From Gekko japonicus (taxonomy: Eukaryota): a stretch of 59,902 nt of DNA. This document shows positions 1 through 59,902 of the stretch, in pieces. Positions within the stretch are counted from its first letter, which is position 1. Each line of letters opens with the position of its first letter. Where the stretch lies: the NCBI RefSeq assembly GCF_001447785.1, contig NW_015165371.1, positions 24,135-84,036 of the forward strand, in the 5' to 3' direction. A model generated the notes under the pieces. The model worked only from the letters and a program-made list of their open reading frames with translations, was not told the DNA's origin and did no database searches. The position numbers and the translations under genes were made by a program.

Positions 1-345
1 AGACAGGGGTAGTCTTGGGGGAATGCTAGCTAGGAGGAGCCAGGTGACTGATTCTCTCCTTTTATAGGGGGTCCAAGAGGTGGGTGGTAACTGTGCCAAC
101 CTCTTGACCCACCTACCTGTTAGTCCGTCCCAAAAACAATCCTATTGGTTGCAGGTAGGGAGGGAGGTTACCTAGGAGGGATGGCCAATATTGTAACCTA
201 ACTTAATTGAAGGATTGGCATCTGAGCAGGTGTGAAATCCAGGTGTCAGGATGCTTCCTTGTAGTGCTGATGAAGTTGGCCAGTTCCTTTGATAACCAAA
301 TGTCCATCTGGCAGGAAATGCCAGCTCAGGAACAAAGCAGTTACA
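1..345 (-). mobile_element. Possible LTR (U3 part) of an LTR retrotransposon or ERV, truncated by the window edge
   Basis: On the minus strand it starts TGTAAC at 345, followed by a CCAAT box (plus cctattgg ~141-148) and TATAAAA (plus ttttata 60-66) in U3-like order and spacing. Confidence 0.4.
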
Positions 346-859
346 TGGTGATGGGTGATACCTGACCAGCAATCAGCTTTGCCATCGTGGCTTTTTCTTC
401 CCAAAGTTGTTTCATTGATAACAATAATGGAGATTTGTGCTTCTTCACCAGGCTGTGCAACTGTGTTGCTGAAACCGTAAGGTATGTGCAGGCACCCTCT
501 ATGTGTGTCATCACAATAGGTGACCTAAAGTGTACAGTTCTCTGAGCCCACGTGTATGAGCACAGTCCATTGTGTAGCAATAAGCAGTCCATAAAACAAA
601 TATCAAGCTTGTTCCCTAACAGTTGACCACCTGGAACTTACTACTCATCAGAAAGTGTGACTGAATCCAGTAAGCAGAGTTGATCTCCCCAGCCTACCCT
701 GCATATCTTCCATGATTTTTTTTGCTTTGTCCCAGACATTTTTCTCCTAGTTTTGCTCACTTCTCTCATTGGACCTGGGCTGAAATGAAAGGGGCAGGTA
801 TTGGTGGGAGAAGAAGACCTTCATTCAAATGCTTCTCTCATTCTTAAAGGTGGAGCTCC

Positions 860-1500
860 ACAGTGCTCTAGATATATTCAAGCAGACATGTGATATAGAC
901 ATGGCTGCCACCATTGTATCCAGTATGATCCTGAGAAATCAGCTAAAGGTATTTGCTGTTCACCAATGCATGTCGTTAACAAAAAGCAAACTCCTTCATA
1001 CCTTCTTAGCATACCTTCTTCTTACTGTGGAATTACTGTTGGGTGGCAAATGACCTAGGCGTTAATTCTGTTCCTTTTCAGTCTTCTTTGTCCCATAGTT
1101 ATCTCTTTATTGTTGTCAACTTAAGGGCTTCTCTCTGAGGAAGGTCTCAGAAGATCTCATTACTGTCTTCATGCCAATTAAAAGAACATCACTAATGTTA
1201 TTGTTCTGAAAAAAGATATGCTTTAACTCTTAAGGCAGCCAACTTGAATGGTTAGCAAATGTATCTTGATGTATTTTTAAGTAAATTCATGTTATCTGAA
1301 GCAACTGCTTATTGCCTTCATTGGTTGGATCTAAATGCTCAACTCAATGGGGGGAAAGATCACTACTATGTACCACAGCCTGCTCACTTCCCCATGAGTG
1401 TTTTTGCTGTCTGTCAGAGTTAGCCACAGAGTGACCTCAAACTCATCTGTGACATTTTATGTTTCCACTCAATTGTGTGTTGTCCAATGGATATAGGGTT
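860..1500 (-). promoter_or_regulatory. Putative promoter and first non-coding exon of an OR gene left of the window
   Basis: Paralogous to 7205-7850. Has O/E-like sites (ctctctgaggaa, tctcagaaga), CAATTA, and a shared minus-strand donor AG|GTATGA at ~1002. Confidence 0.5.
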
Positions 1501-1661
1501 GACAAGCTAAGCCAGGCAACTGGCACGGAGATTGGATGCAATGGTGGGAGGGACCTTGTGTCGCAGGTATAATGACATTACTTCCAGGGAAAACCCAGAC
1601 ATGACAGAAAGTAGCTCTAGACTGGTGTGAATTCTATGGAAAAACCATAGATGTCCTCTTG

Positions 1662-1930
1662 GATAACTCATCTGGTCCAGATCCTTTTCAATCTCATTTC
1701 AGACCCAGCTATAGGATAGAGACCAGATTACTGGGTTAACAACTTCTGTTTGAATGTAGACAAAGACCAAGCCTCTTTGTTGTTCCCACTGGATTTATCT
1801 GCCGCCATTGATACATCTTGTTGAGGTGTTTGGAGGCAGAAATAGCCATCAAGGGTTGTTTTGGACAGATTCATATCATTCCTCACCAGCCAAACCCAAA
1901 GATTGCTGTAGGAAGACAGTTATTATCAGT
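1662..1930 (+). mobile_element. Highly degraded L2-clade LINE RT fragment
   Basis: Translates to DPFQSHFRP and LDLSAAIDT-like motifs with frameshifts. Confidence 0.5.
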
Positions 1931-1965
1931 GTAGGACCTATTATGTGGAGGTGCAATCCTATACT

Positions 1966-2227
1966 CAGTGCTTTTTTTGTAGCAGGAACTCCTCTGCATA
2001 TTAGGTGAGACACCCCTAATGTAGCCAATCCTCCAAGAGCTTAGGAAAGCCCCTGTAAGAAGAGCTCTCTTTGTTGCAGGAACTCCTTTGCATATTAGGC
2101 GACACACTCCTAATGTAGCCAATCCTCCAAGAGCTTACAGAGCTCTTGGAGGATTGGTTACATTAGGGGCGTGTCGCCTAATATGCAAAGGAGTACCTGC
2201 GACAAAGAGAGCTCTTCTTACAGGGCT
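1966..2227. mobile_element. Palindromic MITE-like element with an internal direct repeat
   Basis: The unit gcaggaactcct(c/t)tgcatattagg...gccaatcctccaagagct occurs twice directly and once inverted; 85-bp arms at 2051-2135 and 2141-2225. Confidence 0.65.
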
Positions 2228-2474
2228 ATTCTCTTCAATCCCTATGTAAATCCCTTACCACTGTGTATTTTACTGGCTGTTGCTGCAAGTAAGTTCCTAC
2301 TATGTAATTTTTGCTTTTGTTTAATGTGTCGTGTTTGTACTTATGTTCTTATGCTGTTCTTCACCTCTGATTGATTTCCAGATCTCTACAAGAAAAATCC
2401 TATTGCATTGTCTATCTGATATCCTACTCTGTTGATTGTATTCTATGATTCTGTGTAACCTGACCTGATCCTGA

Positions 2475-2650
2475 CCTAGATGGCTCAGTCTAGTTTGATC
2501 TCAGCAGATCTCAGAAGCAAAACAGGGTTGATCCCAGAAAGTATTTTGATGGGAGACCATCATGGAAGTCCAAGTCTTCAGAGACAGGCACTGCCAAACC
2601 ACTTCTGTTTGTCTCTTGCCATGAAAATCCTACCTTCAACTTGGCAGCAC
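2475..2650 (+). mobile_element. 5S rRNA-derived SINE
   Basis: gatctcagcagatctcagaagc...gatgggagacc matches the 5S internal promoter region, followed by a non-5S body. Confidence 0.65.
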
Positions 2651-3173
2651 TATCCACCACCAATCAGCCTTCAGTTCCCCTGAGAAAGGTGGACTTTCTT
2701 AACTGTCAACCTTTAAATTGCGTAATTGCTCAGTATTGATTACTTTTGTCTTCTTGATGTTTAGTTGTAATCTTGCTTTGGCACAGTGATGGTACCACTA
2801 TGTAATGTCAACATATTTATCAGGGCTCATTGAAGATTAATGCAGTACTCAAAAAGGCAATGACCAAACATAACTATTGAACTATGCCATTCAATGCAGA
2901 AAGGACAGAAGCCTTAAGGTATATTGAAATCTTTAGTTTGGTACTAAAGGCCTATAGCTATAGAATACTCTTGAGTGCCTTGGAGTTATGGGACAATTTA
3001 ATGGTACCATAATCTATCTTCAGTTTTAGTAGGAATGTCAACAGTAACACGCTTTGGTAGAACTGAGGGAAAGGCTAGAAAAGCAACATTCTGGTCAATT
3101 AGATTCTAGTCCAGAAGCACCTCAGAGACCAGAGAGAATTTTAGGATATAAATGTTCAAAAGTCAAAGCTCCC

Positions 3174-4109
3174 TTAGTCCCTACTGATAAACATTCGTCT
3201 CAATATTTTCCATGCTGCTTCTTTGAAGTCTTTGTTTCGGATGGTGTAGATGAAAGGGTTTAACATGGGGATGAAACTCGTACGCACAAGAGACACTACT
3301 TTGTTGGCTCGCGTATCTCCTTGGGTTGAAGGCCTCAAGTACATAAACATGTCTGCTAGATAAAAGATGATAACAACAGTAAGATGGGAGGTACATGTGA
3401 AAAAGGCTTTGGATCGGCCAGTGGCAGAAGAGATCCCTATGACTGTGGCTATGATGCATGTGTATGAAATCAACGAAAAGCCAAATGAACCCCACATTAT
3501 AGTAGCACCATATAAGAGACCAATCAGCTCCATCAAAGTTGTGTCAGCACAAGCCAATTTCAGGACAGGTCCAACATCACAGAAGAAGTGATCAATTACA
3601 TTCCGTCCACAGTATGGGTAACTCCATACAACTGCAGACTGTGAAATAATTATCACAAACCCTCCAACCCAAGCTAACAAGGCCAAATAGAGGCATAGTT
3701 CACTGGTCATGATGGCACTATAGAGCAAAGGTTTGCAAATGGCCACATAGCGGTCAAAAGACATGATGGTGAGGGTGATGAATTCAACAGCCCCCATTGT
3801 AAAGACAACAAAACCTTGTGCCATGCAACATGCAAAGCAGATGGTGGTCTTTCCAGACAGTACATTGTCAAGCATCTTGGGAACCTCTGCTGTTGTGGAA
3901 CAGATCTCGGCCATGGAGAAGTTGACGAGGAAGAAGTACATTGGAGTATGGAGCATGGGTTCTTTGAGGACAACTATGATAATCATGCTGTGTCCTGTAA
4001 GTGACAGAAGATACATCAACAGAAATATGGTGAAAAATGTTCCATTCAGGCCATGAAGTTCAGGAAATCCCAGAAGAATGAACTCCGTGACTGATGTGCC
4101 ATTGGCCAT
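3174..4109 (-). CDS. Olfactory receptor, OR6 family (OR6X1-like), divergent; 311 aa (OR-1)
   Basis: Motifs LHTPMYFFL, MSFDRYVAICKPL, DHFFCD, KAFFTCTSHL, PMLNPFIYTIRNK; N-glycosylation site NGT; polypyrimidine tract and AG acceptor ~19 nt upstream of the ATG. Confidence 0.95.
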   Translation of the reverse strand: MANGTSVTEFILLGFPELHGLNGTFFTIFLLMYLLSLTGHSMIIIVVLKEPMLHTPMYFFLVNFSMAEICSTTAEVPKMLDNVLSGKTTICFACCMAQGFVVFTMGAVEFITLTIMSFDRYVAICKPLLYSAIMTSELCLYLALLAWVGGFVIIISQSAVVWSYPYCGRNVIDHFFCDVGPVLKLACADTTLMELIGLLYGATIMWGSFGFSLISYTCIIATVIGISSATGRSKAFFTCTSHLTVVIIFYLADMFMYLRPSTQGDTRANKVVSLVRTSFIPMLNPFIYTIRNKDFKEAAWKILRRMFISRD

Positions 4110-4332
4110 CTCTTAACTTTCTTCTTTTCTTAAACAGAAGAAAAAGTATGTGTCAATAAAACTGCTCATGAGAAGCATGTTCGAATGTACAAACCTCAAA
4201 TAGAATAGTGATAAAACTGTGACAATTGTGGCAGATCTTTACATATGCTTCTATAAAAGTTCCCCAAATATCTAAAACTAAGTCTGTCACGGTCCCCGGG
4301 GCTGTGGGATGCTTGTCGGTCGGAAGCTGTCA

Positions 4333-4722
4333 CTTCCAGGACATGACCTATCAGTAGCAGTTCTTTTACAAAGGAATTTCAAAAGGAGATTAGAAAGAGA
4401 GACTGCTGAATTGCCACTGATAATGAAACTCAAGACAATACACCCACCTGTACTAAATTGAGACTGAAGTTTCTTGTCTCATTACCAATGCTGATTTCTC
4501 CTCATCCACTACCCCTCTGCATATCAAACCTAATCCAAACATGCCTACTGTTTTTATTCACTTGCTATTGACATCTGAAATCTCTCCACTTTCCAATAGA
4601 TTGGACAGATGGAGTCACATTCTAGCTGTATCTGAAGAAGTGAGCAGTGACTCATGAGAACTCATATGCTGCCACAAATGTTGTTAGTCTTTAAGGGGCT
4701 ACTGGACTCTTGCTCTTTTTAT
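4333..4722 (+). mobile_element. Penelope-like element 3' fragment (GIY-YIG C-terminus plus pseudo-LTR)
   Basis: Translates LPGHDLSVAVLLQRNFKRRLERETAELPLIMKLKTI...SHY, resembling the C-terminus of reptile Penelope endonuclease. Followed by a degenerate hammerhead (4628-4667) and a ttagtctttaagg..ctactggactc tail. Confidence 0.7.
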
Positions 4723-4957
4723 CAGTGTAGGTCTCCTAATCACAAATTTTTCTGGGACTGGGTTACCTAAGGGAAACACTCATTAGAGAAACAACTAGCT
4801 GGAGCCAACCCATGACTTTTGGAGGNNNNNNNNNNNNNNNNNNNNNNNNNNNNNNNNNNNNNNNNNNNNNNNNNNNNNNNNNNNNNNNNNNNNNNNNNNN
4901 NNNNNNNNNNNNNNNNNNNNNNNNNNNNNNNNNNNNNNNNNNNNNNNNNNNNNNNNN

Positions 4958-5300
4958 GCCCTTCATTACCCATAGGTGTCTCAGAGCGGCTTACAAACTC
5001 CTTTCCCTCCCCCTCCCCACAACAGACATCCTGTGAGGTAAAAGAAGAAGAAGAGATTGGATTTACACCCCGCCCTTCACTCCCCAAAGGTGTCTCAGAG
5101 TGGCTTACAAACTCCTTCCCCTTTCCCTCCCCACAAAAGACACCCTGTGAGGTAGGTGGGGCTGAGAGAGCTCTTGACAGAAACTGCTCTTTTTCAAGAA
5201 CAGCTCTTGCCAGAGCTACGGCTTGCCCAAGGTCATCCAGCCAGGTGCAAGTGGAGGAGGTTAGAATCTGCGCACTTAACCACTACACCAAACTGGCTCT
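4958..5300 (-). mobile_element. tRNA-derived SINE (Squam3-like): a partial copy next to the gap plus a near-full copy at 5043-5300
   Basis: Head agagccagtttggtgtagtggttaag on the minus strand, L2-like 3' end, (TCT)n tail. Confidence 0.8.
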
Positions 5301-5653
5301 TTATCTTACCCCTGTGAAGTGGGATTTTTTTTCCCTGCATGAGATCATTGGCACCTCTGCAGTAGGCATCTGTATTGCATGCAATAGTAAAGCCAATTTT
5401 ATTGTTATTTCTTACCCAAATGTCAGCTTTGCTTCTCAGCTAAACCAGAATTAAGGGGAGGATTGTTAATTTGAGGATAAACAGACAAAGTATTTAGAAA
5501 AAAATGTGTGTATGTGCTGAATGGTAAACAATCACATATGGTTGAATTCTATGGAACTTTCTCATTAATACGTTGTCGAAGGCTTTCACGGCTGGAGTTC
5601 ATTAGTTGTTGTAGATTTTCTGTGCTGTATGGCTGTGGTCTTGGCATTGTCGG

Positions 5654-5696
5654 ACCTGACGTTTCGCCAGCGGCTGTGACTGGCATCCTCAGAGGT
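5654..5696 (-). ncRNA. Minimal type I hammerhead ribozyme, minus-strand copy
   Basis: Exact reverse complement of 5776-5818. Confidence 0.85.
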
Positions 5697-5775
5697 ATAA
5701 CACAGAAAGATGGAGTACTCTCTGTGTCTGGGTTGCAAATCTTGACACAGAGAGCCCTCCCTCTTTCTGTGTTAT

Positions 5776-5818
5776 ACCTCTGAGGATGCCAGTCACAGCC
5801 GCTGGCGAAACGTCAGGT
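5776..5818 (+). ncRNA. Minimal type I hammerhead ribozyme, plus-strand copy
   Basis: ACCT-CTGAGGA-T-GCCAG(tcacagccg)CTGGC-GAAA-C-GTC-AGGT: complete core, 5-bp stem II, 4-bp stem I, loopless palindromic stem III (ACGT); predicted cleavage after C5814. Confidence 0.85.
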
Positions 5819-6803
5819 CCTACAATGCCAAGACCACAGCCAGACAACCCAAAAAATTTACAACTTCTCATTAACGATGGTGTTTTTCTCTGGCCCAAAG
5901 ACAATTTGTTGGTGCACCTGGATTGGAGGAAAACATTGCTGCTTGTGAAAATGATCCATAAGATCTAGCTCATACAAACAGAGGACGTAGGAAGGATCCC
6001 TTAAATATTATATAACCATTCCATAACCATGAAATGAAATGCTTGTCATCTCTACAAATCTCACAAAAATCCCATCCTGACGAAGTAATTACAGAAGTAA
6101 TTACAGAATTTCTTTCCAGTCAGTCTTGAATCGTCATCAGCATCATCTTCATGATCAGCTCCATAGCCCCCTAACTAGACCATACTTGGCCTCCTGAGGA
6201 ATATAAGGAATATGAAAAATGGGAAAGATTCATTCTTTCTGATAGGATTTCAAAAATGGATTTCGCTGATGACCAATGATTTCTCACTGCCCCAGCTCTG
6301 AATATCAGGTTAACCCTCCCTGCATTGGTCCAGGGTTGTTGAGAAACTCCTTATAATAATGCAAGGTATTATGAACATTCACAAAACCAAAAAAAAAAAT
6401 TCTGTGTCAAGGAGAGAGAAAGAGACAAAAGAAAACCCTATGCAATTTAATCCACACTTGTCCCCACAGCAGGGAGGGCGGGCTAATGTTCAGACAAGTA
6501 AAAAAGGGAAAGAAAGAATGTAGCAGATAGGGAACACTGTTGGTAGCCTCCCCATATCCAGTTTTGACTTTAAGGTGCCACTGGAGTCAAGTTTTGCTCT
6601 TGTACTGTGCGACTGATGTGGCTGCCCATTTCAAAACTTCTTGTACACAACATGACTAGATATCTAACAAGTCATCTGACAGTGGGAATGTGTGTGCCTC
6701 TTAGATGGACAACCAGCCATTGTCTTAATCACGAAAATGAGCTTACCTGTTAATGAAATGCCCAGTCTGACATATTGTGGTGCTGATCCCTCTCTCTCTC
6801 TCT

Positions 6804-7132
6804 GGCCCAATCTGCATCTAGCATTTGCTCCGCTGTGTTACCAAACCCACGCTGGAACAGAAATTCCTTTCTGCATTGCACGCCACTTTACTTTGATTGA
6901 TTGTCGGATTTTACGGCAACGTCCAAACTGCATGCCACTTTCACTTTGTTGGTCTCTCAGTTTTACGGTAGCGTCTGCATAGATTTATGGCCATTTTATG
7001 GTCATTCAGGGGTGACTTTGCCTTCAGTATGCTGTTGGCCAAGGGAATTTGAATGTGGCTCTGAGACATCTTTTTCTGTTCCAGTGTGGGTTTGATAAAA
7101 CAGCGGAGCAAATGCTAGATGCAGATTGGGCC
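6804..7132. mobile_element. MITE with long TIRs (PIF/Harbinger-like)
   Basis: About 55-bp TIR ggcccaatctgcatctagcatttgctccgctg... / ...cagcggagcaaatgctagatgcagattgggcc; related copy at 12605-12915. Confidence 0.75.
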
Positions 7133-7204
7133 TCACTAAAATTCACCAAGAAGAGTTCCAAGTCCTTAGTCCAGATCTCTCTCTCAGTCTTTAAGACAGA
7201 GCCC

Positions 7205-7850
7205 TGCACTGCTTTATATAAGGTTGAGGAGATGTCATTATAAACATGGCTGTTACCATCACACAATCTTAATCATTCAGCTAAGGAAATGTGCTGTTCA
7301 TCAATGCAAGATAGTCAGAAAAAGTCATACCTTCTTAGCAGCTTTGAAATAAATTCTGGAGATAATACTAACTTGCAAAGGTCCTAGATATTAATTCCCT
7401 TCTGTTTCAATCTGCCCCCCCCCTTTTCATTACCATATGTTTATTGCCATCCACTTAAGGGCTTCTCTGAGGAATTCCTCATAAGATCTTGTCGCTCTCC
7501 CTAAGCCATTAAAGAAAACAAACATTGAGCCACCCCCTCAACAGCTAACTTGACTAGTTCTTTATACTACACTAGGAAATGTTTCTTGATGCATTTGTAA
7601 TCAGATCCAGGATACCTGAAATAACTGCTTATTAACTTCATTGGTCATATGTAAATGCTTAATTCAATGGGGGAAAAATAATGTGTGCTACTATGTACTG
7701 GACTATTCCCACTTTTGTGTGAGTTTTTTTGCTGTCCATCAGAGCAGGTCACACAATAATAAAATTGTGGCCTCAAACTTATTTGAGATTTTTAATGCTT
7801 TCCCTCAATCGTGTGCTGTGCATTGAATCTAGAGTTCATAATCTCAGCCA
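7205..7850 (-). promoter_or_regulatory. Putative promoter and first non-coding exon of OR-1
   Basis: Paralogous to 860-1500; O/E-like ttctctgaggaa and ttcctcataaga; donor AG|GTATGA at 7331/7330; ~3.2 kb upstream of the OR-1 ATG. Confidence 0.55.
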
Positions 7851-8114
7851 TAGAGTTGCCATAGAGCTTCGAAGCGATTCCACAAGCCACCCACCATCAC
7901 TTCTGGGTTTTTCCTGGATGTGACGCCATAATAACTTCAACACTACTTCCCCGTCTATTTCTCCTTGGCCCCTTGGAGTGGCAGCAGGCAACAGGAGCTG
8001 GGATGGTCATTCCTTGCTCCGACCAGGAAGATGAGATTCCTAGATGAATCCCATATATTAATTAAGACTTGGTATGAAAAAATAAGGAAAATGCATTTCA
8101 CCCTGTAAAACTAT

Positions 8115-8693
8115 GGCTGCGGTCACACGAGCAGGAAACTGCGCACCTCCACCGAGAGCAGCAGGCTGATTGGAAGGGGACGGAACGGGCCGTTCAAAGC
8201 CCACTCTGGACAGGGTCCTGGGCCACTCACAAGGAGGGGAGGGGAGGGGGGAGTAACCCACCGGATCCCCCTCCCCACCAGCAGCCCGCCTGCCCGCCCT
8301 CCCTCCCCCCGGGACACGCGGCCCGCTCTCTGCCTGGCTGCTGCCACTCGCCCCCATTGCAGCCCCCCCATGGCCCTACCTCGACCCTAACGCCGCACGC
8401 CTTTGTGTGCACGCGCTGTTGGCCGCTTCTAGAGGCATGGGGGGGAACCACCCGGTGGGCGCCGGATGCCACGGGAGTCCGGCAGGGGCGCGATCAGGCG
8501 CCCGCCCTTGCTGCGCAGTTCCCAGAAACTAGTACCTTGGAGGTACTAGTTTTTTACTGCGCATCTTCGGCCAGTAGCCACGGATCAGCCATGGGAGCTC
8601 TACACTCCCCAGATGTTGCTGTGAGATCGCGCCCGGAAACTCCGCCTCTCTTCAGTCCCTCTTGCGTGCTTACTGCTCCGTGTGACCGCAGCC
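8115..8693. mobile_element. PIF/Harbinger-type MITE, GC-rich
   Basis: 15-bp TIR GGCTGCGGTCACACG; 3-bp TSD TAT (8112-8114, 8694-8696). Confidence 0.85.
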
Positions 8694-9616
8694 TATATTT
8701 ACCTAACGTTCTTAGATCATTGACATTGTACATAACTGAAGCTTTTAAGAACTACAAACTTAATATCAGGTATCTGTAGGCCTGTGGCTCCATTCCCCTA
8801 CTGATAATTCCCACTGATCCAACCATACTGCATTGAATAGAATGTTAAGGAGCCCATTTCCCCTTGTAACTCCAAAACAGAAAATGGTGGCTTGCTGTGT
8901 GGGTTCATCCAGAGATTAAAGTAAAATCAGTCCCAAATTACATAAAGCATACTTGCATGCATGCATGCACATACACACACAGAAATAAATATGTAGTCCT
9001 TAGTTCATGGCTGCTGATCTCATTAAATCAGCAAGGTTTAGGTGTGCACTAAGCTTTGGGGGAAATCTGTTTGGCAGGCATTCACAGCCATTTTGCACCA
9101 ACCCAAAAGACCAGGTGATCATCTCATGTCTGATTGACACTGAACATAGTATAACTGTGACTGTCAAATATGTCCAATATGAACATTGTGGCACCCCTAG
9201 TGGAAGTTACAGTCGTCTGAAATAGTCCACAAAACCTAGTATATGGAAATACGCACATCCTTTTATTCTTCCCACTCCCAGGGCTTTCTATTCAGAGTTC
9301 TGTTTTCAACAAGACAAAGTTCTTGAATTAACACTTAAGCCACTACTAATGTTTAAGATCAAGGGGAGGTATGAAGTCCATAAATCACTGGCTATGAGGC
9401 TTCTAGAACATCGTGAAGTGGCATCAGAACTTAGTATAACAGTTTCTTCTGTAACTTCCAGGGCACAAAGTTTGATGTTGTCATTGCTTTCTTCACAGCT
9501 GCTTTGAAGTCCTTGTTTCAGATTGTGTATCGTCAGTTTCAAGTCAGTAGGCTTCTCAAGGAAGAGACTGTAGGATAGCCACAATAATTTTCTCATCGCA
9601 GAAACAGGGTTAGCAC

Positions 9617-10029
9617 CAGGGGTCATTTCCTGCAGGAGCGCACAGGAGCGGAGCTCCGGCAGTAAAGATCCCAGGGGGCAGGCACATGCAACAAGCCCCA
9701 CCCCCTGCTCCCAGCAGCCCTCAGTCAGAGCAGGAAGCAGCCAGGTAAATTGTAGAGCTTCCCCCCGCCCCCCAGCCCAAAATAGTCCAGTGGCACCTTT
9801 AAGACCAAGTTTTATTCGGGTACAAGCTTTCCCTCCTCTGTGAGGACAGATCTGCATGCCCCCTTCCCCAATAGCTAGCAATCCAAAAGAGTCCAGTGGA
9901 GCCAGAGTGGTGGGTGGTGCTTCTGACACACTTCCGGTGATGTCAGGGGGTGTGGCACATGCAAATAAGTTATGCTAATGAGTTATGCTAATGAGCTCCT
10001 GCACCTCTTTTTTAATGAAATGATCCCTG
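9617..10029. mobile_element. hAT-type non-autonomous element, inverted relative to 17074-17489
   Basis: TIR CAGGGGTCATTTC / GAAATGATCCCTG; imperfect TSD (t/g)tagcac; aligns end to end with the 17074-17489 copy. Confidence 0.75.
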
Positions 10030-10125
10030 GTAGCACAACCCCCACTGCAATGTGGCTAGAAACAAAAGATATGTGAAATCCCCTTTCTGCTTTACTGCTG
10101 CAGCATGGAATTCTCTTAAGCCACT

Positions 10126-11043
10126 TCACTTGGCTATAGCTTTCCTCAAAGCTGCTTTCACTTCCTTGTTCCGTATTGTATAAATGAAAGGGTTCAGCAG
10201 CGGGGTCAGCACCGTGTTGAGAACGGAGACCACTTTGTTGAAGCTGAAGGAGGAGTGTGCTGTGGGCTTTGAGTACATAAAGAGAACGGCTCCGTATAGA
10301 ATGGTGACCACTGTGAGGTGGGAAGCGCAGGTGGAGAAGGCTTTTTGTCGCCCCTTGCTGGAGGGGATTCTCAGGATGGTGGAGATGATGTAGATGTAGG
10401 AAACCACTGTGAAGAGAAAAGAACTGGGGATTATGGTCACCGTTCCCAGCAAGCCCAAGAATTCAACCAGACTGGTGTCAGCACAAGCCAATTTCAAAAT
10501 GGGTCCAATATCACAGTAGTAATGGTCAATGATGTTACTAGCACAAAACGGCAACTTCAGGAGCAAAACTGCCTGGGTGAAGATCACCACAAATCCCAGT
10601 GACCAAGCGCCTAAGGCCAGTAGAGAACAGAGCTGTCTGCTCATAATGGTGGCATAATGCAGGGGTTTGCAAATGGCAATGTATCTGTCAAAGGACATGG
10701 CGGTGAGGATGAGAAATTCGGTTATGCCAAGGAAGAAGTGGAAGAAGGATTGCACGAAGCAGCAATGGAGACAGATGGTTGTCCTGGCTGTCAGAAAGGT
10801 CTCCAGCATCTTAGGGATGATGGTAGTTGTGTACCAGATCTCAAGGAATGAGAGGTTGCTAAGGAAGAAATACATTGGGGTGTGGAGCTGTTGGCTGATC
10901 CTCACAATTACGATGATGAGGCTATTCCCAGCCACAGTGAGAATGTAGATGATGAGGATGAGGATGAAGAGTGACAGATGCCATCTTCGAAGAGTCGGGA
11001 AGCCCAGAAGGATGAAGTTGCTCATTGATGTCTCATTGGCCAT
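10126..11043 (-). CDS. Olfactory receptor OR6X1-like; 305 aa from MANETS (OR-2)
   Basis: FLEIWYTTTIIPKML, MSFDRYIAICKPLHY, KAFSTCASHL, PTAHSSF.NKVVSVLNTVLTPLLNPFIYTIRNKEVK closely resemble mammalian OR6X1 as I recall it. The upstream in-frame ATG at 11106 is probably intronic. Confidence 0.95.
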   Translation of the reverse strand: MANETSMSNFILLGFPTLRRWHLSLFILILIIYILTVAGNSLIIVIVRISQQLHTPMYFFLSNLSFLEIWYTTTIIPKMLETFLTARTTICLHCCFVQSFFHFFLGITEFLILTAMSFDRYIAICKPLHYATIMSRQLCSLLALGAWSLGFVVIFTQAVLLLKLPFCASNIIDHYYCDIGPILKLACADTSLVEFLGLLGTVTIIPSSFLFTVVSYIYIISTILRIPSSKGRQKAFSTCASHLTVVTILYGAVLFMYSKPTAHSSFSFNKVVSVLNTVLTPLLNPFIYTIRNKEVKAALRKAIAK

Positions 11044-11216
11044 CCTTAGGACTTGAGTAGAGGGTGAAAAAACTAGTAAGCCAACAGGATCCAAAAAAGC
11101 TAGCATATGAAAACCTTCTGTGAGACTTCAGTCGTACTGTCAGACATGAGGAAGCATGGATACTTTGCATGACCATGTCCAGGGGATTTCAGTATCACAA
11201 TCAGCCCTGTGAATGT

Positions 11217-11481
11217 AGAAGAAGAAGAGGAGATTGGATTTATACCCCACCCTTCAGTACCCAATGGAGTCTCAGAGTGGCCTTTCCCTTCCCCTCCCTA
11301 CAACAGACACCCTGTGAGGTAGGTGGGGCTGAGAGAACTCTTTCGAGAACTGCTCATGAGAGGACAGCTCTGAAGGAACTTATGACTGACCCAACATCAC
11401 ATCAGCAGCCGTATGTGGAGGAGTGGGGAATCAAACCCAGTTCTCCAGATTAGAGTCTGTGCTCCTTACCACTACACCAAA
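11217..11481 (-). mobile_element. Squam3-like SINE
   Basis: Same family as 5043-5300. Confidence 0.8.
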
Positions 11482-12604
11482 TGATACAACCGATGCTGAA
11501 ATAAAGACAAGCTCATCTCCTGCTCTGACCCTCAAGGCATTGTTTCAAAGGATGTCGTATCTTGAGGTTTCAAAATATGGCCTTGATTTCATGGGCATTT
11601 AATATTTATCAAGTGTCTAGTTGGACTTTAATGGGGACGTGGAGTGGCATGGTATGGCCTGATCTCATCAAATCTCAGAAGCTGAGCAGGGTTAATACTT
11701 TAATTGGGAACCAGCAAGAAAGATTCTGTGGAGGAAGATCAACATGGGGATACACTAAATAGTTTCTGCTCTAATTCTTCTTATTAAACTATACCCTGAG
11801 TCATCTCTAGTATTGACACTGGGTGTTCAGTGGATCGGATCCAATTATTCTTTTCCCAGAGTAGAGTCTTCCTGAAGCAGCAGTAGTTTCCTTGTAGGAA
11901 GATATTTAATTTAGGTCTGAGTCACTGGATCCAGCCCATTATTGGCTAGTTTAAACTGAAAATATTCAGAATAAAATGTTTAAAGTTATCCTACAGACAC
12001 CTGAAATGATCCCCGCAATTCTACTTAGATTGAAATTTTATGCATCAGGATCCGGAGACTAAATTTTTATTGGATAATCAAAATACAGAGCATGTTTTCA
12101 ATCCCACTGCTCTGCTCAGCGAGTGTGAAATCTTCCTTTGTTGCACAGAGGAAGACTCCCCCCGAATTGACCTCTGCTCTTAGCTAAGAAGAGGTGGTAG
12201 GGGTTCAACTGATTGGCAGTGCCCCACAAATCTGCCCCAGTAACATTGGTTCAAGGAGCCTTTCCTTGATACAAGAGGTTCTTCTACTGTCACACTTCTT
12301 GAACTGGATGGCATTGTCAAAGTGAGTGGAATGGATCTCTGGGGGTCCATTTGCGGCACAGAGATCCTATGTAAAAACGAATAACCTGGCTAATATCAGT
12401 ATGTGCTTTTGTCAGGCTTACAGAGCATTCTATTTCTTAAATCAGAAAATGTATTTCTACTGTTTTACAGTTGTTGTAAGTTACAATCTTGATAAATTAC
12501 CTAATTAACTGTTGGTGACATGAGGAAACCGCAGAGAAGAGGGATAGATATGAGAGCAAGAACTTTTAAGTGGATGCAGGTGGAAAGAGAGAAGGAGACA
12601 CACA

Positions 12605-12915
12605 GGGTGATGCTGCATCTAGCGTTCGCTCCACATTTCCTCAACTGGGAGGGAAAGGTGCAGCTCAAAACCACATTCAAATACCTCAGGGCAACACCGT
12701 ACTGACTGCAAAGTCACCCCGAACTGCCATAACTCTATGCAGAAGGTACCATAAAACCCCATGATCAAAGAAAGCAAAAGCGGCATGCAGTGTGGAGGGT
12801 ACCATAAAATCCGACGATCAAAGGAAGTGAAAACAGCATGCAATGCAGAGAGGAACTTCTGTTCCAAGGTGGGTTTTGTAAAGCCACGGAGGGACAAGTC
12901 AATGCAGAATCGCCC
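12605..12915. mobile_element. Harbinger-like MITE of the 6804-7132 family
   Basis: Degenerate TIRs gggtgatgctgcat / atgcagaatcgccc; 3-bp TSD ACA; internal similarity to the first copy in inverted orientation. Confidence 0.65.
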
Positions 12916-12954
12916 ACAGAGGCAAAGGAACAGACAGTGGTAGGGGATTTGTTA

Positions 12955-13243
12955 TTTGGAGGAGGGCAAGGAGGTGTTCCAGTTGGCAGCAGAGCATAGG
13001 ACCCGAAGCAACGGGTTTAAGTTACATGCCGAAAGGCTGGATATCAGGAAAAACATTTTCATGGTCAGAGTGGTTCAAAGGTGGAACCAGCTGCCTAGGG
13101 TGGTGGTGAGCTCCCCTTCACTGACAGCTTTCAAGAAGAGGCTGGATGAATATTTGTCAGAGATGCTTTAAGCTGGCCCTGCATTGGGCAGGGGGTTGGA
13201 TGAGATGGTCTGTATGGCCCCTTCCGACTCTATGATTATATGA
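12955..13243 (+). mobile_element. CR1 LINE 3' fragment
   Basis: RTRSNGFKL...RLDIRKNIF.VRVVQRWNQLP..VVSSPSL..FKKRLD is the CR1 ORF2 C-terminus, followed by a CR1-type 3' tail. Confidence 0.85.
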
Positions 13244-13998
13244 ATGGAAGAGCAGGGTGGCCACACATATGTAAATAGGTGTTTCAGATATGTCTATTGA
13301 ACTAGACCCATTTGCTCTATAGCTGTAAAAGTGTTTAATCTAGTAAGCATAAAGGCACAAATGTCTGTGGTTGGGAATCGTAAGGAATCTCACATATGGA
13401 GGTAGGATTGTTTGTGTGTGTGGGGGGAGAGGGATCCCTAATAAAACTTGCTTATTTAGAACATTTTATACCACCTCTTGAGGAACATGCCCAAGGCAGC
13501 TGCAACTTTAGCTCTTGTTGTTGTCTTACGTTGTAAACCACAAGATGATGCTGTCGCAGGAGGAGAGGAAGTTTTGCGGAGATGCTGCCTGCCTCTAAGT
13601 ATCTACTGGCTAAATCTGAAGGTTCTCAGGACCTCCCTTCCCACCCATCCTCACTTTGGATTTGTCTTTTATGAAAACAGAATTGATTTGAAACAGACTC
13701 CAAACTTCTAAAAGAATGGGGAAATTGACAGATTTTCAGGCAGAAACTAAGTACAAAGGAACTAAAGGAATGTCTCTTCACATCCTTACCCAGGTTCGAA
13801 TCCCCATTCTGCCATGGAAGCTTGATGGGTGACCTCAGACCAGTCAGATACTCTCTGTCTAGCCTACCTCACAGGATTGCTGTGAAGATAAAATGGAGAT
13901 GAGAACCATGCAATCCATTTTGGGGGCTCATTAGGGAGAAGGATAAGGTATAAATGAAGAAAATAAATAAGTATTGGTAACAACCATGCATTTTTTAA

Positions 13999-14275
13999 AG
14001 AGCCAGTTTGGTGTAGTGGTTAAGTGCATGGACTCTGATCTGGGAGAACCGGGTTTGATTCCCCACTCCTCCACATGCAGCTGCTGGGTGACCTTGGACT
14101 AGCCATCATTCTGTCAGAGCTGTTCTTGAGAAGAGCAGTTTCTGTCAGAGCTCTCTCAGCCCCACCGACCTCACAGGGTGTCTGTTGTGGGGAGGGGAAG
14201 GGGAAGGAGTTTGTAAGCCGCTCTGAGACTCCGAGTGAAGGGCGGGGCATAAATCCAATCTCTTCCTCTTCTTTT
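13999..14275 (+). mobile_element. Squam3-like SINE, full length
   Basis: tRNA-like A box (tggtgtagtgg) and B box (gggtttgattcc), TCT-type tail. Confidence 0.85.
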
Positions 14276-14989
14276 TCAGTGCAATTCAAAAATTTCATCC
14301 CAAGTCTTAGGTGACCAGCCTCATAACAACCTATCTGACTGCCATTATTTCCACCCACACCTCCTTACTCATATACAAAACTATATACTAACCATCCACC
14401 TTACAATTATTGCATCCAATAATGTTGTACATTTTCATAATAGCATTGAACTGTCCCTTTAAAACAGATAGTGTTAAAGGGTACTTACATAGCAGTTCTC
14501 TTGCTGAGAGGTTAAAACAGCCAAGGAAAAACAGTGCAACATGATTGTCTTCCAAAGCAAACAGAGCCGCCCAAATTAGCTGTATTGTCAGAGTCTTGAG
14601 CACTTTTGGGTTGTACTGCATGACTAAAGTCTCTCTTGATCCTACCCCAGAAGATGACTGATTTTTCAAATTGACGGGCTGTTTCATGTGGATTTATTCA
14701 AATTATGCAAGCAAAAATATTCTTTCCCCTCCTTAACTCTTCAAACCAATTTGTTCTTCTGATTTTCCATGAATACAGAGACATAGAAGATCAGGGTATC
14801 TCTCCAGTGCCAAAATAACTACGAGCCACTAGGACCTCATTGCATAAAACCATGCATCATGTTTCAATCAAGGTAGCTCTAGCTAATTACCGTGGCATCA
14901 CTCTGAATCACTGTCTCCAAGACCAGAGAGAACAGCCAGCCATAAACTTCTCGGTTAGTTTACAGCACTGAGAAATGTTGAGTTCATTA

Positions 14990-15400
14990 TTTTAGAACTA
15001 TGAAGTTGTCCATGAGGAATGATTCTCAGGTGGACCCTTGGTGACAAACCCATTCCCAATGTTATAAGTAACTGACCAAACATGATAATGAGCTGAATCA
15101 ATTAAGTTCAAACCCTTGTTTTAATGACATAGGGGATTTTATGACATAGGCAAATTATAATTTTATTTTGCTTGATGTCAACAATAAATAAATAATTGAA
15201 GGCATTCTTGTCTCCCTAGAGAAGGATTGTGTCCACATAGATGCCCAATGTTGCTTCCAATATGAGTGTCTGAAACCCATTGTAAGGCAAGTTTCAGAGC
15301 TTTCAATATTTCTATGGAGTCATAACCTGCCAAGAAGCTGGTAACCTAGAGATTGAGCAAGCTCAGAGCAAGAGGCATGATTTCCCCAGAGTGTAATGTG
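14990..15400. promoter_or_regulatory. Candidate OR promoter or enhancer (homeodomain plus O/E motif cluster)
   Basis: TAATGA 15086, CAATTA 15099, TTTTAATGA 15119, TAATTG 15193; O/E-like TCCATGAGGA 15009, TCCCTAGAGA 15213, TCCCCAGAGT 15383. Confidence 0.45.
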
Positions 15401-15764
15401 GAAGCAGGAGCTCAATACATGCATTTTGTGTTTACCCAAGGCAACGCAAGGAAGAATCAACCTCAACAATTTCCCTTATTGGGAGAAAATATATTTTCCA
15501 GAATTCACCCTCCTGCTCCCCTGTGGCTGGGTTTGTTCCAGTGCCTCTATCTATCCTAGGTGCCACCAGAAGGTTCCCCTCCACTTTCATGCTGTGGTCA
15601 AAACCAGAAGTCTCAGTTGATTGACTGTCCCAGTACTTGGATGGGAGACTTCCTTGGAATACCAAGTCGGCGACAGGGGCAGGCTTTATTCAGCCACCTC
15701 TCTGAATATCCTCCAGGCCCCCAGTAGGGGTCAGTCACCAGAGGTCGCCATGACTTCCAGGTGT

Positions 15765-15765
<1 letters not shown>

Positions 15766-15838
<73 letters not shown>
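15766..15838. repeat. (CT)n(CA)n compound microsatellite
   Basis: Directly visible; follows a 5S-derived SINE remnant. Confidence 0.95.
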
Positions 15839-15840
<2 letters not shown>

Positions 15841-16114
15841 AAAATGCCAAACCCCCCCCCAAAAAAGCCATCTTCTCCAGGAAAACTGATCTATTTCATT
15901 TGGAGATCAGTTAATTCCAGGAGCTTTCCAGGGTCCCTCTAGAAGTTGGCACATCTATTGTCGGTGCACGGGGACACGTTATTAAATATTAACCACATGC
16001 TTTCAAGGAAATTATGGTTAATAGCTATGAAACAGTCAGCAGAATCTGCTTTCTTCAAGTCTGTTTCATAGCTATTATCTTCTCTTTGGAGGCAAATTGA
16101 TTTCCTACCATAGT

Positions 16115-17046
16115 AAGAAGAAGAAGAAGAGAAGAGATTGGATTTATACCCCACCCTTCACTACCCAAAGGTGTCTCAGAGCGGCTTACAAACTCCTTTC
16201 CCTTCCCCTCCCCACAACAGACACCCTGTGAGGTGGGTGGGGCTGAGAGAGCTCTGACACAAANNNNNNNNNNNNNNNNNNNNNNNNNNNNNNNNNNNNN
16301 NNNNNNNNNNNNNNNNNNNNNNNNNNNNNNNNNNNNNNNNNNNNNNNNNNNNNNNNNNNNNNNNNNNNNNNNNNNNNNNNNNNNNNNNNNNNNNNNNNNN
16401 NNNNNNNNNNNNNNNNNNNNNNNNNNNNNNNNNNNNNNNNNNNNNNNNNNNNNNNNNNNNNNNNNNNNNNNNNNNNNNNNNNNNNNNNNNNNNNNNNNNN
16501 NNNNNNNNNNNNNNNNNNNNNNNNNNNNNNNNNNNNNNNNNNNNNNNNNNNNNNNNNNNNNNNNNNNNNNNNNNNNNNNNNNNNNNNNNNNNNNNNNNNN
16601 NNNNNNNNNNNNNNNNNNNNNNNNNNNNNNNNNNNNNNNNNNNNNNNNNNNNNNNNNNNNNNNNNNNNNNNNNNNNNNNNNNNNNNNNNNNNNNNNNNNN
16701 NNNNNNNNNNNNNNNNNNNNNNNNNNNNNNNNNNNNNNNNNNNNNNNNNNNNNNNNNNNNNNNNNNNNNNNNNNNNNNNNNNNNNNNNNNNNNNNNNNNN
16801 NNNNNNNNNNNNNNNNNNNNNNNNNNNNNNNNNNNNNNNNNNNNNNNNNNNNNNNNNNNNNNNNNNNNNNNNNNNNNNNNNNNNNNNNNNNNNNNNNNNN
16901 NNNNNNNNNNNNNNNNNNNNNNNTCTGAACGAACTTATGACTGACCCAAGGTCACACCAGCAGCTGCATGTGGAGGAGTGGGGAATCAAACCTGGTTCTC
17001 CCAGATTAGAGGCAGCACTCCTAATCACTACACCAAACTGGCTCTC
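16115..17046 (-). mobile_element. Squam3-like SINE halves flanking an assembly gap (16264-16923)
   Basis: Tail half lies left of the gap and head half right of it. Confidence 0.75.
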
Positions 17047-17073
17047 AACAATGCTGTCTGTAGTGGGCATAAC

Positions 17074-17489
17074 TAGGGTCATTTCGTAGAAAAAGAGGTG
17101 CAGGAGCTCATTAGCATAACTCATTAGCATAACTTATTTGCATATGCCACACCCCCTGACCTCACCGGAAGTGTGTCAGAAGGCAACACCCACCGCTCAG
17201 GCTCCACTGGACTGTTTTGGATTGCTAGCTATTGGGGGGGGGGGACACGCACAGATCTGTCCTCGAAGAGAAGGGAGAGCTTGTACCTGAATAAAACTTG
17301 GTCTTAAAGGTGCCACTGGACTGTTTTGGACTGGGGGGGCGGGGAGGCCTCTGCAACTAACCTAGCTGCTTCTTTCTCTGTCTGAGGGCTGCTGGGAGCA
17401 GGGGGTGGGGCTTGTTGCATGTGCCCACCCCCTGAGCTCTTTACTGCCAGAGCTCCGCTCCTGTGCGCTCCTGCAGGAAATGACCCTTG
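17074..17489. mobile_element. hAT-type non-autonomous element
   Basis: TIRs tagggtcatttc / gaaatgacccttg; perfect 8-bp TSD GGCATAAC (17066-17073, 17490-17497). Confidence 0.85.
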
Positions 17490-17827
17490 GGCATAACTCA
17501 TCTGGAAATAAAGCTAGAAGCCTCAAACTTAGCCATTGGTTTCAGTATGGTAATGGGAGTTGTAGAGCTGAAAATGAAGGGGATTTGGAGCATCCTGGCA
17601 TAGATTATCTCCCAAACATCCACATGATATTTAGAATGGATGCAAACACTTACTCATGAGAAGCCAGCAAGGCCAGGCAGCTCAGAGGCTGTGTGGTGTC
17701 ATGGTTAGACCACTGAATTAGGATCAAGGAGATCTAGGACTGAATCCTCACGCTGCCATGGAAGGTAAATGGCTGCCTTTGAGGCAGTAACACCTCATAG
17801 CTAAGCTGACTTCGTAAGAAGGTTGAG

Positions 17828-18016
17828 GGGCTGTGGCTCACTGGCAGAGCATCTGCTTGGCATGCAGATGGCCCCAGGCTCAATCCCCAGTCTAGGTAGG
17901 AGGCAATGTGAAGGACCTCAGCCTGAGACCTTGGAGAGCTGCTGCCAGTCTAAGTAGACACTATTGACTATGATGGACCAAGGGGCTGATTCAGTATCAG
18001 GCAGCTTCATGTGTTC
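17828..18016 (+). mobile_element. tRNA-derived SINE (Squam2 / Anolis SINE2-like) nested in an older MIR-like SINE
   Basis: Head ggggctgtggctca..ggcagagcatctgcttggcatgcag; tail gtagac...gatggacc...cagtat.aggcagcttc. Confidence 0.6.
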
Positions 18017-18435
18017 AAGGATGAAATGGAGGGTAGGAGAACGAGGTAGGCTGCTTTGGGTCCCAACTGGGGAGAAAGGTTGGGTGTGGCATCGGTTATC
18101 AATCTAAATTTGCCTCTAGCAACAAAAGATGACAGATCTTGTTTTTGCTTCACCTGTTATTACTGCAGACTTTTTGGCAGTAGTCAAAGCTGCTCCTTCA
18201 GTATTCAAACAGCTGTGAGCTACTGTGAGGGCAGGAAGGTATGGTGATGGTGAGTGCCGGAAGCAGGTGTGGAGCCTGTAGGAATGAGTGGGGATTGGCA
18301 ATGATGAAGAAAACCTCAGTAACAAAGCTGTTAAGCCTTAATCAGCGAAAGATGCTGAAATACCAGTGATGTAGAAATATTAAGACTGTAACAGACAGTA
18401 TGCTCTGTAAGGTAGGCGAACCTAAAATGCATATA

Positions 18436-18775
18436 AAAAGGTAAAGGTTCCCTTGCTCGAAAGCCAGTCGAATCCGACTCTAGGGTTGCGGTGCTCATCT
18501 CCGTTTCAAAGCCGAAGAGCCAGCGCTGTCCAAAGACGTTTCCATGGTCATGTGGCCAGCATGACTAAACACCAAGGTGCACGAAACGCTGTTACCTTCT
18601 CACTGAAGTGGGACCTATTTATCTACTTGCAATTTCTTGCTTTCTAACTGCTAGGTTGGCAGGCACTGGAACTAGAGACGGGAGCTCACTCCGTCATGTG
18701 GCACCCGGGTCTCGAACTGCTGAACTACCGACCTTCCATAGCCTGCAGTTCAGCGTCTTAACCACTTGAGCCACC
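18436..18775 (-). mobile_element. Sauria SINE (Squam1; Bov-B partner)
   Basis: (ACCTTT)n tail on the minus strand; highly similar to 37993-38352; flanked by gcatata. Confidence 0.8.
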
Positions 18776-19014
18776 GCATATACATATACAAAATATTGAA
18801 TCTGCCACCAAAATCCCCCAGCATTTGTTGAGGGAGTGAAATATTGTGAACTGATCTGCACAGTAAGTTCCTGAGCTCAGGTGCCAAAGCAGAAAGGGCC
18901 CTGTCATTTGCGGACATATTACTTGACAAAGTATGGGCATACATAATTGGACTTCTGGGGATGGGCTCAACTGGTGGACTGGTTCATATGCAAACAGACT
19001 AGAGTTGTCAGCAC

Positions 19015-19220
19015 CAGTGTTCCCTCTAAGCTGAGCGAGTGTGAGCTGTCTCACAGTTTCTTAGCTCCCAGCTCACACATTTTTGTCTTGGCTCAGGAAG
19101 GAGGGCTCCAGAGCCAACTAATTTATGCAGTAGCCACATTGCTCGCTCACAAATTTAATGCCAGTAGCTCACAAAGTAGAATTTTTGCTCACAAGACTCT
19201 ACAACTTAGAGGGAACATTG
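19015..19220. mobile_element. hAT MITE, 206 bp
   Basis: TIR CAGTGTTCCCTCTAAG / CTTAGAGGGAACATTG; 8-bp TSD GTCAGCAC. Confidence 0.9.
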
Positions 19221-19799
19221 GTCAGCACCCCTAGATTAGAACTGCTAACCCCAGTTCCAGGAGATCTCCTGGAAATTCATCTGATTCCCAGACAAATGAG
19301 TTCGGATCGCCTGGGGAAAACTCTTGCATTATACCCTGCTGATGTCCTTCTCCTCCCCAAACCCCGCCTTCCCAATTCTCCCTCCCAAACCTCCCTGAAT
19401 TTCCCAACCTAGAGTAGAACAGTCAGTTCATTAAGTAGTCTGGTCTCGGTCTGTGTCAGGCTTTAAAAGTAATAACCAGCACTTTTAATTGTGCCCAGAA
19501 CAAATGAGCAGCCAGTAATGGAACGGATCTTTCAAAAATGCCACAATATTTTAGTTATGGCTACTGATTTCTCTTATCCTCTTTTTAAAAGAGGAAATCC
19601 CCTTTAATTTCTCTTGGATTTTTGTTTGTAGAGAAATCAGTGCACTCCTTTGTAACTTCAGCCCTTGCAATTATCTTAGGTGATACGTCACAGGGTGATG
19701 CCGTCGCTGGAGAATAAGAAAGTTTGGGAATGCTTTGGAGCATCTACAGGGTGAAATTCTGAAAGCCTACTAATCTCCCTTTCTGCCCGTCATCTCTAA

Positions 19800-20133
19800 G
19801 GCCCCGGTCACACGGGCCGGATATCGTGGGGGGAGGCATGGCTGTTTGCCCCGGAGCAAACTACTGCGCGGCCGCCGAATCAAACATCCCGCCAAGATCC
19901 CGTGGTTTGGGGGGAGGTGCCGATCATACGTCAATCCTGTGGCGCCCTTGCCCCACAGTTTCCGGAAACTGGTACCTCAGAGGTACTAGTTTTTAACTCC
20001 GCATCTTCGGCGGGAAGCCTCGGGTTCGTCATGAGAGCTCTACGCTTCCCAGATGTTGCGGTGTGATCGCACCCGGAAAATCCACCTATCATCCATCTCA
20101 GTAGCGTGGCTAATGCTCCGTGTGACCGCAGCC
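19800..20133. mobile_element. PIF/Harbinger MITE of the 8115-8693 family
   Basis: TIR core CGGTCACACG; 3-bp TSD TAA. Confidence 0.85.
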
Positions 20134-21028
20134 TAAGATTTATTATTTTTTTTGGTCTGTTTCTAATCAGTTCCATTTTGACCAAATTCCTAAAAGGAGA
20201 AAGAGACATGGACTGCTGGAGTTCAGGGAGAAATCAAGTACAGAAGAATGAAGAAAAATTGTCTTAATAATGCTAGTTGCTAGTTAATAGCTTCACAATG
20301 ACATTTTGTATTAACTGGAACATCAAAGCTGTTTCCAGAGCCAAGCCCCATGTAAAATTCACTGCAACAATATCAACTGGATGCGATCAAGGCATGCATA
20401 TTTTTAACGTGTTCAACTTAACTGATTTTGTTATATCCTTTCAGTTGGGGGACAATACATGAAGAAATTCCAAATTAATCAGGTTTGGAAATGACCATAA
20501 TCAAGTGCATTTTGTAGGACATCTAAATTTTCACTTCCAAGTAGAAAAGCAAGTTTCTAGTCGAATGGCAGACCAACACAGCTACCTACCCAAAACACTC
20601 CCAAATAGTCATCCTTTAAAAAGACAAACAAACAAGCACTCCATTAAAGTCTCTCATTCTCTTTGTCTCATTTCTCTCTTTCCCAGAGATACAATTTAGG
20701 AAAGGCATTATTTAAGAACTTCTCTGTCTCTTGCTTGCTTACAGATGTTCTATGTTGAGTGTCGTAGACTTTCATTAAATGAGCTCATCCACTAGCTAGC
20801 ATTCAAAAAAAGTCAAACATTTGTGTTTTTTTTAAGAAAATGTGATTTCTAGACTTGCCTTATTTTACATTGCTATCATAATTACAAGGTATAAAAAATT
20901 ACCAAACTAACCTGGAGAAGAGCTATTACACCTCACTGATAATATTGCATACAGCCATGTAAACTGGGTCATTCCCTGCCCTCAAACATGAAATTGCCCC
21001 CCACACATCACCTTCAATTATTGCACCA

Positions 21029-22006
21029 TTAATAATATCCATAACTTCTTGAAAACATCCTGAAATTATTTAGGAACCCCTTCTTCTTCTGGATCATACT
21101 CCTGACAGCTTCTTTTACTTCGTTGTTCCTTATTGTGTAAATGAAAGGGTTCAACATTGGGGTAAGGGCCGTGTTCAAAACTGCTAACACCCTGGTTATG
21201 CGAGAAGAGGACTGCATGTTGGGTCTCACATACATGACAGTCAGTGCTCCATACAATATAGACACCACAATCAGGTGTGACGTACAGGTGGAGAAGGCTT
21301 TCTTACGGCCCATGGCTGAAGGAATGCGTAATATGGTGGAGATGATAAAGATGTAGGACACCATTGTTAAGATCAAGGTCATAATGATAATGATGAAAGA
21401 GCTAAACAATCCCAGCAACTCGATGATGTGGGTGTCAGCACAGGCAAGGCTTAAGAGGGGTCCTATGTCACAGTAGAAATGGTCAATGATGTTAGACCTA
21501 CAGAATGGCAGCCTCAAGAGAATGAGAAACTGGAAGAACAAAATGAAGAATCCTCCATACCAAGTAGCCAGAGACATCTGAATGCAGACATGCTTAGTCA
21601 TAATCATGGGGTACCGGAGCGGCTTGCATATGGCCAGATAACGGTCAAAGGACATTGCCGTGAGAATGAAGAGCTCTGTGCCACCCAGCGCAAAGTGGAG
21701 ATATAGCTGGGTCATGCAGCAATAGAAACAGATCGTGGTCTGTGCTGCTACAAGTGTCTGTAGCATCTTTGGTATAACAGTTGTGGTGTAGCAGATCTCC
21801 AGGAAAGCCAGGTTGCTCAGGAAGAGGTACATGGGAGTCTGAAGTCTTGGCTCGATGGCGACGACGACTAGGATGAACCCATTCCCCATGATGGTTGTGA
21901 TGTACATCAACATGCCCACGACGAAGAAGACGCTATGGAGATCATGTAGAAATGGGATGCCCAGTAGGATAAACTCTGTCACCGTGGTTATATTGGAGAC
22001 CTTCAT
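21029..22006 (-). CDS. Olfactory receptor, OR6 family; 325 aa (OR-3)
   Basis: LQTPMYLFLSNL, MSFDRYLAICKPLRY, KAFSTCTSHL, TPMLNPFIYTIRN; NIT sequon. Confidence 0.95.
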   Translation of the reverse strand: MKVSNITTVTEFILLGIPFLHDLHSVFFVVGMLMYITTIMGNGFILVVVAIEPRLQTPMYLFLSNLAFLEICYTTTVIPKMLQTLVAAQTTICFYCCMTQLYLHFALGGTELFILTAMSFDRYLAICKPLRYPMIMTKHVCIQMSLATWYGGFFILFFQFLILLRLPFCRSNIIDHFYCDIGPLLSLACADTHIIELLGLFSSFIIIIMTLILTMVSYIFIISTILRIPSAMGRKKAFSTCTSHLIVVSILYGALTVMYVRPNMQSSSRITRVLAVLNTALTPMLNPFIYTIRNNEVKEAVRSMIQKKKGFLNNFRMFSRSYGYY

Positions 22007-22744
22007 GATAGCAAAGTGCTAACAATCCGGTCCTGGAATCAAGACCTCTGGACTTCCATGACACCAATAAATATACACAGCTTTAAAACAATTAAACTCA
22101 CCTAGGTAATACAGGATGAAGAAGAAGAACTAAAGAAAACGTTCTATTGTCTTATCTGTAGTTTTTCTTCTTAAGGAAATAAGCTATTTTACACATAAAT
22201 ATCTACTGAATGTATTACTAATAAGATCTTTAACGTTTTAAATCAAGGCAGATGCTCATTATTCCTTTCAATTAAATCTCTAAAGCCAGATTTGGAAGTC
22301 AGGAAAACAGCGGAGGTATCAGAAACATCCCAGTAGTTGTGTGGAATTACATAATCGTCTAGGTCATATGGATTTAACAGACAGAATATATTAAACTTTT
22401 CACATAGCATTGCAATTGGGATGGAAGAAAATTATAAGGGGAATGGAACAGAAAGAAAGGGAAGAACAGCTACCTGCACAGAAATTCTTAAATAAAATGA
22501 CAATTTATAATTGACTGAACACTTAGAGTCACAAGACAAACATATACAAGAAGAATAAAGAGAATTAAAGTTAAACATATTTTGCTCATTTGAATTTGTG
22601 CTGGCTGCAGAATTGTGTGGCATAGATCAATAATTTAACTACGTTTAGCTTTTTAAAATATCCACGCCTGTCTTTCTCTGTTGTCCAAAAAGATCCACAG
22701 ACATACATCAGCTTCTTCAGAAAAGGTGTCTTTGAGCTGTGTTA

Positions 22745-23010
22745 TTTATTTCCTTTGAACTTCAAAGTATGCCGTTTGCCCCCATTCCAAGAATGCCTCA
22801 TGAGAAATTTCACCTCCAAGAAACAGTTATTTGCCCAGATCTCAATGATGGTAAGGGTTTTTGTGTTTGTTAAATTCCTCTCCATTCCCTTTTGTCTGCT
22901 GAGGTACAAGAAAGTAAGGGGGGGGAAGATGTCTTGATTTACCTCATGGGAATGGCTTCCAAGACAGCAACATTCTCCGATACCAATTAACTAGAATCAC
23001 TATGAGAGAT
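22745..23010 (-). promoter_or_regulatory. Putative OR-3 promoter
   Basis: Aligns to 32695-32940; cctcatgaga, cctcatggga and CAATTA are conserved. Confidence 0.5.
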
Positions 23011-23070
23011 CCCCCCTGCCTTCTGATTTAACTTTCTAAGAGAACAGGTGACAACTTTTGGGAGACCTAA

Positions 23071-23344
23071 GCTGCGGTCACACATGGGAGAAAATGCGGG
23101 CGGGAAGCGAGGCTGTTTGCCCCGGGCTGAAATGACGCGCGTTTGCGTGATCACACTTCCAGCCCCGCAGTTCCAGATACTAGAAGGTTTTACCTGGTGG
23201 CTTTTTTCCATGCTCCTGCAGCGCGATATGATGCCCCGCCGCCGACTCCGGGATGCTGGACAGATGTGTCTGTCTGATCACGCCCCTTTACTCCATGGGG
23301 GAATCGCACCATTGCTGCCGCTTTTGGTACATATGATCGCACCC
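23071..23344. mobile_element. Degenerate Harbinger MITE
   Basis: gctgcggtcacacatg ... catatgatcgcacc TIR remnants, preceded by TAA. Confidence 0.55.
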
Positions 23345-23453
23345 CTACAGTGTCATCCTAAACAGGTCTCCTCAGAATCCTTCTCTGGTCTATTCACTGG
23401 GGATTATTCTCAGNNNNNNNNNNNNNNNNNNNNNNNNNNNNNNNNNNNNNNNN

Positions 23454-24760
23454 TCTCTGGTTCACCTTGTGAGTTCTCCATACACAGAGAATTTTCAGAA
23501 ACAATAATCTAGAGTTCTTGCAACATAGAGTCACAGGGTCTCCTGGGAAATACAGTGTTCAGTGTCTCCAGGCTGAGGCCATTAACCATTAACATTTGGG
23601 ACTTAAAGAGGAGGTATGGATGATGCAGCATGGGCCTACCCTACCCGGGGCATAAATGACTTTCTAATCCTGGGCCTAACTGGCACCTCAGTGTGTGCTG
23701 ATCACTTAGCCAACTTCCAAGCCTTGGCAGCTGAAATGGGAGTACCACTGGTGACAACAAGACCAGGGCCCTACCTTATGGTTACGTTCCTGGCCATCCA
23801 GCTTAATATGGCTCAGGGCATACCACACCTCTCGGAGGATGAACTAGTGTCCATAAATTCCTTGCTATGGTGGGTTATCTACTGCAACAAGTGCACCCTA
23901 TAGGAAATATAGACCCTCCTTGGCCACCGTAATATTGTTTGCCTGGTGGTATTCCCTGGGTGTGTATTTGCACACAAATCCCAACTGCAAAGATCAGCTG
24001 ATGGTTCAGGAAGCTCTGGGAAGCAGATGCTATAGCATCATATTCTCTCCCGAATCCCCCCCCCCTTTCCAGGTACCACACCCAAATCTTCTGAATGTCC
24101 CAAGCCATACTTAAAATTGCTTGTCATGAGGCCATGACTGCCTGTATCCTTCCTTTCTCCAGATGTCTCTCTGTTCTAAAGCATAATCTGACTAATAGGG
24201 TGCGTTCAGATGGGGGCTTTCTACCGGCATAAACTCTACTGCAACAAGTGCACCCTATAGGAAATATAGACCCTCCTTGGCCACCGTAATATTGTTTGCC
24301 TGGTGGTATTCCCTGGGTGTGTATTTGCACACAACTGGCACACTCCAGTTGTAATGGTTAAGTGCGCGGAGTCTAATCTGGGAGAACCAGGTTTGATTCC
24401 CCACTCCTCCACTTGAACCTGGCTGGATGACCTTGGGCAAGCCATAGTTTGGACAAGAGCTGTCCTTGAAAAAGAGCAGTTTCTGCCAGAGCTCTCTCAG
24501 CCCCACCTACCTCACAGGGTGTCTGTTGTGGGGAGGGGAAGGGAAAGACGTTTGTAAGCTGCTCTGAGACACCTTTGGGTAGTGAAGGGTGGGGTATAAA
24601 TCCAATCTCTTCTTCTTCTTCCACATAAGGGGTCCAGGCCCCTCATTGCCATATCAGGATCACACAAGGCACAGGAGGAGACCTGAGTGTTTGGCTTAAC
24701 TTTATAGGAACTTTAATGAGTCAAGTATCACGACTTGGATTTCTAATGCTACGGACCTGG
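23454..24760 (+). mobile_element. Degraded DIRS/Ngaro-type retrotransposon RT-RNase H remnant, copy 1, interrupted by a SINE
   Basis: NDFLILG..TSVCADHLANFQALAAEMGVPL..GP...TFLAIQL..LSEDEL..CTL.EI.TLLGH..IVCLVV.PG.VF resembles the DIRS RT region after YLDDF; HIRIT..DLSVWL follows. Confidence 0.65.
24347..24620 (+). mobile_element. Squam3-like SINE, duplicated at 26827-27101
   Basis: SINE consensus; same flanks in both copies. Confidence 0.85.
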
Positions 24761-25680
24761 AAACCCTCCACTCAGGGCTCCCTGAGACTTCCCTAATCTG
24801 GGTGGGCCTCCTTGAATGGCACAAGGGGCACGGTGCCTTACCACAAGGCTGGGTGGACTTAAGCATAGATCGAGCAAAGTGGTAGCATGGGTGGTCATGT
24901 CTATGGGAGGTTGTATCATTGGCCATCTTGACATCAGTCACAGGCAACCTGCCCTCTATGGAGCTGATGGGGTCTATTTATCCAAGTGGGACATGGATCT
25001 GGCTACATGGCATATGGGATATATACCTTGGTTGGTTACAGGTGTAGGAACATTAGTGGGAGGGGCTCTTGTAGTGTTTGGAGCACTGGGGTGGATCATT
25101 TTGGCCAGGGAAGTGGTGCCAGTGTGCCCACATCCCACATTCTGGGGAATCCCTTAAGGGATCATGGGGTGGAGCCAATTCACTGGCATGTCCAGCTCAG
25201 GGGCTGTAAGTGGGGGTCTCACCACCAGTTGGCAACAAGAGCCATACAGTGCCCGGTGCCCACATGATTCCCTGTGGTTTGCCACTCATTGGTGGCACTC
25301 CCAGCAGGTAGGCTGGGCTGTGGGGTTCATGGGTCAGCAGGTGGGTCATCAGATGCTGCACCAATGCTCCTGTGGTGTATTCGGCCCAATCTGGTTTGGG
25401 AAATTCCTGGAAGTTTGGGTGGTGATGGCATTTAGGCAGGAAATAGAAGCAAAGTATCTAACATACAGGTCCACCAACACATGACAATAATTTCAATTTC
25501 AACACAGAGGTAAGGCACAAAAAATGTGGCTGGGACTTACCCCTGCACCGTGTTTGTGGGCTCTGGGATTGAGGGGTGCAGAGCAGTAGAGAACCATGTG
25601 GTCTCCAGCAGCCTGACTGCATGGCTGGTACAGGGGCAGAGTCTGTGGTGGCATGAGGACGGCTGGACCTGGGCTGGGGC

Positions 25681-25878
25681 TGTGGGTGGTTTTGAGGGCC
25701 AGGACCTCCCACACTTCTCCTAAAAGTATTGTGGGTGGTTTTGAGGGCCAGGACCTCCCACCCTTCTCCTAAAAGTATTGTGGGTGATTTTGAGGGCCAG
25801 GACCTCCCACCCTTCTCCTAAAAGTATTGTGGGTGGTTTTGAGGGCCAGGACCTCCCACACTTCTCCTAAAAGTATTG
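25681..25878. repeat. 49-bp minisatellite, 4 copies
   Basis: tgtgggtggttttgagggccaggacctcccacacttctcctaaaagtat starting at 25681, 25730, 25779 and 25828. Confidence 0.95.
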
Positions 25879-26007
25879 GCACTGCAGCTGGGGCCTTGCT
25901 CCTGTTGCTTGCATGTGGACCAAGGAATGCCTAGGGACCACTCTGCGGCAGGTGCCACCTTAGGAACATCCAGTCCCTTTTATTGCGTGGACGGTTAAGT
26001 TGTCCAC

Positions 26008-27867
26008 AGATCACCCATTTTCAGAATGACTTTCTAATCCTGGGCCCAACTGGCACCTCAGTGAGTGCTGATCACTTAGCCAACTTCCAAGCCTTGGCAG
26101 CTGAAATGGGAGTACCACTGGTGGCAACAAGACTAGGGCCCTACCTTATGTTTACGTTCCAGGCCATACAACTTAATTTGGCTCAGGGCATACCACGGCT
26201 CTCGGAGGATGAACTAGTGTCCATAAATTCCTTGCTATGGTGGGTTATGTACTGCAACAAGTGCACCCTACAGGAAATATAGACCCTCCTTGGCCACCAT
26301 AATATTGTTTGCCTGGTGGTACGCCCTGGGTGTGTATTTGCACACAACTGGCACACTCCAGTTGTAATGGTTAAGTGCGCGGAGTCTAATCTGGGAGAAC
26401 CGGGTTTGATTCCGCACTCCTCCACTTGAGAACCAGGTTTGATTCCCCACTCCTCCATAAATTCCTTGCTATGGTGGGTTATGTACTGCAACAAGTGCAC
26501 CCTACAGGAAATATAGACCCTCCTTGGCCACCATAATATTGTTTGCCTGGTGGTACGCCCTGGGTGTGTATTTGCACACAACTGGCACACTCCAGTTGTA
26601 ATGGTTAAGTGCGCGGAGTCTAATCTGGGAGAACCGGGTTTGATTCCGCACTCCTCCACTTGAGAACCAGGTTTGATTCCCCACTCCTCCATAAATTCCT
26701 TGCTATGGTGGGTTATGTACTGCAACAAGTGCACCCTACAGGAAATATAGACCCTCCTTGGCCACCATAATATTGTTTGCCTGGTGGTACGCCCTTGGTG
26801 TGTATTTGCACACAACTGGCACACTCCAGTTGTAATGGTTAAGTGCGTGGAGTCTAATCTGGGAGAACCGGGTTTGATTCCCCACTCCTCCACTTGCACC
26901 TGGCTGGATGACCTTGGGCAAGCCGTAGTTCTGACAAGAGCTGTCCTTGAAAAAGAGCAGTTTCTGCCAGAGCTCTCTCAGCCCCACCTACCTCACAGGG
27001 TGTCTGTTGTGGGGAGGGGAAGGGAAAGGAGTTTGTAAACTGCTCTGAGACACCTTTGGGTAGTGAAGGGTGGGGTATAAATCCAATCTCTTCTTCTTCT
27101 TCCACATAAGGGGTCCAGGCCCCTCATTGCCATATCAGGATCACACAAGGCACAGGAGGAGACCTGAGTGTTTGGCTTAACTTTATAGGAACTTTAATGA
27201 GTCAAGTATCATGACTTGGATTTCTAATGCTACGGACCTGGAAACCCTCCACTCAGGGCTCCCTGAGACTTCCCTAATCTGGGTGGGCCTCCTTGAATGG
27301 CACAAGGGGCATGGTGCCTTACCACAAGGCAGGGTGGACTTAGTTAGGCATAGATCAAGCAAAGTGTTAGCATGGGTGGTCATGTCTATGGGAGGTTGTA
27401 TCATTGGCCATCTTGACATCAGTCACAGGCAACCTGCCCTCTATGGAGCTGATGGGGTCTATTTATCCAAGTGGGACATGGATCTGGCTACATGGCATAT
27501 GGGATATATACCTTGGTTGGTTACAGGTGTAGGAACATTAGTGGGAGGGGCTCTTGTAGTGTTTGGAGCACTGGGATGGATCATTTTGGCTAGGGAAGTG
27601 GCGCCAGTGTGCCCACATCCCACATTCTGGGGAATCCCTTAAGGGATCATGGGGTGGAGCCAATTCAATGGCATGTCCAGCTCAGGGGCTGTAAGTGGGG
27701 GTCTCACCACCAGTTGGCAACAAGAGCCATACAGTGCCCGGTGCCCACATGATTCCCTGTGGTTTGCCACTCATTGGTGGCACTCCCAGCAAGTAGGCTG
27801 GGCTGTGGGGTTCACTGGTCAGCAGGTGGGTCATCAGATGCGACACCAATGCTCCTGTGGTGTATTC
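26008..27867 (+). repeat. Second copy of the DIRS remnant, SINE and flank (duplicate of ~23655-25381), with an internal 234-bp triplication
   Basis: Near-identical to 24236-25381 at an offset of ~2481 bp; ccataaattccttgc recurs at 26221, 26455 and 26689. Confidence 0.9.
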
Positions 27868-28450
27868 AATAACGTTGTGGCCTTTTTTGCACACAAGATT
27901 ATCAGCAGTCCATTGTATCATTCCTCACCTGTGCACCCTCTCCACCTTATGCTCCTGGGCCCCCAAGCAGTAGTTAAAATACGGGGTTGATTGTTAGTAT
28001 ACTCTATTATTAGAACAAAGACAGTTGTCACTGGCTAATAGTCAACATTGCTATCTTTTCCATTCACCTCTTCTAAGTCCCTATTATTCTTCCTGGTTTG
28101 TATTCTGATCCCCCCCCCCCATGGAAAATCTGGCTGGTTTTAACCCAGTCAGAATTACAGCATTACAGACAAGGTTGAAAAAAGAGGAGATTTGAAGAGG
28201 TAACTGGAAAAGGCAGTGGCGTTAAACATTACTTAGTGCCACCAAGTCACAACTGACTCATGGTGATCCCAACAAGAGACTCCCATGGCAAGTGAAAAGC
28301 AGAGGAGGTTTGCCATGGCCTTCCTCTTCAGAACCTTACTTGATGGTCTCCTATCCAAGTACATTCCTGTTAAGATTTTGAGATCTGACAAGGTCAGGCG
28401 ATGCCATGCCACCTCCCCTCCCTCACCAGTCCATTAGCAAATGGCAATCT

Positions 28451-28909
28451 TTGTTGTTGTTGTTCAGTCGCACAGTCGAGTCCGACTCTTCGCGACCCCA
28501 TGGACCAGATCACGCCAGGCCTTCCTGTCTTCCGCCGTCCTCTGCAGTTTGCTCGATTTCATGTTCGTTGTATCTATCACACTGTCTAACCATCTCATCC
28601 TTTGCCGTCCCCGTCTTCTTTGGCCTTCCGTCTTCCCCAGCATCAGGGCCTTATTCTCCAGGGAGTGCTCCCTTCTCATTTGGTGGCCAAAGTATTTGAG
28701 CTTCAGTTTCATTATCTGGCCTTCCAGGGAACAGTCAGGGTTGATTTCTTTTAGGATTGACTGATTTGATCTTCTTGCAGTCCAAGGGACTCTCAAGAGC
28801 CTTCTCCACACCCATAGTTCAAAAGAATCTATTCTTCAGCGCTCGGCCTTCCTTATAGTCCAACTCTCGCAGCCATACATGACTACTGGGAATACCATTG
28901 CTTTGACCA
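28451..28909 (-). mobile_element. Bov-B (RTE clade) LINE 3' fragment
   Basis: WRRLLRVPWTARRSNQSILKEINP..SLEG..LKLKYFGH...MLGK.EG.RRRGRQRMRWLD; (CAA)n tail. Confidence 0.92.
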
Positions 28910-29369
28910 TTTGTATTTTACATTTCTCTATAATACTGATTGGGTTGAATCCAGCTAAGAGTTTTCATTCATGCTCTCGCAGTTCTCCTCCTTACTACAG
29001 TTCCCATCCCAAGTGGCTTTTGTACATACAGGTCCCATGATCTCTAGCGTAGCCTTTTTGGGTAGTCAAAGGGGGCTCCCTGCTTCCTGTTCCAGCAGCA
29101 AAAAACCTGGTTGAATCAAATCCACTCGAGTTGCCAGCAGACCGGGAGAAAAATAGAGGATTACAGCATAAGAATAAGCATTTGAAGCTTTTTGTGGCAT
29201 GGAGGCAAATAATATCTCCTGGTATGTAGCAGCCCATTAAGCTTCAATTAAAATTTATTTTATTTATTTTATTTCATTAGAATTATAGCCCCCCCCCTGC
29301 AGAACAGGGCTCAGAAGAACTGGAAAGTTGGCATCCCTACACTTTCTTTTACAATCCTACAATCCCTAC

Positions 29370-29917
29370 ATACCTGCCTTTCCCCGTATATACCCCAAAG
29401 AGCACTACGGTCTGGGGCACAACATCGCCTAGTGATTCTAGGCCCCAAGGAGGCCCGACTTGTTGCAACCAGGGCTAGGGCCTACTCAGTGGCAGCTCCT
29501 ACCTGGTGGAATGAGCTCCCGGAGGAGATCAGGGCCTTGCGGGACCTCACACAGTTCCGCAGGGCCTGCAAGACGGAGCTCTTCCACCAGACATTTGATT
29601 AGGTGCCGACACTACTACCATCACCAACGAACCCGGCTGATAACTGGGAATGGAGTGGCCGTAGGATGATCACATTTCAGTGGTGTGGCGGATCAGTACT
29701 GTTGTATGAGGATGGAGGCAACATCTACTGAACACCATCTTGTCTTAATTTAAGAGCAACAGCATTGAGCACTTTATGTAATTTTTGGTTATTTACTCTG
29801 TTTTATCTTGTTTTATTTGGTTTTATGTATTGGCACATGGTGCCCCTGTTTGTTTGCCGCCCTGAGCCCATTTGTGGGGAGGGAGGGGGTAGAAATGTAA
29901 ATAAATAAAAAATAAAA
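29370..29917 (+). mobile_element. L2-clade LINE 3' fragment
   Basis: TRARAYSVAAPTWWNELP-type C-terminus, ccgccctgagccc..gggagg terminal hairpin, (TAAA)n tail. Confidence 0.7.
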
Positions 29918-30796
29918 ATGAATACAATTTAGTGGACATCACTGGTTGAAATATATAGACACAGTGTTTTAGAGATGTATACATATTTTTAAAAATGTGA
30001 ATAATCACACTATACAAGGGTGCCTATGGCGTAAGGAAAACTTTGTATAAAGCTCAATATCCCTCATGTTAAACAGGCAGTATTCTGAATCTGATCCTGT
30101 AAGAAAGGGAACTAGTGAAAGTGGTCTTTTTTCTTCTTCCCCGAGAGTGCATGTGAAGCAATAGGACATTGGTCCAGCCCAGCTAAGCTCATTGTTCACC
30201 CTATTGGTTTAATGAGAGAGATTAAAGCATGTGCTTTCCTTTTCCTTCGAAATCAAAGGGATTTTAAAAGGGCTGCGTTCCCATCACTTTTTACTGGAAG
30301 CAAACTGTAAGGAGTCCAGCATAGACCACGATGCCAATGGAAATTAAACCAGTTTGAAAATATAAGGCAATTAACAGAACATTCTATGTGTTGCCATGTC
30401 TGATAAACCCAATAGTCCATTTTCTTAAGCATCCAATTTTTTTGGAGTAGCCCTACAGATGCCCTGAGAAGTGGCTCGGGACTTTAAAACATCAGAGCAG
30501 TTGGGCTTTATCCTTATGAGCAATTGCATCTCTAGTCAGCACTCTGGTCTTGTAGAATCATAAGGCATCTTCTAGACAATTCGTACCCTTAAGGTATGCA
30601 TGACAAAGGGACAAACACCTCTATGTGACAGAATGATGGTTTTATCTCTTTTGATACTGTTGTTCTCCTTCTTTCAAGAGGTCATCTCTTACTACTATGG
30701 TCAGCTAAGTGTAGAAACGCCCTTTAAAGGAAGGGACTTCTCTGCCAGAGAAAGGGTCCCTATTGGTCTGTGCTAGAATCTAAATGTTCCTTTGAC

Positions 30797-31215
30797 CTGG
30801 ATGGCCCAGGCTAGCCTGATCTCATCAGATCTTGAAAGCTAAACAGGTCCGGCTCTTTCTAGGGCTTGGATGGGAGACCACCAAGGAAGTCCAGGGTTGC
30901 TATGCAGAAGCAGGCAATGGCAAACTACCTGTATATGGTAAACATATACCATATACAGTTGACATAAATGAGCTGTGACCAATGTTCCCTCTAAGCTTTG
31001 GAGTCTTGTGAGCAAAAATTCTACTTTGTGAGCTACTGGCATTAAAGCTGTGAGCGAGCGATGTGGCTACTGTATAAATTAGTTTGCTCTGGAGCCATCC
31101 TTCCTGAGCTAAGACAAAAATGTGTGAGCCAGAGGCTAAAAAACTGTGAGCTAGCTCACACTAACTCAGCTTAGAGGGAACACTGGCTGTGACTCAACGG
31201 CACCTTTTACCACCA
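30797..31215 (+). mobile_element. 5S-derived SINE split by a hAT MITE (30980-31185)
   Basis: 5S-like head; MITE has the same TIRs as 19015-19220 and an 8-bp TSD GCTGTGAC (30972-30979, 31186-31193). Confidence 0.8.
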
Positions 31216-31426
31216 ACATCTAAATGCAGCTTCAAGAAGTTCATTGAAAGTATAGAAATGTTCAAGAATTTGAATTGTTGAATCGATGAATATAAATTTG
31301 AATACATACATCAGTGAGCTTAAGATATGAATGAGAATGAAGTGACCCGGCACTGAAATAAGCAACACTGACCCACTCTCTGAAATCTTACATTACCGTA
31401 TCTGTTCCCAACCTTTTTGTCCATTT

Positions 31427-32374
31427 TTAAAATCCACGTTTCAACAACCGCTTCTTATAGATCATACTTCTGACAGCCTCTTTCACCTCCAAATTCCTTA
31501 TGGTGTATATGAAAGGGTTCAGCATTGGGGTCAGTACGGTATTCAAAATGGCTACTACCCTGCTTGTGTGGGACAAAGCATGCACATTCGGCCTCACATA
31601 CATGAAGATGATAGCTCCGTACAATATGGAGACCACCGTGAGGTGTGACGTACAAGTGGAGAACGCCTTCTTGCGCCCTGCAGCTGAGGGAATGCGTAAG
31701 ATGGTTGTGATGATGAAGATGTAGGACACCACCGTTAAGGTCAAGGTTGTAATAACAAGCATCACAGAGCTCAGCAATCCCAAAGACTCAATGAGCTGAA
31801 TATCGGCACAGGCTAAGCTTAAAACAGGCCCAATGTCACAGTAGAAATGATCGACAACATTGGAACCACAAAAAGGCAACCTCCACACAAAAAGGGACTG
31901 GAAAAACATAATGCTGAATGATGAGTACCAGGTGGCCAAAGTCATCTGAATGCAAACATGTCTGGTCATGATCATTGGGTACTGAAGTGGCTTGCATATG
32001 GCCAAATAACGGTCAAAGGCCATCGCTGTGAGGATGAATATCTCAGTAGTGCCCAAGATGAAATGGAAGAAGCCTTGCACCATGCAGCATACAAAGCAAA
32101 TGGTGGTCTGTCTTTCTATAAGTGTCTGCAGCAGCTTGGGGACCACAGTTGTGGTGTAGCAGATCTCTAGGAAAGCCAAGTTGCTCAGGAAGAGGTACAT
32201 GGGAGTCTGAAGTCTTGGCTCGATGGCTACAATGACAAGGATAAATCCATTCCCCATGATGGTTGTGATGTACATGAACAAGCCCGCAACAAAGAAGACT
32301 CGATGGAAATCATGTAGAAAGGGAATGCCCAGAAGGATAAATTCAGTTACTGTTGATGAATTCATCTCCTTCAT
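31427..32374 (-). CDS. Olfactory receptor, OR6 family; 315 aa (OR-4, paralog of OR-3)
   Basis: LQTPMYLFLSNL, MAFDRYLAICKPL, KAFSTCTSHL, TPMLNPFIYTIRN; NSS sequon. Confidence 0.95.
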   Translation of the reverse strand: MKEMNSSTVTEFILLGIPFLHDFHRVFFVAGLFMYITTIMGNGFILVIVAIEPRLQTPMYLFLSNLAFLEICYTTTVVPKLLQTLIERQTTICFVCCMVQGFFHFILGTTEIFILTAMAFDRYLAICKPLQYPMIMTRHVCIQMTLATWYSSFSIMFFQSLFVWRLPFCGSNVVDHFYCDIGPVLSLACADIQLIESLGLLSSVMLVITTLTLTVVSYIFIITTILRIPSAAGRKKAFSTCTSHLTVVSILYGAIIFMYVRPNVHALSHTSRVVAILNTVLTPMLNPFIYTIRNLEVKEAVRSMIYKKRLLKRGF

Positions 32375-32694
32375 GATAGCAGAAAAAAACAGTCAAATCA
32401 TGTCCTGAATATTTTCAGGAATCATTATTTGACAGGTTTCAAAGCAAGAAAACAATATATGCTGAAAGTCAACGTTATTAACAATTGCAAGCATTACCTT
32501 TTTTTACAGTGGCATTCTGTAGAAAGCTTCAGAAAATAATGCAGTAGTGCTTGATTCCCTCATTATAATCTCTACACATTTTAGGTATCAATCCGTGATG
32601 CACCTACAACTAGCAGCTATTTTTTCTTTCTTTTCTTCTCTGTCAGCAAGACAGGATCTTCTTTGGAATTAATAACTTTTGGGTGGGTCATTTT

Positions 32695-32940
32695 ATCTCC
32701 TTGATCTTCCAAGGACCCAATTTGTCCATATTTCAATAATTCCTCATGAGACATTTCTCCTCCAAATAATTGTTAACGGAGTCTTTTAATATTAACTAAA
32801 ACTAAGGGAATCTTCACCCACCTTTCTCTAACTGAGGTTTCAGAACAAAAGACACTTCAATTATTATTGGATTCTCTAAGGAAAGACTTCCTAAGAGGTA
32901 GTGTTCTCCCATATCAATTATCAAGATTCATTAAGTATTA
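32695..32940 (-). promoter_or_regulatory. Putative OR-4 promoter
   Basis: Aligns to 22745-23010; tcctcatgaga, ttctctaagga, ttcctaagagg, CAATTA. Confidence 0.5.
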
Positions 32941-34124
32941 GAAAGTTTTTGAAGATTACCGGAAAGTTTGTGCACACATTTATGGAATTCATGGCTCTGA
33001 GTAAATGTGATATGTTGGAAATTGAGGTCAAAATGCCCATCTCAGTCATGTGGAACATTTTTGCTATGATTTAGAAGTCATTGTTTAGTTCTCTGTGTTT
33101 CATTATCTGTGGCAATGAGATAATTCACTGATTTATAGTCCTACTTCCTTATTTCAAGAATTAAGCAAAAATGAATGGAATGTTTCAAACAATAAACTGA
33201 TTTTTAATATATATATAGGCTACAGAGAATGAGTTGTACATCTTTTTCTCTGATTGAGCCAGCATGAGCAATCTAAGGCACAGAAATGTTCACAAAAGAG
33301 TTTAATGACCAAAATCCTGTGCCCAAGGGGTTACATTTTAGAGTCTCTCTTTTTAAAAACAAATAGTCTTGCAGTCACCAGTGTGGAATTTTAAGTCCTT
33401 TCTGAGCAAACAAAGCAACATTCTAAAATATTGTCTCTGAAGAAAATATTCAGTCAGAACACATTGGAACATGTACTGTATTCAGTCAGACTATCCCTTA
33501 CATGTTTTTAGGATGCCTTGTTGTGTCATATGTGAGTTAAAATAAGGTTTATTAAATGTTATTTTCTCCCTAAGTTAAACTGTAACATTATATCTTTCCT
33601 TCATATCAGTGTGGTTTCTTTTAGCAACAGAAAACTGACTGGAATAGGAATGAAAGGTGTAAACAACCTTGCGATCTGGTTATTGTGATTGAGGGCTCCC
33701 CAGTCTAGTAGGGGTGTGCATAATGAAATTGCTGAGCTGAAGGTATACAGGGAAATGGCTGGTTTGGTTGATGATTTTTTCAAAACACTAATACAAATCT
33801 TGGCTTGTTGGTATAACAAAAAACCCCACTCTGATTTTTTTAAGGTTTCAGTGCCTACCAACCATGCAGCACGAACCCTTCTTTTTGTTTGATTCCACCG
33901 ATTTCCTGGACAATGACATTTCCCCCTTTCAATGAGATCCTTGCAAGGAAGGAGCACAGAGTGCTTCCAGCCAATCACCTTTCCTTCATTCATTTCTGTG
34001 AGGTGGCAGAGCCCTATATTTTTTAAAAAACTGTACCTGGGAAGAAAGTGAGCTAAGAACAACTTGTTCAAGGGCCTATATATTCAATACCTTGGTCCAA
34101 TTTACTTGAAACTTGGAGTTCTTC

Positions 34125-34332
34125 ATAAGAACATAAGATAAGCCAATGTTGGATCAGGCCAACGGCCCCTCCAGTCCAACACTCTGTGTCACACAGTGGC
34201 CAGAAATACCAGGTGCCATCAGGAGGTCCAGCAGTAGGGCTAGGACACTAGAAGCCCTCCCACTGGTGACCCCCCCAAGCACCAAGAATATAATGCATCA
34301 CTTGCCCCAGACTGAGAGTTCCTATCTATACC
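34125..34332 (-). mobile_element. CR1 3' UTR fragment
   Basis: cataagaacataag tail; similar to 34797-35000. Confidence 0.75.
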
Positions 34333-34461
34333 TCTATCATGTCATTTTGGTGTCTCTTGAAAGGTCCTCCCTGGGGATTAATAACAGAATGACAAGAAGT
34401 GATGGGGGAGTTCTGGAAAGAAGCCACTTTTACTTTGTGAAAAGAAACAGAGAGACCACAG

Positions 34462-34723
34462 CAAGAAAGGATAATAAGTGCAGAAGTTTTAGTTAAAAGG
34501 TATTTTTTTATTGTTAGTCACTGTAAGAGTACGAAAACAAAATGAACACAAGTGTTTGTTTGTTTTTAATGTCATATCTGGCCAGAGTTCTCACAAGAAA
34601 GGATAATAAGTGCAAAATTTTTAGTTAAAAGGTATTTTTTTTAATTGTTAGTCACTGTAAGAGTACAAAAACAAAATGAATGCAGTTGTTTGTTTTTTTA
34701 ATGTCATATCTGGCCAGAGTTCT
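34462..34723. repeat. Tandem duplication of ~132 bp
   Basis: caagaaaggataataagtgca...ggccagagttctc occurs twice. Confidence 0.9.
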
Positions 34724-34796
34724 CCTGCTAGGTTGACATTTGACCACCATTATGGGAAACAGTAAAGATGTGGCTGCACAGAAAATCACCTATTTA

Positions 34797-36200
34797 AGAA
34801 CATAAGAACATAAGAGATGCCAATGTTGGATCAGGCCAAAGGCCCATCCAGTCCAACACTCTGTCACACAGTGGTCAGAAATACCAGTGCCATCAGGAGG
34901 TCCAGCAGTGGGGCCAGGACATTAGAAGCCATCCCACTGTTAACCCCCCCCCCAAGCACCAAGATGACAGAGCATCACTCGCCCCAGAGTCCCTATCTAT
35001 NNNNNNNNNNNNNTTATCCGTTCTAACCCGACCGCTCAGCAATTTCATGGAGTGCCCACAAGTTCTTGTATTGTGAGAAAGGGAGAAAAGTATCTCTTTC
35101 TCTACCTGCTCTTTCCCATGCATAATCTTATAAACCTCAATCATGCTACCCCTCAGTCGTCGTTTCTCCAAGCTAAAGAGTCCTAACATATTTTTGTCAG
35201 GAGATCCACAAGTTCACAATTGAGTTCTTTCAGAACTCTTGGATGTATGCCATCTGGGCCTGGTGATTTATCAGTTTTTAAGTTGTTTATCAGTTTTAGG
35301 ACCTCCTCTCTCGTCACCTCAATCTGACTCAGGTCTTTCAACACCCCTCCTGAAATCAGTGGTTCTGGAGTGGGCAAGCACTTCTCATCTTCCACAGTGA
35401 AGACGGAGGCAAAAAATGCATTTAGCTTCTCAGCCATTTCCCTATCATCCTTCAATACTCCTTTTACCCCTTGGTCGTCCAAGGGCCCCACTGCCTCCCT
35501 GGCTGGTTTCCTGTTTCTAATGTATTTGAAGAAAGTTTTATTGTTGGTTTTTACGTTTTTTGCTATATGCTCCTCATATTCCCTTTTTGCATGCCTGACC
35601 ACAGACTTGCATTTTATTTGCCATAGCCTGTGTTCCGTTTTATCAGCCTCACTGTGACTAGCTTTCCACCGCTTAAAGGAATCCTTTTTACCTTTTACAG
35701 CTTCCATTACTTTGTTAACCATGTAGGCTTTTTCTTATACCGGTTTGTGCCTTTCCTAACCTGCGGAATATATTTTCTTTGAGCTTCTAGAATTGTAGTT
35801 TTAAATAGTTTCCAAGCTTCCCCAATGGTTTTGACCCTTTCTACTTTTCCCTTCAGTTTCCTCCCCACATGTCCCCTCATATCAGAAAAATTACCCCTTT
35901 TAAAGTTAAAAGTGGTTGTGTGAGTCTTTTTGGCCAATTCCCTATTTGTACAAATGTTGAACTCAACAACATTATGATCACTGTTCCCAAGCGGTGCAAT
36001 CACTTTTACATCTCTCACCAGGTCTTGAGTGTTACTTAGGGCCAAATCAAGGATCACCTCTCCCCTGGTAGGTTCCATGACCATCTGCTCCATAGCACAG
36101 TCATTTAGAGTGTCTAGAAACTCAATCTCTTTCTCTCGACTAGAACACATATTGACCCAATCAATGTGTGGGTAGTTAAAATCACCTATTACGACACAGT
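34797..36200 (-). mobile_element. CR1 LINE, 5'-truncated, with an internal deletion of most of RT
   Basis: GDFNYPHIDW and GNSDHN (APE endonuclease), KSPGPDGIHPRVLKEL, then a jump at ~35187 to the C-terminal LGLFSLEKRRLRG; (TTATGTTC)n tail. Confidence 0.92.
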
Positions 36201-36451
36201 GTTTTTGTCTAGGAAGGGGCTCTTTAGATATCAAGAAAGTCTGTGTTCTGTGCCAATTTGGTGCCATTATCTTCATAAAGAGTTGCCGCAGACCCTCATA
36301 CATATATATAATGTCCTACCTATGAATAAACAATCATGGTAACCCTGAGCTCCAACCTTGATATGAAATTATAACTTTTTTTCTTAGCACACAACCATGG
36401 TGTCTAGCTAATCTCATAGAGTGATGGGAACCATTAAGGTTCCTTGGTGAA

Positions 36452-36613
36452 AGCTGGGAATCACCTTTCTCTTTGCCATGAGGAAAGATGGAAACAACAT
36501 TTCCTTGTAATTACTTGGCCACCTATTCAAGAGCTACTTACCAGCCACTCTCCGTAAGAATATTTTCTCTTTGAGGGGTCCTCCTGTTTTATGGACAGCC
36601 CTCCAGAAGGCTT
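36452..36613 (-). pseudogene. Duplicated fragment of the OR 3' end (AFWRAVHKTGGPLKEKIFLRRVAGK* plus 3' flank)
   Basis: Near-identical to 36737-36898 and 58256-58417. Confidence 0.85.
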
Positions 36614-36818
36614 TTAATTGAAAATTTCAAAAGCATTACAAAATTTCAGAGACATTCTCAAACGAAACGAAATACCAAGAAAAATTAACCAATTAGTTAA
36701 AATCTGAATTAAAAGGTGTAGTCTAAATCTAATGAATGCTGGGAATCACTTTTCTCTTTGCCCTGAGGAAAGAAGGAAATGACATTCCTTTGCAATTTCC
36801 TGGCCACCTATTAAAGAG

Positions 36819-37787
36819 CTACTTACCAGCCACCCTCCATAAGAATATTTTCTCTTTGAGGGGTCCTCCTGTTTTATGGACAGCCCTCCAGAAGGCTTGC
36901 TTTACTTCTACGTTCCTTATGGTATAAATGAAAGGGTTCAGCATGGGGGCCAGGACCATGTTCAAGACTCCTACTGCCTTGTTGAATTGAAAGGAAGAGT
37001 GCACATTGGGCCGAACATACATAAAAGCTATGGCTCCGTACAGAATTGAAACCACCGTCAAATGAGATGTGCAAGTGGAAAATGCTTTCTTGCGCCCACT
37101 CGCTGATGGGATACGTAAAATGGTAGAGATGATGTAAACGTAGGACACCACAATGAGGAAAAGAGTGATGACCACAATGGAGATGGCTGACAGCAAGGCC
37201 AGGAATTCTAGCAAACGAGTGTCAGCACAGGACAAACTCAACACTGGCCCAAGGTCACAGAAATAATGGTCTAGTACATTTTTTTCACAGAATGGCAGAG
37301 TCCATATCATGACGGCTTGGAAGAAATTATATAGAAACCCTCCTAGCCAGCACCCCATGGCCAACTGGATGCAGACATTTTTGGTCATGATGACTGCATA
37401 GTGAAATGGTTTACATATGGCAATGTAGCGGTCGAAGGCCATTATTGTCAGGAGGAAGAGTTGAATGGCGCCAAAGGAGAAAACGAAAAAAATCTGAGCC
37501 ATGCAGCAATGGTAACAAATGGTGGTCCTCGTACTGAGAAATGTCTCCAATAATTTAGGAATTACTACGCTGGTGTAACAGATCTCTAGAAATGCCAGGT
37601 TGCACAAGAATCCATACATGGGTGTTTGGAGTTTTCGGTCAATCATAACAATAATGAGGATGAATCCATTTCCCAGCATGCTTAGGCTGTACATCATCAG
37701 AACCACGGAGAAACAGAGGATGTTCAAGTTGTAAAACAAAGGGAAGCCCAAAAGGACAAATTCAGTAACTGCTGAGATATTCGTCAT
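36819..37787 (-). CDS. Olfactory receptor, OR6 family; 322 aa (OR-5)
   Basis: LQTPMYGFLCNL, MAFDRYIAICKP, KAFSTCTSHL, PMLNPFIYTIRN. Confidence 0.95.
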   Translation of the reverse strand: MTNISAVTEFVLLGFPLFYNLNILCFSVVLMMYSLSMLGNGFILIIVMIDRKLQTPMYGFLCNLAFLEICYTSVVIPKLLETFLSTRTTICYHCCMAQIFFVFSFGAIQLFLLTIMAFDRYIAICKPFHYAVIMTKNVCIQLAMGCWLGGFLYNFFQAVMIWTLPFCEKNVLDHYFCDLGPVLSLSCADTRLLEFLALLSAISIVVITLFLIVVSYVYIISTILRIPSASGRKKAFSTCTSHLTVVSILYGAIAFMYVRPNVHSSFQFNKAVGVLNMVLAPMLNPFIYTIRNVEVKQAFWRAVHKTGGPLKEKIFLWRVAGK

Positions 37788-37992
37788 GACTATAAATGGA
37801 TGAGGCCACCTCAGCTATCAGAATGTGTAGGAGAACTTCCAAGATGACAATTATACAATAAAACATTCAGCCAAATAGTGAGTGGAGTTTCCATAGGGAA
37901 TACATTGGAAGTGGGATTGTAGGAATACATTTCAATACCTGAAACATGTTTTGAAGTTTTTCCATGTAATTATACCAGTCTTTAATCTTCAA

Positions 37993-38352
37993 AAGAAGCT
38001 GCAGTGGCTCAAGTGGTTAAGACGCTGAACTGCAGGCTGTGGAAGGTCAGTAGTTCAGCAGTTCGAGACCCGAGTGTGCCGCAAGACAGGGTGAGTTCCC
38101 GTCTCTAGTTCCAGCTCCTGCCAACCTAGCAGTTCGAAAGCAAGAAATTGCAAGTAGATAAATAGGTACCACTTCGTTGGGAAGGTAACAGCGTTCCGTG
38201 CGCCTTGGTGTTTAGTCATGCCAGCCACATGACCATGGAAACGTCTTCGGACAGCGCTGGCTTTTCGGCTTTGAAACGGAGATGAGCACCGCAACCCTAG
38301 AGTCGGACTCGACTGGCTTTCAAGCAAGGGAACCTTTACCTTTACCTTTACC
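37993..38352 (+). mobile_element. Sauria SINE, full length
   Basis: tRNA-like head, (ACCTTT)n tail, 11-bp TSD TTAATCTTCAA (37982-37992, 38353-38363). Confidence 0.85.
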
Positions 38353-38886
38353 TTAATCTTCAATGAGGGGAGAGAAATCATTTATGAGATAAGATAATAT
38401 ACCAAGTAAATGTATCATCATCATCTGATCATCATTTCTAATAGAAAAAGGTGTAGAGCACACGATTAAATCATTATAAGACACAGAAAATATAATTCAA
38501 AGAAGATGGAATTAAGATGGGTTATTTCAAACATGCATTCAACAAATGTTGTAAACCAAGTGGAGGATTTTTGAAACTTCTTGAGTTCTTCTTGTGGCAT
38601 CCTGGACACATAAGGGAAAAGACAGGGTAGATTTTTTTAATACGTCATTATCATAAACAAAAATATTACCTAAACAGACTAGTAGAAGTTATATTCAATG
38701 TTAACCAGGTCCGTAGCTATGGTGGAGCTTCTGGAAAAGGTGTGTGCTCCTTTAAGCAGAGTGGGGTGCTCTAGTTGACTAATTCCTGCACTGAGCAACA
38801 GGGTTTGAGTAGGTGACCTCAAGGATCTCTTCTAACACTCTGTCAAGAAAATGGTTTTCTTTAAGATGGTCCCCCCTACACATGTC

Positions 38887-40417
38887 ATTTATTTATTTAT
38901 TTATTTATTATTTTAGTTTATACCCCGCCCTCCCCGCAAGCAGGCTCAGGGCGGCTTACATTAATTGGTACCCTGTATCATAAAACCATGTACAAAATTT
39001 AAACAACTTACAACAACAACAACAACATTAAAAGCAATCCAACATCCAACAATTAAGAATTAAAGTGCTAGTGATGGTACTCTTTGATGGTAATCATTGC
39101 ATGATTCAGATGGCGTACTAACGATTTTATCGGCATCGATGATCTTCAGCTTGGTGCGATAATATAACGCAAACCCTCCCCGGGGGCCAGAGCCAACCCA
39201 AAGCCACGGATGTTGGTGGTGGTGGAGGAGCTTTTAATGTCACGCCTTACGTGACCTGTAACCAGTGTTCCCTCTAAGCTGAGTTCGTGTGAGCTAGCTC
39301 ACAATTTTTTAGCCTCCAGCACACACATTGTTGTCTTAGCTCAGGAAGGATGACTCCAGAGCAAACTGATTTATGCAGTAGAAGAAGAAGAAGAGGTTGG
39401 ATTTATACCACGCCCTTCACTACCCAAAGGAGTCTCAGAGCGGTNNNNNNNNNNNNNNNNNNNNNNNNNNNNNNNNNNNNNNNNNNNNNNNNNNNNNNNN
39501 NNNNNNNNNNNNNNNNNNNNNNNNNNNNNNNNNNNNNNNNCCAGCCTGGCCGTGGCATTCTGCACTAGCTGCAGTCTCCGGATTTGCAACAAGGCCAGCC
39601 CCATGTAGAGAGCGTTACAGTAGTCTAATCATGTGGTAACTATCACATGGATCACTGTAGCCAGGTCGTCACAGCCAAGGAAGGGAGCCAACTGCTGAAT
39701 CAGCCAAAGATTGTAAAAGGCCGACTTTGCAGTGGCTGCTACCTGGGCCTCCATTGTTAAGGAGGTATCCAGAAGCACTCCCAAACTCCTATCCTCTGGC
39801 GCTGGCACCAATGATGTCCCACCGAAGGTCAGGAGCGGGAATCCCACCTCTGAATCGCTCCGACTCAGGCACAGGACCTCCATCTTCGCCAGATTCAGTT
39901 TCAGCCGGCTCAGTCTGAGCCAACCAGTCACAGCTTGCAAAGCCCAGTCCAGATCTTCTGGTCTGGAGTCCGACTGGCCGTCCAACATCAGATAGAGCTG
40001 GGTATCATCAGCATACTGATGACAACCCAGCCCATGTCTCCGGGCAACCTGGGCAAGGGGGCGCATATAGATGTTAAATAACATCGGGGACAGCACTGCC
40101 CCTTGAGGCATGCCACATTCCAGTGGGTGTCTCCTGGACTGCTGTTCCCCTAGTGCCACCCTTTGTCCCCGACCCTGGAGAAAGGAAGCAAGCCATTGCA
40201 GGGCCAGTCCCTGGATTCCCATGCTGTCAAGGCGGTGGGTCAGCAGCTGATGGTCGACCGTGTCAAACGTGGCTGACAGATCTAACAACAGCAATACTGC
40301 CACATTTCCTTAATCCAGATGCCTCTGGAGGTCATCCGTCAGAGTGACCAGCACCGTCTCCGTCCCGTGTCCCAGGCGGAAACCGGACTGGAAGGGATCT
40401 AATACGGAAGCGTCATC
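38887..40417 (-). mobile_element. L2-clade LINE with a nested hAT MITE piece (from 39263), a SINE piece and a gap
   Basis: RT motifs LLDLSATFDTVDH, GMPQGAVLSPMLFNIYM, QYADDTQLY at 39629-40303; 3' hairpin and (TAAA)n tail at 38887-38960. Confidence 0.85.
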
Positions 40418-41385
40418 TTTCTGGACTATAGAAGTCATCATCCCCCACCTGCCGGCTTGTTATCAGAATGGTTGCTTAGGCTGGCAGAAGTGATTAACTT
40501 GCTGCAGCTGCAAACTGCCATCTAAAGTGGCTGACAGCTTGCAATCCAGAGATCTGCACACATACCCTTTTCTCAGCCTGCTGTTGTCACACTCTCGGGC
40601 TAAGATCTGCAGAAGCCTCCATGCTTTGATTTTAAAAGGCTTGATTCCACAGTAGCTGAGTTCTAATCCTCAGAATTCTGGCTTTCCTCTCTGCACTGAG
40701 AACTTCAACCCCACCAGAAGAAGAAAAAGTTGCCCCACAAGCCACAAAATCCTGACTACAGCCCTGGCATTAACTAGAGTTAAGCAAGAAATATTGACAA
40801 CCAGTGTGGTACAGAGGTTATCGTGTTGGACTAAGATCTGGGAGTCTCAGGTTCAGTATTCCCACTCTGCCATGGAAGCTTGCTGGATGTCTTCAGGCCA
40901 ATCACAGACTTGTTTCTAAATGTGCGTACATTAATAGCAGACGGGTGGTGGAAAGTGCCGTCAAATTGCAGCAGATTTATGGTCATTCCATAGGATTTTC
41001 GAGTCAAAAGAGAAATAGAGTTGCCTTACCATATCCAGTCCCTGTGTAGTGGCTGTGGACTTCCTTGATGGTCTCTCTTCTAAGTACTAACCAGGGCTGA
41101 CCCGACTTAGCTTCCAAGATCTGACAAAAGCAGACTAACCTGGGCCATCCAAGTCAGGCAATAATAAACTAAGAATCAGCAAATGTTCCCTATCCTATTT
41201 CTTTTCATCTTTATTTATGTTTTTGACAAACGTTTCAATTTATGTGGTGAACATATATTTTTTTTACACACTATGTATACAGTGCCTGTATATTTGTATA
41301 ATATAAATACAGGGTAAGATCCAAAAGTATTGTTCCACTAACTGTGGAATTGTCTCCAAGTATACCGAGCTTTCCAATACTAGGT

Positions 41386-41650
41386 GAGGAAGAGTTGGAT
41401 TTATACCCCGCCCTTCACTCAGCATCTCAGAGCATCTTACAATCTCCTTCCCTTCCTCTCCCCACAACAGATACCCTGTGAGGTAGGTGGGACTGAGAGA
41501 GCTCTGAGAGAACTGGTCTAGAGAGAACAGCTCTGAGAGAACTGTGACTGACCCAGGGTCATCCAGCTGGCTACATGTGGAGGAGTAGGGAATCATACTC
41601 GGTTCTCTAGATTAGAGTCTGCCGTTCTTAACACTACACCAAACTAGCTC
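41386..41650 (-). mobile_element. Squam3-like SINE
   Basis: Matches the family consensus. Confidence 0.8.
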
Positions 41651-42056
41651 TGTACTAGAACATACCTCTTCCATCAGAGGAGGGCTTTTAGCACTAGAAG
41701 AGGGTTTCACAGTGAAACAGAACCACTGGATCCAATCCTCTGTAAAGAGCCCCCCCATATGTTTTTGAGCCTCCAGTTACCTTTGGACTACTAACACAAG
41801 GTGTTGGGCACAACCACAAAATGGCGGCTGAAGGATGTGCCACTTACCACAAAATTTCAGGGAGTGAGGTTATCCATAATTCTAGTAGTAACTCTTTCAA
41901 AATTCCAGTCAAAAGTTCTTCTTAACACAATATCTTTTAAAAATGAACATTTTATGAGTGTTTTTAAACATTGTTTTGCATACACACAACTTCTTCAGTC
42001 ACACAATGAAGATCCTTGAATTGTGATGGCAGCTGCTGATAAAAGAATTTTTTTTC

Positions 42057-42367
42057 AGACTGAAGAAGTGAGCAGTGACTTAACGAAAACACCTACCCTG
42101 CCACAAATTTTGCTTGCCTTAAAGGTGCTCCTGGACTCTTGCTCTTTTCTACTGTTACACTAAACTGGTAACAGTGCATACAAAGAAACAACAAATAACC
42201 ACTGTGATGGTTGACACTATCAATTCGAGGAGATGTTGAATGATCCTGTACTAGTACTCAGATTTCCGAAACTGAAAGCAGAAAAAAATGCTATGCTTTT
42301 TTTTTCTTTTTCAAATTTTGGAAATCTAAGTACTAGTACAGGATCATTCAACATCTCCTCATTGATA
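42057..42367. mobile_element. Penelope pseudo-LTR relic plus a ~150-bp hairpin
   Basis: ctgaagaagtgagcagtgac..cgaaa motif as at 4632; inverted repeat at 42219-42367; related rearranged pieces at 50870-51205. Confidence 0.6.
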
Positions 42368-43305
42368 CCTACTGGGGATATAATGAATAAAAATGGTATT
42401 TCATCAGCAAAAATACAATGGCATGGCGACAGGATAATCCACATTCCCCCTCCTTCTATAAAAAAAAACAGCACCTTGACCTATTCTGCTATAGTACAGC
42501 CCTATTGCCTTTATTGCTCTGACCTCTCCAGATCTTGGCTGCTAAGCAGGGGCATCCCTCGTTGGTACTTGGATGGGAGACCACCAAAGAAGTCCAAAAT
42601 AGGGGTGGGCAAGAAGTGGACCATGAAGTAAAATCTGTGATGGATTTTGCCCTGCTCATAGTTCAGGAACCAAAGTTTCTGATATGTCAACTGTCATGAA
42701 CCTCCATGAACTTTTAAAACCATTTGTGGTGGTCCATGGTGGTTTGTGGATAGAGCAGAAAACAGGGGTTTAAATGGACACAGAGTCCCTTTAAAGCCCT
42801 GCTTTGTGCTCCCTGCTATTCAGCTGTTTTGGTACCAAAAAAATGGGGAGCAGCCCCTTTAAACATGCACAGGAACACCCCCCCCCAAAAAAAACCCCAA
42901 TAACAGCTGAGGTGTGGGGAGCAGCCTGCCTTCCATGTTCAGGCTTTCTTGTACAGTCCTTTTAAACTTAAAGAGACCGCACAAGAAAGCACAGCACAGC
43001 TGAGCTCAGCATTCTGCAAACCCTGTTTAAAGGTACTGTGGTAATTAATTTCATACTCTCCAATTTCTTTATCTAAGGTGCAGAGATAGCATTTGATATA
43101 GATTGATAGCCAATATCCATGAATGCAAAAAAAGATAGTTAACTAGAAGTTCCTCACCTTTCAAACTAATGTGGAGGGATGCAATGAAATAACAAGTTAT
43201 TTTCTAATTGATGGAACATACGACAAATGATACACAATGAGGCACTAGCTCACAATGGGGCGCTGCTGCTGCACTGACAACAATTGTATCCTCCTAGCTC
43301 CTGCT

Positions 43306-44070
43306 CAGTGTTCCCTCTAAGCTGAGTTAGTGTGAGCTAGCTCACAGTTTTTTAGCCTCCAGCTCGCACGTTTTTGTCTAAGCTCAGGAAGGAGGGCTCC
43401 AGAGCAAACTAATTTATGCAGTAGGCAGATCGCTCTCTCACAACTTTAGTTCCGGTCACACGGGCCAGAAAAAGCGGGGGGGGGGGAGTGTGGCTGTTTG
43501 CCCTGGAGCAAAATAACATGTGGCTGCCCGATCACACGTCCCGTCGAGGTCCCATGGTTAGGGGGTGAGGTGCCGATCACACAGCTATCCAGCAGCGTGA
43601 CAAAGAAGCAGCGCGGTGCGATCACAGCAGCAATCACTACACACTGCTCCCATGGCAAACGGGTGTTCATTTTACTGCAGTTTGTGCGCATGCACTGTTG
43701 GGTGCTTTTGCGCATCCTGCGGAGACTTTGGGGAGAAATACCCCTTGTTTGCGAAGGAACATCAGCAGGCACCGGATGCCACGGGAGTCCACCGGAAATG
43801 CGATCAAATGCCTGTCCTTGCCCCGCGGTGTTCGGAAACCAGTACCTCGAAGGTACTAGTTTTTTCGTCCGCATCTTCGGCGGGATGCCATCGGATAGCC
43901 ACAGGAGCACTACGCTTCCCAGATGTTGTGCTATGATCGCACCTGGAAAATCCGCCTATCCTCCATATCTTTAGTGTGGCAAATGCTCCGTGTGACCGGG
44001 ACCTTTAATGCCAGTAGCTCACAAAGTAGAATTTTTGCTCACAAGACTCCACAGATTAGAGGGAGCATTG
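43306..44070. mobile_element. hAT MITE with a nested Harbinger MITE (43449-44004, TSD TTA)
   Basis: The two outer halves rejoin to the 19015-19220 sequence; absent from unit B. Confidence 0.85.
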
Positions 44071-44877
44071 CATACGCCCAGTTACCTGGACACTGTTTCT
44101 GTTGAGTTCAGTGGAGTGTGTCATTCTCCAGAATATTTTTAGACTAAAAAAAGAATGACTACCGGGCAACCGAGCTGCAGCCACACATTTGATCATGATG
44201 CATAGCATCTTACAAAATTCAATGTAAATTAGTTCATTGTCTACTTATGTTGCACTTATGATGCTGTACATGGACACAGTATTTAAAATGTACTTTCATC
44301 TCACCTACCTGAGATAGGCAGGTAGGTGGCAGACACAAACAGGTGGTTTGCCACTGCTTGTTTTGGCATCACAACCCTGGTATTCCTTGGTGGGCTCCCA
44401 TCCACGTACTAACCAAGAACAACCCTGCTTAGCTCCCAAGATCTGATGAGACGGGGCTGGGCTGGGACATCCACATCAGGGCAATAGGCCAATAGATATG
44501 GACAATAAATGGTAGGCACCAACCTTATTACTTTTCTATGTACTTGACAGGTGGTTTCGAAGGAACTTCTGATGAAATGGAGCAATTATGGCTTCCTTTT
44601 TGATAGCATATCCAAGCATCTGCCATTATTTCCCAGAAGAACGTCTCTGGAGAAAAATTCTCCGAAACTTGTTAAGAACATTAATTAAGCCTTGAAAGGT
44701 TTTTGTTTTTTTCTTAAGTTCAATTCTCCAAGTGACTAAACCCTCTGTAGTTTGGATCAGAATTGTGTTTCTTTGTTTACTCATAACAGAAATTGGGCAT
44801 TAAAACACAAATAGTAGAATCAGAGTGTGTATTCTAGTGAAAGATAACTCAATCTTCCCTCCCTCAAGGAGCAGAAG

Positions 44878-45224
44878 ATCCCACTTCTTCACCCAAAGAG
44901 TGATTAACACCTGGAATTCACTGCCACAGGAGGTGGCGGCGGCTACAAGCATGGATGGCTTCAAGAGGGAACTGGATAAGCATATGGAGCAGAGGGTCAT
45001 CAGTGGCTATTAGCCACAAAGTATAGATAGGAATTCTTAGTCTGGGGCAAGTGATGCAATGTATTCTTGGTGCTTGGGGGGGCAACAGTGGGAGGGCTTC
45101 TAGTGTCCTGGCCCCACTGCTGGCCCTCCTGATGGCCTCTGGTATTTTTGGCCACTGTGTGACACAGTGTTAGACTGGATGGGCCATATGCCTGATCCAA
45201 CATTGGCTTCTCTTATGTTCTTAT
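44878..45224 (+). mobile_element. CR1 3' fragment, unit A only
   Basis: HFFTQRVINTWNSLPQEV...GFKRELD plus CR1 3' UTR and tail. Confidence 0.85.
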
Positions 45225-45868
45225 CCAGTGCTTATGCTCACCAAAAATGGTGGTGATTGCTAATATGGAGGTTCCTATCCTTGGGGGTTTTCCTTGTGTC
45301 TGTCATTTTTCTCCCTCAAAGAAGAAATGCCTATGCTGAAATATGAAATATTGTACTGTATTTTCATATTGTGATACTTTATGTGGGTATATGCCCTATG
45401 AGAATTTATGCAAAATAGTCTGTTGCTTGCTCTTACACACCTTATAGGGCAGTAGAAATAGTTCCACATGCATAGCCATGTTGGTCGGCAGTAGAAGAGT
45501 AAGTCCACTAACACCTTTAAAACCAACAAGATTTTTTTTCATTTATTTAAAGCAAAACTTAACAATACCACTCACATATTAGACTCTAGTGTACCTTATA
45601 ATAATTGTTTCAGTGTTCCAGGTGAAATCGAATTACCATCATCCAGATTTCTATGGAGAGTAGACAACATATAAATAAAAGTCTTCTATCTACAAATGTC
45701 CTTCTTCTATGAATTTTCATTTATTTCTATGCCCAGCAAAGGTTAATCCAACAGCTGATATAGTAGGGATATCTTCAATGTCTGTCATAAAATGTATATA
45801 TTGGCTTAGTGGTCAGGGCCCCACATACCTTTGGGGCCACCTCTCTCAATATGCCCGCAATATAGCAT

Positions 45869-46517
45869 TGCCCCCCCCCCCAGATGGAAGAAATAGTCAG
45901 ACAACAAGGTTGGATGAAATAAGGCCACTTTATTAAAATATTAACTTAACGGCAAAGGGCAACATGAAAACAGCGGCACGACAAGGCCTAGTGTCGCTTT
46001 GACCCCCATCCTTAAACCGTATAAACGGCAAGCCAACTGTAAGTCACATACAAACCCAGCTGAGCCAAGATTGGGATGCGCCCTCAGGAGCCCTCAAACA
46101 CCACCGCACAGCCAGCGCTGAGTCTCCATCATGGCCATCTTCATAGGCAGTCTGCAAGCCTCATCCCCAGCCGCACATCTGCAGGGTTGATCCCGCAGAC
46201 CCCTCTACCCCCCCAGGGGTTATTAATTGGTGCTTAGGAGCCGCTGAACTTTATTTAAACCTAATTCTGCCCTAACAAAGTGACGAACTAGCCCCTAGGC
46301 ACCATCCCAAACCAATTCCTCAATCCACTGACAGCAGTGCAAGGTAAGCGAAAAGACCCCATCTCAATAGCCAATCAGGGAAGGGGACAAAAAATTCCTA
46401 CCTGGTCCCCCATTAAATGGGGCAACCAACCTGTGTTTACACTACATACAGGGTGGGTGGGTGGGCCGAGCACGAGGCGACAGACTGCAAGGGGGAGCGA
46501 ACAGAGACTGCCTATGA
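45869..46517 (-). mobile_element. Unclassified insertion, possibly a non-autonomous DIRS/Ngaro-like element, inside a degraded L2 fragment
   Basis: Absent from the paralog (~53990-54030); AATAAA and a G-run at the minus-strand end; 13-bp internal inverted repeat at 46141-46153 and 46505-46517. Confidence 0.5.
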
Positions 46518-47210
46518 GAGAAATCCAACTGTCTTCAACCACCTCGTAGAACTCTCTGCCGGAGAACATTCGTGCCCTGTGGGATTTACTTCCTTTCCGC
46601 AAGGATTGTAAGGCAGAGATGTTCTGCCAGGCATTTGGTTGAGGACAGCGATGGGACAGTAAGTAACCTCAGGAGACTGTGGGAGGTTTCAATTTTTGTC
46701 AGAATTTCTCACCACCTTGGAATAACCTGTTCTATTTATTGTTTGTGCTGTATTTTATTACTGATTTTTCTGTTCTGATGAGCCCTGCTTGCAAGGAAGG
46801 ATGGCCTAAAAGTCCAAATAATAAATAAATATCTGCTCTCACAGATAGTGTTTGTTCTTCTGATCATTTTCTCTTATGAACCCGTGTATGCTTAGTTTGC
46901 CAGATGTTCCTGGAGAAAATGAGTCATAGGATCCAGTTCTAAGTATTTGTGCTAGGGCCAGTTTGGATGATAATCATCAGCTGGGAGTGTGGGCCAGAAG
47001 GAGGCTTGGCTCCAATGGAGCACTTCTGTGAACAGAATGATTCCCAGCTACAGTTAGAACAGAGCCCTGTTCTGGGCGGGGGGGGGGGGCTCTTGTCCAA
47101 AGANNNNNNNNNNNNNNNNNNNNNNNNNNNNNNNNNNNNNNNNNNNNNNNNNNNNNNNNNNNNNNNNNNNNNNNNNNNNNNNNNNNNNNNNNNNNNNNNN
47201 NNNNNNNNNN

Positions 47211-47278
47211 NAAGGAAGGAAGGAAGGAAGGAAGGAAGGAAGGAAGGAAGGAAGGAAGGAAGGAAGGAAGGAAGGAAG
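47211..47278. repeat. (AAGG)n microsatellite adjoining a gap
   Basis: Directly visible. Confidence 0.95.
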
Positions 47279-47983
47279 TTTTAGTCCACAGGTGGAAATG
47301 TTATCCACATAAATGCAGTAAAGCATTCAAATTTTTTAAAAATACTCACAATGTCACTGCCCCAATGCACTAGCCAGACATGAGTGTTCAGTAGCCACCC
47401 TTCACTGTGGCATTAGTATAGTGGCATAAATGCTGCTTTAATTGTTTTCGTTGTGATCTCTCTCTAAATTTCTGGTCATATTAATGTACTAAATAAAGAA
47501 ATAAAGGAAAATAAATGTGACTGGACCGGACCTGTGGGAAAAGATTCAGATGATATCCCTGATATTCCTGATAAAATAAATGAATGAACAACGTGAGGTG
47601 AACTTTCATGCATCAGGTTTTGCTCCAGTTGGATATTTTGTCCCCAAGTTGATGGTCAGCAGCATCAGGAGGGGTGGTGGACATGCCCGGACATGGATAG
47701 CCCAGGGAAGCATGATTTTGTCAGATCTCGGAAGCTAAGCAAGGCCGACCCTGGCAAATACTTGGATGGGAGACCTCCAAGGAATACCAAAGCTGGGATG
47801 CAGAGGGAGGCAATAGCAAGCCACCTCTCAGAAATGTTCAAGCCCCACTAGGGGTCACCAGAAGTCAACCATGACTTCCAGGTGCACATGACCACCCAAA
47901 TATGAGGAAGAAAAAGAAGAGGAGGTGGCGGTGAACATGATGGCAGATACATCAGATGGACAATGAGGCAAGACCATGGGACT

Positions 47984-48631
47984 TGGTCTCCAGACCCCTC
48001 AGCATCTTTGTTGCCCTCCTCTGGACAAGTTCTAGCTGGTCCATATCATTTTTTAAATTGTGGTGCCCAAAACTGAACACAATACTCACGGTGAGGTCTA
48101 ACCAGAGCAGAGTAAAGTGATACCATCACTTCACATAGTCTGGCACATACTACTGCCATGACAAGTCTCCTGCATCCTATAATGATGCATTTGATTTTTC
48201 CTATCTAAATGCAGAACGTTACATTCATCCCCACTGAAATTCATTTTCTTTGTTTTAGCCCAGTTTTCCAACCTGTCAAGATCATCTTGTATCCTGACTC
48301 TGTCTTCTACCATGTTTGCAACCCCTCCCAATTTAGTATCATCTGCAAATTTAATAAGCATTCCCTCTATTCCTTCATCCAAATGATTTATAAAGATGTT
48401 GAACAAAACAGGTCCCAGGACAGATCCCTGAGGCACTCCACTTGTCACGCCTCTCTAAGAGGATGAGGAACCATTCACAAGCATTCTTTGGGTGCAATCT
48501 GGCATCCTGGTACAGAGCCACCTAAACGCTGATAGGACCAAAACCACATTTTACCAACTTGTCAACAAGAATATTCTGTGGAACCTTATCAAAAACCTTT
48601 CTGAAATCAAGATAACCTATATCTACAGCAT
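47984..48631 (-). mobile_element. CR1 RT fragment, paralogous to 56722-57833
   Basis: [29 protein letters not shown]. Confidence 0.9.
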
Positions 48632-49278
48632 TGGAGAGCCGGGGCTCTCTTGCTAGGCTGACATTTGACCGCCATTCTGGGAATCAGTAAAGATGTGGCT
48701 GCACAGAAAGTCACCTACTCTGGTGGTTCTGTCAAATCAAATATCTTTGTTCAATCTGCTTGAAATGAAGGAGATCTCTAGATATTGGGAAGGACGGTGT
48801 TCTGTGCAAATTTGGTGTCATTAGCTCTGTTGCTACAGACTATCGTATATATCCCACATTGAAAATAATGCCCCCAAGCTCTGGAACCCTCTAAAACACT
48901 GAGATTTGAATCCAAAGCCATAATATCCTACCCGAGAATAAGCAATCATGGTAACCCTGACCCCCCAGACTTGATATGAAATTATAACTTTTTTTTTCTT
49001 GGCACACACCAATGGTGTCTCACTAATTCCGAAGAGCGATAGGAACTGTTAAGGTTCCTTGTTTTTCTTAAATTTTCATTGAAAATTTCAAAAGCATTAA
49101 TAAATTTCAGAGACATTCTCAAGCAAAACGAAATACCAAGGAAAATTAACCTATTAGTTAAAACTTGAATTAAAAGGTGTAGTCAAAATCTAAACCTTGG
49201 TGAATGATGGGAATCATTTGCCCTGAGGAAAGAAGGAAATGACATTTCCTTGCAATTTCCTGGCCACCTATTCAAGAG

Positions 49279-50247
49279 CTACTTACCAGCCACCCTCCGT
49301 AAAAATATTTTCTCTTTGAGGGGTCCTCCTGTTTTATGGACAGCCCTCCAGAAGGCTTGCTTTACTTCTACGTTCCTTATGGTATAAATGAAAGGGTTCA
49401 GCATGGGGGCCAGGACTGTGTTCAAAACTGCTACCACCTTGCTGAATTGAAAGGAAGAGTGAACATTCGGCCGAATATACAGAAAAGCAATGGCTCCATA
49501 CAAAATTGAAACCACCGTCAAATGAGATGTGCAAGTGGAAAATGCTTTCTTGCGCCCAATCGCTGATGGGATATGCAAAATGGTAGAGATGATGTAAACA
49601 TAGGACACCACAATGAGGAAAAGAGTGATGACCACAAAGGAGATGGCTGACAGCAAGCTCAGGAATTCTAGCAAGTGAGTGTCAGCACAAGACAAACTCA
49701 ACACTGGTCCAAGGTCACAGAAATAATGGTCTAGAACATTTTTTTCACAGAATGGCAGAGTCCACACCAAGACAGCTTGGAAGAAATTATATAGAAATCC
49801 TCCCACCCAGCACCCCACGGCCAACTGAATGCAGACATTTTTGGTCATGATGACTGTGTAGCGAAGTGGCTTACATATGGCAATGTAGCGGTCGAAGGCC
49901 ATTATCGTCAGGAGGAAGAGTTGAATGGCACCAAAGGAGAAGATGAAAAAAATCTGAGCCATGCAGCAACGGTAACAAATGGTGGTCCTCCTACTAGTGA
50001 ATGTCTCCAATAATTTAGGGATCACAATGCTGGTGTAACAGATCTCTAGAAATGCCAGGTTGCACAAGAAGCCATACATGGGTGTTTGGAGTTTCTGGTC
50101 AATCATAACAATAATAAGGATGAATCCATTTCCAAACATGCTTAGGCTGTACATCACCAGAACCACGAAGAAACAGAGGATGTTAGTATTGTAAAACAAA
50201 GGGAAGCCCAAAAGGACAAATTCAGTAACTACTGAGGTATTTGTCAT
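49279..50247 (-). CDS. Olfactory receptor, OR6 family; 322 aa (OR-6)
   Basis: Close paralog of OR-5 and OR-7, all OR motifs intact; NTS sequon. Confidence 0.95.
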   Translation of the reverse strand: MTNTSVVTEFVLLGFPLFYNTNILCFFVVLVMYSLSMFGNGFILIIVMIDQKLQTPMYGFLCNLAFLEICYTSIVIPKLLETFTSRRTTICYRCCMAQIFFIFSFGAIQLFLLTIMAFDRYIAICKPLRYTVIMTKNVCIQLAVGCWVGGFLYNFFQAVLVWTLPFCEKNVLDHYFCDLGPVLSLSCADTHLLEFLSLLSAISFVVITLFLIVVSYVYIISTILHIPSAIGRKKAFSTCTSHLTVVSILYGAIAFLYIRPNVHSSFQFSKVVAVLNTVLAPMLNPFIYTIRNVEVKQAFWRAVHKTGGPLKEKIFLRRVAGK

Positions 50248-52520
50248 AACTATAAATGGACAAGACTACCTTCGGGTATCAGAATGTGTAGGAGAACTTC
50301 CAAGATGACCGTCATATAAAACATTCAGCCAACTGCCTTAAGCCGCAGATTCAGCATATGGTTTCTGTAAGCACAATAAAATAAATAATATTATTAAACA
50401 GACAAGGATGGAAAAAAGTAGAATAGGTTCAATTTGCATAAGTAACAAAAAAATCATACCAATGATATGAGGCTCAAATAAATTAAAAATACCTCTTTTG
50501 GATCGTCCTGATAGTAGGTTTGCCCTGCTAGTGTTTCTTGTGTAGCTATGGAGGATAATCCCTTTGCATCTATTGATCTAGATGAAAAGAATTAAAGACA
50601 CCTGTTTCTTATAAAAAAAATAAGGCAAGATCATCTGGAACTCTAAAATCCTGTGAGAAATTGAGAGGATGAGAAGCACCCATACCGAAGTATCAACCTC
50701 TCCCCCAATAAAACAGCAAAACAAACAAGCAGACAACTACAGACTGTAATTTATTTAAAAATCTGGCACAAATTCTTACAATAAAAATAATAATTAACAG
50801 ATGTATTGGATTGTAAACCTTTCTCACCTTTCTCACTGAAACCAGAAGTGGATTACACAGTATAAACTCATGAAGATGCGTAGCCGTGTTAGTCTGCCTG
50901 TAGCAGCAGAAGAATATGTTATGCTTTTTTCAAATTTTGGAAATCTGAATACTATTACATGCTCATTCATCGTTTTCTTATATTAATAGTGTCAACCATC
51001 ACAGTCTTTATTAAATGTCTCTCCCTCTGGGCTATCATCAGTTTATATTGTAGCAGCAGAAAAGCGTAAAAGTTCATACCCTTCCACAAATTGTGTCCGT
51101 CTTTAAGGGGCTATTAGACTCTTACACCTTTTTGTTTGTTCCATGTGTTGAATGACCCTGTACTAGTACTTGGATTTCCAAAATTTGAAAAAAAGCATAA
51201 CATATTAGGCATGATGTAGTATCATGCCTAATATGCTTTGTTTTTTTCCGGCTCATCTGTTTTTGTGGCTTTCTGCAAATCCCGTTTAAAGGTACTGTGG
51301 TAATTAATTTCATACTCTCCAATTTCTTTTTCTAAGCTACAATGATAGCTTTTAATATAGAATGATGGCTAATTTCAATAAATGCAAAAAATAGATATCC
51401 GTTAACCAGAAGTTCCTCATCTTTCAAAATAATGCGGAGGGATGCAATTTTCTAACTGATGGAACATATTACAAATGGTACCCAATGAGGTACTAGCTCA
51501 CAGCAGGGTTCTGTTGCTGCACTGACAACAAGACAAGTTGTATCCTTCTATGCCCAGTTACTTGGACACTGTTTCTATTGAGTTCAGTGGAGTATGTCAT
51601 TCTCCAGAATATTTTTAGAATAAAAAACGACTACCAGGCAACCATGCTGGAGCCACACATTTGATCATGATGCATAGCATCTTACAAAATTCAATGTAAA
51701 TTAGTTCATTGTCTACTTACTTTGCAACTTATGACATGGACACAGTATTTAAAATGCACTTTCATCTCACTTACCTGAGATAGAAAGGTAGGTGGCAGAC
51801 ACAAACAGATGGTTTGCCATAGTTTGTCTGGCATAGCAATCATGATATTCCTTGGTGGTGTCCCATCCATGTACTAACAAGGAACAACCCTGCTTAGCTC
51901 CCAAGATCTGATGCGACTGGGCTAGCGTGGGCCATCCACATCAGGGCAGTAGGCCAATAGATAAGGACAATGAATGGTAGGTACCAACATCTGTGTACTT
52001 GGCATATGTTTTCAAAACCACTTCTGATGAAATGAAGCAACTATGGCTTCCTTTTTGATGGTACATCCAAGCACGTGCCACTATTTCCCAAAATAATGTC
52101 TCCTGAGAAAAGTTCCCCTAGACTTGTTAAGAACATTAATTAAGCCTTGAAAAATATTTTTTTAAAGTTCTGTTCTCCTAGCGACTAAACCCTCTGCAGT
52201 TTGGATCAGAATTGTGTCTCTTTGTTTAGTTATAACAAAATTGGGCATTAATACACAAAGAGTGGAATATCAGACTGTGTATTCCACTGAAAGATACCTG
52301 AATCCCTCAAGGAGTAGAAGATCAAGAGAACAGTGCTTATGTTCACCAAAAATGGTGGTGAGTGCTAATCTGGAGGTTCTTTTCCTTGGGGATTTTCCTT
52401 GTGTCTGTCATTTTTCTCCCTCGTATAAGAAATACCTGTGCTGAAATATGAAATATTTTACTGTATTCTCATATTGTGATCCTTAAGGTGGATATGTGCT
52501 TTATGTGAATTTATGCAAAA

Positions 52521-53491
52521 CTAGCAGCAAAGCCCGTTGTAAAAGCAATACAACGAGATCTAGAAAGACGTGAGATGTACCTGACAGGCCTGGCTCTGTT
52601 CCCCGCATATCCATGCATGTGAAGGCACCTCTTCACAGCCCCTCAGAATTTTCTTATACATCCTTGTCTCTGTATCCATCTGTCTGCCTTCACAGAGGCA
52701 CCCTGCGGCAATCCACTTCCCCCCCTCCCCAGTGCTCAGGCCTTTGCAGCTCATGGATGTTGGCCTCACCCTCCTCTTTAGCCACCTTGTCCTCTATGGC
52801 GGCGCCCCCCGTCCACTCCACCTGCTGCCCGCCAGGCAAGTGGGGACGACTTGGGGGGAAGTTTCTTATAGTGCCCTGCCCATGTCCCAGTCCCCATCGG
52901 GACTCACAGAGAGCCACCAGCAGGACAGAAGGCCACCCGCACCCCCCACTATCGACAGAAATGCCCTGCAGCCCCTCACCCACCTGGAGCCACTGAGGCG
53001 CGGAGGAGTATGGGGCCAGCCAAAGCAGCAGAGAGGCCACCAGCAGTGGAGTGGGGGGAGTGCCGGGTGAAGAAGCCGAGCCAGGCCCACAGTGCTGTCA
53101 TATCCTGACAGAGCAGTGGTGGGATGATGGTGGCGAGGGCCAAGCCCGCCCTTGGGAGCCCCGGAGGCTCGGGGGGGGGGGGCGAAGAAGCAGCCTGTCA
53201 AGGCGGGCCCGAGTGGGGCGGAACCATGAAGAGCTGCCGGGCTGGGGGAGGAGGCTAGAAGCCAGGGCCCCAGACGAGCGATCTGTCCTCTCTCCTGAGG
53301 TGAAGTTCTCTTCTGAGTTGATTTTTGGTGCATGCTGCTTCTGTGGGCAGGACCCAGGCAATGCAGGCAACAAAGCCACCAATGCATAGAGACACCTTGT
53401 GAGTGACACATCAGGGAACCAACTGATTTGGGAGTGTATGGAATGTTCTTGAGACGTGCCACCTGAAACCACAATTATATATAAGGAGAGA
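52521..53491 (-). mobile_element. Non-autonomous Helitron, 971 bp
   Basis: Minus strand begins TC(TCTCCTTATATATAA) and ends CTAG; subterminal hairpin cgttgta-aaagcaa-tacaacg (52535-52555); inserted between A and T with no TSD; empty site at 45415/45416. Confidence 0.88.
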
Positions 53492-54711
53492 TAGCCTGTT
53501 GTTTGCTCTTACACACCTAAAAGAGCAGTAGAGATAGTTTGGGATGCATAGCCATGTTGGTTTGCAGTAGAAGAAGAAGATCTGAGTCCACTAGCACCTT
53601 TAAAACTGACATAATTTTGTTCATTTATTTAAAGCAAAATGTAACAATACCAATCACATAGTAGACTCTATTGTACCCTATAATAATTGTTTTAGTGAGG
53701 TTAGCTTTGTGTTCCAAGTGAAATCAAATTACCATCATCCAGATTTCTGTGGAGAGCAGACAACATATAAATAAAAGTCTTCTATCCACAAATGCCCTTC
53801 TTCTTGGAATTTTATTTTGTTTCCATGCCGAGCAAAGGTTAATCTAGCAGCTAATATAGTACGTGTCTGTTGTACCGAGGGGCAAAGGGATATCTCCAAT
53901 GTCTGTCATTAAAGTGTATGTATTGGTTTAGTGGTCAGGGGCCCACATACCTTTGGGACCACCTCTCTCAATATGCCCGCAATAGAGCATTATGCTCCGG
54001 TAGCAAAAATCTGCTGGTGGTCCCCAGCCCGAGAGAAATCCAACTGTCTTCAACCACCTGGTAGAACTCTATGATGGAGAACATCTGTGCCCTATGGGAT
54101 TTACTTCCTTTCTACAGGGATTGTAAGGCAGAGATGTTACACCAGGCATTTGGTTGAGGACAGCGATGGGACAGTAAGTCACCTGGCCCTCTTGGGTCTC
54201 CCGCTCCCCCTCACCTGCCCTCAGGAGACTGTGGGAGGTTTCAATTTTTGTCAGAATTTCTCACCACCTCGGAATAGCCTGTTCTATTTATTTTTTTGTG
54301 CTGTATTTTATTACTTGTTTTAACTTAATATAGATAATTTATTTTTCTATTCTGATGAGCCCTGCTTGCAGGGAAGGGTGGCCTAAGAGTCTAAATAATA
54401 AATAAATATCTTCTCCCACAGATAGTGTTGATTCTTCTGATCATTTTCTCTTATGAACCCGTGTGTGCTTAGATTGCCAGATGTTCCTGGAGAAAACAAG
54501 TCATAGGATCCAGTTCAAAGTATTTGTGCAAGGGCCAGGTTGGATGATACTCAATCACCAGCTGGGAGTGTGGGCCAGAAGGAGGCTCAGCTCCAATGAA
54601 GCACATCTGTGAACAGAATGATTCCCACCTACAGTTAGAACAGAGCTCTGTTCTGGGGAGGGGGCTCTTGTCACCAGAATCGACGTTTGAGAAGCTTTCT
54701 GAGCTGAAGTG

Positions 54712-55907
54712 GGAGGAAGGAATCAAGTGAGGGAGGGAGGGAGGGAGGAATCAAGGGAGGAAGGGAGGAATCAAGAGAGGAAGGAATCAAGGGAGGGAGG
54801 GAGGAATCAAGAGAGGAAGGAATCAAGGGAGGGAGGGAGGAATCAAGAGAGGAAGGAATCAAGGGAGGGAGGGAGGAATCAAGAGAGGAAGGAATCAAGG
54901 GAGCGAGGGATGGAGGAATCAAGGGAGGGATGGAGGAATCAATGGAGGAAGGGAGGGAGGNNNNNNNNNNNNNNNNNNNNNNNNNNNNNNNNNNNNNNNN
55001 NNNNNNNNNNNNNNNNNNNNNNNNNNNNNNNNNNNNNNNNNNNNNNNNNNNNNNNNNNNNNNNNNNNNNNNNNNNNNNNNNNNNNNNNNNNNNNNNNNNN
55101 NNNNNNNNNNNNNNNNNNNNNNNNNNNNNNNNNNNNNNNNNNNNNNNNNNNNNNNNNNNNNNNNNNNNNNNNNNNNNNNNNNNNNNNNNNNNNNNNNNNN
55201 NNNNNNNNNNNNNNNNNNNNNNNNNNNNNNNNNNNNNNNNNNNNNNNNNNNNNNNNNNNNNNNNNNNNNNNNNNNNNNNNNNNNNNNNNNNNNNNNNNNN
55301 NNNNNNNNNNNNNNNNNNNNNNNNNNNNNNNNNNNNNNNNNNNNNNNNNNNNNNNNNNNNNNNNNNNNNNNNNNNNNNNNNNNNNNNNNNNNNNNNNNNN
55401 NNNNNNNNNNNNNNNNNNNNNNNNNNNNNNNNNNNNNNNNNNNNNNNNNNNNNNNNNNNNNNNNNNNNNNNNNNNNNNNNNNNNNNNNNNNNNNNNNNNN
55501 NNNNNNNNNNNNNNNNNNNNNNNNNNNNNNNNNNNNNNNNNNNNNNNNNNNNNNNNNNNNNNNNNNNNNNNNNNNNNNNNNNNNNNNNNNNNNNNNNNNN
55601 NNNNNNNNNNNNNNNNNNNNNNNNNNNNNNNNNNNNNNNNNNNNNNNNNNNNNNNNNNNNNNNNNNNNNNNNNNNNNNNNNNNNNNNNNNNNNNNNNNNN
55701 NNNNNNNNNNNNNNNNNNNNNNNNNNNNNNNNNNNNNNNNNNNNNNNNNNNNNNNNNNNNNNNNNNNNNNNNNNNNNNNNNNNNNNNNNNNNNNNNNNNN
55801 NNNNNNNNNNNNNNNNNNNNNNNNNNNNNNNNNNNNNNNNNNNNNNNNNNNNNNNNNNNNNNNNNNNNNNNNNNNNNNNNAGGGAGGGAGGGAGGGAGGG
55901 AGGAAGG
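54712..55907. repeat. Purine-rich tandem repeat (GGAATCAAG / GGGA units) spanning a gap
   Basis: Directly visible; same position as the (AAGG)n tract in unit A. Confidence 0.9.
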
Positions 55908-56721
55908 AGATTGTATTCCTCAGGTCGAAATTTCATCCACAAAAATGCAGTATAGCATTCAAATTAAAAAAACACCCAGAATGTCACTGCCTCAATGCAC
56001 TAGCCAGACTTCAGTGTGCCCTAGCCACCCTTTACTGTGGCATTAGTATAGTGGCATAAATGCTGCTTTAATTGTTTTCGTTGTGTTCTGTTTCTAACTT
56101 TCTGGTCATACTAATGTACCAAATAAAGAAATAAAGTAAAATAAATGTGAAAGGACCAAACTCTGTGGGAAAAGATTCAGATGATATCCCTGATATTCCA
56201 GATAAAATAGAGGGATTAAAAGTGTGAGTTGAACTTTCATGCATCAGGTTTTGCTCCAGTTGGATATATTGTCCACAAGTTGATGGTCAGCAGCATCAGA
56301 AGGGGTGGTGGGCATGCCATGACTTTGATAGCCTAGGCAAGCATGATTTAGTCAGATCTCGAAAGCTAAGCAGGGCCAACCCTGGCTTCTGGAGTTCTGG
56401 CCCCGGTGGTGGACCTCTCCTGATGGCCCCTGGGTTTTGGCCAACATGGCTTCCCTTATGTTCTTATGTATGTCCTTAAGTACTTGGATGGGAGACCTCC
56501 GAGGAATACCAGGGCCGGGACACAGAGGGAGGCAATAGCAAACCACCTCTCTGAAATGTCCAAGGCCCACTAGAGGGTCACCAGAAGTCAACCATGACTT
56601 CCAGGTGCACACACACACACAAATATGAAGACGAATAGGAAGAAGAAGAAGAGGAGGAGGAGGAGGTGGTGGACATGATGGCAGATACATTAGATGGACA
56701 ATGAGGTAAGACCATGGGACT

Positions 56722-57833
56722 TGGTCTCCAGACCCCTCAGCATCTTTGTTGCCCTCCTCTGGACATGCTCCAGCTTGTCTATATTCTTTTGTGCCCAAAA
56801 CTGAACACAATATTCAAGGTGAGGTCTAACTAGAGCAGAGTAAAGTGATTCCATCACTTCACATGGTCTGGCACATACTACTGCCATGACAAGTCTCCTG
56901 CATCCTATAACGATGCATTTGATTTTTCCTATCTAAATGCAGAATGTTACATTTATTATTTATCATTTATTGTTTATTTTATTTATTGCATTTATATCCC
57001 GCCCTCCCTGGAAATGGGCTCAGGGCAGCTTACAATATTTGGTACAATGTACCTAGTCTGCACAAAACATTTAAAACAATTTAAAATAGATTAAAACAGT
57101 CATACATTTAAAATGCTCCCAATACTGGTTATTCCTTCAATTAAACTAATTGGCACGCTCTAAGATGTACCACCAAAGTTCCCAGCTCTGCGATCTTCCG
57201 GCCTTTTGTGAAGATATGGCTTTATCTCCACTCTAGGGCCAGCCCTGTACCACAGATGTTCAAATAGTGGTAGTTGGTGGTAGTGGCGGGCGGCTCCTAA
57301 TTAAAGGCCTGGTGGAAGAGCTCCATCTTGCAGGCCCTGGGGAGCTGTAGAAGGTCCCGCAGGGCCCTGATCTCCTCCGGGAGTTTATTCCACCAGTAAG
57401 GAGCCACCACTGAAAAGGCCCTGGCCCTCTATCCCCATTGAAATTCAAAGCATTTGTTTTAGCCCAGTTCTTCAGCCTGTCAAGACCATCTCGTATCCTG
57501 ACTCTGTCTTCTACTGTATTTGATACCCTCCCAATTTAGTATCATCTGCAAATGTAAGAACCCTTCCCTCTATTTCTTCATCCAAATGGTTTATAAAGAT
57601 GTTGAACAAAACAGGTCCTGGGACAGATCCTTGAGGCACTCCACTTGTCTCTCCACTCCAAGAGGATGAGGAACCATTCATAAGCATTCTTTGGGAGCAA
57701 AGTGACATTCCGTTACAGATCCACCTAAACGTTAATAGGACCAAAACCACATTTTACCAACTTGTCAACAAGAATATTCTGTGGAACCTTATCAAAAGCT
57801 TTACTGAAATCAGGATAACTTATGTCTATAGCA
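56722..57833 (-). mobile_element. CR1 RT fragment interrupted by an L2-type 3' fragment (~56956-57430)
   Basis: [16 protein letters not shown] and [18 protein letters not shown]; the insertion is absent from the unit A copy. Confidence 0.85.
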
Positions 57834-58337
57834 CTAGGGAGCCAGGGCTCTCTTGCTAGGCTATTTGACCACCATGATGGGAATGAGTAAAGATGTGGCT
57901 GCAGAGAAAGTCACCTACTTTGGTGGCTCTGTCAAATGAAACCTCTTTGTTCAATCTTCTTGAAATGACATGAGGCTGTAGATAGGAGGAAGGGACTGTG
58001 TTCTGTGCAAATTTGGCGCCATTATCTTCATAAACAGTTGACCCGGACCCTCTTATATATTCCACATTGAAAATCACAGTCCCAAACTCCATAACTCCCT
58101 AAACCACCCACATCTGAATCCAAAACCATAATGCCATATCCAAGAATAACCCTGCCCTTCCAAGCCTTGATTTGAAACTATAACTTTTTTTCCTTGGCAC
58201 ACACCCTTGGTGTCTAGCAACTCTCAAAAAGTAAGGGAAAAGTTTCCTTGATGAAAGCTGGGAATCACCTTTCTCTTTGCCATGAGGAAAGATGGAAACA
58301 ACATTTCCTTGTAATTTCCTGGCCACCTACTCAAGAG

Positions 58338-59306
58338 CTACTTACCAGCCACCCTCCCCAAGGATATTTTTTCTTTGAGGGGTCCTCCTGTTCTATGGAC
58401 AGCCCTCCAGAAGGCTTGCTTTACTTCTACATTCCTTATGGTATAAATGAAAGGGTTCAGCATGGGGGCCAGGACCGTGTTCAAGACTGCTACCGCCTTG
58501 CTGAAGTGAAAGGAAGAGTGCACATTCGGCCGAATATACATAAAAGCAATGGCTCCGTACAGAATTGAAACCACTGTCAAATGAGATGTGCAAGTGGAAA
58601 ATGCTTTCTTGCGCCCACTCGCTGACGGGATACGCAAAATGGTAGAGATGATGTAAACGTAGGACACCACAATGAGGAAAAGAGTGATGACCACAATGGA
58701 GATGGCCGACAGCAAGCCCAGGAATTCAAGCAAACGAGAGTCAGCACAGGACAAACTCAACACTGGCCCAAGGTCACAGAAATAATGGTCTAGAACATTT
58801 TTTCCACAGAATGGCAGAGTCCATACCAAGACAGCTTGGAAGAAAATATATAGAAATCCTCCCAGCCAGCATCCCACGGCCAACTGGATGCAGACATTTT
58901 TGGTCATGATGACTGTGTAGCGAAGTGGCTTACATATGGCAATGTAGCGGTCGAAGGCCATTATCGTCAGGAGGAAGAGTTGAATGGTGCCAAAGGAGAA
59001 GATGAAAAAAATCTGAGCCATGCAGCAACGGTAACAAATGGTGGTCCTCATACTGATAAAAGTCTCCAATAATTTAGGTATTACAATGCTGGTGTAACAG
59101 ATCTCTAGAAAGGCCAGGTTGCACAAGAATCCATACATGGGTGTTTGGAGTTTCTGGTTAATCATAACAATAATGAGGATGAATCCATTTCCCAGCATGC
59201 TTAGGCTGTACATCATCAGAACCACGGAGAAACAGAGGATGTTCAAGTTGTAAAGCAAAGGGAAGCCCAAAAGGACAAATTCAGTAACTGCTGAGATATT
59301 CGTCAT
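58338..59306 (-). CDS. Olfactory receptor, OR6 family; 322 aa (OR-7)
   Basis: Close paralog of OR-5 and OR-6, all OR motifs intact; NIS sequon. Confidence 0.95.
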   Translation of the reverse strand: MTNISAVTEFVLLGFPLLYNLNILCFSVVLMMYSLSMLGNGFILIIVMINQKLQTPMYGFLCNLAFLEICYTSIVIPKLLETFISMRTTICYRCCMAQIFFIFSFGTIQLFLLTIMAFDRYIAICKPLRYTVIMTKNVCIQLAVGCWLGGFLYIFFQAVLVWTLPFCGKNVLDHYFCDLGPVLSLSCADSRLLEFLGLLSAISIVVITLFLIVVSYVYIISTILRIPSASGRKKAFSTCTSHLTVVSILYGAIAFMYIRPNVHSSFHFSKAVAVLNTVLAPMLNPFIYTIRNVEVKQAFWRAVHRTGGPLKEKISLGRVAGK

Positions 59307-59902
59307 GACTATAAATGGATGAGGCCACCTCAGCTATCAGAATGTGTAGGAGAACTTCCAAGATGACTGTCATATAAAACATTCAGCCAACTGCCGTAAG
59401 CCGCAGATTCAGCATATAGTTTGTCTAAATACAATAAAATAAATAGCATGATAAAACAGAAAGGATGCAAAAATAAAGAACAATAGGTTCAATTTGCATA
59501 AGTAACAAACAAAATCATACCAGGGTTTTGAGGCTCAAATAAAATAAAAATTTCTGTTTTGGATCATCTTGATAGTAGTTTTTTCTCAGTTAGTGTTTCC
59601 TGAGTACCTATGGAGGAGAATCCCATTTCATCTGTTGATCAGGATAAAAAGAAGTAAATAAAGCTGTTCCTTATTAGAAATGACAAGATCATCTGAAATG
59701 CTAAAATCCAGGGAGAAACTGAGAGAATGAGAATTTCAGAAGCACCCATACCTAAGTATCAAACTCTCCCCCAATAAAACAGCAAAACAAACAAGCAGAC
59801 AACTACAGACTGTAATTTATTTAAAAATCTGGCACAAATTCTTACAATAAAAATAATAATTAACAGATGTATTGGTTTTTAAACCTTTCTCAGCTTTCTC
59901 AC

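Follow-up and report, generated by a model that had tools for sequence, protein, structure and literature searches.

A 296-bp inverted insertion with two minimal hammerhead motifs, very probably of Penelope-like origin, beside an olfactory receptor gene of Gekko japonicus

Olfactory receptor genes and repeats of the window

The window, that is the whole stretch of 59,902 nt of Gekko japonicus DNA analysed here, contains seven intact olfactory receptor (OR)-like coding sequences (CDSs), all on the minus strand; two of the seven were checked in Pfam, and both matched PF13853. Between an intact OR CDS and a putative OR promoter and first-exon block lies a 296-bp foldback unit (5569-5864). The features of this region are given below, with positions relative to the start codon signed + or - and with PAc denoting Poseidon_Ac of Anolis carolinensis.

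3174-4109, minus strand: intact OR CDS, 1.46 kb downstream of the unit, with a candidate acceptor AG near 4129 (PF13853, E=3e-49)
5559-5568, no strand: left TSD copy, 10 bp, AT-rich (repeat search of the window and chance estimate)
5569-5607, minus strand: Penelope-type "tail", 39 nt, +80 to +118 from the ATG, on the minus arm only (unpaired in the hairpin; end compared with PAc)
5570-5686, minus strand: presumed parent ORF, first 39 codons, its ATG placed where stem II begins (ORF list; same position as in PAc)
5608-5728, minus strand: left arm, 5'-truncated pLTR end, -42 to +79 from the ATG (arm alignment)
5654-5696, minus strand: minimal type-I hammerhead with a 4-bp stem I, CUGAGGA, bulged U, stem II of 5-6 bp and GAAA-CG-UC; predicted cut after C5658 (own descriptor)
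5729-5743, no strand: junction where the arms meet head to head; imperfectly self-complementary and including TTGCAA, a palindrome, at 5733-5738 (sequence inspection)
5744-5864, plus strand: right arm, inverted 5'-truncated pLTR end, -42 to +79, without tail (arm alignment)
5776-5818, plus strand: second minimal hammerhead, same sequence as the first; predicted cut after C5814 (own descriptor)
5865-5874, no strand: right TSD copy (repeat search of the window)
7180-7850, minus strand: putative OR promoter and first-exon block, GT donor at 7330 (65-70% like the paralogous block 834-1514)

Two parts of the putative promoter block, 7180-7489 and 7573-7850, resemble 834-1157 and 1253-1514 at 65-70%, both blocks being non-coding, on the minus strand and upstream of OR genes. 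The donor context at 7330 is kept 15/15 in the paralogous block, and with this conservation of the putative donor the position proposed in the initial annotation, within the 5'UTR intron of an OR gene, stands as probable. Three further CDSs at 36819-37787, 49279-50247 and 58338-59306 (minus strand) are very similar to each other and near-identical in the 60 nt upstream, suggesting recent tandem duplication.

Several other repeats occupy the window. An abundant interspersed repeat, which we take to be SINE-like, spans 4958-5303, where an internal 83-nt duplication adjoins an assembly gap, and has copies near 11206, 13996, 16124, 24404, 26885 and 41386 that are 78-95% identical. At 6804-7132, a 329-bp element with 60-bp terminal inverted repeats (95% complementary) looks more MITE-like than the 296-bp unit; its interior is 74% like 12664-12881, and no clear TSD was found. 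The sole match in the window at an Rfam gathering score is a tRNA-like sequence without T arm at 17827-17876 (plus strand), probably a SINE head or pseudogene, and ORF fragments at 35183-36303 and 39629-40222 (minus strand) resemble pieces of a LINE endonuclease or reverse transcriptase (RT). A second, older repeat family carries a decayed minimal-hammerhead-like motif at 4632-4719 (plus strand), with a CTGAAGA box, a 5-bp stem II and GAGA replacing GAAA, and has relatives at 42060-42148, 51074-51132 and 6563-6588. This family is probably another Penelope-like one, and its motif at 4632-4719 resembles a turtle hammerhead motif in the available part of the PMC4209133 supplement. Because the interval holds several repeats including the decayed motif at 4632, Penelope-type debris seems commonplace here.

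Architecture of the foldback unit and its hammerhead motifs

The foldback described in the initial annotation (296 bp, arms of ~120 bp, a loop of ~15 nt, a 10-bp TSD) was recovered with arms of 121 nt each (5608-5728 versus 5744-5864), which differ at 9/121 positions around a 15-nt apex. The 10-bp TSD that flanks 5569-5864 on both sides, TTCTCATTAA, occupies 5559-5568 and 5865-5874 and has no further occurrence on either strand of the window; allowing ±5 nt of freedom at both ends (121 end choices), its chance probability is ~1e-4. The duplication is short and lies at an AT-rich site. The full hairpin has a minimum free energy (MFE) of -220.7 kcal/mol, and none of 200 shuffles was equally stable. 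Both arms are directed away from the junction, as in a head-to-head inverted pLTR pair. The unit is asymmetric, since 39 nt (5569-5607) lie within the TSDs and outside the inverted repeat, forming a tail of the 30-40-nt class at one end only; from the ATG to the element end, the minus arm measures +118 and the plus arm +79, a difference of 39 nt. Both element ends terminate in or beside ACAAC.

Each arm contains one hammerhead motif. The identity of the two 43-nt motifs, as originally reported, was confirmed, and they lie within a longer perfect run of 59 nt (5762-5820). A self-made descriptor of minimal type-I hammerheads, modelled on the available text of PMC4209133, matched exactly these two sites in the 59,902-nt window; in 100 dinucleotide shuffles it averaged 0.02 sites, with a maximum of one. 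By this descriptor, the minimal hammerhead lies within the pLTR and overlaps the ORF start. The Rfam search proposed in the initial annotation did not recover the motifs: the window gave no match to a hammerhead family at gathering score, and 5400-6000 gave none at E<=10. The 12 Rfam matches obtained for 5400-6000 were all below gathering, chiefly to generic miRNA-hairpin models, and were rejected. In bacterial and archaeal genomes, the hammerhead pattern had 0 matches.

In the available part of PMC4209133, the minimal hammerheads of metazoan Penelope-like elements (PLEs) show a short helix I, a long helix II in which a 5' base is bulged and a palindromic 15.2-16.2 pair, and dual opposite-strand copies 100-700 bp apart in Schistosoma were already reported there as truncated PLEs. 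The gecko motifs share the helix features, the palindromic pair and the dual opposite-strand arrangement. Their description as minimal hammerheads of Penelope type, built around a palindromic ACGU core and forming an inverted pLTR pair, is supported.

The unit had also been called ORF-less, which does not hold, as the start of an ORF is present in each arm. An ATG stands at the start of hammerhead stem II at 5686 (minus) and 5786 (plus), placing the predicted cut at +29 from the ATG in either arm; on the minus arm the frame stays open for 39 codons up to the element end, and the plus arm carries the first 26. These 39 codons are all that is present of an ORF, with neither RT nor GIY-YIG endonuclease (EN). 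The peptide of 39-42 aa found no relative in protein databases or Pfam, which is weak evidence given the very short query. On the basis of its position and of a by-eye DNA match to PAc, we presume that it is the start of the parent Penelope ORF.

The differences between the arms were compared in post hoc tests. Five of the mismatches cluster within 16 nt (+58 to +73; P=0.007 when the near-junction mismatches are taken as native, otherwise 0.055), and the longest perfect run of 59 nt has P=0.018. Transitions make up 4/9 mismatches (P 0.14), and the three CpGs common to both arms are all intact, with 0/6 sites differing (P 0.009-0.15 depending on the assumed CpG rate). The CpG observed/expected ratio is 0.55 in the element versus 0.28 in the window and, together with the intact shared CpGs, suggests a young insertion. 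The arm differences themselves suggest, in tests that are post hoc and modest, an origin before the insertion; such older differences are compatible with two distinct RNAs as templates and also with a hairpin master that already existed, and a single-template snap-back followed by neutral decay does not predict non-random mismatches. The identity of the two hammerheads is explained by the youth of the copy and family-level conservation; local selection acting on the ribozymes is not needed and was rejected as an explanation.

Self-cleavage versus a double-stranded hairpin

The hammerhead core and its catalytic residues are intact in both copies. Each strand has one sense ribozyme, and the antisense arm is always transcribed ahead of it. 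In folding calculations, constraining the RNA to the hammerhead fold carries a penalty of 82.9 kcal/mol for the full unit versus 5.5 and 6.4 kcal/mol for the single arms, and the ribozyme is thus predicted to be fully suppressed within the hairpin. When two copies of the 43-mer were cofolded, the MFE structure was a non-catalytic dimer, a result that carries no information. In vitro, according to the available text of PMC4209133, a single minimal motif showed no cleavage and dimers had low activity; unlike those dimers, the gecko unit has no tandem partner, so even the low-activity cis dimer cannot form. The PAc hammerhead is described in the available part of PMC11167929 as cleaving only with protein and as dispensable for in vitro insertion. 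Because the antisense arm comes first, the fold penalty is large and a same-strand dimer partner is missing, cleavage from this locus appears improbable. The initial annotation had foreseen that dsRNA would compete with self-cleavage, and the folding predictions agree, with the hairpin ahead of the ribozyme fold by ~83 kcal/mol. If the OR pre-mRNA is transcribed through the unit, a long dsRNA hairpin is the most likely product.

Co-option as a regulator of the OR gene, with receptor expression tuned by self-cleavage or by dsRNA within the 5'UTR intron, would draw on the location between the conserved putative first exon with its donor (7330) and an intact OR CDS, and on the intact catalytic residues. 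We regard it as very unlikely: on both strands the antisense arm precedes the ribozyme, at the predicted 83 kcal/mol penalty, no such element lies upstream of the other six OR CDSs in the window, and the same intron bears other repeats, including the decayed hammerhead of the second family. Most likely, the insertion is neutral intronic DNA.

Relation to Penelope insertions and proposed origin

The following comparisons draw on the available parts of the cited sources. Typical Penelope insertions comprise a head-to-head inverted pLTR, a tail on one end, the first codons inside the pLTR, an 8-10-bp TSD and junction palindromes (PMC3846280, PMC8557442). The gecko unit resembles Pen2/Pen2a_Av (PMC3846280) and the general scheme (PMC8557442) in its inverted pLTRs, one-end 30-40-nt tail, TSD, junction palindrome and codons within the pLTR. 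Unlike in Pen2/Pen2a_Av, both gecko copies are truncated to 120-170 nt, and therefore the whole insert is one hairpin.

A closer match is PAc, whose ORF begins at stem II with cleavage 26 nt past the start codon, whose reverse transcription begins 111-118 nt into the ORF and whose 30-40-nt tail is located between two RT start sites; its targets are AT-rich (ATT), and both strands are nicked and extended (PMC11167929). In line with this, the gecko unit has its hammerhead at the pLTR-ORF junction, the ATG at stem II, the cut at +29, an end at +118 and an AT-rich target. The tailed end at +118 falls within the PAc RT-start window, and the +79 end is tied to PAc through the tail length alone. Aligned by eye with the PAc RNA letters given in Fig. 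S1 of PMC11167929, +54 to +115 is gap-free with 45/62 identical positions (~73%, not computed), including a 17-nt identical run at +99 to +115, and +30 to +53 is colinear with a poor match (9/24, about 40%, by eye). In contrast to PAc, the gecko unit consists of two short inverted ends without RT or EN, and it represents a distinct family rather than PAc itself. The PAc template RNA must cover the ORF's first 172 nt (PMC11167929), and the gecko unit, again unlike PAc, is devoid of the segment from +119 to +172. For a copy without RT, a Penelope/Poseidon clade assignment of the parent would draw on this landmark match and the by-eye similarity to PAc.

Like the non-LTR retrozymes (bioRxiv 10.64898/2026.07.22.740005), the unit is non-coding, PLE-derived and equipped with a type-I hammerhead. 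However, in the available part of that source non-LTR retrozymes are tandem units arranged head to tail, and the gecko unit is a head-to-head inversion; identity with a retrozyme was rejected, as same-strand tandem units are absent and each strand has one hammerhead.

A Penelope origin of the 296-bp unit is very probable, and we consider it likely that the unit is a fairly young, dead-end, 5'-truncated inverted insertion from an EN-bearing Poseidon-type PLE. The enzymatic steps that we infer from PAc would produce the geometry and coordinates that were observed directly, as was their match to the published landmarks. The GIY-YIG endonuclease of the parent would nick both strands of an AT-rich target with a stagger of ~10 nt, and the RT would copy element RNA from internal starts at ~+118 (tailed end) and +79 (untailed end). 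Both copies would break off 42-49 nt upstream of the ATG, and the two would be fused in head-to-head orientation through a short palindrome (the apex with TTGCAA), giving the 296-bp foldback between TSDs. The second arm may stem from other-strand priming, possibly from a second RNA, which is slightly favoured, or from snap-back self-priming. The hammerheads would be in the insert owing to their place at the pLTR-ORF junction, within the portion copied first. The copy would be a dead end because it is without RT and EN and without +119 to +172, and because the one sense ribozyme on each strand is preceded by antisense.

The initial annotation had instead proposed a mobile ribozyme MITE, a reading that is not supported, given the 39-nt asymmetric tail, the ORF codons and the lack of a second copy in the window. 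Terminal inverted repeats do not reach both ends, leaving the 39-nt overhang, and blastn of the unit returned the self-match only, with 0 other copies in the 59.9-kb window, a weak test. A cut-and-paste DNA transposon with long terminal inverted repeats that captured Penelope sequence would likewise be small and foldback with a 10-bp TSD, within the 9-11 bp of Mutator-like elements; it is hardly credible, being largely refuted by the asymmetry, since 39 nt separate the inverted repeat from the left end, and both ends lie on Penelope RT-start landmarks, in or beside ACAAC. Mobility as a MITE is further unsupported by the end of the unit at +118, with the PAc enzyme needing template RNA to +172 (available part of PMC11167929).

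The same missing segment (+119 to +172) speaks against a non-autonomous Poseidon-derived hairpin family that Penelope RT and EN would copy whole in trans. Such a family would fit arm differences that seem to predate the insertion (intact CpGs, transitions 4/9, clustered mismatches), and there are precedents for its parts: pLTRs can suffice in trans, having alone mobilised a host gene in a rotifer (PMC3846280), and non-autonomous PLEs exist (PMC3846280, PMC8557442). It is nevertheless unlikely, as everything up to +79 is predicted by folding to be locked in duplex, ordinary insertion already yields every feature, and 0 more copies were present in 59.9 kb (a weak test). No paper describing a Penelope-derived family of foldback units was found in the literature searched. 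If true, the hairpin family would be a Penelope-driven element distinct from tandem retrozymes, with fixed arm differences and two intact hammerheads.

The 296-bp unit is a fresh example of an already-known insertion class, neither MITE nor retrozyme. As a single locus it carries little weight, being the expected footprint of a known class of retrotransposon. The step at which Penelope inverted repeats originate is called unresolved in the available parts of PMC8557442 and PMC11167929. If the ends at +118 and +79 and the clustered, CpG-sparing arm differences prove general, comparison of the arms over many copies would test, with genome sequence as the sole input, priming on two strands from two RNAs against self-priming from one.
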